Positions 1 to 64,000 of a DNA stretch of 64,000 bases are shown piece after piece. The number at the start of each line of letters is the position of its first letter. Positions within the stretch are counted from its first letter, which is position 1. Origin of the DNA: Chiloscyllium plagiosum. Lineage: Eukaryota. A model generated the notes under the pieces. That model was given only the letters and a program-made list of their open reading frames with translations, was not told the origin of the DNA and made no database searches. The translations under genes and the position numbers were made by a program. The stretch lies in the NCBI RefSeq assembly GCF_004010195.1, contig NC_057753.1, forward strand, positions 8,341,309 through 8,405,308. Reading direction: 5' to 3'.

Positions 1-946
1 ACCTATATCAGTGATTTGGATGAGAGTGTCCGAGACATGATTGGTAAATTTGTAGATAACATTAAAATAGGTGGTATCATGGCCAGTGAGGAATGTTGTC
101 AGAAATTGCAGCAGGACCTTGATCCGCTGGTGATGTGGACCGAGAAATGATAAATGGAATGTAACATACATCAGTCTAAGGCCTTCCATTTTGGAAAGTC
201 AAATCAATGTAGAAGTTCCATGGTGAATGGTCGCGCCTTAAGGAGTGCATGCAACACAGGGACCTTGGAGTTCTGGGTCACGGTTCTCTGAAAGTAAAGT
301 CACAGGTAGAAAGGGCAGTGAAGAAGGTTTTTGGCATACTGGCCTTCATCGGGGCATTGATTATTGAGATTAGGAAGCTGTGTTACAGGTATATAGGACG
401 TTTGTGAGACGGCATTTGGAGTATTGTGCTCAGTTTTGGTCAGCTTGCAAAGAATGCAGAAGGAATTTACAAGGATGTTGTCTGGACTCAAGGATCTGGG
501 TTCTAGGGAGAGTTTAGACAAGCGAGGACATTTTACTTTAGAGCATAGGAGATTGAGGGCAGATCCCATAGCAGTGTATAAGATCATGTAAGGCATGAAT
601 AGGGTCAAAGCATTTAGTCGTTTTTTGCCCACAGTTGGGGAATCGAGGACTAGAGCGCCTCAATTTAAGGTTAGTGGGGAAAGAATAAAAGGGAACGTGT
701 GGGTCAACGTTTTTATACAGAGGATGGTATGTATATGAAATGACCTGCTAGCAGAAGTGGTTGAGTCTGATACATTAACACCATATTAGGCATTTGAACA
801 ACTACAAAGATAGAAAAGATTTAGAAGCACATGGACCAAGTGCAGATAAGTGGGGTTACCGTGAATGGACATTTTGGGTTAGCATGGGCCAGTTTTGGCA
901 AAAGGGGCTGTCTCCGTGTTGTAGAACTCTATGACTCTGTGACTCT
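1..946 (+). mobile_element. CR1 LINE, decayed 3' part of ORF2 (RT C-terminus) plus 3' UTR
   Basis: Degenerate FADD-like and LEYCAQFW motifs; ends GGGGCTGTCTCCGTGTTGTAGAACTCTATGACTCTGTGACTCT (CTATGACT-type tail). Confidence 0.9.
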
Positions 947-1534
947 TTAACTGTATTCCCCGTCGTAGATTCACTACAATATGAACAAGAACGTCACAGT
1001 AAATGTGTATATAGCTTGACAATTCCAAATTCAACTGAATTGCACTCAACGTCAAGACATTCTGTTCAGTCTGTGTATATTCAGGTAAAATTCGTACATT
1101 TCAACATATTAAGTTCCTGATCAGCACAATTGAATTCATTACGGTTCGGGTTCATTCAACAATCGTTTCATGCAGGTTAGTGTAATTAGAGCTACTATGA
1201 TTACATTCATGTAGGTCAGGAATAGTTCTGGACAGTGACAATCCATACGTCTAGTTCTGAGTCAGTTATGGAGAATGATGCACAATACTTAAAGGTCCTT
1301 TTAGCGCGATTAGTTTCAGTTTAGTTACACCCTATAAATATGCCCAATTTCAGTGCTTACTGATGCAAATAAGTGTGATCATTTTGATTGAGGTAGTAAG
1401 ATGTCATCAGAACTCCTGTACATCAATGCAGAAATTTTGTTTTCGATTGCCTCCATTCATGGCTACTCAGATACTAATATAAAGGAGTCCATTTTATAAG
1501 GTAATCGTAACTGCACAAAATCCAGACATAAGCA

Positions 1535-2440
1535 AATAAGTGGCATGTAATTTTCGCGCCACACAAATGCCAGGCGATAGCCAACACCAGTAACAGACAA
1601 TCTAATCACTGCCCCTTGGCATTCAATAGTGTTACCCAGACTGAATACCCTTCTATGAGTATCGTGGGGTTACCAGCAATTCAACTGGACTCACTGCAAA
1701 AAACAAAGTTTACAAAAGCAGTTTAAACGTGAGGAGCACAGGGTTGAGTGAATCACCTCCTGACCCGCTAACGGATGTCCACCATTTACAAAGCAGGTGT
1801 GTGATGGAATTCTCCCCAGTTGCCTGGATGGCTGCACTCTCAATAACATTCAAGAACCATCCAGGACAATATGTAATCTAATCACTCGGCATATCGCCTC
1901 TCCACTTTGATCATCTGGCAGAGAATCGACTTTGGCTCAATGAAGAGTGCAAGAAGGTAAACTAAGAGCATAACTAAACAGACTAGAATATGAGACGTGG
2001 AACGGGTGAAGCTGGGAAATGGATCAGCTTGTGTGCCAAGTAAACAATTCATTGTGTAGGGAGTCTTCACAAATTTTCTCATCCTCAATGACATAACAGT
2101 CGAGTACCTTTATGTAAAAGGCAAGTCTGAAACATTTGCAACAATCTTAAGCCAGAACTTTGGATTGGATGATCCATCTCAACGTCCTCCAATAGTCCCC
2201 AGCATCAGTCTTTAGACAATTCGATTCACTTCACCTGCCATCAACAAATATTCAGAAGCTTTAAATAATGCAAAATCTCGTGGCTCTGACAACAATCCGA
2301 CAACATTCAGAAGACTTGTGCTGCAGAACGTCTTGCACTGTAAACAAGTTTTCTCAGTAAATTTACAACATTTGCATCTACCTGACAATATGGAAATTTC
2401 GAGGCCCAGTTCACAAAAATCAGCAGAATTCCAAGCAAGA
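1535..2440 (+). mobile_element. Two fragments (about 1535-1870 and 1900-2440) of a second CR1-clade LINE family, the same family as 29885-32650
   Basis: AAGTGGCATGTAATTTTCGCGCCACACAAATGCCAGGC and GCCTGGATGGCTGC resemble 31880-32230; 2090-2420 resembles 31380-31700. Confidence 0.7.
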
Positions 2441-2546
2441 TAAGTTCATATTGTAAACGTTTTCTATGAGCTTTTGAATGCATACACAGAGTCCAAATCG
2501 CGTGGTGTGCGGAGCATTGAACAGTGTTTCATCTGATGTCTTATGA

Positions 2547-3074
2547 GTGTTGGTCATTGGGTGGAGAGTGTTAGTCATTGGGGATTCAATAGTTAGAGGC
2601 TCTGATAGAAGGTTTATTGGGAACGAGCGAGACTCGCAGTTGGTGTGTTGTCCCCCAGGTGCCAGGGTCCGTGGTGTCTCGGATCGTATCTTTGGGGTCC
2701 TGAAGGGTGAGGGTGACCAGCCTCAAGTCGTTGTCCATGTAGGTACCAACGACATAGGCAGAAAGAGGGATAGAGATGGAAGGCAGGATTTCAGGGAGCT
2801 AGGGCGGAAGCTGAGAGCTGGAACAAACAGAGTTGCTATCACTGGTTTGTTACCCGTGCCACCTGATAACGAGGCAAGGAATAGGGAGAGACATCAGCTG
2901 AACACATGGCTGCAAGGATGGTGCAGGAGGGAGGGTTTCAGGTTTTTGGATAATTGGGATTCATTCCGGGGAAGGTGGGACTTGTACAAACAGGACAGTT
3001 TTCACTTGAACCAGAGAGGTACTAATACCCTCGGTGGGAAATTTGCTGGTGCTATTTGGGTGGGTTTAAACTAG
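2547..3074 (+). pseudogene. CR1 ORF1 SGNH/GDSL esterase domain (5'-truncated)
   Basis: GDS, GxND and DxxH blocks in an open 175-aa frame directly upstream of the APE domain. Confidence 0.9.
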
Positions 3075-5898
3075 TTCAGCAGGGGGATGGGAACCGGAAG
3101 TGTATTTGCAGTGCACAGGAGGATGACAGTAGGAAGGACTGCGACAGGATTCCAGGGTCACAGGAATGTGCTGGCAGACAGCATACTGGTTTGAAGTGTG
3201 TCTACATCAACGCCAGAAGTATCCGAAATTAGGTAGGTGAGCTTGCAGCATGGATAGATACCTGGGACGCTGATGTTGTGGTCATTTCGGAGACATGGAT
3301 AGAGCAGGGTAAGGAATAGATGTTGTAGGTTCCAGGGTTTAGACCTTTCATTAAAAACAGGCAAGGCGGTAACAGAGGGGGAGGCGTGGGCTTCTTAGTT
3401 AAAGACAGTATAACGGTGGCTGAGAGAATGTTTGACGAGGACTCGTCTGCTGAGGTAGTGTGGGCTGGGGTTAGAAACAGGGGAGGAGAGGTCACACTGC
3501 TTGGAGTTTTTTTATAGGCCTCCGTAGAGTTCCAGGGAGGTGGAAGAGAGGATTAGCAAAATTAATCTCGGTAGGAGTTAAAGGAACAGGGTGGTAATTA
3601 TGGGGACTTTAACTTCCCCAATACTGAGTGGAAATGTTATAGCTCTAGGACGTTGGATGGATCAGTTTTTTGTCCAATGTGTACAGGAGGGTTTCCTGAC
3701 ACAGTATGTCGAAGGGCCGACAAGAGGGGAGGCCACATTGGATCTGGTGCTTGGAAATGAACCAGACCAGGTGTTGGACTTAGTTGGAGGTGAGCACTTT
3801 GGAGAGAGTGAACATAATTCAGTTACGTTTAGTTTAGCGATTGAAAGGGATAGGTACATGCCACAGGTCAAGACCTATCGATGGGGCAAGGGCAATTAGA
3901 ATGTGATTAGGCAAGAATTAGGATGCATAGAATGGGGTAGCAAAATGCAGGGGATGCAGACAATGGAAATGTGGAGCTGGTTTAAGGAACAGATGTTGCG
4001 TAAACCTTGATAGGTATGTCTCTGTCAGGCAGGGAGGAAGTGATAAGTTAAGGGAACCGTGGTTTCCAACAGAAATTGCATCGCTTGTTAAGAAGAAGAA
4101 AGAGGCTTACGTGTTGATGAGGCAAGATGGTACAGATGAGGCGATGGAGAGTTACAGATCAGCTAGGAAGGATTTAAAGAGAGAGTTAAGAAGAGCAAAG
4201 AGAGGACACGAGCAGCCTTTAGCAAATAGAATAAAGGAGAACCCTAAAGCTTTCAATAGGTATGTGAGGAGTAAAAGGATGATTAGAGTAGGAATAGGGC
4301 TAGTCAAAGACAGAAGTGGGAAGTTGAGTGTGGACCCTGTAGAGATCGGAGAGGTACTAAATAAACATTTCTCATCGGTGTTCATTCAGGAAAAGGAGAA
4401 TATTGTGCAGGAGAAGAATGAAGTCCGAGACATTCGACTAGAAATGGTCGAGGTTAGTTACGCACAAGTGTCATTCTAGAAAGAGTGAAAGTAGACAAGT
4501 CCCCTGAGCCGGATGGGATTTATCCGAGGATTCTCTGGGAAGCTAGGGAGGAGATAGCAGAGCCTTTGGCTTTGATATTTCAGTTGTCATTGCCGACAGG
4601 TTTAGTACCTCAGGACTGGAGGATTGCAAATGCTGTGCCCTTATTCAAGAAAGCCAGCAGAGATGACCCAGGTAATTATAGACCAGTGAGCCTTACTTCT
4701 GTTGTAGGACAGGTTTTGGAAAGGATTATAAAATATAAGATTTATAAACATCTAACAAGCAACATTTTAATTCCAGATAGTCAACATAGTTTCATCAAGG
4801 GCAGATCGTGTCTCACAAACCTCATTGAGTTTTTTGAGAAAGTGACCAAGCATGTGGGTGAGGTTAGGGCAGTTGATGTGGTATACATTGACTTCAGTAA
4901 AGCCTTTGATAAGCTTCCACATGTAAGCTGATGGAGAAACTGCTGAGGCATGGAATCGAGGGTGATTTAGCAGTTTGCATTAGAAGCTGGCTTTCTGAAA
5001 GAAGGCAGCGAGTGGTGGTTGATGGCAAATATTCAGCCTGGAGTCCAGTTACTAATGGTGTGCCACAAGGATCTGTTTTGGGACCACTGTTGTTTGTCAT
5101 TTTTATAAATGACTTAGACGCAGGCATAGGTGGATCGATTAATGCATTTGCAGACGACACTAAAGTCGGTGGAGTAGTGGACAGTTTGGAAGAATGTTAC
5201 AGGTTGCAGGGGAACTTGGATAAACAGCAGAATTGGGCTGAGAGGTGGCAAATGGAGTTCAATGCAGCTAAATGTGAGGTGATGCACTTTGGGAAGAATA
5301 ACAGGAAGGCAGAGTACCGGGTCAATGGAAAGGTACTTGGTAGTGTGGATGTGCAGAGGGATCTTGGATTTCATGTGCATAGATCCCTGAAAGTTGCCAC
5401 CCTGGTGTATATTGCTGTTTAGAAGGCGTATGGTGTGTTAGGTTTCATTTGTAGATGGATTGAGTTCCGGAGCCGCATTATCATGCTGCAACTATACAAA
5501 ACGCTGGTGCGGCCACACTTGAAATATTGCGTACAGTTCTGGCCGCCCCATTACAGGAAGGATGTGGAATTATTGGAAAAGGTGCAGAGGAGATTTACCA
5601 GGATGTTGCCTGGTCTGGAGGGAAGGTCTTCTGAGGAAAGGTTGAGAGACTTGGGTCTGTTCTCATTGGAAAGAAGAATGCTAAGAGGTATTTGGTAGAG
5701 ACATACAAGATGATCAGAGGATTAGATAGGGTAGACAGTGAAAAACATTTTCCTCGGATGATGACGTCAGCTTGTACAAGAGGGCATAACTACAAACTGA
5801 GGTGTGATAGATTTAAGACAGATGTCAGAGGCAGGTTCTTTATGCAGAGTGGTAAGGGCGTGGAATGCCCTATCTGCTAATGTAGTCAACTCAGCCAA
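2547..5898 (+). mobile_element. Long CR1 LINE: ORF1 esterase domain, ORF2 APE endonuclease and RT, frameshifted, 3' tail missing
   Basis: VIGDSIVR...HVGTND...HLN (SGNH esterase); YINARSIRN, ETW, LDLVL (APE); PGNYRP, QHSF, PQGSVLGP, FADD (RT). Confidence 0.97.
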
Positions 5899-6879
5899 GT
5901 GACCAATACAACGACTTCTTTTCCTGCTGCCTTCCCTTCTCAGTGATCCTGTGATTTTGTAAGTGCCCCGACACAATATTGTATAATACTTCCAAGGACA
6001 ACAGTGTCCAAGCAAAAAACACATTTCCTATTTTACGTTCAGTTTTCAACAGTCACGGAATTTGCCATCGAATTAGAAAAGTAGGTCTGCAAATGAATGT
6101 GATTCTTGTGCTCTGGTGGTTGCTTCTCCTCAGTCTAAGACTGCTCTCAGTAGACATATCTGAAAACCGTTCCACAGTATTTTCACGGCTTCATCTTCAA
6201 CTGCAACCGGTAGAATGTGCAAGATGAGAAATGTTAGGGCTGATGCCTTGTTCATGGAATTTGTTCATGGAAGTATAAAGTACATCAGTATAAAGTTAAG
6301 TTTTACTGATGTACTGTCTTTAATTGATTGGAAGTGTCGAAGCCTCGAAAATGTTTCCAAAACATAAATCCCATGGCGCTCATTTTCAGAATGAGGAAAT
6401 TCTTGATAAAACTATTAAGAAATTTGTTTCAATATTGTTTGTGACTGTCTCACTGCAGATAGAGTAGATGCTGCACGGAGGTTCAGTGAGCGGGATAAAA
6501 TCTCCCTGTGATTTCCTGAGCCTGTGCACGGTTTATTGGGAGGCTTACTGCTATTTGATGTACAGGAAGCCACTGATTGAAGCTGCAGCCACCACTTTCT
6601 GCTGGCACTGGCGGTTTGAAAGGTCGTGGAAAGTTTCCCTGCTTATCGTCTCTCACTCACTTTGGAGTAGGGGAAGACAGAATTAATAAGCGGCTTGTTT
6701 GTCCACCTGAAACGTGGGTTAGATTCACTTTATTAACCGTGATGGTGATGCCTTCCCTCAACGTAGGCAGTGAAATTCTCAATCCTTTTTGAGAATACAA
6801 CACACAATCATGCACAGTGCAATTCATTCAGTTTTTTTTTTTAAATGCCATTACTACCTGCTCCATTGTTGCCTTTATT

Positions 6880-7640
6880 CGTCACTGTGACTGGTCATAA
6901 AACAAAGCCTGGTATCGTCATATTCACAGAATCACACCTGATGGATATTGTCTCATGAGCACAAACACCACACCTGGGTATATTTTGTCCTATCGGTATG
7001 ACAGGTCCACCAACGATGGCGGCTCAATGGCGTACAGTCGAGCAAGGAGTTGCCCTGGAATTCTTCAATACTGATTCCAGAACGCAAGAAATATCACAGT
7101 AACAGGTTAAAGATGGTCAAGGAAATAGTGCAATGAATGATATCTACTGAGCTCTCCTTGATGTTGAAGATTTAAGGGAACGCAGATGGTGGCAATGGCA
7201 CAGAAAATATTTTGAGTGTGGTGCCTCAAATTCCATCACCAAGCGTTACCTCAGTAGAACTGAGCAGGGAAAGGCATAAAACGTGCACCAGCTGAGCTGT
7301 GCATAGTGATGAGTGAATAAGCAAGAGCGAAGCATTTTCATCAACCTACTTGTCAAAGATGGATATGTCTCTAACATTGTCTCTAGGACTGTCCAATACA
7401 CAGTCCATCCTCACATTGACGATGCTGTCCACTGTGTTGCAAGTCATTACCTCCTGCGAAATAGGGCAAACCTCTAAAGGATGGAACCAATTGAAATTGA
7501 GCATCCATGAGGCATTTAGGGACACCACTAGCTGCAACATCAATGACATATCCTCCAACATTCAATGAGAAGGAGACTATTTGCTGATGATTCCATAGTG
7601 TTCAGCATCCTTCACAAGTACATCTATATTGAACCTGTCT
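6880..7640 (+). mobile_element. Decayed fragments of the second CR1-clade LINE family (APE region and an FADD segment)
   Basis: CCTGGGTATATTTTGTCCTATCGG...GGAGTTGCCCTGGAATT parallels 30395-30490; TTTGCTGATGAT at about 7580. Confidence 0.7.
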
Positions 7641-8821
7641 ATTCAGCCCATCAAGATTTTTATAAAAGGAGCAGAATGTGACCTTTCAGCCATTTAAGCT
7701 TGTTAATCAGGAGTAGGTGGAGTTATCGAGAGTAGGTGGAGAGTCTGTAGGTAGATGACAGTGGGCAAAATGTTGACAGATGTAACATAACATCGGGAAC
7801 GTTGAATTTGTCAATTTATTAGGAAAAATAAATGGTTGTACACTACATAAATTGGAAGAAATTGCATGATTGTTTTGGTGCAGTGCATTTTGGAGAGTTC
7901 ACTCTGACCATATCATCGAAATGTTATCCCACCTCCCTAATGGCCTGTTCTCTGACTTTACCAATGGGTGTATTGTTCTTCGTACTCATGGAGTATTTTA
8001 ATGTGTCTGGTTAGCGATGGGGAGTGGTGAGGGAAAGGAATTGTTGAACCGAGCCTCAAGGGGGTAGTCATTTTCAAAGAAGACTTCCGTTCTTTCTGCA
8101 TGGACAGTATAAAACGATGGGAAAGACTGAATGCATTTGAATGAAGAGGTTTTGGCTGCTGCCAGGTCAGTGGGTACTAACCAACATGATAAACTCTACA
8201 TGGTCACACTCGAACATTAATGGAGTGATTGTTTGGAGGGTCCAATCACAAGAATGCGAACATAAAGACATTGTTAGATTGACTGAAACGTTTGATTATA
8301 TCGAAGTTCAATAAACCTCATAGAAACAGCACAGACACCATTAACACAGATACCAGACACCAGATGAGAACTTTTTTCAGTACAGAACACTATGCACGTC
8401 AGGCGAGTGCACCACCCAGTATACTAACAATCTGCTCAAAGTGGAACATTGAAAACCACTCCTGTGCGTTGTTGTGCAATCTCGGACAAGATGTGTTTTC
8501 AGCATGGGCAACTACGCAGATCACATCAATGCATTCGTCTACAAACCCAGGCTGGACATCTGTCAGCATGGGCAACTACGCAGACTGTAATTGAGTTCAC
8601 GTATCAACTAACCAGCATCCCGATGGTGCCCCTGTTATTCAATACCAGGCCGCTTTTCCCACACTTGATAGCTGGAGGTACTCGCCATCACCAGGATGCC
8701 CCTGGATATTCCGTGATCTCTAGCATTGGTAGTAACTTTAATAGGCCAATGGAAACATGGTTGAGCTTTCTCAGTTCTGAACTGCTCGGCATGGTAAGCA
8801 TCGAGCGTGGCAGATGAGGGG

Positions 8822-9200
8822 CAATGGCACCTCGATTTGCCGCCAGGGGCCTGGAGGTCTTGCCAATGGGATAGTATAGAGAAGGACCACCCTCTTTCCA
8901 GAGGAGGTCGAGGCAGCAAACCCACCGAGTCTGGTTTGAGATTATAACCTAGCTCAGTGCATTGTCTGCTCAGAAGAAATGTCCTCCTATGCAGGACAAG
9001 CATCAACGACCTTCCCCACTCTTCCAGGAAAAGTGTTGTCAGGTTCTCTTTACTCCTATACAGTAATTGTACATCAACATTGCGCCCACCTTTGAACAAG
9101 GGTCATGCGCAACCACACTCACTATTGCGTGCAACACCTTCCTATCCCTTCTCTTTCTCGTCCCATCTCCTCTAAGCACCTATACTAAGAACACTGCATA
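8822..9200 (+). mobile_element. PIF/Harbinger Myb/SANT-like (NAIF1-type) ORF remnant: exon 1 and adjacent intron
   Basis: Across frameshifts reads MAPRF..LEVL..RRTTLFP...WFEI..LSALS..KK..CRTSINDL..SSR, the pattern of trihelix Myb/SANT domains of Harbinger ORF2. Confidence 0.65.
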
Positions 9201-9389
9201 GAATGAGCATACCATTCTGCATACCATTTCCCCAACCTACACATGCAGTAAAAGCGTTGCCACCTCCTTTCACCATTAATCACGATCTCCCTTTCGCTTA
9301 GACTAGGCTCTGGTAAGACAATAACCATGATACCAAGACAGTATTCGACTGACAATATCGGTGGAACTCAAATAAATAGAACTGAATGG

Positions 9390-9680
9390 AAATCAGTGTA
9401 CACCCTTCGTTGGTAGGGACATTCATAGTACATAGGAAGATGTTTGTGGTTTTGGACGTCAATAATCTTAGTCTCGGGACATCTCTACAGGAGATCCTCA
9501 GGGTAGCTTCCTCAGCACAACAACCTTCGCTGCTTCATCAATGTCGTTCATGCATCACGGGTTAACAAGCGGGGATGTTCACTGAAGATTTCACAATGTT
9601 CGGAACAATTTGTCACCACTCTGCTCCTAAAGCAATCTATGTCCAGCAAGACGGGACAACAGTTTGAGCTGTGAAAGTGT
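9390..9680 (+). mobile_element. RT-core fragment of the second CR1-clade LINE family
   Basis: CCTCAGGGTAGC (PQGS), TGCTTCATCAAT (CFIN), ATGTTCACTGAAGAT (degenerate FADD). Confidence 0.75.
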
Positions 9681-10069
9681 ACGTACATTCATTCAGCAGT
9701 GCGAGACACTGCATATTTCTGCAGTAAAAAGTGAAACTCGTTACACACCTCAAACTGGTTTCACAGGAATGTGAGGGGGCCATTCAGTCTATTGGCGTTA
9801 TTGGACAAGAAGAAGAATAGCCCATTCTGTCCCTCATACCAAATACAGAGAAAAGAAGGAACCTAGTTAGCTCATTGAGCTGTTCAACAGGAACGGCCCA
9901 AGCCCAATCTATCCCTTGAACCTGTTCCATGGGGCCGGAAACAGGCCATTCACTGTTTCCATTCACATCTAAAGAAACAGGAGAAGTTCATTGGCGCTCG
10001 AACATAACAAACCAATGGATCAGGTCCTGCACAATAGACTGTTCCACGTTGTTCCTCGTGGAAAACACG

Positions 10070-10250
10070 TTATCTGAACGTGGTTTTCTAGCGGTGAGAA
10101 GAGAAGCCAAATCCTTTGTGCCAAGTCTCAAGGACGAGTCTTTCATCTCGACTTGACAAATGTGTGTTCCCTTTGGAGGCAAGAAGCTGGTGGGAAGGGT
10201 TGCCTGCTCCTGAATGAACATGTTGTGGTTGTTGTCGGGATTGTGCACAA
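10070..10250 (+). mobile_element. Possible heavily decayed Tx1/L1-type ORF2 C-terminal fragment
   Basis: LAVRREAKSFV resembles the WLxVRRxLxxxSF stretch before the C-terminal zinc knuckle; the similarity is weak. Confidence 0.3.
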
Positions 10251-11259
10251 CGTGTTATTCAGTGAAGGATCACACAAGAGTAGCACCCTAATGTGGTAAC
10301 AGATTATTCAAAGCCTGGACCATTCCTCTCGAACGACATGGAGAGGCGGGGGTTGTGGGCGATGTCATTGGAGACACCTAAACTACCGAGAACCACGTAT
10401 CCTCAGCGAAAACAATCCATGGAATTCATATCAGCGTTTGTTTAGAATTTAATAAGAGACAATTCACAACCCTCGTTTCAGTGCAATCACATTTTAATCT
10501 CCCACAGCGTGACAGGTTATCTTTCACTCACTCCTCATTGATACTGGAATCTCAGGGATTAGTCTGGCGAATATCCTTTGGGTTCTTTCTGTCGCAAGGA
10601 TAACATTCCTTATAAATGAGACTAAGTCTGTACGCAATGCCTTAAATACTGCCACAACAAGATTTTTAGGATTCATCGCAATATTTCTTTTGCCTCACTT
10701 CCCTTGCTCTGTTTCTTTCTTGCGTTTTAAGAACTATTCTTTCTCTAAGCAATGCGACTCTACCTCAGCAGCAATAAATCCTGCACCAGAGGTACTTGCG
10801 GAAATGAACGTCACTCTCAGCAGAGAAACACAGGGAGAAAGAAATATACTTGAAATCGGGAATTGCTACATACCTACATGGAAATGATATGAAGAAGTGC
10901 GGGAAAAAAATCAGAGGACGGCAGTTATCTTTAGTTTTGCTCATCTTTCAGGGGATGTGCTTGTCGTGGTTAGGACAATGTTTTATGACTACCTTGAACG
11001 GAACAGCTTGCTCGGCTGTTCCACAGGACAGTGAAGAATAAACCGTATTGTTGTGTGTCTGCAGTTACACTGAGTCCAGACGACCGAAGGATTGCACATT
11101 ACCTACCTAAACGTCATCAGGAAAGCAGATGAGCTTTTTATACCAAATGCTTATGGTTTCTTCGTCTCTGTTTAAACGTCACCAATTTCTTTCATCAGAT
11201 ATCCAGAAATGACCACAGATTGTAATTGTGTTCCTCCAGATTATTATTTAATGACTTGA

Positions 11260-12062
11260 TCACCGTGCACTGTCTTTGCATCGAACAGATTCATGCAAAA
11301 AACAAATAAGGAAATACGAGCAGCAGAAGACAGGAAAGTACCTGTACAGTGTATTCAAGGAAATTGGGTACCTGATAAACACTGTCTGCAGATTCTTAAA
11401 CAGCAAACCCAAACAAGAAGTCACTGCACACCCAGAGGCTCTCGCAACACAACCACACATCAAAGACATCTCAGAGATGACGACTGGACTACTCCAATCC
11501 ATTGGCATCATGGTATCTCATAAACCTACCAATACACTGAAATCAAACCGGTGGTTAGCACTGCTGCCTCACAGCGCCAGAAACCTGGGTTCAATTCCCG
11601 CCTCAGGCGACTGACTGTGTGGAGTTTGCACGTTCTCCCCGTGTCTGCGTGGGTTTCCTCCGGGTGCTCCGGTTTTCTCCCACAGTCCAAAGATGTGCAG
11701 GGTCAGGTGAATTGGCCATACTAAATTGCCCGTAGTGTTAGGTAAGGGGTAAATGTGGGGGTATGGGTGGGTTTCGCTTCGGCGTGTCGGTGTGGACATG
11801 TTGGGCCGAAGGGCCTGTTTCCACACTGTAATGTAATCTAATCTAATCTAAAAAAACTCCATGAATAAACACATCGACTTGGATCCCATTTACCAACAAC
11901 TGAGAAAAAAAGAACAGGAAATGATATAACCCACCTTATCAGATCAAGACATAAATAGAAAACAGCAGTGGTTCAGTGCAAGCTTACTGATTATGTTACC
12001 AAACTGGTGACGAAACATCTGAGAGTAAACCTACCAGCTCAGCGAGTAAATGTTCAACCTGA
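11260..12062 (+). mobile_element. Penelope-like element, 3' part (internally deleted, interrupted by a SINE)
   Basis: GYLINTV..PHIKDISE..GIMVSHKPTNTL; after the SINE, SMNKHIDLDPIY and a hammerhead-like terminus; homologous to 59690-60350. Confidence 0.85.
11549..11850 (+). mobile_element. HE1-type tRNA-derived V-SINE (slightly 5'-truncated)
   Basis: GGTTAGCACTGCTGCCTCACAGC, B-box GGTTCAATTCC, V-domain GTGTGGAGTTTGCACGTTCTCCCCGTG, CR1-like end GGGCCGAAGGGCCTGTTTCC, (TAATC)n tail. Confidence 0.95.
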
Positions 12063-12199
12063 GATAGAAAAATTCTCAAATTTCGTAGAACAAATAAACA
12101 TCTGAGGTGTATTTTTTTAGAAATTGGAATTCTGTTTGAAATTGAAGACGTTGAAGCTCATCTTTCCAAAATTTAAATATTATGAGCAGCAAAAAAAAA

Positions 12200-12740
12200 G
12201 TAATTAAAAGCATTTTCTCACATGCTTGCCTTAATTGGAAGGGGAATTGAGTATAAAGATAGACAAATTTTAATGCTGGTTTATAGAACTTTATTTAGGC
12301 CACACTTGAAATTTTACATACAGTCCTGGTCACCACACGACGATAAGTATGTGGATGCTTTGGAGAGGGTACAGAAAACTTTGAGTATGCGGTATTTTAG
12401 CTGTGAAGAAAGGTTGGATAGACTGGGTTTATTCTCCCTGCAACGCAGAAGGTGGAAGTACTATCTCGTAGAAATTCGTAAGACTGTGAATGACATGGAT
12501 AGAAAGGGAAATATGAGGCTTTTTCGCAGTGTGTACGTGTCAATTACTAGAGGACACAGGATCAAGGTGGGAGAGAGGAAGTTTAAAAGAGGTGTGCGAT
12601 CCACATTTTTCACGCAAAGGGTTGTATTTACATGGAACATATTGTCAAAGAAGGTCTTGGAAGCAGACATAATAGCAACATTACAGAAGCAGGTCGACGA
12701 ATAAATGAATAGAAAAGGAATAGAGGGATACGAGTCCTGC
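12200..12740 (+). mobile_element. CR1 LINE 3' ORF2 fragment
   Basis: RGIEYK..YRTLFRPHL..ALERVQK..RLGLFSL..FFTQRVV..WN. Confidence 0.9.
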
Positions 12741-12744
12741 CTTT

Positions 12745-13120
12745 TGAACTCCATCAACCCAGAGTCCTTTACGACCGCTCATATGTCAAATCTTTCATAA
12801 CCGGGATCATTCTTTTAAACTTTCAGTTTACCCCAAGGCCTGCATGTCCTTCCTTAGACACGAGGCCCCAAATTGCTCACAACATTCGAAACGTTCAGGC
12901 TCTCTGCCTTTATTCCTGATTTTGCCCGAAACGTCGATTTTGCTGCTCGTCAGATACTGCCTGAAATGCTGTCCTCTTCCAGCACCACTGATCCAGAATC
13001 TGGTTTCCAGCATCTGCAGTCATTGTTTTTACCTCAGACATTTTTACACCCCAGCAATGCATCTATGCTCTTGTATGCTCGCCCTCTCAAAATGAATGCT
13101 AGCCATACATTTGCCTTCTG
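12745..13120 (-). mobile_element. Minus-strand CR1 fragment containing a plus-strand Penelope terminal-repeat piece (about 12885-13035)
   Basis: GCCCCAAATTGCTCACAACATTC (EYCxQF-like on minus); GCCCGAAACGTCGATTTT...TTCCAGCATCTGCAGTC is the Penelope terminus also seen at 37430, 51720 and 63200. Confidence 0.7.
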
Positions 13121-13619
13121 TTATGTATCAGGAAAAACGCCCTGAAAATACACTAAGAAGATAGTATAGACATCAACTCTTCCTTATTCTAAAGGTAAAT
13201 GCAAGGACTTGTGTTGCAGATTATGTTGAATAATTTAAATTTCCAGGTTTGAAACAAAACACTTGATTCGTACACTATACTTACACAACAAATAAGAGAA
13301 GAATTTAAGTAACAACTCTGTTTAAACAACTAGCAAAATAATAGATTATTGAACCACTAAACAGCATCTGTTCCAATCACGTAACTTCCTCTAAGCAAAC
13401 CCTTGGCAACGGTAAATTTAGTAAAACAGAATGACTCACATGGAATTTCTCTACTCCCAGAGGAAAGAACATCGAAGGGAAATTTTGAGAATGAAAATTC
13501 CAGCTTTCAGCTACAGCAAAAAGGGAGACGTGACAGCTTTCACAACCTCCAAGTTTTCAAGACCTCAGCAACTGTAACTGCAAACTGAAGACACTATTGC
13601 TGCTTCTTTGAAAAAGTAA

Positions 13620-14440
13620 GTGAGAGCTCAAAGTGAATTAAAGTTCTTTGAACTGCTAAAAGCAGGATCGATAAAGTCTATGAGTAAATGCAGTATATTT
13701 CTATTCCAGAAGCCGTTTGATAAGGTAGAACACGTTAGATACTTAATAAGTGAAAAGCTCATGGTATGCAATGTAATGTAATAGTATTTACAGAGCTTAT
13801 TTTGTCTATTAGAAGGCAGAGCGTTTGGGAGAAGGGGGCAATTACAAGAAAACAATCCACAACAAATGTGTGGCACAGGAATCATTTCTGCGAGCACAGT
13901 TTTGTACAATATTTCAATGACTTGAATGAAGAAAGTGAATGCAAGGTAGCTAAGTTTGCAAAACAAAACGTGGAAAGGCAAACGGTAAGAATGCCACAAA
14001 GAAAGCACACATAGAGACACACAGGTTAGGCGATTGTGGAGAAGCTTGGCAGATGGAATATAATGCGGGAGATGAGAGGTCATGCACTTTGTTAGGAGGA
14101 ACAGATGCTTTGGATCCTCCTTAAGGAGAGAAAACTGCTGGAAGCAACAGGGCAGATATATGAAAATTCCTCGTCAGAAGACAGAACAAGAAAGAATCAA
14201 AATATCATTTATCTTTCGAGGGTTCCACAGAAGGTGAAAGCAATGTTAGCCTTTTATGTTTAGAAAACGAGAATGTATTACAAAGGAAGAGCAATTTCAC
14301 GAAAACTATCCAAGACACGAGTTAGAACATAGCAGGAATATGATGCAAATTTTTAGTTATTATCGAAAGAAAGATATATTGGCATTGGAGGCTGTCGAGA
14401 GAAGGATCATTAGATTTACGAAGAAAGGTTGAGCGCCATG
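13620..14440 (+). mobile_element. Old CR1 RT fragment
   Basis: TTCCAGAAGCCGTTTGATAAGG (FQK.FDK), YFNDLNE..KVAKFA, W(Q)MEYN. Confidence 0.75.
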
Positions 14441-14649
14441 AAAGAACTTTAGACATTTTATAAGCAAATGCCGGACCAGCCCTGCCATTGCTCATTCAGG
14501 GCAGTGTGGAGAGATGTTTACTCGTGATTTCAGCGCCCCCTCCTTCATTTTGAATGAATCAGTTCCATTAGCTAGTTTCCAAACTAAGGGAATCTTCGCT
14601 AAATTAAATGAGTTTTGAAAAAATAAAACTATCGCAACAACTCATGCTG

Positions 14650-15203
14650 CCACTAACAAAACTCTGGTGTGGACGCACTTGGGGTATTGTGTGCAGTTTT
14701 GGTCATCACATGATATTATGGTCTTGGATGCTTTGGAAAGGGCTCAGAGGAGATTTACTAGGAGGTTGCCTGGTCTGGAGGGAAGGTCTTGCGAGGAAAA
14801 GTTAAGGGACTGAGGATGTTTTCGTTAGAGAGAAGAAGGTTGTGAGGTGACTTAGTTGAGACGTGGAAGATATTCAGAGGGTTAGATAGGGTGGACAGGG
14901 AGAGCCTTTTTCCTCGGATGATGATGGCTAGCATGAGGGAGCATAGCTTTAAACTGAGGGATGTTAGGTATAGGACAGATGTCAGAGGTGGTTAATTTAC
15001 TCAGTGAGTAGTAGGGACGTAGAGCGCACTGCCTATAACAACAGTAGACTCATCAAATTTAAGGGCATTTAAATAGTCACTGGATGGATGTATGGACGAG
15101 AATGGAATAGTGTAGGTTGGATCGGCTTCAGATTGTTTTCACAGGTTGCTGCAACAGCAACGGCCGAAGGGCCTATACTGCGCTGTAATTTTCTATACTC
15201 TAA
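14650..15203 (+). mobile_element. CR1 LINE 3' end with UTR and tail
   Basis: YCVQFW..QRRFTR..; GGCCGAAGGGCCTATACTGCGCTGTAATTTTCTATACTCTA. Confidence 0.9.
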
Positions 15204-15407
15204 CTGTTTCACCAGCGATCACTTCTAAGAATCTAAAATTCTAGCAAGACATGGGGACTCGGCAATTTGCAGTTCCAGCAATGTATTTAGTTCTAGATCC
15301 TTGGTAAATATTTACTCCATTTCAATTCCTGACTCACAATAATTTCGGGCCTAACCAGATGTACCCTCTCGAGTGAAGACTAACACTTAGACAAAATGCA
15401 AACAATG

Positions 15408-15530
15408 TATTAGAACATTGAACACAGAACAATACAGCGCAGAACATGACCTTCGGCCCTCGATGTTGTGCCGATCTGTGAACTATTCTCAGCTCGTCCC
15501 CTTACACTATCCCAATATTATCCATGTATT
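15408..15530 (-). mobile_element. Short CR1 3' terminus
   Basis: TAGAACATTGAACACAGAACAATACAGCGCAGAAC..CCTTCGGCCC is the reverse complement of the CR1 3' UTR and tail. Confidence 0.85.
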
Positions 15531-16125
15531 CATGGAAGGACTTTGATAGTAACATACAATTTAACTTTCGCACAGACTGGGAAAATCAAACCAGTGATGG
15601 TATCTTAGAAATTTCGTTCACGGAGAAACTTAGGGAACATCCGGGTGGCGTACGTTTGCAGGACACAACAATCAAGCTACCTTAGAACTGGTGAACTAAA
15701 ATTGCGGAGGGGTAATCAATGACTTCATTTGACACAATACTTTATTTCATCGCATTCAAAACAGAACAAAATTTCATATCCAGCTTCAAACTAAGACGTG
15801 TGAGTCGCTTACATTTTTTTGCCTGTAACAAAGTGGCTGATTACGAAATACCTGAAACTTAGGTCAAAGGTAGAGCAATTGAGTTAAGGTGGCAGACATT
15901 GAAGGAAATAATAATTCTGAACACATATTTAGCCCAATAAGAAAATGAAAGCCTCAAAGAGAAGGATTTTGTTGCTTTCCTCGTGATAGAAGTGTTTGAA
16001 AGCTTACCAAAAATAATTAATAATCAAAAGACGGTAAAAGGTGATGAGCGTGAAATACTCACCATCGGGTAAATATGTTCAGAATCCTATTTTGCATGAA
16101 GTCTGACAAGATCCCTGGACCGGTT
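15530..16125 (+). mobile_element. Old CR1 ORF2 fragments (APE to linker)
   Basis: Degenerate FN..DW, LEL and AAGATCCCTGGACCG (KSPGPD-like) motifs. Confidence 0.55.
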
Positions 16126-16224
16126 GGGGTGTCTAAAGAATGAAGAGAATATGATATCTTGGCGACAATCTGCCAGTTTCCTCAGATTAGTCACAGGTGC
16201 ACAAATTGGGAGAACGAGATGGAG

Positions 16225-16430
16225 CTCTTACAAGATACTTGGCGGGAGCAGCTGTAGTCCCGGAAGTTGTGAGAGTCTGTGGATTTGTAGTAAACGTCCA
16301 TGTGGAGCCTGTCGCCGGAGATGGAAATAGAGAGTTCTAAAAAGGGGAGGGGGGTGTCTGAGATAGACTAATTGAATTTGAGCACGGGGTGGAGTTGTGG
16401 CCAAAATCGATGTTCGGTTCCAGTTCATCT
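16225..16430 (-). mobile_element. Penelope RT fragment (downstream part)
   Basis: Minus strand reads KF.*SISDTPLPFLELSISISGDRLHMDVYYKSTDSH. Confidence 0.85.
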
Positions 16431-16474
16431 AGATGCTGTGCTGTTGCAAAAGTGCCAGAAGTGTTGGGCAGCAT

Positions 16475-18042
16475 AAACATAGAACATAGAACATAGACAA
16501 ATACTGCACAGAACAGGCCCTTCGGCTCACGATGTTGTGCCGAACATTTGTCCTAGCTTAAGCACCCATCCATGTACCTATGCAATTGCCGCTTAAAGGT
16601 CACCAATGATTCTGACTCAACCACTCCCACAGGCAGCGCATTCCATGCCCCCACCACTCTCTGGATAAAGAACCCACCCCTGACATCTCCCCTATACCTT
16701 CCACCCTTCACCTTAAATTTATGTTCCCTTTTAAAACTCTGTTGTACCCGGGGAAAAAGTTTCTGACTGTCTACTCGATCTATTCGTCTGATCATCTTAT
16801 AAACCTCTATCAAGTCACCCCTCATCCTTCGCCGTTCCAATGAGAAAAGGCCTAGCATTCTCAACCTATCCTCATGCGACCTATTCTCCATTCCAGGCAA
16901 CATCCTGGTAAATCTTCTCTGCACCCTCTCCAAAGCTTCCACATCTTTCCTAAAGTGAGGCGACCAGAACTGCACACAGTACTCCAAATGTGGCCTTAGC
17001 AAAGTCCTGCACAGTTGCAACATCACTTCACGACTTTTGAATTAAATCCCTCTGTTAATGAACGCTAATACACCATAGGCCTTCTTACAAGCTCTATCCA
17101 CCTGAGTGGCAACTTTCAAAGATCTATGAACATGGACCCCAAAATCCCTCTGCTCCTCCACGTCACTAAGAACCCTATCGTTAACCCTGTATTCCGCATT
17201 CTTATTTGTCTTTCCAAAATGGACAACCTCACACTTGGCAGGGTTGAACTCCATCTGCCACTCATCAGCCCAGCTCTGCATCACATCTAAGTCCCTTTGC
17301 AGCAACAACAGCCCTCCTCACTATCCACAACTCCACCAATCTTCATATCATCTGCAAATTTACTGACCCACCCTTCGACTCGCTCATCCAAGTCATTAAC
17401 AAAACTTACAAACAGCAGAGGACCCAGAACTGATCCCTGCGGAACTCCACTCGTAACTGTGCTCCAGGCTGAATATTTACCATCTACCACCACTCTCTGA
17501 CTTCGACCGGTTAGCCAGTTTTCTATCCAATTGGCCAAATTTCCCTCTATCCCATGACTTGCCGCATAAGCCTACCATGGGGAACCTTATCAAATACCTC
17601 ACTAAAATCCATGTAAACTACATCCACTGCTCTACCCTCATCCACATGCTGGGTCACCTTCTCAAAGAATTCAATAAGATTTGTAAGGCAAGACCTACCC
17701 TTCACAAATCCGTGCTGGCTGTCCCTAATCTGAAAAAGTTCCACATTTCCACGACATCCTTCCCTGGCAGCCTATGCTCCCGACTTATGCTCCTCAGATC
17801 CTGTCTTACAGCATCGTAATTACCCTTCCCCCAATTGTAAAACCTACCCTTTTGCACGCACCTATTCTCTCCATAACCAAGGTGAAAGTCACCAAAATGT
17901 TCACCCACTAACAAGCCCATCACTTGTCCCGGTTCGTTACCAAGTACCAAATCCATTATGGCCTCCCCTCTGGTTGGACAATCTACATACTGAGTTAGAA
18001 AAGCTTCCTGTACACATTGCACAAACACCGCCCCATCCAATC
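16475..18042 (-). mobile_element. CR1 LINE, relatively young, with an internal deletion of about 0.8 kb at about 17730
   Basis: (ATAGAAC)n tail at 16475-16500; ORFs with PHLEYCVQFW, PQGSVLGP, FADD, QHGFVKGR; linker joined directly to IRDSQH. Confidence 0.97.
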
Positions 18043-18044
18043 TA

Positions 18045-18320
18045 TTTATAGTTATAGCATGAATTTATAGTTACTGAAGAGGGACTGTTCGATATAACTG
18101 ACAAACAGCAAGACGTAGCTCGGGCCCATCCGAGTGCTCATGGCCATCCCCGGATTTGGAAGAAATGTGAAGAGTTAAAGGAAACATTATTGAGGGAGAG
18201 GACCAGTTTGGCAAGGCGGAGGAGGATATTTGTGGAGGCGGACTGGATAGGACTGTTGATCAGGAAGAAGCTAAGACCTGAAGGTGATACTTGTGGCGTC
18301 TGGCTGTGTACAAGGCGTCG
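18045..18320 (-). mobile_element. Penelope RT fragment (upstream part of the element at 16225-16430)
   Basis: LLRLAKLVLSLNNVSFNSSHFFQ..MAMSTRMGPSY..LFVSYIEQSLF. Confidence 0.85.
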
Positions 18321-18410
18321 TAAAGATGGGTTAAACTCGAAACATCGACTTTTCCTCCTCCTAATGCTGCATGGTTTGCCATGTTCTTCCATCCTCCTGA
18401 CGTTCTTCCT
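18318..18410 (+). repeat. Penelope terminal-repeat fragment, inverted relative to the adjacent body
   Basis: AAGATGGGTTAAACTCGAAACATCGACTTTTCC..ATGCTGCATGGTTTGC..TTCTTCCA, similar to 63200-63280. Confidence 0.7.
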
Positions 18411-18589
18411 CACATTAGTGGCGGTTTTCAGAAGATTGGCAAGTAGTAAACCTAACTCTTGAATTCTATAACTGAGGGAGACCGAATGAAGGAAACAAGA
18501 TGAGTAGTCCGACTGGAAGAAGAAATAAAATCATTTTTTTACGCAGAATACTTAGAAAGTCACGGAATGGTTTTATGAATGACGATGCA

Positions 18590-18760
18590 GTAACCCAGTA
18601 GTTAACACTGCTGCATCAAAGTGCCAGGCACCTCGATTCGATCTTGGTGACCTCCTCTATGGGTTCGCACGCTATTTGTGTTGGTTTCTGCCACATGCAC
18701 CCCTTTCATCCCATAGTCCATAAATGTCTAGGTTATGTGGATTATCAATTTAAAATTAAA
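18590..18760 (+). mobile_element. Old HE1/V-SINE copy
   Basis: GTAGTTAACACTGCTGCATCAAAGTGCCAGG..TTCGAT..CCCATAGTCCATAAATGT. Confidence 0.65.
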
Positions 18761-18919
18761 AGTTTTCAGTGGTTCGGGGTAGTGAGCAGGGGTGCGAAGT
18801 AATGTTCAACGATTGTTTTGCTGTTTTTTGGTATGCGATATATTACCACTGGTTGTAGTTAAAGTGGAAAAAAAAATAGATGTGGTGAACCGAAATTCTC
18901 GAAAGGCATTGGATGAGAA

Positions 18920-19380
18920 TGTATTGCAGAGAATGCAAAAGCGATTCGCAAAAATTCTTGAAGGAGCGAGAATATCATTTTAAGAGAATAAATTGAACAT
19001 GTTGTGATTGTTTTCAGCGGAGAGAAGAAGGGTCAGATGGGACTGGATTACAGCGTTCAAATTAAATGTGAGTTTGATAGAATCGACATGAACAAGCTGT
19101 TCCAGCTCGTAAAAGAAACAACGAAGCCAGGCCATGAAATTTAACGTGATTTCCAAAAGAAGCAAAAACAATGAGAATAACGAAATGAATTTTTAATACA
19201 CTATTACTTAGGGTATGGAATACATTGTCTTCAAATGCGATGGAGATAGGATCATTTGATACATTAAATAAGGCATTACTTGATTGTTTGGATGGCAGTT
19301 ATGTGCACGGGAATTAATGATGAGTATTTGAAGAGCTGGTGAAAACAAGGTTAACTGAATGGCTTTCTTAAGTGCAGGGC
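18920..19380 (+). mobile_element. Old CR1 3' fragment
   Basis: LQRMQKRF; TTGTTTTCAGCGGAGAGAAGAAGG; GTATGGAATACATTG. Confidence 0.65.
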
Positions 19381-20874
19381 AATCCTAATTCTGTGATAAT
19401 ATCTCACACCAAAGCTACTTCATGCATTTGAACATGGAGGACATGTAGCATATTAGCATTATTAAATTATTGGCGGATGATTCAGGAAGCAGAAACAGGC
19501 TCATAATCGTTTGTTTTAGATAGTTAACACTAAAAATGAAGTATAACAAGGATCACTGCGTTCGTCCTCAACGATTTCAGTCATTACGAATGAGTTGAAT
19601 GTAGGTGAACAAACCTGAAGGCGCAAAGGTAAATATAAAATAAAGTTCGCAGGACCATTTTGAAAGGTTGAAAATTGTTTTTGAAAATAGGTAACGGGCG
19701 AATACAAAACAATGCATTCCTGAAATGGAGAGAATGAAAAATGTAGCGAAGTCAGTAGAGGTACTTGTGAAAAGGGTTAAAAGGGATTAGTTTACAAGTG
19801 TAATAAGCAGTTAGGTAGTCGGAAAAGTGTGTTGTTGTTCATTGAAATTAGAAGGAAATCTTACAAGTTGGGATGTTGTGGCTCAGTTTAACACATCATC
19901 ATTGAGAAGGTCCTCTCGAATCCCTCCTATACTGGTCAGTACTTGCTTTTGAAGGAAGACTGAATTATCGTTGTGAACTGAATTATACACACGCATTAAA
20001 TATCACTAATTGTAGACTTAACCCTTGGAGCAAATTACATGTTAAGTCTTTTGAATCATGGATGAGTGCTTACATGAACTCCTTATACATACTTTCGAAG
20101 CATCAATCTGATAGATTGTTAAACACCAATAGAGCAGATGGACTTGAATCCAGGACTGCCAGTTAAGAGGTTGGGGCACTGCCACTTCACCAGTAGAGAC
20201 AACTGGCTGTCTCTGCAACGTTTTTCTGTAATTACCGGTAGCTGATCTCTCCCACTTGTCTGGATACATTTATGTTTCTCGAATAATCTGAGTCTTCTTT
20301 CTCGGGGATCTCTCAGAGTCAGGTATTATTTTGGGTAGTTTCAACTCATCACTGATTTGTCTTCCATTCCCCTTTCTGATTTGCAATCTCTGCAAATGCA
20401 TTTTGCTCCCAATGCTTGTGGCATTGCTTGATCAGATTGTGTGTATTGTTACAATCAACTGTAACACATTTCCAAATGAAAGTTGAGAAAAAAGCGACGT
20501 GCACTTTATAATCGACATAACTGACTGCACAGAGCATCTATTGTTATGCATGTTACGTCTTCGCACATATATCGTAAAGCCAGTGCGAAGTTCAGGTAGA
20601 TATCCAGGGGCTGAGGAAACTATTCAGTGGTTTTGTGATTACACACTCTACTGCTAGCCGAGTGCAACCCAGAGCAAGCTCAACGTGCATTTTTACCAGA
20701 CAGTGTATCGGGTATCTGAAAAGTGTTCTACTGTAAGCTGCACATTTGGAAAAAAATGGCCGGCACAATTTGCATGTACAGGTAATCAGCAACTGAGGAG
20801 CCTCAGCAAAACCTGTGTTTGTGCACAGTATTGCAGTACACGTCCATGCCAGAACCATCACAATGCCCATGCAC

Positions 20875-22030
20875 CGTAATAGTCTTGGATGACTTCAACC
20901 TGCGTGTAGATTCGACCAAAACTACATATTTTATAGTTGGTTTTCGAAATGTTCTTGTTGGACTCTTTTGAAATAATATTTAGAAAAATATTTTTCCACA
21001 ACCAAACAATGAGGAGGCCACCCTGGATCTTTCAGATGGAACGAATCATAACATGATATATTGGCATTTGAATGGGAGCAGTATGGCTCAGTGACATTGT
21101 TTTTTTTCACAACAAATCAAGTACATATGTTGACATGAAGGCGAGACTGTCAAGGTTGAACTTGGAAACCAGGTAGAAAGATGACAGTTAAGTTTCAATG
21201 CCAAATATTGAAACAGAAATTAACTAACTCAGAATGCTAAACATGTATCCCAGTGGAGGAGGATTGGTCATTGAGAAGAATGTGAAATCTTTGCCTAAGT
21301 AAGGACAATAAGTATTTAATTGATGCATTTATGCAGATCCGTAGGTTACAAAAAAGGGAGAGAAACTATGAACCAGAAATAACGACTGCAAATATAACAA
21401 AGCCAGACACCAGAGTATGAGATAAAGTTAGCTCTGAAAGTAAAAACCGACAATAAGAGCGCATAACAAATAACTGCGCTCGGGTTGGTCTTTTGTAGAT
21501 TTACTCTGGGAAATTGACAGTGAAAATTAATAAAATGGTGGAGGACTTGAATAGATTTTTGTTACTTTCTCGCAAAAAGGGCGTAGATAATTTTTTTACA
21601 GATAAATAACCATCAAAAGATATAGGCAGCAATGCATTTAAAACAGTATCTAACAACAGGGAAAAAAATAAGAAAAACACCTTGGGGAAGTGTTGACCCC
21701 AAAGTTCCCTGGAACAAAAGCCTAAATTTACGCTTTCAGAAGAAATAGTACCACGGATTGTCAGTCCCTTGTTAATGGTCTTCCAAGTCTTCTCGATTTT
21801 AGAAGGAGTTTGCACATTTGAATATAACAAACGTGCTTGCATTACTTAAGAAGGAAGGGAGGCAGAAAGCAGGAAATTATGTCAATGGAAGTGACATCGG
21901 TCAAAGAAACAACCACCATCGTAGTTTTAAGGCCTTTCTGGTAGAATGCCTGAAAAATTTGATGCGTTAGAAATAGTGCCAAGATGACTTTGTCAAAGGG
22001 AAATCATGCTTAACAATTACATTTGGATTA
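20875..22030 (+). mobile_element. Old CR1 ORF2 fragment (APE to RT N-terminus)
   Basis: GATGACTTCAAC (xDFN), GAGGCCACCCTGGAT, GCAGGAAATTAT (GNY), GGGAAATCATGCTTAAC (GKSCLT). Confidence 0.7.
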
Positions 22031-22929
22031 TTTCATTTTATGCAACATTCATGGTGCATGGCATACTTGCATGGCATACTTGCATTTCTGAAATACCACA
22101 CCTCGAGCATGTATTGATATTTACTGCCTGTTGAAGAGTGACGTGAGTTTTTACAGGGGTTAGTATATGTTCAGATGAGTATTTACAGACTCTAACAGGT
22201 TGGGACACATTTGAACAGACGTATGATGGAAGTTGGAGCCCTTGACAACCTAGTAAGTGGAAAGCATGGTAGAAAGACCAACGGTAATTTGCAATTAAAA
22301 GGTGCAGGACTGGGGTCACCTTGTGTACAATCAGTGTGAGAGACCACGGTGATGGTCAAGCTGACGTTCGATTTATATACAAGTGTGCTTGTGAGAATAT
22401 GGCCAGTCCTTGCTCAATTAAAGTGGAGTTCTCAGTGTGTGGCACCTGAGACAGTCCATGGGGAGCAATAAAGTTATGGGAGAAAAATATACATTTACCT
22501 ATTGAACAAGAATAGTTCTGTCCTGGCGAAAAAAATCACCCCGAAAATACCTCTAAGCTAGTCTCATATCATCGCAAAAGGATTAATCCTCGGTCTGTTA
22601 AAGTAGCAAGTAAGCGACTGGACTGCTGAAAATTTGAAGCGAATGTTTCAAAATTCTGAGGGATTGATCAAGGAGTGAATTTGATTGTTTGCTAATTTGA
22701 GCAAATGGATTTTTCAGCACATTCTTCGGCTGATGTCTGAACTTGGTGTGCATTAAGGAATAAATGTTGGTGTTTGTACAACATCTGAAGAGCTGCAACA
22801 TGAAGCCTAGTTCCTAAACAAATCAATGTAGATATATAGATTCATATCCAGAATTATGCATCTGATTCCACATTGGATAACTCTAATCATTGACGATTCC
22901 TCCACCTATATTTCTGGCATCTGCATACT

Positions 22930-24250
22930 TAGCAACAACTCCCTCAATTCCTTCATCCAGACGGGTAATGTAAAATATAAATAGTTATATTCCCAAGAAG
23001 GACTGCTGTGGAACTCCAGTAGTCTCCTGCTACCAGCATGGAAAATACCTTTTTATCCCAACTCTCTGCATTTTCCAGTCACCGATTTCTCTACCATGCG
23101 AGAACCTTTCCCCAAATGCCACGTGCTCTTCTTCTATTTCACAGCCTCCTGTGCAACACATTGTTAAAGCCTTCTGAAAATCTAAATAGCTCACATCCAC
23201 TGGTCCTCCCATTTTTACCTTGCTCGTTACTTCCTCAAAAAAAAATCAGATTTGTCAGACATGAACTCCCATTGACGATTCTGTGCTGATTCAGTCTAAT
23301 TTTATCTTGCAATTTCAAAGACTCCACAATTTCAACCCGAAAAATGCACTCTAAAATCATGCTAATGACTGCCAGCAGGCGAATTTCCTGCCTTCTTCTC
23401 TCCCATCATAAACAGGAGTGCTACATTAGTCATTTTCCAGTCGTCGAGGACCCTCTACAATCTCCTCTGCTGTACTTCAGACTTTGGCGTGGAGAACCTC
23501 TGGTCCGGATAATTAAACGAGATTCAGCCTTTTTCAGCTCCACCAGAACCATCTACTTAGTGATGGCCACGACGCTGACTCCCTTGCAGTTGGGCTCACT
23601 GCATATTTCTTCCACTTTGAAAGCTGACGGCAAGTCCTTATTAAGTTCCTCTGCCGTTTCTCTGCCAATCCCCAGCCTAATTTTCCAGATGTCCAAAAGC
23701 AAACCTTGCCTACATCTTAACCTTACAATCTCTAAAGAAAACCTCTTTTTTATGCTACAAGAAGTTTACTCTTCTATTTCAATCTCTCCCGATAGTTTTC
23801 AATGATGTAACTTCTGCCGCTTTGGATAACTTTCCCAAACTTGTGACTTCCGTCGAATCTTCACCACACTGTATCATATTTCTATTGCTTTCATGCTGTC
23901 CCTGACTTCCCTTGTCGGCTATGGTTGCCTCAAATTCTACTTGCCTTGCTTCTTCTTCTTTGGGATGAATTTATGCACTGCATTCTGAGTTACTCTGGGA
24001 AATACTGACATTGCTATTTCGCAGATATCCCTGAAAAGACTCCCTTCTAATGAACCCTGGACAGCTCCTTACTCCTATATTTATTGTCACCTGTACTCTC
24101 CAAACGCAGAATTACCTGTTCCCTAGTGTGCTTCACCACACGTTGCTCGAAAAAGAAATTCTCCTTAACATTGCACAAATCCCTTTTTTGGGATCCGATA
24201 CCAACCTGATTTTCCTGGTCAAACTGCATATTGAATCCCCCATGATTGGA
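22930..24250 (-). mobile_element. Old CR1 ORF2 fragment
   Basis: Minus ORF GPVDVSYLDFQKA; GDFN-like motif near 24235. Confidence 0.75.
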
Positions 24251-24254
24251 GTGT

Positions 24255-26398
24255 CATAGAGTTATTGAGTCATAGAGATGCACAGCACAGAAACAGACCC
24301 TTCGGTCCAACCCGTCCATACTGACCAGATATCCCAAACCAATCTAGTCCCACCTGCCAGCACCCGGCCCATATCCTTCCAAACACTTCCTATTCATAAA
24401 CCCATCTGGATGCCTTTTAGATGTTGCAATTGTATCAGCTTCCGCCACTTCCTCTGGAAGCTCATCCCCTACACAAACCACACTCTGCATGAAAGGATTG
24501 CACCTGTGGTCCCTTTTCTATCTTTCTCCTCTCACCCTAAACCAATCCCCCACCCCAAGGAAAATACTTTGTCTATTTTTATCCTATCCATGCGCTTCAT
24601 GATTTTATCAACCTCTATAAGGTCACCCCTCAGCCTTCGACGCTCCAACGAAAACAGCCCCAGCCTATTCAGTCTCTCCCTATAGCTCAAATCCTCCCAC
24701 CCTGGCAAAATCCTTGTGAATCTTTTCTGAACCCTTTCAAGCTTCTCAACATCCTTCCGATAGGAAAGAGACCAGAATTGCACGCAATATTCGAAAAGTG
24801 GCCTAACCAATGCCTTGTACAGCCGCAATATGACCTCCCAACTCCTGTACTCAAAGCTGTGACCAATAAAGGAAAGCATACCAAATGCTTTCTTCACTGT
24901 CTTATCTTCCCGTGTCTCTACTTTCGAGGAACTATGAACCTGCTCTCCAAGTTCTCTTTGTTCAGCAACACTCCCAATGACCTTGCCATTAAGTGTATAA
25001 GTCCTGCTAAGATTTGCTTTCCCAAAATGCAGCACTTCGCATTTATCTGAATTAAACTCCATCTGCCACTTCTCAGCCTATTGCCCCATCTGGTCAAGAT
25101 CCCGTTGTAATCTGAGGTAACCTTTTTCTCTGTCATCTGCAAACTTACTAACTTTGCGTCCTATGTCCATCTCCAAACCATTTAAATAAAAGACCAAATG
25201 TAGTGGACCCAGCACCGCTCCTGTGGCGCTTCACTGGTCACAGGCCTCCAGTCTGAAAAACAAGCCTCCACCATCACCCTCTGTCTTCTACCTTCGATCC
25301 AGTTCTGTATCCAAATGGCTAGTTCTCCCTGTATTCCACGAGATCTTAACTTGCTAACCAGTTCCCATGGGGAACCTTGTCGAATGTCTTACTGAAGTCC
25401 ATATAGATCACGACCACCACTTTACCCTCATCAATCCTCTTTGCTAACTTTTCAAAAAAAACTCAATCAAGATCGTGAGACATGACTTCACACGCACAAA
25501 GCCATGTTGACGATCTGTAATCTGCCTTGCTTTTCCAAATAGGCGTAAATCCTGTCCTTCAGGATTCCCTCTAATAACTTGCCCAACACGTCAGGCTCAC
25601 TGGTCTATAGTTCCCTGACTTGTCCTTACCAACTTTTAAAAATAATGGCAGCACGTTAGACAACTCCCACCCTTCTAGCACCTCACCTGTGAATATCGAT
25701 GATACAAATATCTCTGCATGGGGCCCAGCAATCACTTCCCTAGCTTTGCACAGAGTTCTAGAGTACCCCCGATCAGTTCCTGGCGATTTATCCACCTTTA
25801 TGCATTTCAAGACATCCAGCACTTCCTTCTCTATAATATGAACAGTTATCAAGATGTCACCATCTATTTTCCCACATTCTATATCTTCCATGTTTTTCTC
25901 CAGAGTAAGCACTGATATAAATAATTCGTTTCGCACCCACTCCCCATCTCCTGCGACTCCACACAAAAGCTGCCTTGCTGATCTTTGAGGGGCTTTATTC
26001 GCTCTCTGGTTACCCTTTTGTCCTTAATGCATTTGTAAACACGCTTTGGATTTGCCTTAACTCTATCTTCGGAAGCTATTTCATGTCTCCTTTTTGCCCT
26101 CGTGATTTCCCTCTTAAGTATACTCCTACTGCATTTATACTTTCCTAAAGATTCATTCGATTTCTCATGTCTTTACAGGACACATGCTTCCTTCTTTTTC
26201 TTAACCAAACTCTCAATTTATCTAGTTATCCAGCATTCCCTACACCTACCAGCCTTTCCTTTCACCCTAACAGGAATATACTGTCTCTGGATTCTCGTTA
26301 TCTTATTTCTGAAGGCTTCCTATTTTCCAGCCGTCTCTTTACCTGCGAACATTTGCACCTAATCAGCTTTCGAAAATTCTTGCCTAATACTGTCAAAC
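24255..26398 (-). mobile_element. CR1 LINE, 3' 2.1 kb
   Basis: (GAGTCATA)n tail; MEFNSDKCEVLHFG..EYCVQFW; DKSPG; GNYRPVSLT. Confidence 0.95.
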
Positions 26399-26399
26399 A

Positions 26400-27015
26400 T
26401 TATGAGAGTCATAGAGTCCTACCGCACGGAAATAGGCCCTTTGGCCCAAACTGGTCCATGCCTGCCAAGATGACCGTCCACTCTAGCTCCCCTTTTCCTT
26501 GTAGTTGGCCCATATCCTTCTAATCCTTTCCTATCCATGACTTTGTCCAAAAGTCTTTTTAAACGTTGTTAATGTACTCAAATCAACCCCTTCCGCTGGC
26601 AGCTCATTCAATATCCATGCGACCCTCTGTGTGAAAACGTTGTCCCTCAGATTCCCTTTTGTTGTTTCCTCTTTATATTTAAACTGATGTCATTTCGTCG
26701 TCGATTCCTTGGGAAATAGACTGAGTGTAATACCACTATCCATTCCTCTCATGATGTAATACACCTCTATTAGGTCCCTCCTTAGACTCCTACGCTACAA
26801 AATTTAAAACAAAAGTCCTAGCTTGTTAAACTTCTCCCTATACCTCCGACCACTGAGTCCAGGCAACATCCTTATAAATTTCTTCTGCACTCTTCTCAGT
26901 TTAATAACATGCTTCCTATAACAGTGTCATGTATAACTGCAACATAACGTCCCAAGTTTTGTACCCAATGCCCTGACTGATGAAGGTCAGTTTGCAAACA
27001 GCTTTCTTCACTGCA
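26400..27015 (-). mobile_element. Further CR1 3' fragment
   Basis: GAGAGTCATAGAGTC tail, GGCCCTTTGGCCC, then reverse-complement RT C-terminal sequence. Confidence 0.85.
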
Positions 27016-27229
27016 ATATTGCAATATGCGTTTCATTCATATGTGTTTTTCTATCTGCTGATTTATTTTATCCCACACATCCTGACTACAAGTAGGATGC
27101 CTGTACTTTAAGCATTAATGCTTAACTCTACGCACACAAACCTATACTTTCCTAATCTATGTTATTTCTTGCTATCAATACATTTTAATTTCTTAATAAC
27201 TTTTCAAGCTCGCCTCCTTTGACGATCTG

Positions 27230-28450
27230 CCTATGATTTTAATATGACACACATCCTAAAAATATATATTTCCCAGCCCTTGTCCCCTTGCAACGGCGTC
27301 TCTTCCAACCCCAGAAAGTCGTACCTCCTTATTTCAATCCACGCTACAAGCTCATTTATATTGTTTCGTATACTGGGTGCATTTAAGTTCAGCATGCTTA
27401 GTGCTGCATAGTCAGCCCAGTTCTCATAGTGGTCCCTTATCTGCTGTGCCTGGAAGTTATCCTTTCTGTATTCTGACCTATAACTCATTCAGGAAACTGT
27501 AAGAACCTCTATTGTGCTCTCGCCCCTTTAGATTTTCCGTTAATTTTCCATGCACCTGATCCCACTATCCCAATCTCACAACCCCACCATTTAGTTTAAA
27601 GCCCTATCCACAGATCTAATTATGGCATTTCCTAGGACTCTCGTCCCAGCGTTATTCTGATAAAGCCCAACCTGTCGGAACACCTCCCTTCTCTTCCAGA
27701 ACTGGTGCCAATCTCTTAGGAATTCGGACCCATTTCTCCCACAGCAATCTCCAATCCAAGCATTTACTTCTTTAATGTTTGGACCAAGTGCCAAATAGTT
27801 CTGGCTGAGGCAGTAACCCAGACATAATTTCCTTTGAATCAGTGCTTTTTCATTTATTCCCTAGCTGCTCATATTCCCTGAGCAGAACCTCCTTGTCCTT
27901 TCTACCTATATCTTTGTAACCTATGCGAATCACAGCAACTGGTTTTCCACGTTCCGATAACGAGTTTGCCTGCAGTCCAGGTGAAATATCCTGACCCCGG
28001 ACAGCAGACAAGCAACAAAATCTTATCAACTCTTGATCCTGAACACCGTTAAAAAAAATCTATTCCGTAACTGGACAGTCCCAGACTACAACTGCATTCC
28101 TCTTTTCACACCCTTCTTGAAGGGCTACATGTACCAGAGTGCTATCATCAGTTTGTTATCCTCCCAAAAGCTCTTGCTCTGATCCATATAGAGAGCAAGA
28201 ATGTCAAATCTGTTAGACAATCTCAAGGGTTACCATGCCTTCAGTACAATTTTCTGGATCCCACTACCATCCTGCAAGCTTTCATACCGAATGTCCCTGA
28301 TCGATGACCGAATTCAAGGAAGTCAATCAGGAGGATGGGTCTGACTGCTGAAACGTTAACTCCCGCCTCCCTGATATGGTGCAGCGTTCGACGTTCAGAT
28401 CCTTGATCATCAGTTCTGAGCCCCAAATTCTTCATGCCACCAGCATTTGT
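27230..28450 (-). mobile_element. Old CR1 5' region: ORF1 esterase and start of APE
   Basis: LNAPSIRN..ELVAWI..YDFLG..ET (APE); WIGDCCGRNG.EFL.DW..GLY.N.AG..LN (esterase end). Confidence 0.8.
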
Positions 28451-28667
28451 TTCAGATGTTGTCACTACAGTTGATGGGGTTTAACATGATCCAGGTCCAA
28501 CGAATCACCTGGCCCTGCACCTGTATTGTACTTAGTTAATTCTTAACTTGGTTTTTATTGAAATGTTTTTTTTTAGTTCTTAAACGGTAAATATTTCCAG
28601 TATTTCCCTTCAATCTGAAAGTAAGATGTCAACGTTACTAAAGAAGACCAACCAATGAAATTACAGC

Positions 28668-29020
28668 TTTTAGAAACATAGAGGAATAGACGAAAGGAGC
28701 AGGAGGAGGAGACTGGTCCACCATTCATCACGATCATGGCTGATCGTCCAACTGAATATCCTAATCTTGTTTTCTTCCCATGAGATTTGATCTCATTCAC
28801 CCCAAATGCTATTTCTCGACGCCTTTTGAATACATTCAATGGTTTGGCATTACCTACTTCCCGTGGTAATGAATACCGTAGACCCATCACTGATTAGGTG
28901 CAGAAACGTCTCCTCATCTCCGTCATAAAAGGTCTATCCACAATCCTCAGACTGTGATTCCCCGTTTCTGGATAAACCAACCATCAGGAGCATCCTCCCT
29001 GCGTCTTCCGTGTTTGTCCT
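28668..29020 (-). mobile_element. CR1 3' fragment with long UTR
   Basis: TAGAAACATAGA tail; GATCATGGCTGATC; minus frame LPREV..AKPLNVFK. Confidence 0.75.
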
Positions 29021-29884
29021 GTGATGGGCGATACAACTCTTTTGGCTGAGCTCCTGATCTTAGGTTTCAATTTGTACTGTTTGGAAAAACGTTTGCTCTT
29101 TTTCTATATTTTAGAGTTAATCTCATACAAACAAATGTCAGTGTTTCCTTCACATTCGTGATGATGAGAATTATATTATGTCCGTAGAATGAAGATGTTG
29201 CAATTTGAATTTAATTTATGTTAGTTAAATTAGTTTTATGAACAATTCTATTGAAACTGAAGCGTGTTTACCTGCACTCATGAAATACGGGCAGAGTTGG
29301 ATTTGAAACGATGAGCGTCACAATGGCGAACATGACTTTTTCCCTGCATATAATATCATCCTTAAAATGCTTGTTATGCCAATTTGATTCTGGAAAGTCA
29401 GAATATGACGAACCTGAACTAGATCAGATATGATACAATCTCGCAATTCACGTTGGATATTCCGAACATGAATGCAATTGTCATCAACTGTGTATATTCA
29501 CAATGAATAATTTTGTGCTGTTCGGCATAATGGGCAGGGTCGACGTTCCAACATCCAGTATAAAAATAAAGTCTACTCATGGTTATGTTGGTGGTTTTCT
29601 TAACTATGTAGGCCTCTACTCAAACGTATAACAGACTTAATTTGATCAGTATACCATGAAACCAAGGTAGTTTTTTTAATATGAGTCGAAATAACCAGAG
29701 ATTTGAAATCTTGTTGCTGGTGAGTCATGTCCATGGTGATCCAAAAGTGATGGTAACTGAGAACCTGGCTGCGTCTTCCTCGGAAATTTCGTATTTAAGA
29801 TATCGGAGCAAAATTACACCATTTGGCATATCGAATCTGCTCCACCGTTCGTTCATGGCTGGTATGTTTCTCAAGGGAACGCGA

Positions 29885-32650
29885 TGGCCTACTGGTGTTA
29901 TGGCTGGACTATTAATGCAGGGATCCAGGTAGTATTCGAGAGACCTGCGTTCGAATCTCCGCCACGGTAACTCGTGACATTTGTATCCAATAAAAAGTGT
30001 CTAGAATTACGCATCTGTGGATGACCATGAAATCATTGTCAATTGTTGGAAAAAAAATCATCTGTTTCATTATTGATCCTCATGTGATTCTGAACTTACT
30101 GCAATGTGGTTAAAAAATAATTTCCTTCCGAAATGGCAGAGCAAATCATTTAGTTGGACCAATCGCTAAAACGTTTCATAGAAAGGGAAGTGGACGGCTC
30201 ACCTGGCATCGATCTCGGCATTGGGAAAAATAATGGTTGAAACGGTTGAGACTCTGCCAATCCTCTTACTGACATTCGGAGGCTGCTTCCAAGATTGGGA
30301 GAGTTGTCTCAGAGACTAATCAAGCAACAAACTGACAGAGATCTACTCAAGGAATTCTAACTTACAGGCAATGTTAGATTCCACCGTCAATATTCCTGGA
30401 TATGTTCTGTCCCACTGTGAAGACAGAACAATAGAGGTGGAGGCACGGTGGTATACAGTCGGGATGGAGTTGCCCTGGGAATCCTCAACATTGACTCCAG
30501 ACACAATTAAACATCTTGGTTTCAGATTAAACATGAGGAAAGGAAACTGATTGCTGATTACCATATACCGTTCATCTACAGCTTATGATTATGTCATCTT
30601 CCATGTTGAACAACACTCGGAGGTGGAACGAGGATGGCAAGGGCACAGGATACATTCTTGGTGGCGGACTTCAATGCCCATTATTGGTCAGAAGCAGTAC
30701 TACTAATTGAGCTGGTCGGGTCCTAAATAATACAATTGTAGACGGGGCTTGCAGCAGGTGTTCAGTGAACCAACAAGAGGAAAAAAAACATACTTCACTT
30801 CATCCTTACCAATATACTAGCTGCAGATGCAGCTATCCATGAAAGTATTTATTAAAGTGAACCGCCGTGCAGTCCTTATGTAACCAAAGTTCCATCTTCA
30901 TATTGAGAATAACCTCCATCGTGTTGTGTGGCACTATCACCATGTTAAACGTGACAGACTTTGAACAGATCTAACACGTCAAGACTGGACATCCATGGGG
31001 CGGTGTGGTAAACAGTTGCAGAATTGTACTCCAGTAAAAACTGCCACCTCATGGTTCAGTATAACCCCCTCACTCAACAACTGTCATTAAGCTGGGGACC
31101 AACCCTGGTACAATGTAGAGTGTAGGTGGGCATGCCAGAAACAGTACCAGGAATCCTTAAGGGCAGATGACATCCTGGTAAAGCAAATGAACAGGACATG
31201 CCACATTGCAAAAGCAACATGTGAGAGACAGAGCTAAGTGATACTACAGCCAACGGGTCAGATCCAAGTTCTACAGTCCTGCCATAGCCAGTCATGAATG
31301 GTGGTGGACGAGTAAACGGCACACTGGAGGAGGCTCCAAAAGTATCTCGACTTTGAATGATGGAGGAGCCCAACTCAGCAGTGCAAAAGATAGTGCTGAA
31401 GATTTTGCAGCAACGTTGAGCTATCTTCAGCAATAAATGTCGAGTGGATGATCTATCTCGGCCTCTTCCAGAGGTTCTGAGCAACACATATAGCAGTGTT
31501 CAGCCAATTCCAATCATTTCACGTGATATCACGAAACTGGATACTGCAAGGACCACTGGCATTGGCAAGATTGAGGCAGTACTGAAGACGTGTACTCACT
31601 GCGTCCGTTGCTAAGCTGTTCCAGTACAGTTACAACGGTGGCATCTGCCTGGCAAAGCGGAGAAATGTAAAAGTATGCCCTTTACATTAAACACGGATAA
31701 ATCCAACTCGGCCAATTACTGCCCCATCATTCCACTCTTAATCATCAATAAACTGATGGAAGGTGTCATCAACAGTATTATCAAGGAGCAGATGCAGACC
31801 AATCGCGACTCCTCAGACACTTGAGCAGTCCATGTCCAAATGCAATAAGATCTGGACAATATTGAGGCTTCATTTGACAAATGAGAAAATATATTAAAGC
31901 AAGGCGAATGCCAGACTATGCCTATTATCATTAAAAAAAAACAATCTTACTACTGTACTTTGTCACTCAATTGTGTTAAGAATACTGAAACCCCCAGTGT
32001 CACCTCATGAGACACCAAACTAGACTCACTAAATAGCACAGTGGCTGCAAGAGCAGGTCAGAGGTTAGGAATACTTCGGGAAGTAATCCAACTCCTGAAC
32101 CCACACCCAAACCTTCTCTACGAACTCCAAGGCACAAGGCAGCAGTGTTCTGGAATACTCCTACGTACCTGGATGAGTGCCGCCAAAACACCACTCAAGA
32201 AGCTTAACCCTATCCAGGATAAAGCCGCCTGCTTGATTGACACTGCAAGCATTAGTATTCACTCCCACCACCATCGATACTGAGTAGCATCAGTGTGTAC
32301 TATCGACAAGATGCACTGCAGAAATTCACCAACGATCCTCAGATACCTCCTTCTAAACCCAAGACCACGTCCACGAAAAAGGGCATAGGCAGCAGATATA
32401 TGAGAACACCACAATCTTCAAGTTCACCTCCAAGCCATTCAATCCTGACTTGGAATTATAGTGCCATCCCTTCACCGCCACTGAGTCAAAGTCCTAGAAT
32501 TCTCTCCATTATGGCATTTTGGTCAACCTGTAGCACAGAGACTGCAGTGGCACAAGAAGGCGGCTCACCACCACCTTCTCAATGGACTAGCCATAGATAA
32601 TAAACGCTGAACACTCAGGAGCGCCCACATCCCACAACAGGAATAAAAAA
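29885..32650 (+). mobile_element. Second CR1-clade LINE family: tRNA-like head, APE, partial RT (core deleted near 31803), intact 3' end
   Basis: A-box TGGCCTACTGG 29885, B-box GTTCGAATC 29949; LGELSQRLIKQQTD, ADFN, NPTRPITA/NYxP; ends GCGCCCACATCCCACAACAGGAATAAAAAA. Confidence 0.85.
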
Positions 32651-32699
32651 GTAAGAAAAAAAAGCTAATTCTTCGCTCCGTAATCGTTTATCCCCATCA

Positions 32700-32990
32700 A
32701 TAATCTAATTATCTCTAGATTAAATGCACTCAATGACTTGTCCGTCAGAGATTTCCATGGTAATGAATTCCAGCTTTTCACCACCCTCTGTCTGAAGAAA
32801 CTCATCTTCATCTCAGTTTTCAAAAGGGTCGTTGCTTTTCTCTGACATGGTGCCCTCGGGTCTTCGTCTCTCCTAAATTTGGAAGCATCAATTCCACGTC
32901 CACACTATACAGGCTTCCCAGTATGCTCCCTCATCGTTCTAAGCTTCATCAACTATGGATGTAGAATCCTCAACCACTCCTCGTATGAAA
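32700..32990 (-). mobile_element. Old CR1 3' fragment
   Basis: GAATTCCAGCTTTTCACCACCCTCTGTCTGAAGAAA is the reverse complement of FF.QRVV..WN. Confidence 0.7.
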
Positions 32991-33314
32991 TATGACACAA
33001 GAGAAGTTTGGCCTGGTCGGCTAAGAACACAACAACTTTGGTTAGACCAAATTTTGTCAGTATTGTTAAATGTAATGCTTCCCTTCTTTGGGTGCTGGGT
33101 GTTTCATGTTTGGTCCTTGTCACGTCCTGTGATAAACTTACTGCTGCAACAGAGCACCAACACCGGAGGACTGGTAATTACATTCATTTGTTTATTGCAA
33201 TAAGTTTAATTAATGCATAATATCATAGAACCTAATTAACTCCCAGGAGCCTGACATCTATAATACTAGTCATTTCCAAAGGTTTGGCGAATGTGTTAAC
33301 AGCTTCTGATAGAC

Positions 33315-33384
33315 ATGCACGGGTTGGTAACAGGTCTGCAGTTTGCCATTTACTATCCTTTCGTTGCAGCAGTCGGAGTTCCAG
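33315..33384 (+). CDS. GPR139-like class A GPCR, coding exon 1 (MHGLVTGLQFAIYYPFVAAVGVP+G)
   Basis: ATG at 33315; YYP..A.GVP is the TM1 start; donor CCAG|GTAAAG in phase 1 matches the exon 2 acceptor. Confidence 0.88.
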
Positions 33385-34753
33385 GTAAAGTATTACCGAT
33401 AGTCAATACCTAAATCATTCACTTTATCAAAACATGTAATTTATAATTAGCGCTTTTCACTTTGACTGATAGTGTTCACGGCATTCAGTGAGTATGCTTC
33501 AATCCAGTCACAGCTATAAAGTTTTTACATTAAGTTACGTAAATTTAAACACTATTAATTCATTATATCGATGTTATGACTTGTCCAATTTATTGATGGA
33601 TTTTCGAGGTATCAATGCTTTCATTCATTACATTTAACGTCGTTATTTTTCTTTTTCTGGCATAGAACTTCCATCCCCATTAATCTATAACGTTTGTGTG
33701 TGTAAGTTTATGCAAATATCATGTCACACCTTTAAGTATACAACTTCCCAACTTACCATTGTTTCATCAGAATATAAATCAACTCTGTGTTATTGGCAAA
33801 ACTATTGTTTGTGAATCGCCAACAAGTTACTGTGATTGAAAGTAGTTCGGCTGTATCATTGATAATGTTGATAAGATTGAATAGCCACAGCATCATCACA
33901 GCGGAATTGAAATTCTTTTATCTTGAAGCAGATTTTCCCCCCTGTTGTTTAATTATTATATTGTAATAACTGGGATACGCAGTGTTATTCCGAATTTAGA
34001 ATGGGATGAAATATTATCGACGGTGGTTATGTTGAGACAATTCAAAAATTGAATAATTTCTGATTAAAATTGGTGAATGCATTTATTAATTAAAGGGTTT
34101 TCAACATCATAACTTTTTCAGTACTTTAAAGTGTTTCCCGTTAATGGATAATTGATTATTGTCCCTAACATAGAATAGTCCTTCTGTTCCCAAACTCTAA
34201 CATTGACTGCTTCTTAATATTGACACTGATATAGCATGTACTAATAATGGTTCTAAATTGACGAAAAAACGCTGTAGAAACACAAATATCCTGCTCATTT
34301 CTACTTGTGTCAAAACTTTTTTGAACTAGACGTGTTTTCACTTTTTCGGAAGAGAAGTATTTTAAGATTTTTTCTTAAAATGAGCCACGTTAAAGTCTGG
34401 TTGCGGGATAGCCTGTGTTCATATAATATTCTACACATATCGTTGTCTGCACTATTATTTGGTGATTCTAGGATTTTCTATATTTCTTTGTTGGTTTAAT
34501 ATTTTCTTGTAAAATAGATGTCGGGGTGTTCGGTGTCAGAGCTTATCACATATCTTTCATCTTTGAATCACTGATGTGGTCTATTTTTAACCAAGATGAC
34601 CGTGATAAAATTATCAAATAATTAATCCGGTATAAGAGAGTATATTCGATATTTGTTCTAGTCTCAGCTCTTTGAATCGCTCAGTGTCCAGTACAATGAA
34701 TGATCTTGTTCGAGTCGAATCCATTCCGATCGTATTCTTTCTTTCTCCTGCAG

Positions 34754-35658
34754 CTAACTTGGCAGTAATCGTGATCTTGTCCCGAAAAAGATGCGGTCTC
34801 TCTGGATGTATTATTTATTATCTGCTGTCAATGGCAGTAGCAGATCTTCTAGTCATAGTCACGACTGTTATACTAAATCGGATTACTGGGATATTTTCAC
34901 CTTATAGTTTCCTATCTATCACACCTGTATGCAGCGTGCGTACTGCTATAAACTTTGCAGTTGTCGACAGTTCTGCTTGGTTAACAGTCAGTTTCACGTT
35001 TGATAGATTTGTGGCCATTTCTTGCCAGAAACTGAAAATAAAATATTGTACCGAGAATATGGCTATTGGAATTATAGATATCGTGTCCACACTGTGCTCC
35101 CTAAAAAGTATCTTCGTGTATTTTGTATTTGAACCTATCTACATACAGAACAAGATACCCTGGCTCTGCACCATAAAACATATATATTATACATCAGCTG
35201 CATGGACAGTATATGACTGGTTTCGCTGCATTTTAAACCCGCTGCTCCCATTCATTCTCATTTTACTGCTCAATGCTCTGACTGTCAGAAACATTTTAGC
35301 AGCTAATGGAGCTCGCAGGAGACTCCAGAGGAGTAGAGAGAAGCAGTGTGACCGAGAGATGGAGAAGCGGAAAAAGTCTATTGTTTTACTCTTTGCAATC
35401 TCTGGCAGCTTTATTCTGTTAAATTTATTATTTTTTGTCACGATTCTCTCTGTCCGAGTTGGGAATGCAACTTACCACTCAGGCTCTGAGATCAGTAATT
35501 CCACTTTGACGCTTCAAGAAGGCGGATATATGCTTCAAATATTGAGTTCCTGCATCAATCCGTTTATATATGCTGGGACCCAGAGTAAATTCAGAACTGA
35601 GTTAAAGAATGCAGTGAAATATCCATTGAGCTGGTTGATTAACATAAAAAAGATTTGA
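34754..35658 (+). CDS. GPR139-like class A GPCR, coding exon 2 (7TM body); spliced product 324 aa
   Basis: Acceptor TTCTTTCTTTCTCCTGCAG; G|CT AAC gives GVPAN (N1.50); MAVADL, PVC, FTFDRFVAI, PWLC, LPF, SGSFIL, NPFIY; uninterrupted frame. Confidence 0.93.
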
Positions 35659-36799
35659 AACTGGAAAATCGAAGAAGAATTATTTAAACCTCTATTTTCT
35701 TTTAGAACATTCAGGTATTGCCCAAAACTGGAATAACCTTTGATCAACTGCCCTTAGCGGCCCAGATTCCTTCTACACTGACGATCTGAATTGACTCCTC
35801 ATACTCCCCACGTGGCTAAACTCGACTGTTATACTCACACCCCGCTGCGACATTTATAGATATGGCCTTTCGATGACGCCAAAGTTGTGACCTAAACCTG
35901 AATTTAATCATATTTTGGTTGTTCCACACTACTCAGATTGTGAGAAAAACTTGACTATGTCTGTGACTATAACTTTTCCTATAATCGATATACTATTGAA
36001 CAAATTAAGATTAGTATCACCAGTTTTAGTCGTTGGCATTTGATCTACACACCCTGACATCACTTTCCCTTTTTCAAGAGGGATGATCTCTTACACACAC
36101 ACACGGGCAAACACACATAGACGGAGAGGGAGGTAACCATCAGTAACACGAACTGAACACCGTTTTCCAACTTAAACTGGCCGCCAGGGATCATTATTTG
36201 ACCATTTGTTTGAGCAAATGCCCCATCTAAACAAAACATGACCGGCACAGAACAAAAGCACAAAACTGAGTAAATTACAAAAAAAAACTCAAACAGTGCA
36301 GTCTTTTTGAAATTGGACTGCTTCTTTTGTTGACACCGAGCTTGATTGCAAAACATAGTCCGATCATACATCGATTTATCATTAGGTTCTGAAATTAAAG
36401 TGCATAGTAGGAGACTGTGGACATCTTCGTGCGTATATAAACAATGTCACCTCAAGGAGTTTCATTTTCCTTGTCTTTATCGTTAATTGTGCATGTCCTT
36501 TTTTAGTTAATTAAACTCTCATTCCTTTCACTGTATCACAAGACCTCTGTTCTCTTTATTTTGTCCTTCAAAATCCATTTCATTGCCTCTGGCTTCTTTC
36601 AAATCCATTATATCCCTCAAAGAGTAAACTCACAGAAATGCAGAATTATTAGAACGTTTACCACTCAGCACTCAGCCCGTCGTCTATCATCTGGTTCTGC
36701 TCTTCTTAGGAATAAAAGAATGATCTATAGGTATATCACGGTTTTTTTTAAATGACTAGAGAAAGATTAGAGCCAATCAAGGATAGTATTAAAAAGTTG

Positions 36800-37415
36800 C
36801 ACGTGGAGTCATCTTTCCAAAAGCTGCTGTCCAATCTGTTCTATAATCCCTCAGCTGTTTGGGGTTGTGTTCAGAAAACACCCAGTAAAGTGACTGTTCC
36901 TTACCTGTGACTGAATTCCACCCATACTGACTCAACTGTGATGCACTCTGTAATTAACAATGTTAATCCCCCTCCTCTTTTCAAATCCTCCCAGTACTTT
37001 TAAAAAAAGATTTAGAACATGGAACATCCAGCAACCAGTCCTATGCTTGTGAAATCAATGTCCCCGTTCTGGCCACACATTGTAGTTCCAAGTACTGATC
37101 CATGCTCTGAGTTCATTACTCTTATTCCTGATACTCTTTATACTGAAAGAACCTCCACGTTTCTGTCGTGCATTTCCCTTAGAATATCTGGTCCCAATTT
37201 ATGCTTCACACTTTCTGCCAAGTAGCATTATACCACCCCCCTAATTAAATTCTTCCCCACACTATCTGCTCCTATCCCCTCCATGACGATAGTAATGTTC
37301 AGAGAGTTGTGACCACTATCACCTAAATCCTATGTCACTGAGAGTTCCGACTCCTGAACGAGTTTGTTGCCAAGCACCGAGTCCAGTATGACCTCCCCTC
37401 TACTCGGCCTGACCA
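36800..37415 (-). mobile_element. Old CR1 APE fragments
   Basis: CCTCCTCTTTT..CATGGAACAT..GTCCCCGTTCTGG (ET); GACCACTATCACC (DSDH-like); GAGTCCAGTATG (ILD). Confidence 0.7.
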
Positions 37416-37419
37416 TATA

Positions 37420-38028
37420 TATAGAGTCACATTATATGGTGCCGGAAAAGTACAGGCGGTCAGGCAACACCCGAGGAAGAGATTCGACGTTTCGAGCACA
37501 AGCCCATCATCAGAAATGAGGCACGTGTTCCAAGTGGACTGAGAGATAATTATATTGGAAAGGGATTTGGCTGGTAGGAAAGTAGCTGGAATGTGATAGG
37601 TATATTAAGTTGGGAGTGAAGGTTATAGGTTGGAGAAGACGGTGGTGCAGATAAGTGGGAAGGAAGGTGGACACTTAAGATAGTGCAAGAGGGTGATGCC
37701 GAGTTGGAAAGGTTGGATCTGAGATAAGGTGGGGGAGGGGAAATCAGAAACTTGTGAAATCCACATTGTTCCCGTGTGACTGGAGGGTCCCAAGGTGGAA
37801 AATGTGTCTTTCTTCCTCCAGACATCGGGTGGTTATTGTTTGGCGGTGGCGGAGACCCAGGTTCTGAATATCCTTGGTGGAGTGGGTGGGAGAGTTAAAG
37901 TGTTCAGGCACAGAGAGATGGGTCGATTAGTGCGTGTGTCCTAATGTTGTTCCCTGAAACGTTCTGCAAGTAGGCGCCCTCTCCCGCCAATGTACAGGAG
38001 ACCACATTGGGAGCAACGGACACAGTAG
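37420..38028 (-). mobile_element. Penelope 3' part: GIY-YIG endonuclease and terminal repeat
   Basis: YCVRCSQCGLLYIG..LAERFREQ; terminus with hammerhead core. Confidence 0.9.
37482..37517 (-). ncRNA. Minimal type I hammerhead ribozyme motif in a Penelope terminus
   Basis: Minus: ATTT-CTGATGA-T-GGGC TTGT GCTC-GAAA-CGTC-GAAT (core, stem II, palindromic stem III, stem I). Confidence 0.75.
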
Positions 38029-39225
38029 AATTGGCTGGCTGACAGAAGGCAGAGAGTAGTTGTAGATGGAAAGTATGCTGCCTGGAGGTCAGTGTTGAGT
38101 GTGGTCCTGCAGGGTTCTGTTACATAGAACATAGAACATAGAAGAATACAGCGCCTGGTTGGCTGACAGAAGGCAGAGAGTAGTTGTAGATGGAAGGTAT
38201 GCTGCCTGGAGGTCAGTGTTGAGTGTAGTCCTGCAGGGTTCTGTTCTTGTGCCTCTGGTCTTTGTAGTTTTAATAAATTATTTGGATGACGAGGTTGAGG
38301 GGTGGATTAGTAAATTTGTAGATGACACAAAGGTTGGACGTGTCGTCGACGGTATAGAGGGTTTCTGCAGGCTGCAGCGTGACATAGAGAGGATGCAGAG
38401 CTAGGCTGAGAAATGGCAGGTGGAGTTCAACCTGGATAAATGCGAAGTGATGCATTTTGGGAGGTCAAACTCGAATGCTGAATTTAGGATTAAAGACAGG
38501 ATTCTTGGCAGTGTGGAGGAGCAGAGGGATCTAGGTGTGCAAGTAAATAGATCCTTCAAAGTTGCCACCCAAGTTGATTGGTTTGTTAAGAAAGCATATG
38601 GTGTTTTGGCTTTCATTAACAGGGGGATCGAGTTTAAGAGCCGCGAGGTTTTTCTACAGCTCTACAAGTCTCTGGTAAGAACACACTTGGAATATTGTGT
38701 CGAGTTCTGGTCGACTAATATAGGAAAGATACAGAGGCTTTGGAGAGGGTGCGAAGAAGGTTTACCAGGATGGTTCCTGGACTGGAAGGCTTGCCTTACG
38801 AAGAAAGATTGACGAAGCTCGGACTTTTCTTTCTGGAGAGAAGGAGGAAGAGAGGAGACCTGATCAAGGTGTACACAATAATTAGTGCAATAGAAAGAGT
38901 CAATAGCCAAAGACTTTACCCCAGGGCAGGATTGACTGGTACGAGAAGTCATAGTTTGAAGATATTAGGAGGAATGTATAAAGGAGACATCAGAGGTAGG
39001 TTCTTTCCGCAGTGAGTTGTGAATGCATGGAATGCGTTGCCAGTTGAGGTGATGGAAGCAGAGTCATTGGGGACATTTAAGCGACTGCTGGACATTCACA
39101 TGGATAGCAGTGAGTTGAGGGGTAAATAGGCTAAGTTACTATATTTCACACTAGAATTAAACCTCGGCACAACATCGTGGGCCAAAGGGCCTGACTGTGC
39201 TGTACTTTTATATGTTCTATGTTCA
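38029..39225 (+). mobile_element. CR1 LINE 3' 1.1 kb with a duplicated 5' segment
   Basis: RRQRVVVDG, QGSVL, FVDD, EYCVEFW; tail GTACTTTTATATGTTCTATGTTC. Confidence 0.95.
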
Positions 39226-40530
39226 AGTGGGATCAGTGGTGAGCTGGTAAGGTAGATCCAGAATTGGCTGTTTTCATAGAAGCCAGCGTAGTGGTTGAAG
39301 TGTGGTTTTCTGACTGGAGATCTGTGATCGGTGCTGTGCCTCAGAGATCAATGCTGGTGCCGCAATTGTTTGTAAAATATATAAATGATCTGCAGGATAT
39401 CCTGATACGCAATTTTCTGGGCAATGAACATTTTGGTGAGCTGCGCACAGTGAGGACGATTGCCAAAGGATCCAGCATGACTTAAATCGAATGGAGAGTT
39501 TTATAGAGAAAACGCAGATGTATTTAACCTGGATAATTGAGAGGCGAGGCATCTTTGGATTGCCTAGTGCAGGAGATAAGTATGCAGTAAGTGGCAGAAG
39601 TATCAATAGCATCATTATCAGGAGGGATCTAGTTTTATAGGTTCCCTAAAATTGGCAATAAAAGTGGATAAGGTGATCAAGATGACGTACAGCATGTTTG
39701 TTTTCATCGATCGGGGCAGAGAGTTTTAAACTGGTAAGTCATGTTGCAGCTGCACAGAATTTTAATTCGGGCAGATTTGGAATATTTTGCACAGCACTAT
39801 TTTCCACACCACCGAGAACGACGTGGAGGCTTTGAAGACGGTATGGAAAACCGTTTATTCGGATGTTACCTGATTTGGAGCGTTTTAACTACGAGGACAG
39901 TTTTGGAGAAACTTGACTTATTTTTACTTGAAAGTGAATTGCCGAGAGGCTACCTGATTGCGCTTTTTAAAATGGTAAGAGACATAGAAATAATAGATAG
40001 AGGAGTCATTTTTTCCCCAGAAAAGAAATATCAACTACAAGGGAGCATAGTTGCAATTTCAAAGAGGAAAGGTTTAAAGGAAATGTGAGACACAAGTTTT
40101 ATTTTGCACAGCACGTGTAAGTGCCTAGGAAATGGAAACGTGCGTAAAGATGATAGAATGACAACGTTTATCAGACATCTTGATAAATAGCTGAGTAACG
40201 GTTCAGCAGCTGATTGTTGGGAAGCCCCCTTTCCACCTTTACTATTTCCGTCCTATCATAGGATGATTCCTTCTACAATGAGGGAAGTGACAAGAGTTAT
40301 AAAGGGAAATAGAAGTGGTTTGCACTTCTGTTCATGCTGCTACAGCTGTGGTAAGGTGGAGACTTGTCTTGAGCGAGTGAGCATGCACTGCAGAGGCCAC
40401 ACGGAGATGGCAAGAATGGCAGAGAACAGGTAGGAATAGGCAGGGAATAGACCATTCGAGACCGCGGAGAGAATTTTTTTTACTTTAGAAAGGAGTCGTG
40501 TGTTGGCATTGGTTTGGAGGACCGGGTCCT
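39226..40530 (+). mobile_element. Older CR1 3' fragment; its 3' end is interrupted by a 238-bp insertion
   Basis: WRSVIGAVPQRSML..YINDL; LQLHRIL..LEY; UTR resumes AATAGGCAGGGAATAG at about 40435. Confidence 0.8.
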
Positions 40531-41526
40531 ACACTTTTTTTATAAATTTCTTTGCGACAAAATTATAGCATTGGAGTGGCTAATGCTGATTAGGTGATTA
40601 TTGATTATCAACAGCCATGTCAATGTAGATCGTTTCTCATCAGCTGACACCCTCATAATCCTGCTTCACACTAGAAGAAAAAATGACAATGAGAATTTGG
40701 AAGACAGAGCAGGTAAGTAGTTTCTTCTTGCTCCTGCGGCTTCTATCTTAGATGCCAACGTATCGGGGAATGTTTCATTGGCATAAGCTGAATGCACTCC
40801 ACAGTCACAAATGCCGGCATCTGTCACATGCCAGCCTCACCATGCTATCACAGGATATCACCATTCTACTGACATTACGCTTCTGAAATTGAATGCTGCA
40901 GCTCAGGGTTCACTGAAAACTCTCATTATGTTGCTGCTGCAAGGATACCTTCCTCTGGGAGGCAGAGCCAGCTTACAGACTGCACCTCTTGGCGGCTTAC
41001 TGTGTTTGTACACACTCACATTAAGGTTACTTCAATGCTCAATAAATTGTTTCCTTGATTTATCCTGCCCTTAACAGTAATTTACTTCAGCCAGAGGGAA
41101 CAAGCTTACACATTTGGTATTTTCCCATTGTTTTGCACAGACAGAAAACCAGGAAGATGATATCACTTTCCACAGTGAATCGAGGTGCCCAGCATTGTTG
41201 GGTTCAGGACAGTATGGAATACCGTTCCAGGGAACTTGGACAGGTTCATTCAGCTTCTCATGTTTATTAGGGTCAGGATCCTTTCAACGTAACGGTTCAG
41301 CAGCTGATTGTTGGGAAGCCCCCTCTCCACCTTTACTATTTCCGTCCTATCATAGGATGATTCCTTCTACAATGAGGGAAGTGACAAGAGTTATAAAGGG
41401 AAATAGAAGTGGTTAGCACTTCTGTTCATGTTGGTACTGCTGTGGTAAGGTGGAGACTTGTCTTGAGCGAGTGAGCATGCAGTGCAGAGGCCACACGGAG
41501 ATGGCGAGAATGGCAGAGAACAGGTA
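40195..41526 (+). repeat. 238-bp direct repeat pair (40195-40432 and 41289-41526), about 7 mismatches
   Basis: Direct comparison, from GTAACGGTTCAGCAGC to GGCAGAGAACAGGTA. Confidence 0.95.
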
Positions 41527-41652
41527 CGGGGCAGAAAGGATGAGAGGAGATGTTGCATTCAACAGTGAGTGTGGGAGATCAAGAGACTTTATGCAAGATG
41601 GGTATAGTAGCATATGTAAAGGAAGTGCGAGGTCACAAGGTGCAGGTGATAG
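41220..41652 (-). mobile_element. Harbinger Myb/SANT-like ORF remnant (intron plus exon 2), cut off by the ERV
   Basis: Minus: TTGTAG|KESSYDRTEIVKVERGLPNNQLLNRYVERILTL; intron CCACACTCACTGTTGAATGCAACA resembles CCACACTCACTATTGCGTGCAACA at about 9113. Confidence 0.55.
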
Positions 41653-42251
41653 TATTAACTCAGAAATCCTTGGAGCACACATACATTAAAAAGCAGAACA
41701 CACTTTATTATAATTAAGCTGGAGAGAAATCGATAGTCAATAATCGAGAATATCAACCATTGATATCCCTGCACATGCTAATAAAAGATCTCTTAATCTC
41801 TGGAAAGAGGCAGCATGATTTGTACCCTTAATGTGCTTTAATATCTCACTTTTCTCTAATTCCCACCAGATACATTTCTTGTGTTAATTAGGTACCCATT
41901 AGATAATTAACACATTTCGTATTGTTAAAAAAAAAACCTACTGAAATGGTTTCATTTGTGTCACCGCACGCGAACCAGATAATTCATACGTTTAGTATAG
42001 TTTCACATAGGTTAGCAAAGCCATTAATGTGGTGTCTTTTACGTCAACATAGATAATACCTCAGTTAAAATCAGTATTCTAGACAAAATGTTACAGAAAA
42101 TGGGAAAGAAACAAATCTGCCAAGATGTGTGCATTTCTTATTCCATTTTCATGGAAACCAGGCTTAGCCATTTTTAAAGTCAAGTTATTATTCCAAACTG
42201 GAGACTTGCAAAATAGAGGACTTTAGCTACTCTTTCTCCGATACTTTAACA
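41653..42251 (-). repeat. ERV 3' LTR (about 600 bp)
   Basis: Starts TGTTAA right after the PPT and ends GTTAATA; AATAAA at 41704-41709 (minus); homologous to 49558-49760. Confidence 0.85.
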
Positions 42252-42263
42252 TTCCCCCTTTTT
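42252..42263 (-). other. Polypurine tract
   Basis: AAAAAGGGGGAA immediately before the TG of the 3' LTR. Confidence 0.85.
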
Positions 42264-42274
42264 AAACATTTCAT

Positions 42275-43556
42275 GGTCAATCTGGCCATTCATACACGTT
42301 TCAACGAATGCAATTTGATATCAGAGACGATCAGCACTTGAACACGAAAATGCAGATAATTACAGGGAGAACGATAGTGCCAAAATAAAATAGAATGCTC
42401 CTCATACTCCCAAAGAAAGCCTGAAATGGCCACCATTCATTGAGACTACCCATACTACCATAACACATGGTATTTAGCTTTGGACTTCCGGGGTAATGTG
42501 CCTTCAGAGATCACTAATGTGGAGGTTCGGCCAGATGTGTTGGTACGGCATTTCTTTCCTACAGTGGCACAGGTTCCAGCCTTCTTATGCAATTAAAGTC
42601 CAAGATCAAACGACTTTGCAAGGCTACTGTCCTGATTGCGACAATTTCTGCATTGATATTCACCAGGATATTTGTTGTGTTGTTCGCGAAAATTTCCAGT
42701 ATTTTCCTCAATTTGCTTAAATCAGAGCCCTGTAAATAGAACCAAAAGGAAGAGAAGCCATTCCAATAATTGGGAATAGAGCAGAGAGATACCTCTTCCT
42801 GCTCAAGGGTGAAGGCAATCTATCGAAGATCTGCTTAAGAGGAGCAAAATGCCCCATATAACATGATCCTCACCAGTCTGAAGGGACCCATTGATAGGCC
42901 TTGAGTCCGCTAACAAAATAAGTGCCATTATAGGCAGTTAAGTTAGAATATCCATCTTTCCATTCGCCCTTCCAAAGCATTCCTGATGTTATGTTAAGGA
43001 TGCAGGACCGATCAAACAAAAAAACAACAAATTTAGTCAAAATTAAATTATGTTCAATCCATGGGATAGTGAATGAGCAATGACTGGTCCCCAAATATAT
43101 GCCAGTGGAGAAGTTCCCACTTTTAATACACGCAAATAGTGTCATTAATATTATTATTATGAACTAACAGGAAAGGGGGCATATGGGATCTGTCATAATC
43201 ACGTGGGTACCAATGTCTGAAAAAGTTCATTCCATACCCTGCTGACTGCCTTAATTTTATTTGAATCATCAGAAGAGTCCCAGTGTGTTAGCTATTTAGC
43301 CACCTTGGGCCAGCTAAAGAAAACTGCCCATAGAGTGATACTCCCCTGGGAAAAGGGCGACACATGAGCACATGTCCAACAACCAAGTTTCTTTTCCCAT
43401 CTCTTGGTCACTTCGAGTAGCCAAATACAAAAAGGCACTGTGATATATAGATTGTCTTGGTCGCACTACCGGGAACAACGCAATATTAACATGAAAGTCT
43501 CTTTCCCCCAAGGTAAATCGACTCAGATTTATCAAAATCACCAGTATCCAATGCAT
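42275..43556 (-). pseudogene. env: ERV envelope, gamma-type, frameshifted
   Basis: Signal-like MHWILVILINL; CWTC 43370-43381; GTYFVSG..AY.W.P..W.GSCY; SRKR 42792-42803; ISD-like LQSRLILD; CATVGKKCR (CX6CC remnant); hydrophobic anchor. Confidence 0.88.
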
Positions 43557-43599
43557 CTTTCTCAGTCCTTATCTATTCCTTCACTGACTCATTTACAGT

Positions 43600-46500
43600 C
43601 CGTTCTATGAATTCAGCGGTGTTGTCCTTGCACCTTCACAGTCGTGGGGGTGGTCAGCAGCACCTGAAACGGTCGTTCTACCTTGGCCGCAAGATCCCCC
43701 GGTCCCAGTTCTTAACCTGTAGAAAACCGCCAGGTTCTACAGTAGGGTAGTTCCTCCAGGCGAATTGTCATCTACTCGGAAGGCTTTACATACCCGTGAA
43801 GGTAAATTTTGAAGAGCTCAGGTTAATTTACACAGTTATATTCCCATTTCCTATCCCAGAATGTGCCTTTCCAATCTTTCAGGAACATGGGGCCGGGCTA
43901 CCCCAGATGCCCACAGAGTCCGCATTGGTTTCCGAAAAACAATCTCGGTGGGGAATACTCCTGATTTATTTGAGGGTGTAACTCTCATATGAAATAGTGA
44001 CAAAAGCAGGGCCTTTAACCAGTTCAGTCCTGTTGCTTGCATCTACTTTGGGCAACTTATTCTTTGCTGTACCATTTACTCGCTCCACTATCCCAGTTGC
44101 TCCTGGATGGTGAGTACAATGTTGTTTTATGTCCAGTTCATTGCAGATCTGCTTGTTCATCTTAGCTGCAAAGTGTGGACCATTGTCCAAATCTATCATT
44201 TCAGGAAGTCTGTAACGGGGAACCGTTTCCCTCAGTAATATTTTTACCATAGTTGCAGCAGTATCATTAGTCATGGGGATGGCTTCGATATATCTCCTAA
44301 AAACATCGACTATAACTAAACAATACTTTTAGCATTGTACTTTAGGAAATTCTATTAAATCAATCTGTAGACACACAAAAGGCCCACCAGGCAAGGGGGT
44401 GGTTCCAGAGCTGCAGGGCATCCCTTGACCAGCATTCATCTTTTTATAAATTAAGCATGCATTAGCTCTTTTCTCAGCAGCCTTCTGTAAATCTAAGTAC
44501 CACCAGGGTTGTAGTAAGATGTTAACCATTCCCTCCTTGCCCAAGTGTGTACAATTATAAACATAATCAATGAGAATAGGTAGGAGCAACGATGGAACAC
44601 AAACTTGTCCTGCAGGGGACACCCACAGTCTAGTTAAAGTGTCAAAGAGCAGCCCGACTGAGTCCAAGGATTTTGGTCATCAGCAGGGGCGACCCCCTGT
44701 AATTGTTGAATTTCATCCATATCTAGCATACCCGTCCTTACACAATATCTAATAATGCATTGAAGGGAACCAAAGGGGACCAAAAGCGCAGGGTGTAAGG
44801 CAGCCTCTTTAGCAGCAGCGTCCACCCGTTCGTTGACTATGGAGACAGGATCAGCAGCACCAGTGTGAGCTGGACATTTACTAACAGCTAATCTAGAAGG
44901 AAATTGCAGAGCCTTTAAAAGTTTATGAACAAAGACAGCATTACTAACAGGCTGTCCCGTGGAAGTAAAAAAGCCCTTGCTTTCCCACAAAGCACCATAA
45001 TCATCGGCCACAACAAAAGCATAACGGGAGTCAATACAAAAAATATTAACCTCTTTCCGCCACGCCAGCATGTAGGCACGAGAAGGGAGGATAATTTAGC
45101 TCTTTATGTAGAAGTAGGTGTATCAAAGCAGCCTGGTGTAAATGTCTCTAATGTCAGAATTAGAGGCAACCACATATCGACAACAATGCTGTCCTGAAGG
45201 ACCGATAAAGAAACTACCGTTAACAAAAGGTTTAAATCAGCATCCAGAAGCAGCATATCAGACACATCATCGCGTGCCGAGGTGCATAAGTGGTTTCACA
45301 ACAAACAATCATGACCAGGGAGGGAGATGTGACGAGGTGGATCAGTCAAAATGTAGCAGGATTCAGAGTAATGCAGTGCGAGAAGTTAAGTAGTGGATTA
45401 CTGAGAAGGGCAGACTCGGAGCTATTTTGCAGAGCAAAAGTCAAATGCTGGGTTTGATGAGAAGTGAGGAGTTCAACAATGGAATGTGGAACGAAAACTG
45501 TAACTGGCTGATGGAAGGTAAAATTTGAGGCAGAAACGAGGACGTAAACGACTGGAAGAACCTGCGAGATGGGGAAGCCCAGCGCCGCTGAATCTAGTTT
45601 GGTAGAGTAATAACCGACCTGGCTCTTTTTATCCTGATGAGTTTGAGTTAAAACAGCAGTAGCACAACATTCCCAAACGGCAACATACAATTGGAAGGGA
45701 CGATCATAGAGGAGTCAAGCGGGTATGAACTGCAATGGTTGATATCCATTGTCTCCAAAAATTCAGAAGTCCGAGAAAAGCACACATCTCTTTAAAGGTT
45801 GTCAATGGCGGAGTATTAGCAATAGGGCGTAAATGAGCCTCAGTGAGTTTTCATTCTTCCTTCAAAAGCCGAATGCCGAAACATTTAATCTCATCGCGGT
45901 AGCTTGAACCTTGTGGGCCGTGATGACATATCCAAGAGAGTGTAAGAAGTTCAGTAAGACTACGGTGTCAATTTCACAGTCAGGAAGGCTGCAACTAACA
46001 ACAGTAAATGATGGATGTATTGATCGACAGTAGACCCCTTAGGTAGTTCCAAGGACCGAAGTTGATTATGGGGGGTATGTGAAAATAAAGTAGGTGAGTG
46101 GACAAAAGCCTGTGGAAATCGTTTCCACGTTTACTGCTGTCCTCGGTACACAAAGGCAAACAAAAACGAAGATTCAGGGTGGAAAGGAATGACGAAAGAA
46201 GCATGCTGTATATCAATGATAGTAAAAAAAAACACAGGCCTTGGCGGGTATGCAGCTTAAAACAGTAGCAGAGTTTGGAATCAGAGGGTGGAGGGATGCA
46301 ACAAGGTCGTTCATCTCCCTCTGACCTTCCACAATTTGCCTATCTTTCGTCCCGGTTTGGGAACAGGAGAAATAGGGGTGTCACAAGGAGACTTGCATGG
46401 AATAAGAGTTCCTTGTGCTAACAAAAAGTGTCGGTAAGACCACGGAGGATTTCTTCCTCCGCTTCATTGTTCAAGGGAAAAATCTGATTGTCTTGAAATT

Positions 46501-47442
46501 TAATGAGAATAGGAGGGCAGGGGGGAAAACCACCTTCGTGACTGGAGGCAGCCCATACCTGGAGCTTAATTTATTTACAGGGATCAATCCTGGAAGTATG
46601 GTGAATCAATGTACCAAACATCTAACGTGGCTGCTTAAAATATGTCAAATGCCCCTCAGAGAATGTATGCCAACTCCCCGCCTCCCCGGTCCCCCACCGC
46701 ACGTGTTCAACGCGGGATGAGTCAAAGAATAGGCCAGAAGTCCCAAGACTTAAGGTGTGAATCGGAATGTATGATCCGAGTAACATGTTGGACAAACAAC
46801 CCTGTCTGACGCCACAGAGAGACCGGGATTGCGCGACGTAGGTAAGCCTTCCTTACCTTCTATATCTCCAGTAATAGAAACGGGGAATTCTATGGCCATG
46901 AATGGCACGTATAACTGTCTATCATGAGAAGAGCACCCGGAAGTATCGTAGCAAACAATCACTTACTGGAAGGGGTCAGGAATGAGGGCTCAAAGGCTGA
47001 AACGTCAATGCTCACTCCCACCATTGGGGTATGAAAAACTGTGTGTACTATGTTTGACTGAGTATTCCTAAAGCAGTAGCTTCGTCAGCACAGATGATCC
47101 CAACTCGTAGTGGTGATGCAGGTGTCTCCCAGTCAAATTACATCCGAGCCCAATGGAAACAGTAAAAGGAATACAACAGAACAGACCACAATATTCAACC
47201 AGTAACGGGATAGTCAGGGGATACAAACTGCTCAACACCCCAAAACCAGTAAGTGGCACCGACTTGTCAGACATATGAAATCTCCTATCCATTACAACAT
47301 CCTGATTGAGGGTGGAAAACATTGCCCCCGATTCAATCATAAATGGATGAGGTACGTAATCCACAACTACATTAACGTTGTGTTCTTGATGAAGAGATAG
47401 TGGAACATACTGACAACAGGAAAGTTCTGATAAAGGAATCAA
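43600..47442 (-). pseudogene. pol: ERV pro-pol: protease, 2H-like insert, RT, tether, RNase H, integrase
   Basis: FMIESGA and NLTGRHL (PR); SPCDTPI.PV.KP and QYIHHLL (YxDD decayed, 46008-46019); IDSRYAF and KCPAH (RH); HLG, LQIDLI, DNGPHF, GIVERVN, PFQVLLTTPT (IN). Confidence 0.92.
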
Positions 47443-48088
47443 ACGAAAGGGCTGTTAGCAGTGAAAAATGCTTGGGGCGGGCCCGAAGGAGATAGAGTTG
47501 TCTCTTAACTAAATAGACGTTGGGATTTCAACTGCCTTTATATTCTACACAGGTAAAACACGGGCCAGAATGCGTAGATGGACGTGAAGGTGACTTAAGG
47601 GTATAATGACAATGAAACTCCCTTGCCCCAAATGGTTGAAAAGAGACTCCTTGTCCATAAAAAACAGATCCCTCTGGCAAGGGTCAATGGGAGGAGGTTG
47701 CTGGGTGGGCACTTGAGGAAAGTAAGGCCCTCCTCTAGCATGATGGTCCCAATTATTCCGTGAGAATAGGCACACGGGGAGCATGGTTCGCAAAGTCGTT
47801 AAACGAATTCAGTCTTCACCTGAAGTTGAGTCTTCAGTTTGCGTTTGTTTTGGCCATCCCAATTCATATTATTGGTGCGAATTATATCAGCAACATCGGG
47901 GGTACACATTGCAAAGTCATAGAGTTGAATAAAGATGAGTTATCCTCGCGATTGAAAGCTGGTATAATAACAGGAAGCAAAGTGATACACAAAGTCACTG
48001 CCTGACGACTCAGATTTAGGTTTGCATTCCAGAACTTTACCAATATTTATTGAGTGCTGAAGAGAACGCTCTAGGGACTGAATGATTC

Positions 48089-48588
48089 NNNNNNNNNNNN
48101 NNNNNNNNNNNNNNNNNNNNNNNNNNNNNNNNNNNNNNNNNNNNNNNNNNNNNNNNNNNNNNNNNNNNNNNNNNNNNNNNNNNNNNNNNNNNNNNNNNNN
48201 NNNNNNNNNNNNNNNNNNNNNNNNNNNNNNNNNNNNNNNNNNNNNNNNNNNNNNNNNNNNNNNNNNNNNNNNNNNNNNNNNNNNNNNNNNNNNNNNNNNN
48301 NNNNNNNNNNNNNNNNNNNNNNNNNNNNNNNNNNNNNNNNNNNNNNNNNNNNNNNNNNNNNNNNNNNNNNNNNNNNNNNNNNNNNNNNNNNNNNNNNNNN
48401 NNNNNNNNNNNNNNNNNNNNNNNNNNNNNNNNNNNNNNNNNNNNNNNNNNNNNNNNNNNNNNNNNNNNNNNNNNNNNNNNNNNNNNNNNNNNNNNNNNNN
48501 NNNNNNNNNNNNNNNNNNNNNNNNNNNNNNNNNNNNNNNNNNNNNNNNNNNNNNNNNNNNNNNNNNNNNNNNNNNNNNNNNNNNNNNN
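48089..48588. other. Assembly gap (500 N)
   Basis: Run of N. Confidence 1.
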
Positions 48589-48617
48589 CTGTATTCTTCT
48601 ATGTTCTATGTTCTATG
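48589..48617 (+). mobile_element. CR1 3' tail emerging from the gap (insertion in gag)
   Basis: CTGTATTCTTCTATGTTCTATGTTCTATG. Confidence 0.85.
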
Positions 48618-49536
48618 AGAGTGTTTGATGGCCGAATGTCGATTATGCACTCTCTCACCTCATCAGAGGCATAGGGGTGAGGCTCATTGTTGACGGGTGT
48701 GGAAATATCAGCAGAAAGAGGATGGAGCTTCATATGCAGAGTTGGGTAGAGGGTCTTATTTTCATCGCTATTGGAATTATCAATGTTGTCAAAAGGTTTC
48801 TGTATGCTAGACTTGGACCCAGGATTCCGAGAAGCATTAAAATAATTTTTACAGCACTGTAATTCTAAGCCTTCCTACCTAGCTCTCACAGCCCAGAATC
48901 CATCCATTGTTTATAACGTTCCTTTTTTTCCTCCCGTCAATCCAATGACAAACAACCGTGAAAACCTGCCAAGATTTGGTATTACCATCAGCGATACATA
49001 ACTCCATCCTACTCTCGGGTGCATTATTCCTCCAACTAGCCACGGAAGTATTATTCAATTAAATGCAGCCTGATGTCTCCATTCTTTAATAAAAATATTC
49101 CATTTATGACCACAATTTATCTTCCAAATTAGTTTGAATGCTGGTTCACATATGCCAAGATCCCAGGTCCCAGGCAGGGCCAAATTTTGTCATCAAATCG
49201 TTTAGGAATGTAGCATTTAATTTTAGTAAAGAGTCTTCCTGATGAGTCAGTTTCTCGCACATGGTCTGAAAGACTGTACCAGTCCTACAGCATCTAAAGA
49301 CTGACCCAGAGTTAAACGAAACAATAGAAGTGAAAAGAAAAACACAAAGGCCTTATCAAAAAGAAAGAAAAGGAAAATTAAAACAGCAGCATCAAACAAA
49401 AAGACTTAAAGTTCCATCGGCAATATTAAACAAAAAGTTCTCAAGTTTAAAATATAATGTCACAAATTTCAACCAGCTATTTTAACCAAACTTTCGACCA
49501 CTTACTAAGCCTGGAGAAACGTTCCTGATATTACGA

Positions 49537-49554
49537 GAAAGAGTCACAGAACCA
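49537..49554 (-). other. Primer binding site, tRNA-His-like
   Basis: TGGTTCTGTGACTCTTTC, 3 nt after the LTR end; 12 of the first 14 nt match the tRNA-His PBS TGGTGCCGTGACTCGGAT. Confidence 0.7.
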
Positions 49555-49557
49555 AAA

Positions 49558-50115
49558 TGTTAACTCGAAAATGTTGGAATCACATGTAAATTGGAAGGAA
49601 AAACACACTTTACAGTAATTAAGCTGGTGAGAGATCAATAGTCAACAATCCAGAGTATGAATCATAGATATTCCTAAATATGCGAATAAAACTTCTCTAA
49701 TACTTAGTAAAGAGGCAGCAAAATGTATACCCTTAATATCTAATTTTTCTCTAATTCTTATTAGATTAGATTCCCTACAGTGTGGAAACAGGCTCTTCGG
49801 CCCAACAAGTGCACACCGACAATCCAAAGAGCAGCCCACCCAGACCCATTCCCCAACATTTACCCCTGACTAATGCACCTAACACCACGGGCAATTTAAC
49901 ATGGCCAATTAACCTGACCTGCACATCTTTGTACTGTGGGAGGAAACCCAAGCAGAAACAGGGAGAATGCGCAAACTCCACACAGACAGTTGCCCGAGGT
50001 GGGAATTGAACCCATGTCCGTGGCGCTGTGAGGCAGCAGCGCTAACCACTGAGCCACCGTGCCGCCCCGTATAACACAGTTTTTTTTGTATGAATTAGGT
50101 TTCCAATAGAACAAA
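49558..50115 (-). repeat. ERV 5' LTR, partial (SINE inserted; the rest is lost at the CR1)
   Basis: 49558-49760 and 50069-50115 align to 41653-41905. Confidence 0.85.
49761..50068 (-). mobile_element. HE1-type V-SINE, full length
   Basis: Minus: GGCGGCACGGTGGCTCAGTGGTTAGC..GGGTTCAATTCC..V-domain..(AATCT)n. Confidence 0.95.
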
Positions 50116-50127
50116 GGACAAATAACA

Positions 50128-53045
50128 AAATGCATTCAAAGTTAATGAATCTCCTACTGTTGCAGGTAGCGTGTTCCACGTCCCTACTACGTTCTGAGTT
50201 AAGGAACTACCTCTGACATCTGTCCTATATCTATCACCCCTAAATTTAATGCTATGTACCCCCGTGCTAGCCATCACATTCCGAGGAAAAAGGCTCTCAC
50301 CGTCCACTCTATCTAACCCTCTGATTATCTTATATGTTTTCATTAAGTCACCTCTCAACCTTCTCTCCAACGAAACTAGCCTGAAGTACCTCAGATGCTC
50401 CTCATAATACCTTCCCTCCATCACATGAAAGATGGTAGTAAATTTCCTCTGAACCCTTTCCAAAGTTTCCAAATCCTTCCTATAATGCAGTGATCAGAGC
50501 TGTAGGGAAAACTCCAAGTGCGGCTGCAACATGTTGGTACAACTGCAGCATGACCTCATGACCCCGAAACTCAATCCCTCTATCAATAAAAGTTAACACA
50601 TAATTGGCCTTCTTAACAAGCCTATCAACCTGGGTGACAAATTTCAGGCACATATGTACATTGCCGGCGAAACCTGTCTGCTTATCTTCACTGCCAAGAA
50701 TCTTACCAATAGCCCAGTAATCTTTATTCCTTTTGCTCCTTTCAATGTCAATGAAATCACATTTTTCTGCGCATTAAACTTCATTTGCCACTTTTCCTCC
50801 CAGCTCTGCAGCTTTTCTAAGTTCCTGTGTAACCTGCAATGTCCTTTGGCCCCATCCACAATTCCACTGACATGAGTGTCCTTTGCAAATTTGCCAATGC
50901 ATCCTCCTACGCCCTCATACCGGTCATTTATAAAAACGACAAACAAGAGTGGCCCCAAAACAGTTCCATGCGGTACATCACTAATAACGGAACGCCAGAA
51001 TGAACATATCCATCGTCCTCTGTCTTCTTTCAGCGAGCCAATGCCTGATCCAAACTGCTGAATCACCCTCAATTCCATGCCTCCGTATTTTGTGCAATCG
51101 CCCACCGTGTGGAACCTTATCAAACGCCTCACTGAAATCAATATGCACCACATCAACTGCTTTAACCTTATCCACCTGTTTGGTCACCTTCTCAAAGAAT
51201 TCAATAAGGTTTGTGAGACAAATTCTACACTTCACAAAACCGTGCTGACTATCCCTAATCATCTTATTCCTTTTCAGGTAATTTAAAATCCTATCTCTTG
51301 TAATCTTTTCCAACAATTTACACATAAGCAAAGTAAGGCTCACTGGTCTATAATTACAAGGGTTGTCTCTACTCCCCTTCTTGAAAAAGAGGGCAAGATT
51401 AGCTATTTTCAATTTTCTGGCATTATTCCTATCGACAATGACGCCATATAGATCAAAGCCAAAGTCTCTGCAATCTCCTACCTGGCTTCCTAAATCCCAT
51501 CCGACCCAGTGGTCTTATCTATTTTCACATTTTCCAGTATTACTAACACTTCAGTCTTGCTAGTCCTGTAGACTATATCTCAGTAACCTCCTCGACAACA
51601 TTGTCCTTTTCCAGTGTGAATACGGACGAAAAATATTCATCCAAAGCTTCTCCAATTTCCTGGACTCCACGCTAAACTTCCAACTACTGTACTTGATTCG
51701 CCCTAATCCTGCCCTAGGAGAAAGCGAGGACTGCCGATACTTGAGATCAGAATCGAGAGTGTGGTGCCAAAAAAGCACAGCAGGTCACGCAGCATCCGAG
51801 GAGCAGGAGAATTGATGTTTTGGGCATAATCGATCTTTTGGGATTCTTGATGAAGGACTTGCGCCCCTGCTGAATTAGTCTAAACCCCCTTTAAGAGCAT
51901 GAACAAATCCCCCCTCCAACGATATTGGTACCCCTCTGGTTTAGGTGCAGACCATCCTGTTTGGTAGGGTTCCAGCTCTCCCAGAATGAGCCCCAATTAT
52001 ACAGGTATCCGAAACCCCCTCCTGCACACCCTGTCGCCACATGTTCGACTCCTCTCTCTTCTTATTTCTCGTCTCACTAACACGTGGCACAGGTAACATA
52101 TCGGAGATAACAAATTCTTTCGTTCTAATTCCAATCTTTCAATCTAGCTCCCTGAATGTCTGCCTTAAATCCCCTCCCCATTTCCATCCAAAGTCACTAG
52201 TGCCTATGTGGACCAAGATTAGGGTCTGGTCCACCTTCCCATCAAGGATCCTGAAAACACGTTCCAAGACATCACAAACCCTGGCACACACACCAACCAT
52301 GATTCTGTCTCGTTCCCACAGAACCTGCTATCTGTCTCCCTAGCTATGGAGTCGCTGACGACTAATGCTCTGCTTCTCTGCCCCCTTCGCTTCTGAGCAA
52401 CGGGGACAGAATCTGTGATATCGACCTGTACTCCATGGCTCACCCCTGGTACGACACTCCTGACAGTATCCAAAACGGTATACTTGTTAATAATGGGAAC
52501 GACCATAGGGAATCCCTGCACCACCTCCCGCTTCTCTTTCCGTTTCCTGATGGAACCCCTTCTGTATTGTTCTTGTACAAAAGGTGTGACAACTTTCCTG
52601 TAACTCCACTCAGTAACTCGCTCTGTCTCCCGAATGATCCGAAGTTCATCCATCTTCAGATCCCCTTCCCTAACATGGTATTGGAGGAGCTGAAGTTGGA
52701 AACACTTCCTGCAGATAAATTCAGCAGGGACAGTCGTAGTGACCCTTAACTTGTACATTCTGCTGCAGGAATATTTAACTGTCTGAACCTCTTCCCACTT
52801 TTATAAATTCCCAAAGAGACGATTGAAACTTAAAGAAATAAAAACAAGACGAGATATATTACCAATCCGCCGTACAGAACTTTTTTTTTGTTGGTGGAGA
52901 TGGATGGATGGGAGACACTACTGAAGCAGCGTTACGGACAAGGCAATCGCTCAAATACATTTCGTCACTTACGCAGCAATCCTATGTCTGCTTCTGTTGC
53001 GGGTGCACTCTGCCTATTCACGAGGTAAGTTTTTAAAGCAGGGAT
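50128..53045 (-). mobile_element. CR1 LINE with 5' UTR, ORF1 (zinc finger, coiled coil, esterase) and RT; about 1.2 kb including APE replaced by a Penelope terminus
   Basis: FICRKCFQLQLL, RALVVSDSI; NYRPVSLT, QHGFVK, VLGPLLF, LERVQRKF. Confidence 0.93.
51716..51868 (-). repeat. Penelope terminal-repeat fragment with a short inverted piece
   Basis: AAAGCGAGGACTGC..AAGCACAGCAGGTCACGCAGCATCCGAGGAGCAGG..GTTTTGGGC, then plus-strand TTGATGAAGGACTTGCGCCC. Confidence 0.8.
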
Positions 53046-53049
53046 TTAC

Positions 53050-53975
53050 CTTCCTGGAAACCCTCTAGTCGTCGCTCTATCCCTTCCTCCCAATTCCTGT
53101 ACTTTGTCGGATCTGCTCGCAGGCGGACCAGTTCCACGTCCTAGATGGCCTCCTTCTTCAAGGACCGCAGTTTCCCCTCCTATGTGGTCACCAATGTCTT
53201 TCAGCGCATCTCCTCCACTTCTCGCACCTCCGACCTTGAATTCCACGCCCTCAATCGCAACAAGGATAGAACCCCTCGGTCCTCACCTTCCACCCCACCA
53301 ACCTCCAGATACAACATATCATTCGGCGCTATTTCGGCCACTTACAAACAGACCCACCACCAGAGATATCTTTCTCTCACCACCCCTATCTGCGTTCTGC
53401 AGCAACCATTCCCTCCTTGTTTCATCCATGTACCCCACCAACACACTTTCCACTTCTGGAACCTTCCCTTGCCACCGCAAGAGGTGTAAATCCTGTGCCC
53501 ATACCTCCCCACTCACCTCCATCCAAGGTCCCAACGGATCCTTTCACACTCGACAGTGATTTTCCTCCACCTCTACACATGTCATCTACAGTGTCCGTTG
53601 CTCTCGATGAGGTCTCCTCTACATTGGGCAGACAGAATGCTAACTTGCAGAATGTGTCAGAGAACATCTCTGGGACACATGAACGAAACAACTCCACCGC
53701 CCTGTGGCCGAACACTTCAACTCCCCGTAGCACTTCACAAAGGACATGCAAGTGCTGGGCCTGCTCCACCGCAAGATTCTAACCACACAATGCCTGCAGA
53801 AAGAACGCCTCACCTTCTGCCTTGGGACTCATCAACTACCCGGGATAAATGTCGATTTCGCAAGCTTCCTCATCTCCCTGCCTCTCCACCTTATCCCAGA
53901 TCCAACCATCCAAATCGACACCGCCCCCTTCCAGTCCAAATTCCTTTCCACCTATCTGCTCTACCCTCCACTCAG
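53050..53975 (+). mobile_element. Penelope fragment: RT thumb, linker and GIY-YIG
   Basis: MASFFKDRSFP, GTFPCHRKRCKSC, VIYSVRCS..LLYIGQT, EHFNS. Confidence 0.9.
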
Positions 53976-54619
53976 CTCAGAATGAAAGGATGCATGTGTT
54001 TATGTTGATGCTGTGCAGCTGTGGTCATCCAATCGCGATATGGTGAGGTATATGAGATGTTCTGCATCGTTTTTCCCAATCTGCATTGTGTAGCCTTGTC
54101 CAGTTCACCTACTGGCTGTGCTGCACTGCTCGATTTTGACATAAGATCCCAGTGTGCAGCAATCAACCAGAACCCCCTGTGTGCCCAAGGCAACCTACCT
54201 ACACCTTGAAAAGGATAGGCACAAGACTTGGTATTTGTGCGTTTGCTCACTGCTGACCGCCTGGTGCAGGAAACAGAACAGGGCTCATTCTTTTTCAGAA
54301 ACGGAATTTGAAACACTGGAGAATCTAAACAGCTCTGTCAGTATCTGGGAAGATAACAACATTTAAAATTTCGTTTCAAGTGACCCATTGCAATTTCTTT
54401 TCCTAGACTTCTTTCTCCAACTTCCGCAGCACTGCCAGTGGAAGAAATATCCCTTGACACCCTTCAACCATTTGCATTCAAACTAGCAAACACATCTCTC
54501 CAAGAGTTAACAGCGCATGTTCCAATATCATGCTCCCATTTAATTCAGGTTGTAAGATTTCCATCATTGTCTCGATGTTTCAGTAGTACGACATTATTAT
54601 TCTATGCTCACTGAGAAGC

Positions 54620-56360
54620 AAATTGACGTATTATCGATGGACAACATGGCTTTGTGCGGAGGAAGTTGTGCCTCACTAACTGGATCAAGTTTTCTGAGGA
54701 GGTGACGAAAATAATTAATGATGGAAAAGCGTTTGATGCTTAGATTACTTACAGTGTGGAAACAGGCCCTTCGGCCCAACAAGTCCACACCGCCCCGCCG
54801 AAGCGCAACCCACCCATACCCCTACATTTACCCCTTACCTAACACTAGGGGCAATTTAACATGGCCAATTCACCTGACCTGCACATCTTTGGATTGTGGG
54901 AGGAAACCGGAGCACCCGGAGGAAACCCACGCAGACACGGGGAGAACGTGCAAACTCCACACAGTCAGTCGCCTGAGGCAGGAATTGAACCCGAGTCTCT
55001 GGCGCTGTGAGGCAGCAGTGCTAACCACTGTGCCACCGTGCCACCATGCTGTCTACGTTGACTTCAGTACAGTCTTTGACAAGATCCCAATGGCAGACTG
55101 GTACAAAAGGTGAAGTCACATACTATCGGGGTGAGCTGGAAAGATAGATACATATCTAGATTAGCCATAGGAGATAGAGGGAAGCGATGGAAGGATTCTT
55201 TTCGCAATGGAGGGCTGTGATTAGTGGTATTCCACATGGATCAGTATTGGGATTTCTGCTGGCCATGATCTACATATATGATTTGGAGAAAAACGTAGTG
55301 GTCTAATTAGGAAGTTTGTGGACGATTCAAAGATTTGTGAATTTGCGGATAATGAAGAGGATTGTCAAAGGACACAGTAGGATTTATATCAGTTGGAGGC
55401 GTGGGCAGGAAAAATAGGCAAATTGTGTTTAATCCGGACAAATACGAGATGATACGCTTTGGAAGGTCAAGTGCAGGTGGAAAATATAAAGCGAATGGCA
55501 GTACCCTTTCAGTATTTATAAGCAGAGGGACCTGGGTGTGCAGTCCACAGATCTCTGAAGGTCGTAGTGCAGGTCGATAAGGTAGTGCAAAAGGCTTATG
55601 GCATGTTTGCCTTGATTGGAAGGGTTAATGAGTATAAGGATAGAAAAGTTATGCTGCAGCTTTACGAAAGTTTAGTGAAGCCACACTTGGAAGCCACTTT
55701 AGTGAAGAAACACCTGGAAGAATAAATGAATACGAATGGAAAAGAGCAAGGCAGATAGAAAAGTTATGCTGCAGCTTTACGAAAGTTTAGTGAAGCCACA
55801 CTTGGAATTTTGCCTGGAGTTCTGATCTTCACAAAATCGGAAGGATGTGGATGCTTTGTAGAGTCTCCAAAAAACGTTTACCAGGATGGTACCTTGTATG
55901 TCGAATTTCCACTATGAAGAAACGGTGGATTGACTGTGTTGGCTTTCATTAGAACGTAGGAGTTTGAGGGGCGACCTAATAGAAGTTTATGAGATTGTGA
56001 ATATAGCATGAACAGTGTGGAAAGTATGAGGCTTTTCCCCAGGGTGAAGGGGTCAATTATTAGGGGACACAAGTTCAAGGTGCGAGGGGGATGATTAAGA
56101 GATAGGCTAGGTCAGTTTTTCACACAACGTGTGTTGAGTGCTTGGAACATGGAGCCAGAGAAAGTCTTGGAAACAAACACAATAGCAGCATTCAAGAAAC
56201 ACCTGGAAGAATAAATGAATACGAATGGAAAAGAGCAAGGCAGAACCTGTAAGTGAACACAGTTCTCAGGTGGAGAGGCAAATGTGATAGTGCAGACTTG
56301 GAAGACTGAAGGGCATGCTCCTGTGCTATATTGTTATTTGTTTTTTGTTGTTGTTCTTTG
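54620..56360 (+). mobile_element. Older CR1 RT and 3' end, interrupted by a SINE and a templated duplication
   Basis: QHGFV..SCLTN; VYVDFS.VFDK; FVDD; FNPDK; 3' UTR CTGAAGGGC..CCTGTGCTATA. Confidence 0.9.
54741..55045 (-). mobile_element. HE1-type V-SINE, full length, with 5-bp TSD ATGCT
   Basis: Near-identical to 11549-11850; ATGCT at 54736-54740 and 55046-55050. Confidence 0.96.
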
Positions 56361-56399
56361 CGTTGTTAATCTGTAGTCTGCAGCATAACCTTTGCATCT

Positions 56400-56710
56400 C
56401 CACTACTATGGGACAACACTACTATCATAGGGCAAGCCAGACAGAGAACAGCCAGGGAATTTCTAGAGGCATGGCATTCATCCACAAACTCCATCAACAA
56501 ACACATCGACCTGGCCCCAATATACCAACCACTACAGCGGACAGCTGAAACTGACAACCGGAAGCGGCAGGGACAGACCACTATAAACACCGGAGGAAAC
56601 ATCAAAGAAGCGCTTCGCAGGAGGCTCCCAAGCACTGATGAAGTCGCCTAGCCAGGGGACGAAACGTTTGCAACAAAAACTTCCAGCTCGGCGAACAGAA
56701 CCACAACAAT
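56400..56710 (+). mobile_element. Penelope 3' end
   Basis: IIGQARQRTAREFLEAWHS..SINKHIDL.PIY, followed by a hammerhead-bearing terminus. Confidence 0.9.
56632..56671 (+). ncRNA. Minimal type I hammerhead ribozyme motif
   Basis: GCA-CTGATGA-A-GTCGCCT AGCC AGGGGAC-GAAA-CGTT-TGC. Confidence 0.75.
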
Positions 56711-56884
56711 GATCAACGTTATGTTGATGAAAGAGGAACTTGAATAACTTGCATTCTGACAATTTGAACGCTGTCACAAGATAAATGGACAAAACAGAAA
56801 TTCGTTGGTACCGCAGCTGTGTTCATCATGAAAAAAGGACATCATTTAACAGATTCGTATAATTCCTTCCATTACTGACGATCT

Positions 56885-59465
56885 AACATGGAACATCGAA
56901 CATTACATTGCAGTTCAGGCACTTTATCCCTCGATGTTGCGCTGACATGTAGAATCAATCTGAAGCTTATCTATCCTGCACAGTTCCGCTTTCATCCATA
57001 TGTTTATCTAATGACCATATAAATGCTCTTAAAGTTGGCGAGTCTACACCTGTTTCAGGTAGTGTGTTCCATGACCGTACTACTCCCTGAGTAAAGAAAC
57101 AACCTTTGGCATCTGTCCTATATCTATCGCCCCTCAATTTACAGCTATGCCCCCTTGTTTTAGCCATCACAATCTGAAGAAAAAGGCTCTCACTGTCCAA
57201 CCTATCTAACCCTCTGATTGCCAACTCTTAACATTCTTTTCTCGAACTAAAACAGCCTCAAATCCTTCGCCTTTCTTCATAATACTTTCCCTCTATAACA
57301 GGCAACATCCGAGTAAATCTCTTCTGAACCCTTTTCAAAGCTTTCACATCCTTCCTACAATGGAGTGACCAGAACTGTATGCAATACTCCAACTGCGACC
57401 GCACCAGAGATTTGCAAACCTACAGCATGATCTCGTAGGTGCAAAACTCAATTCCAATAAAAGCTAACACACCGTATGCCTTCTTAACAACCTTATCAAT
57501 CTGGGTGGCAACTTTCAGGGATCTTCGTATGGTGGACACCGAGATCCCTCTGCTCTTCTACACTGCAAAGAATCTCAACATTATCCCAGTACTCTTCATT
57601 CCTGTTGCTTCTTCCAAAGTGAATCACCTCACACATTTTCACATTTGCCACCTCTCATCTCAGCTCACAGCTTAACTATACCAATCTGTAACATGAAAGC
57701 TCTTTCAGTACTATTCAAAACTCCACCGACCTCAGTGTCATCCGCAAATTTACTAACCCATCCTTTGATGTCGTCATCTCGGTCATGTATAAAAATGACA
57801 AATACCAATGGCCCAAAAAATGATCCTTACAGTAAAGTACTAGTCACGGAACTCCTGGATGAACATTTCCCATCGACCACTACCCTCTGTCTTCTTTCAA
57901 TGAGCCAATTTCTGATTCAAACTGCTGAATCACTCTCAATACCATGCCTCCATATTTTGTGCAATAGCCTACAGTGGTAAATCTTATCAAACGCCTTACT
58001 GATATCTATATACAACACACCAACCGCTTTATCCTCATCTACCTGTTTGGTCACCATCTCAAAGAATTCAATAAGGTTTGTGGAGCGAGACCTGCTCTTC
58101 ACAAAACCGTGTTGACTATCCCTCATAAGGTTATTCCTCTCTGGATGATTATAAAACATATCTGTTATTTCCTTCCCCAACAATTTACCCACAACCGAAG
58201 CAAGGCTCACTGGTCTATAATACGATGGTTCTCTCTACTCGCCTTCTTGAACAAGGGAACAACATTTGCTATCCTCCAGTCTTCTGGCACTTTTCCTGCA
58301 GACAATGACGACATGAAGGTAAAAGCCAAAGGCTCGGCAATCTCATCCCGGGCTTCCCAGATAATCCTAGGATAAAACCCATCTGGCCCAGGGGACATAA
58401 CTATTTTTACATTCTTCAGACTTGCTGACACCTCCTCCTTGTGAACCTCAATCCCGTCTAGTCTAGTAGCGTGTACCTCAGTATTCTCCTCGACAACATT
58501 TTTTTCCAGTGTAAATACCGAGAAAAAATATTGATTTGCGCTTCAACTATCTCGACGTATTGCATGCACAACTTTCCACTCTTGTCCTTGATTGACCCTC
58601 ACTTCACTCTTTTCATTCTTTTAATCCTGATATACCTATACAAAGTTTTAGGGTTTTCCTTGATCCTAACTGAAAACGACTTCTCATTTCCTCTTCTGGC
58701 TCTTCTTAACTCTCTCTTTAGGTCGTTCCTGGCTAACGTGTAACTCTACCTAACCAAACCTTCATGCCTCATCCTAACATACGCCTTCTTCTTCGTCTTG
58801 ACAAGAGATTTAGCTTCTTTAGTAAACCATGGCTCCCTCGCTCGACTACTTTTTTCCCTGCCTGACATGTACATACTTACCAAGGGCACACAGTAACTGA
58901 TCCTTGATAAGCTCCACATTTCAATTGTGCCCATCCCCCTGAAATTTCCTTCTGCATCCTTTCCATCCTAAATCTTGCCTAATCGCATCATAATTACCTA
59001 TCCCCTCGCACTAACTCCTGTCCTGCCTTATATACCTATCCACTTTCATTGCTAAAGTAAACATAATCGAATTGTGGTCACTAGCACCAAAGTGCCTACC
59101 TACCTCCAAATTTAACACCTCACCTGGTTCATTGCCTAGTACCAAATCCAATGTGGCCTCGCCCCTTGTTGGATTGTCTATGTACTGTGTCAGGAAAGCA
59201 TCCTGTACACATTTGACAAAAAATACCGACCCATCTAAATTATTTGAACTACAGTATTTCCAGATAATACTTGGAACGTTAAAGCCTTCATAACAACTAT
59301 CCTGTCACTGTCGATTCTGTCCAGAATCATCTTTGCTATCCTGTCCTTTACATCTCTGGAACTATTCGGAGGCCGAAAAAAATCTCCCAACAGGGCGATC
59401 TCCCCTTTTCTGTTTCTAACCTCACCCCATACTACCTCATTAGACGAGTCTTTTAACATACTTTC
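56885..59465 (-). mobile_element. CR1 LINE, APE to 3' tail (2.6 kb)
   Basis: AACATGGAACATCGAAC tail; FFRPPNS (APE), SPGPDG, QHGFVK, FFTQGVV..WN. Confidence 0.95.
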
Positions 59466-59499
59466 TGCAGGTCATTCAGTCCCTCAGGTCCATAGCGAC

Positions 59500-59630
59500 A
59501 CTCCAGAAAACATCCCAGATAGACCCACCTCACAAATACCTGCAAGCCTGCAATTCCCATCGCCAATCCATCTTACCTGCACATCCCCAGACAGAGGGAG
59601 AAAAACTGAGCACTCAGAGGACACCCTGTG
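59500..59630 (-). mobile_element. Degenerate V-SINE fragment
   Basis: ACCTGCACATCC..GGGAGAAAAACTGAGCACTCAGAGGACACC. Confidence 0.55.
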
Positions 59631-59689
59631 TTCATCAGGTGAAAATAAATTGTGTTATTCGAACGCAAGTAATGTAGATTGGTTAATCA

Positions 59690-60350
59690 ACGTAGATCTA
59701 CAAACCCAAACAAGCAGATAAAACACGTCAAGAATCCCTAGCCACTTTCCCCTACATCAAAGACTTCTCGGAAATGAATCTAGAGTGCTCAGACCCCTTG
59801 ATATCATGGTAGCCCACAAACCCAACAACACTAAAGCAGCAGCTAATGAACTTGAAAGACCCTGTACAGACAAGAAAAACTAATGTCATCTACAAAATAC
59901 CTTGCAAGAACTATAACACTACATTAGTAAAACACGCAGTAAACTAGCCACCAGGATATCAACTAGTCACAAAAAGACATGACCCTCTCTCACTAGTATC
60001 CTTACATACAGGTGAGGAAGGACACCACTTCGATGGGACAACACATTCATCCAAGGAGAAGCCAAACTGAGACACACACGAGAATTCCTCGAAGCATGGC
60101 ATTCCAACCGATACTCTTTCAACAAACACGTTGACTTGGAAAACATTTGCCGCCTCCAGAGAAAAAGAACAGGAAATGACATCATCAAGGACATGATGTC
60201 ACCACAGGAAATGACATCACCGACCCAAGGACAGCCAAACATATAAATAGAAAGCAGGCTACACCACCCGTGCTTCATTCAGAGCTCACTGTAGATGATC
60301 CTAGTATGGTCTAAATAAAGAAACTTCCAGCGCAGCGAGCAAACATGCAT
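59690..60350 (+). mobile_element. Penelope 3' part including GIY-YIG
   Basis: PYIKDFSE, NVIYKIPCK, REFLEAWHS, NKHVDL. Confidence 0.9.
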
Positions 60351-61289
60351 CTGGATTGGTTCACCCACATGTATCCAACGTGCTTCTTGTACAGCCAAGG
60401 TCGTGTGTTTCATCCCCATAAAGGCAAAATCTACCGTCTTCCAGCTACGAATTTTACCTTACGCATTTTTATTGCAACCATCTGCTTACAATGATACTAC
60501 GTGCCTGTCTCATCTTATATCCTGACCATTTCCATGTAATTTAAGTATGGTGGGCAATATGATATACTGCCTGTTGCAGTCGCCGAAAGAGGGATCATTC
60601 TTTTTCAGAAACAAGTATGAGAAAAGAAGCTATGTTACTCAAGTGCACTTCGATTGTTTTATTTGGTTAGTTCAGACGTTTCGAGCAGGGTGTTGATAAC
60701 GCCAATTTCAATCCCCATCCTGCCCAAGTCTGCAGCTTCTGACTGCAAAATTAAAGTTACGAATGTTCCTTTGCAGCATGTGTTTGAGACGGTATTGTGC
60801 GGACATCTCATCTTTTGTCTTCACCAGCTCCATGTAATTGTGATGCGTTGGGAAAGATTGGATTTTTTGCACCGTTTGTCCTTATTGTAATCCTGTAGCC
60901 TCGTCAGTTTAACTCAGTGGCTGTGCTGTGCTGAGTCATTTGATACAACATCCGGTGTAGCAAATGGAATACGGCTCATTCTTTTTCAGAAACAACTAAA
61001 AGTAGAAATTACTGAAGCAACTCCATAAGCCCGGTAGAATCTGGGAAGACACACAGATTCTATGCGTCAATTCAAGCGAATCTTTTCAGATTCCTTTTCC
61101 AAACATATTTCCAAACCATTCCTCAATTGCAAGTGGAACGAATGCCCTGCAATCTCTGCAGGCATTTACATCCCTGTCTATTGTATTTGGATTAAAGTTA
61201 AACGTATAGCGACGTAAAATGAATTGCAAAAATGCAGGAAGTTGCATAAATGGATATATAATGCCATTTAATTTCAACCACACAGAGAA

Positions 61290-61520
61290 GTGGTCTTTGG
61301 GGTATTGTACACACACTGGTCACTAAGCATCTGTCAATTCTAATCCCAGTTGCAACATTTTAAATGTCACCTTGTATACAATGACTTTTCAAGTCCTCAT
61401 TTAAATACTGCTGAAATCTCGTGAAAATTCCTGCTTCTACCATTCTTTTTGTGCAATGAGTTCCAGAAAACGACGACACTCTGGGTGAATTGTTTTACTT
61501 CAAAATCGCCTCTAATTTCC
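61290..61520 (-). mobile_element. Old CR1 3' fragment
   Basis: GAGTTCCAGAAAACGACGACACTCTGGGTGAA is the reverse complement of FTQ.VV..WN. Confidence 0.6.
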
Positions 61521-61744
61521 TGCTTGGTAATTTGTGGAGCAATGTAATATTCTGGAAACTTCTAGGTCTGACAAAGCTGGGGAGAGGCAAACATTAGTAA
61601 GACAGTTCGAGTCAGTTTGTTTCTTTTAGACTGATATACTCATGCCGTTGAAACAATGTCAAATTTTCCCTAAATATAATCCCTATTGATAACTGAAACA
61701 ACACAGATATTCTCTTATGTTAACCATACACGTCAGGGTGTATG

Positions 61745-62006
61745 GGGGGCATAACTACAAATTGAGGGGTGATAGATTTAAGACAGATGTCAGAGGCAGG
61801 TCCTTTACGCAGAGAGGGGTGAGGGCGTGGAATGCCCTACCTGCTAATGTAGTCAACTCAGCCACATTAGGGAGATTTAAACAATCCTTAGATAAGCGCA
61901 TGAGGATTTTGGGATAGTGTAGGGTGACGAGCTGAGAATAGTTCACAGGTTGACGCAACATCGAGGGCCGAAGGACCTGTTCTGCTCTGTATTGTTCTAT
62001 GTTCTA
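61745..62006 (+). mobile_element. Short young CR1 3' end (same subfamily as 2547-5898)
   Basis: Close match to 5781-5897; tail CTGTATTGTTCTATGTTCTA. Confidence 0.95.
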
Positions 62007-63070
62007 AAATTCGCTGGAAGGTCGTAGTCAGAGGGTACTGGTGGTGTATTGTTTTTCAGGCTGGAGACATGTGACCAGTGGTGTACCACAATAATCAGTG
62101 CCGAGGGCGTTGCTTTCTGCCGTTTATAGAAATGACTTGGATGTGAATATCAGAAAAACAATTTTGCAGATTTCAACAAAACGCACAGTGTAGTGGTTGG
62201 TGATGAACTTCAACTCTGAGCACAATGGAACCTTGACCAGATTGGAGGAGGAGCCGAGAAGGAGCAGATCGAGACCAGTTCAGGAAAATTGAGGTGTTGT
62301 ACTTTCGTAATGTAAATTGTGGCAGGATTCTACACTTAATGGTCGGGCGTTGGGAAGTGCACTAAAGAAAGAGACTGTGGGGTACATGTTCATATCTCCT
62401 TGAAGGTCGATGCACAGGTAGACAGATTCGTGAAGAAGATGTTTGGTACACTTACCTTTATTGGTCAGTGCATTGAGTATAGAAGTTCTGATGTCATGTT
62501 GTGGCTGTGCAGCAAATTGGTTCGGCCACTTTTGAAATACTGTTTTTAATTCTGGTCTTCCTGTGCTGTCAGAAATATGTTGTTGAAGTTGACAGGGTGT
62601 TGAAAATGTTTACAATGATGTTGCCGGGTTTGGGACATTTGACAGAAATGGGGAAGATGATGGACTTTTTTCTCTCTGGAACATCGGTGGCGAAGAGGTG
62701 CCTTATAAAGCAGTCTACAATCATGAGGAACATGGATCAGGAGAACAGCCATTTTCTTTACACACAGGGCAAGGGAGTCCACAACTAGACGGCATAGGTT
62801 CTAGTTGAGAGAGGGAAGACACAAAAGCGACCAGGGATCACTTTTCTCCCACAGTCGGTTGCCTGTATATGGAATGAACTGCTAGAGTAGTCGTGAAGAC
62901 TGGTACAAATGTAACATTTAAAACACATCTGGATGTGGCCACGAATAAGAATTGTTTGGAGGGATAGGTTTTAAATGCTGTCGAAAGGGACTACATTAAT
63001 TTAGATTATCTGGCACACATGGACGAGTGGATTGAAGGGTCTATCCTGGTGCTGTACCACTCTATGAATA
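62007..63070 (+). mobile_element. Older CR1 3' fragment
   Basis: VTSGVP, NDLD, IEYRS, WNEL; ends GTGCTGTACCACTCTATG. Confidence 0.85.
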
Positions 63071-63194
63071 TGAGAAACCCGAAGTCTCACAGGTGCTGAA
63101 AGAATGGTATCTCCAAAGAATCGTTTATATATTGACTTCCACAACTAAAGACAGACAACCAAGAAACACCACAACAATTCATTACATGAAGACA

Positions 63195-63320
63195 ATCTGG
63201 CATGAAGAAGGGTTACACTCGAAACGGAGACTTCTGCACCTCCTGATGTTGCTTGGCTTACTGTGTTCTTCCATTCTCCTGCCTGTCTACTTTGGATTCC
63301 AGCATCTGCAGTTTTTTTTT
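63195..63320 (+). repeat. Penelope terminal-repeat fragment
   Basis: ATGAAGAAGGGTTACACTCGAAACG..CTCCTGATGTTGC..TTCCAGCATCTGCAG. Confidence 0.8.
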
Positions 63321-64000
63321 GTCTGGAATAGATTCAAAAACAGCATGTCGAGTGGAATTTCGCAGATCCTTTTTGCAAGTTGAACAAATGTAGTTTTGAT
63401 TGCCTCTGCCGAGAGGTAATTTCTATATTCAATTATCGCTGTGATTGACGCGATTAAATTGAATTCAAAGGATTGTGCGAGCATGATCTGTAGAACTGGC
63501 CCTCGGATTAAAATGCTGCTATTCAACCGACTGAACTACCAGGACTCCCTGCTGCTGGCCGCTATCTTCTCTTCTCCAGGTCAGTTCCGAATTGGCAGTT
63601 GTTGGTCTGGTCAGCGATGTTCACGTCTCAGAAATATTTCTTTAAAAAGATTTGCCTTTCAAAGTAAATGGAAGCTGCAGACTGAACACGAGACAGAACT
63701 GGTCTAGCAGAGACTTATAGACTCAGAATCAATGTATCCATCACCTTTGTTTGACTGATAATGCCTCCACACTCACATCCAGTAACCAGGGTTGACAGGT
63801 TCAAAATGTACCTCAAACAGAGCCAGTTAGTTAGAGATGTAAAATGAATCTCACATCCAGAAACTGGAAGACAGAAGGTCCGATAAAAATTCGTCTCACC
63901 TTCACATTTGAAACAACGGGCTGGCAGTTTTCACTCAGCTTCTGAAGTATTGGCTGCTATTAGGAAACTTGGTACAAGATGATCTGCATAGTTAATATTC

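What the first reader, a model, noticed from the sequence alone, without database searches (positions are those of the whole stretch)
46700..47060. Candidate 2H phosphoesterase domain between protease and RT of a shark ERV
Seen: several hundred extra nt separate the protease end (about 47100) from the RT start (about 46500). Across frameshifts the minus strand reads PDPF[Q*VI]VCYD...Y...ITGDIEGKEG...LW...VQHVT(46779-46787)RII....KS(LG)LL. That gives one intact HxT motif and a decayed upstream motif (plausibly H-V-T-V-C-Y-D) about 60 codons earlier. Established: 2H phosphoesterases have two Hx(T/S) motifs; such domains occur at this position in some piscine retrovirus polyproteins; coronavirus ns2 and rotavirus VP3 2H enzymes degrade 2-5A to block OAS/RNase L. 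Inference: this lineage carried a nucleotide-messenger-degrading or RNA-end-processing enzyme, possibly an innate-immune antagonist. I know of no characterisation in chondrichthyan retroviruses. This copy is dead.
Basis: partly seen in the sequence, partly recalled or inferred. Interest (0 to 1): 0.75.

Follow-up and report, generated by a model that had tools for sequence, protein, structure and literature searches.

The report
CNPase-like enzyme in dead shark retrovirus
A dead retrovirus in what is likely a shark genome carries, between its protease and reverse transcriptase, the broken remains of a two-histidine enzyme domain predicted to fold like the RNA-end enzyme CNPase; such domains are already known from bony-fish retroviruses, and this one likely opened cyclic-phosphate RNA ends rather than destroying the 2-5A alarm signal.

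Summary
The insert is real: about 47050-46590 (minus strand), between protease and RT of a decayed epsilon-like provirus. Sister copies (56 matches in this genome) and skate, teleost and newt Pol proteins carry two H-x-T/S motifs about 60 residues apart. A sister copy's open frame is predicted to fold like CNPase (Z 13.2) and the fungal RNA-kinase C-terminal domain (Z 11.4), well above the 2-5A-degrading enzymes VP3, ns2 and AKAP18 (Z 4.5-6.9). The 2H call holds; the 2-5A reading is the weaker one. Most likely activity: opening 2',3'-cyclic phosphates on RNA ends, delivered in the virion with RT (inferred, untested). The domain is already described in fish retroviruses (PMC4977317, PMC9503650), and this scan noted it before in this genome and in a ray. 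I found no functional study in ten searches. New member of a known kind; interest 0.3.

The parts
46590..47050 (-). Decayed CNPase-type 2H phosphoesterase domain between protease and RT, split over several frames; ends approximate
   Evidence: Piecewise tblastn against the open frame of sister L011 and skate Pol P0007; fold of the sister stretch
46779..46787 (-). Second catalytic motif, H-V-T, intact
   Evidence: aligns with H-I-T of L011
46945..46970 (-). Site of the first catalytic motif, not readable in this copy (frameshift at about 46970-46963), followed by V-I-V-C-Y-D
   Evidence: sister loci read H-x-T/S at this place in 18 of 28 covered
47115..47385 (-). Retroviral aspartyl protease, decayed; active site reads E-S-G at 47334
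   Evidence: tblastn with P0007; sister L026 matches Pfam RVP at E 0.0016
45313..46570 (-). Reverse transcriptase and connection region, broken
   Evidence: Pfam RT_RNaseH on 45346-45714
44649..45083 (-). RNase H
   Evidence: Pfam RNase_H E 3.5e-8
43905..44628 (-). Integrase, broken
   Evidence: Pfam rve E 4.8e-11
47757..48086 (-). gag fragment next to an assembly gap (N run about 48086-48598)
   Evidence: tblastn with skate P0012/P0014, E 4e-6 and 3e-8
42335..42941 (-). env remnant (TM part); ends shortly after a hydrophobic stretch, so no long cytoplasmic extension
   Evidence: tblastn with P0025, E 1e-6; translation; the boundary is my reading
41653..42251 (-). 3' LTR, preceded by a polypurine tract at 42263-42252
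   Evidence: 74% identity over 210 columns with the 5' LTR end
49558..49757 (-). 3' end of the 5' LTR; its upstream part appears interrupted by other repeats
   Evidence: D14; 40 matches in the genome
49541..49554 (-). Primer-binding site, 12 of 14 bases equal to that of sister L063, which is complementary to the 3' end of host tRNA-His genes
   Evidence: 2 of 4 loci checked called tRNA-His(GTG), 2 called tRNA-Tyr(GTA)

Best explanation
The segment is the decayed remnant of a compact two-histidine phosphoesterase domain that this epsilon-like retrovirus lineage carried between protease and RT, predicted to have the CNPase fold and likely to have acted as a 2',3'-cyclic-phosphate phosphodiesterase on RNA ends. 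Shown: position, shared ancestry with sister copies and fish retroviral Pol inserts, and two conserved H-x-T/S motifs. Predicted: the CNPase / tRNA-ligase-CPD type of 2H fold. Inferred: as part of Gag-Pro-Pol it would be packaged in the virion next to RT. CNPase-type chemistry (established knowledge) turns a 2',3'-cyclic phosphate into 2'-phosphate plus 3'-OH. It would thus reopen nuclease-nicked ends of the packaged tRNA-His primer or genomic RNA, or remove such ends and 2',3'-cNMPs as signals. Odds: 2H domain 0.97; CNPase-type subgroup 0.9; cyclic-phosphate substrate 0.6; the primer/genome-end role specifically about 0.3.
For: 56 matches in the own genome. Of 29 non-window loci, motif 1 reads H-x-T/S in 18 of 28 covered and motif 2 in 18 of 25 covered (counts include the query L011 and two marginal motif-2 readings). 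Of 74 Pol proteins with PR and RT both placed, 35 have a 161-239 aa linker; 29 of these 35 hold a motif pair 59-72 aa apart, against 0 of 39 with short linkers. In 35 aligned inserts the motif columns are H 34, T 35, H 34, T/S 33, while inserts share only 25-35% identity with the skate insert in 5 pairs. AF2 model of L011: pLDDT 86.5; VIA Z 13.2, rmsd 3.6, 147 aligned to mouse CNPase, next best 7.2; 6u05 'fungal RNA kinase' residues 638-832, Z 11.4. ESM Atlas: PF08302 tRNA_lig_CPD cluster at 0.95. A second model from the complete retrovirus genome L059 gives Z 16.9 to CNPase, next 8.4. Viral structural neighbours include RNA-ligase proteins of giant viruses and phages. PMC9503650 describes 2H domains as cleaners of cyclic-phosphate RNA ends.
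Against: No activity has been measured, and a shared fold shows no function. Identity to CNPase is only 10-15%. Pfam CNPase finds only the host gene's exons in this genome, none of the ERV copies, and the insert profile scores a host CNP exon at only E 2. Motif spacing is about 60 residues against an average of 80 (PMC8406329). 6 of 35 long linkers lack a clean motif pair, among them a tuna/croaker group with a changed second motif. Amniote-associated relatives do without the domain, so it is not needed for reverse transcription in general. Whether RT can extend a 2'-phosphate/3'-OH end is unknown to me.
Confidence: 0.6

Rival explanations
1. A cyclic-dinucleotide nuclease (cGAMP), working like phage Acb1 or penguinpox PDE, brought in with the reverse-transcription complex to blunt cGAS-STING sensing of viral cDNA.
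For: Acb1 (Z 5.9) and penguinpox PDE (Z 4.7) share the fold. Small unnamed virus 2H proteins are near neighbours. Fish-retrovirus inserts vary widely outside the motifs. That cGAS senses retroviral cDNA is recalled.
Against: Z is far below CNPase in both models (13.2 versus 5.9/4.7; 16.9 versus 7.5/6.6). Acb1 rows in BFVD have E 0.011 or worse for the shark-family model.
Confidence: 0.14
2. A 2-5A-degrading RNase L antagonist like coronavirus ns2 and rotavirus VP3.
For: This genome has OAS genes: 15 OAS1_C matches, a cluster on contig C25. VP3 and ns2 share the fold (Z 6.5, 6.2, 5.6).
Against: The 2',5'-phosphoesterases belong to the eukaryotic-viral LigT group (PMC8406329), and the models sit with CNPase instead. 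Most named carriers are teleost elements; I recall that teleosts lack OAS/RNase L but found no paper confirming it. The Ribonuc_2-5A search returned three matches; the two I read look like IRE1 (recalled motif). That search is inconclusive for RNase L.
Confidence: 0.1
3. A mimic or decoy of host CNP, which binds HIV-1 matrix and blocks particle formation; the viral domain would compete with it, catalysis being secondary.
For: A review table lists CNP as binding MA and inhibiting particle formation (PMC7471995). Closest solved fold is CNPase.
Against: The best-conserved columns are the catalytic residues, and identity to CNPase is 10-15%.
Confidence: 0.07
4. [quoted passage not shown]
For: Fish ERVs carry CNPase or macro domains (PMC4977317). 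Arabidopsis Appr>p CPDase shares the fold (Z 6.4).
Against: Z is well below CNPase. No macro domain appears in the Pfam scan of skate Pol P0007 or in the precomputed domains of the 120 listed Pol relatives.
Confidence: 0.06
5. The segment is not an enzyme: a chance H-x-T in a linker or an unrelated insertion.
For: No Pfam match, no PDB sequence match, and the window's own stretch found no homolog.
Against: Shared with sister copies and distant Pol proteins, with near-invariant motifs and two confident CNPase-like models.
Confidence: 0.02

Closest known systems
CNPase/2H domains of fish retroviruses (Mazumder et al. 2002 and Basta et al. 2009, seen only as cited in PMC9503650 and PMC4977317)
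   Same: Epsilon-like elements of fish. Teleost Pol proteins fetched here have a homologous insert at the same place with the same motif spacing; a profile without teleost-named rows scores them up to 50 bits and L059 at E 6.8e-5.
   Different: Cartilaginous-fish host; shorter insert (linker 161-168 aa in the skate group versus 211-239); motif 1 mostly H-V-T rather than H-C-T. I could not read the two original papers, so the position between PR and RT in them is recalled.
Vertebrate CNPase / fish RICH catalytic domain (PF05881)
   Same: Best structural match of both models (Z 13.2 and 16.9; goldfish RICH 12.0), covering nearly the whole domain; two H-x-T motifs.
   Different: About 150 versus 210 residues, 10-15% identity, no Pfam CNPase score. 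Descent from vertebrate CNP is not shown.
Fungal tRNA ligase cyclic phosphodiesterase domain (PF08302; PDB 6u05 residues 638-832, recalled as Trl1 kinase-CPD)
   Same: Z 11.4, rmsd 3.7, 143 aligned; nearest named ESM Atlas cluster, 0.95, family on 63% of members.
   Different: No ligase or kinase partner in the provirus; no sequence-level match.
Envelope polyproteins of walleye epidermal hyperplasia virus 1 (Q9WHI8) and walleye dermal sarcoma virus (A4GTG3)
   Same: Top BFVD matches (E 4.9e-7 and 7.5e-6, 171-186 columns; again); same tRNA-His primer (PMC3185748).
   Different: The domain is in Env, not Pol. The tool gives no target range; that it is the roughly 170-aa cytoplasmic loop between helices 850-874 and 1045-1069 is my inference.
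2',5'-phosphoesterases (MHV ns2, rotavirus VP3-CTD, AKAP7/18) and cGAMP nucleases (Acb1, penguinpox PDE)
   Same: 2H fold and motifs; viral enzymes of similar size.
   Different: Z 4.5-6.9 for the shark-family model, about half the CNPase score.

Membership tests
2H phosphoesterase superfamily | Two H-phi-S/T-phi motifs (PMC8406329) | tested here: met
   Met for the family: H 34, T 35, H 34, T/S 33 of 35 inserts. The window copy keeps only the second.
2H phosphoesterase superfamily | Two-lobed 2H fold | tested here: met
   Predicted models; the 14 best rows of the wide structure search are all 2H proteins
2H phosphoesterase superfamily | Metal-independent phosphodiester hydrolysis | not testable with these tools
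   Needs an enzyme assay
Fish-retrovirus Pol 2H/CNPase insert | Located between protease and RT in a class I (epsilon-like) Pol | tested here: met
   tRNA-His-type primer site
Fish-retrovirus Pol 2H/CNPase insert | Sequence homology to the teleost inserts | tested here: met
   Profile of A1 scores teleost inserts up to 50 bits and L059 at 20.7 bits; spacing 59-72 shared
Vertebrate CNPase (PF05881) | Pfam CNPase gathering score | tested here: not met
   0 families on L011 and L059 inserts; the genome search gives only host exons
Vertebrate CNPase (PF05881) | CNPase-type fold | tested here: met
   Z 13.2 and 16.9, well above other 2H rows
Vertebrate CNPase (PF05881) | 2',3'-cNMP to 2'-NMP activity | not testable with these tools
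   Needs an assay
2',5'-phosphoesterases (ns2/NS4b/VP3/AKAP7) | [quoted passage not shown] | tested here: not met
   These enzymes are listed but at Z 4.5-6.9 against 13.0-13.5 for most CNPase crystal structures; no sequence match. Rests on predicted models.
2',5'-phosphoesterases (ns2/NS4b/VP3/AKAP7) | Cleavage of 2-5A | not testable with these tools
   Needs an assay
2',5'-phosphoesterases (ns2/NS4b/VP3/AKAP7) | Host has OAS and RNase L | tested here: inconclusive
   OAS present; RNase L not found by one Pfam search
Acb1 / poxvirus cGAMP PDE | Closest-fold grouping with Acb1 | tested here: not met
   Z 5.9 and 4.7 against 13.2
Acb1 / poxvirus cGAMP PDE | cGAMP cleavage | not testable with these tools
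   Needs an assay

The most novel reading that the evidence does not exclude
Fish and shark retroviruses place a CNPase-fold enzyme on the inside of the virion by two routes, in Pol between PR and RT or in the cytoplasmic loop of walleye-virus Env, and use it to destroy a nucleotide alarm such as cGAMP, or to repair a nuclease-clipped tRNA primer, at the start of reverse transcription. It would be a retroviral enzyme activity with no counterpart in amniote retroviruses.
Probability: 0.2. Interest if true: 0.75.

Novelty: new member of a known kind. Interest (0 to 1): 0.3.

Why it matters
It extends a known but untested accessory enzyme of fish retroviruses to sharks, skates, rays and a newt, and points to a CNPase-type rather than 2-5A-type enzyme. 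That changes which substrates to test first. The window copy itself is dead and adds no function. The open question, what the enzyme does for a retrovirus, can be tested on naturally intact public proteins and did not need this locus.

Tried and rejected
Protein search with the window's own 85-codon stretch: 0 of 18 candidates scored. Pfam on insert stretches: nothing relevant. PDB sequence searches: nothing, or chance hits at E 0.45 or worse. P0008, the weakest of 8 hits, is a repetitive protein and was dropped. Capture from the host CNP gene: not supported by sequence, so left open. RNase L in the host: not found, inconclusive (the third match was not read). Walleye virus genomes were not recognised among the 14 viral loci fetched, so the Env location is not mapped. 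Origin of the insert: the RT tree of 74 rows needs 4 changes, 2 forced by strong branches, and is only midpoint-rooted, so no order of gain and loss is claimed. No date is given: the LTR ends are 74% identical, but no host rate is at hand and the 5' LTR is partial. Mazumder 2002, Basta 2009 and Burroughs 2016 are not held. PMC12690878 does not mention the domain. No complex prediction or read mapping was run; neither bears on a dead copy.

Full report
What is there. The window holds a decayed provirus on the minus strand, from a 5' LTR ending at 49558 to a 3' LTR at 42251-41653. The two LTR ends are 74% identical over 210 columns and the LTR has 40 matches in the genome. The primer-binding site equals that of sister L063 at 12 of 14 bases, and the sister's is complementary to host tRNA-His genes (2 of 4 loci checked were called His, 2 Tyr). 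Walleye epsilonretroviruses also prime with tRNA-His (PMC3185748, passages). A skate Pol protein maps along PR, RT, RNase H and IN.

The observation. Between protease (about 47385-47115) and RT (from about 46570) lies a stretch that matches the open frame of sister locus L011 piece by piece at 41-69% identity. H-V-T stands at 46787-46779. The domain spans about 47050-46590. A single H-x-T/S is common (623 in the window's six frames), and the window's own stretch found no homolog, so the case rests on relatives.

Relatives. A sister stretch finds 56 matches among 125 candidates in this genome; 30 were fetched, one being the window. Motif 1 reads H-x-T/S in 18 of 28 covered loci and motif 2 in 18 of 25 (the query L011 is included, and two motif-2 readings are marginal). 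The representative search gave 8 hits, 7 of them retroviral, including a 1225-aa little-skate Pol with PR, insert, RT, RNase H and IN in one frame. Among 130 proteins examined, 74 had both PR end and RT start placed: 35 have a 161-239 aa linker, 39 a 31-82 aa linker; 29 of 35 versus 0 of 39 hold a motif pair, 59-72 residues apart (five skate rows are near-copies). Named carriers are skates, many teleosts and one newt; named short-linker elements come from turtles, squamates, caecilians, birds and mammals. In 35 aligned inserts (four near-duplicates dropped, four rows added) the motif columns are H 34, T 35, H 34, T/S 33, while pairwise identity to the skate insert is 25-35% in five pairs. Of 14 complete retrovirus loci from IMG/VR, one (L059; open frames of 769, 1387 and 688 codons) has the insert. 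A profile lacking teleost-named rows scores it at E 6.8e-5 and teleost inserts up to 50 bits. The RT tree needs 4 changes of state, 2 forced, and is unrooted, so I claim no history.

Fold. The unaltered L011 stretch gave an AF2 model of pLDDT 86.5. Foldseek's listed hits are all CNPase or RICH. Against 48,161 chains the best is mouse CNPase (Z 13.2, rmsd 3.6, 147 aligned); next come drCPDase 7.2, VP3 6.5 and 6.2, Acb1 5.9, MHV ns2 5.6, penguinpox PDE 4.7, AKAP18 4.5. The second look adds goldfish RICH 12.0 and 6u05 residues 638-832 at 11.4. ESM Atlas gives three unnamed, mostly viral clusters and a tRNA-ligase phosphodiesterase cluster at 0.95-0.96. The L059 insert (pLDDT 92.6) repeats the result: CNPase 16.9, next 8.4. 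WDSV Env has a cytoplasmic loop between helices 850-874 and 1045-1069; that the match lies there is inferred from its size. By sequence nothing links the insert to CNPase: Pfam finds only host exons and a host exon scores E 2 against the insert profile.

How it likely works. A domain between PR and RT is made as part of Gag-Pro-Pol and would be packaged with RT (established retroviral biology; not shown for this domain). CNPase and tRNA-ligase CPD domains open 2',3'-cyclic phosphates to 2'-phosphate and 3'-OH (established; PMC9503650 passages describe this use in viral RNA repair). I therefore favour cyclic-phosphate opening on RNA ends (0.6), most plausibly on a nicked primer tRNA or genome (about 0.3). 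Rivals: cGAMP nuclease 0.14, 2-5A nuclease 0.10, CNP decoy 0.07, Appr>p enzyme 0.06. For 2-5A: the host has OAS genes. Against: those enzymes belong to the LigT group (PMC8406329; abstract, section 5 and passages), and RNase L was not found in one inconclusive search. That teleosts lack OAS/RNase L is recalled; PMC6307210, PMC11281423 and PMC9965902 (passages) did not settle it. Against any essential role: some carriers have a changed second motif and amniote-associated relatives lack the domain.

What is known. PMC4977317 (passages) reports CNPase or macro domains in epsilon-like ERVs of ray-finned fish, citing Basta 2009. PMC9503650 (passages) lists 2H domains in fish retroviruses and WDSV, citing Mazumder 2002. 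Neither original is held. The elephant-shark ERV paper (PMC4422223, part 1 of 2 read) does not mention the domain in that part; its supplements were not opened. PMC7471995 was seen as one table passage. Ten searches found no functional study and no report for cartilaginous fish; most subscription papers are outside the library. Two earlier notes of this scan reach the same reading in this genome and in a ray; they are not independent support.

Verdict. A real, dead copy of a known but untested accessory domain. New member of a known kind; interest 0.3.

Noticed in passing
BFVD hits Q9WHI8 and A4GTG3: The same CNPase-type fold appears in walleye retrovirus Env rather than Pol, probably in the cytoplasmic loop; both placements would put it inside the virion.
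   Followed up: partly
P0054 (Lissotriton helveticus): A newt Pol carries the insert with both motifs and groups by RT with tuna/croaker elements.
   Followed up: partly
P0034, P0035, P0036, P0045: A group of teleost inserts has lost or changed one catalytic motif while the Pol frame stays open.
   Followed up: no
G000 contig C25 15.32-15.38 Mb (L040, L042, L043): A cluster of OAS-family genes in this genome, while no RNase L was found by one Pfam search.
   Followed up: partly
P0005 (Amblyraja radiata): Annotated zinc finger protein 271-like, but its N-terminal part is half of the insert plus RT joined to a C2H2 array; likely a gene-model fusion.
   Followed up: no
window 40195-40432 and 41289-41526: A 238-nt direct repeat at 97% identity just beyond the 3' LTR.
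   Followed up: no
window 48086-48598: An assembly gap inside gag, bordered by LINE-tail-like repeats.
   Followed up: no
ESM Atlas rows 1-3; BFVD A0A516LHL6, A0A516LSI7: Unnamed 136-156 aa virus proteins look like compact CNPase-type 2H domains and may be the closest free-standing relatives.
   Followed up: no
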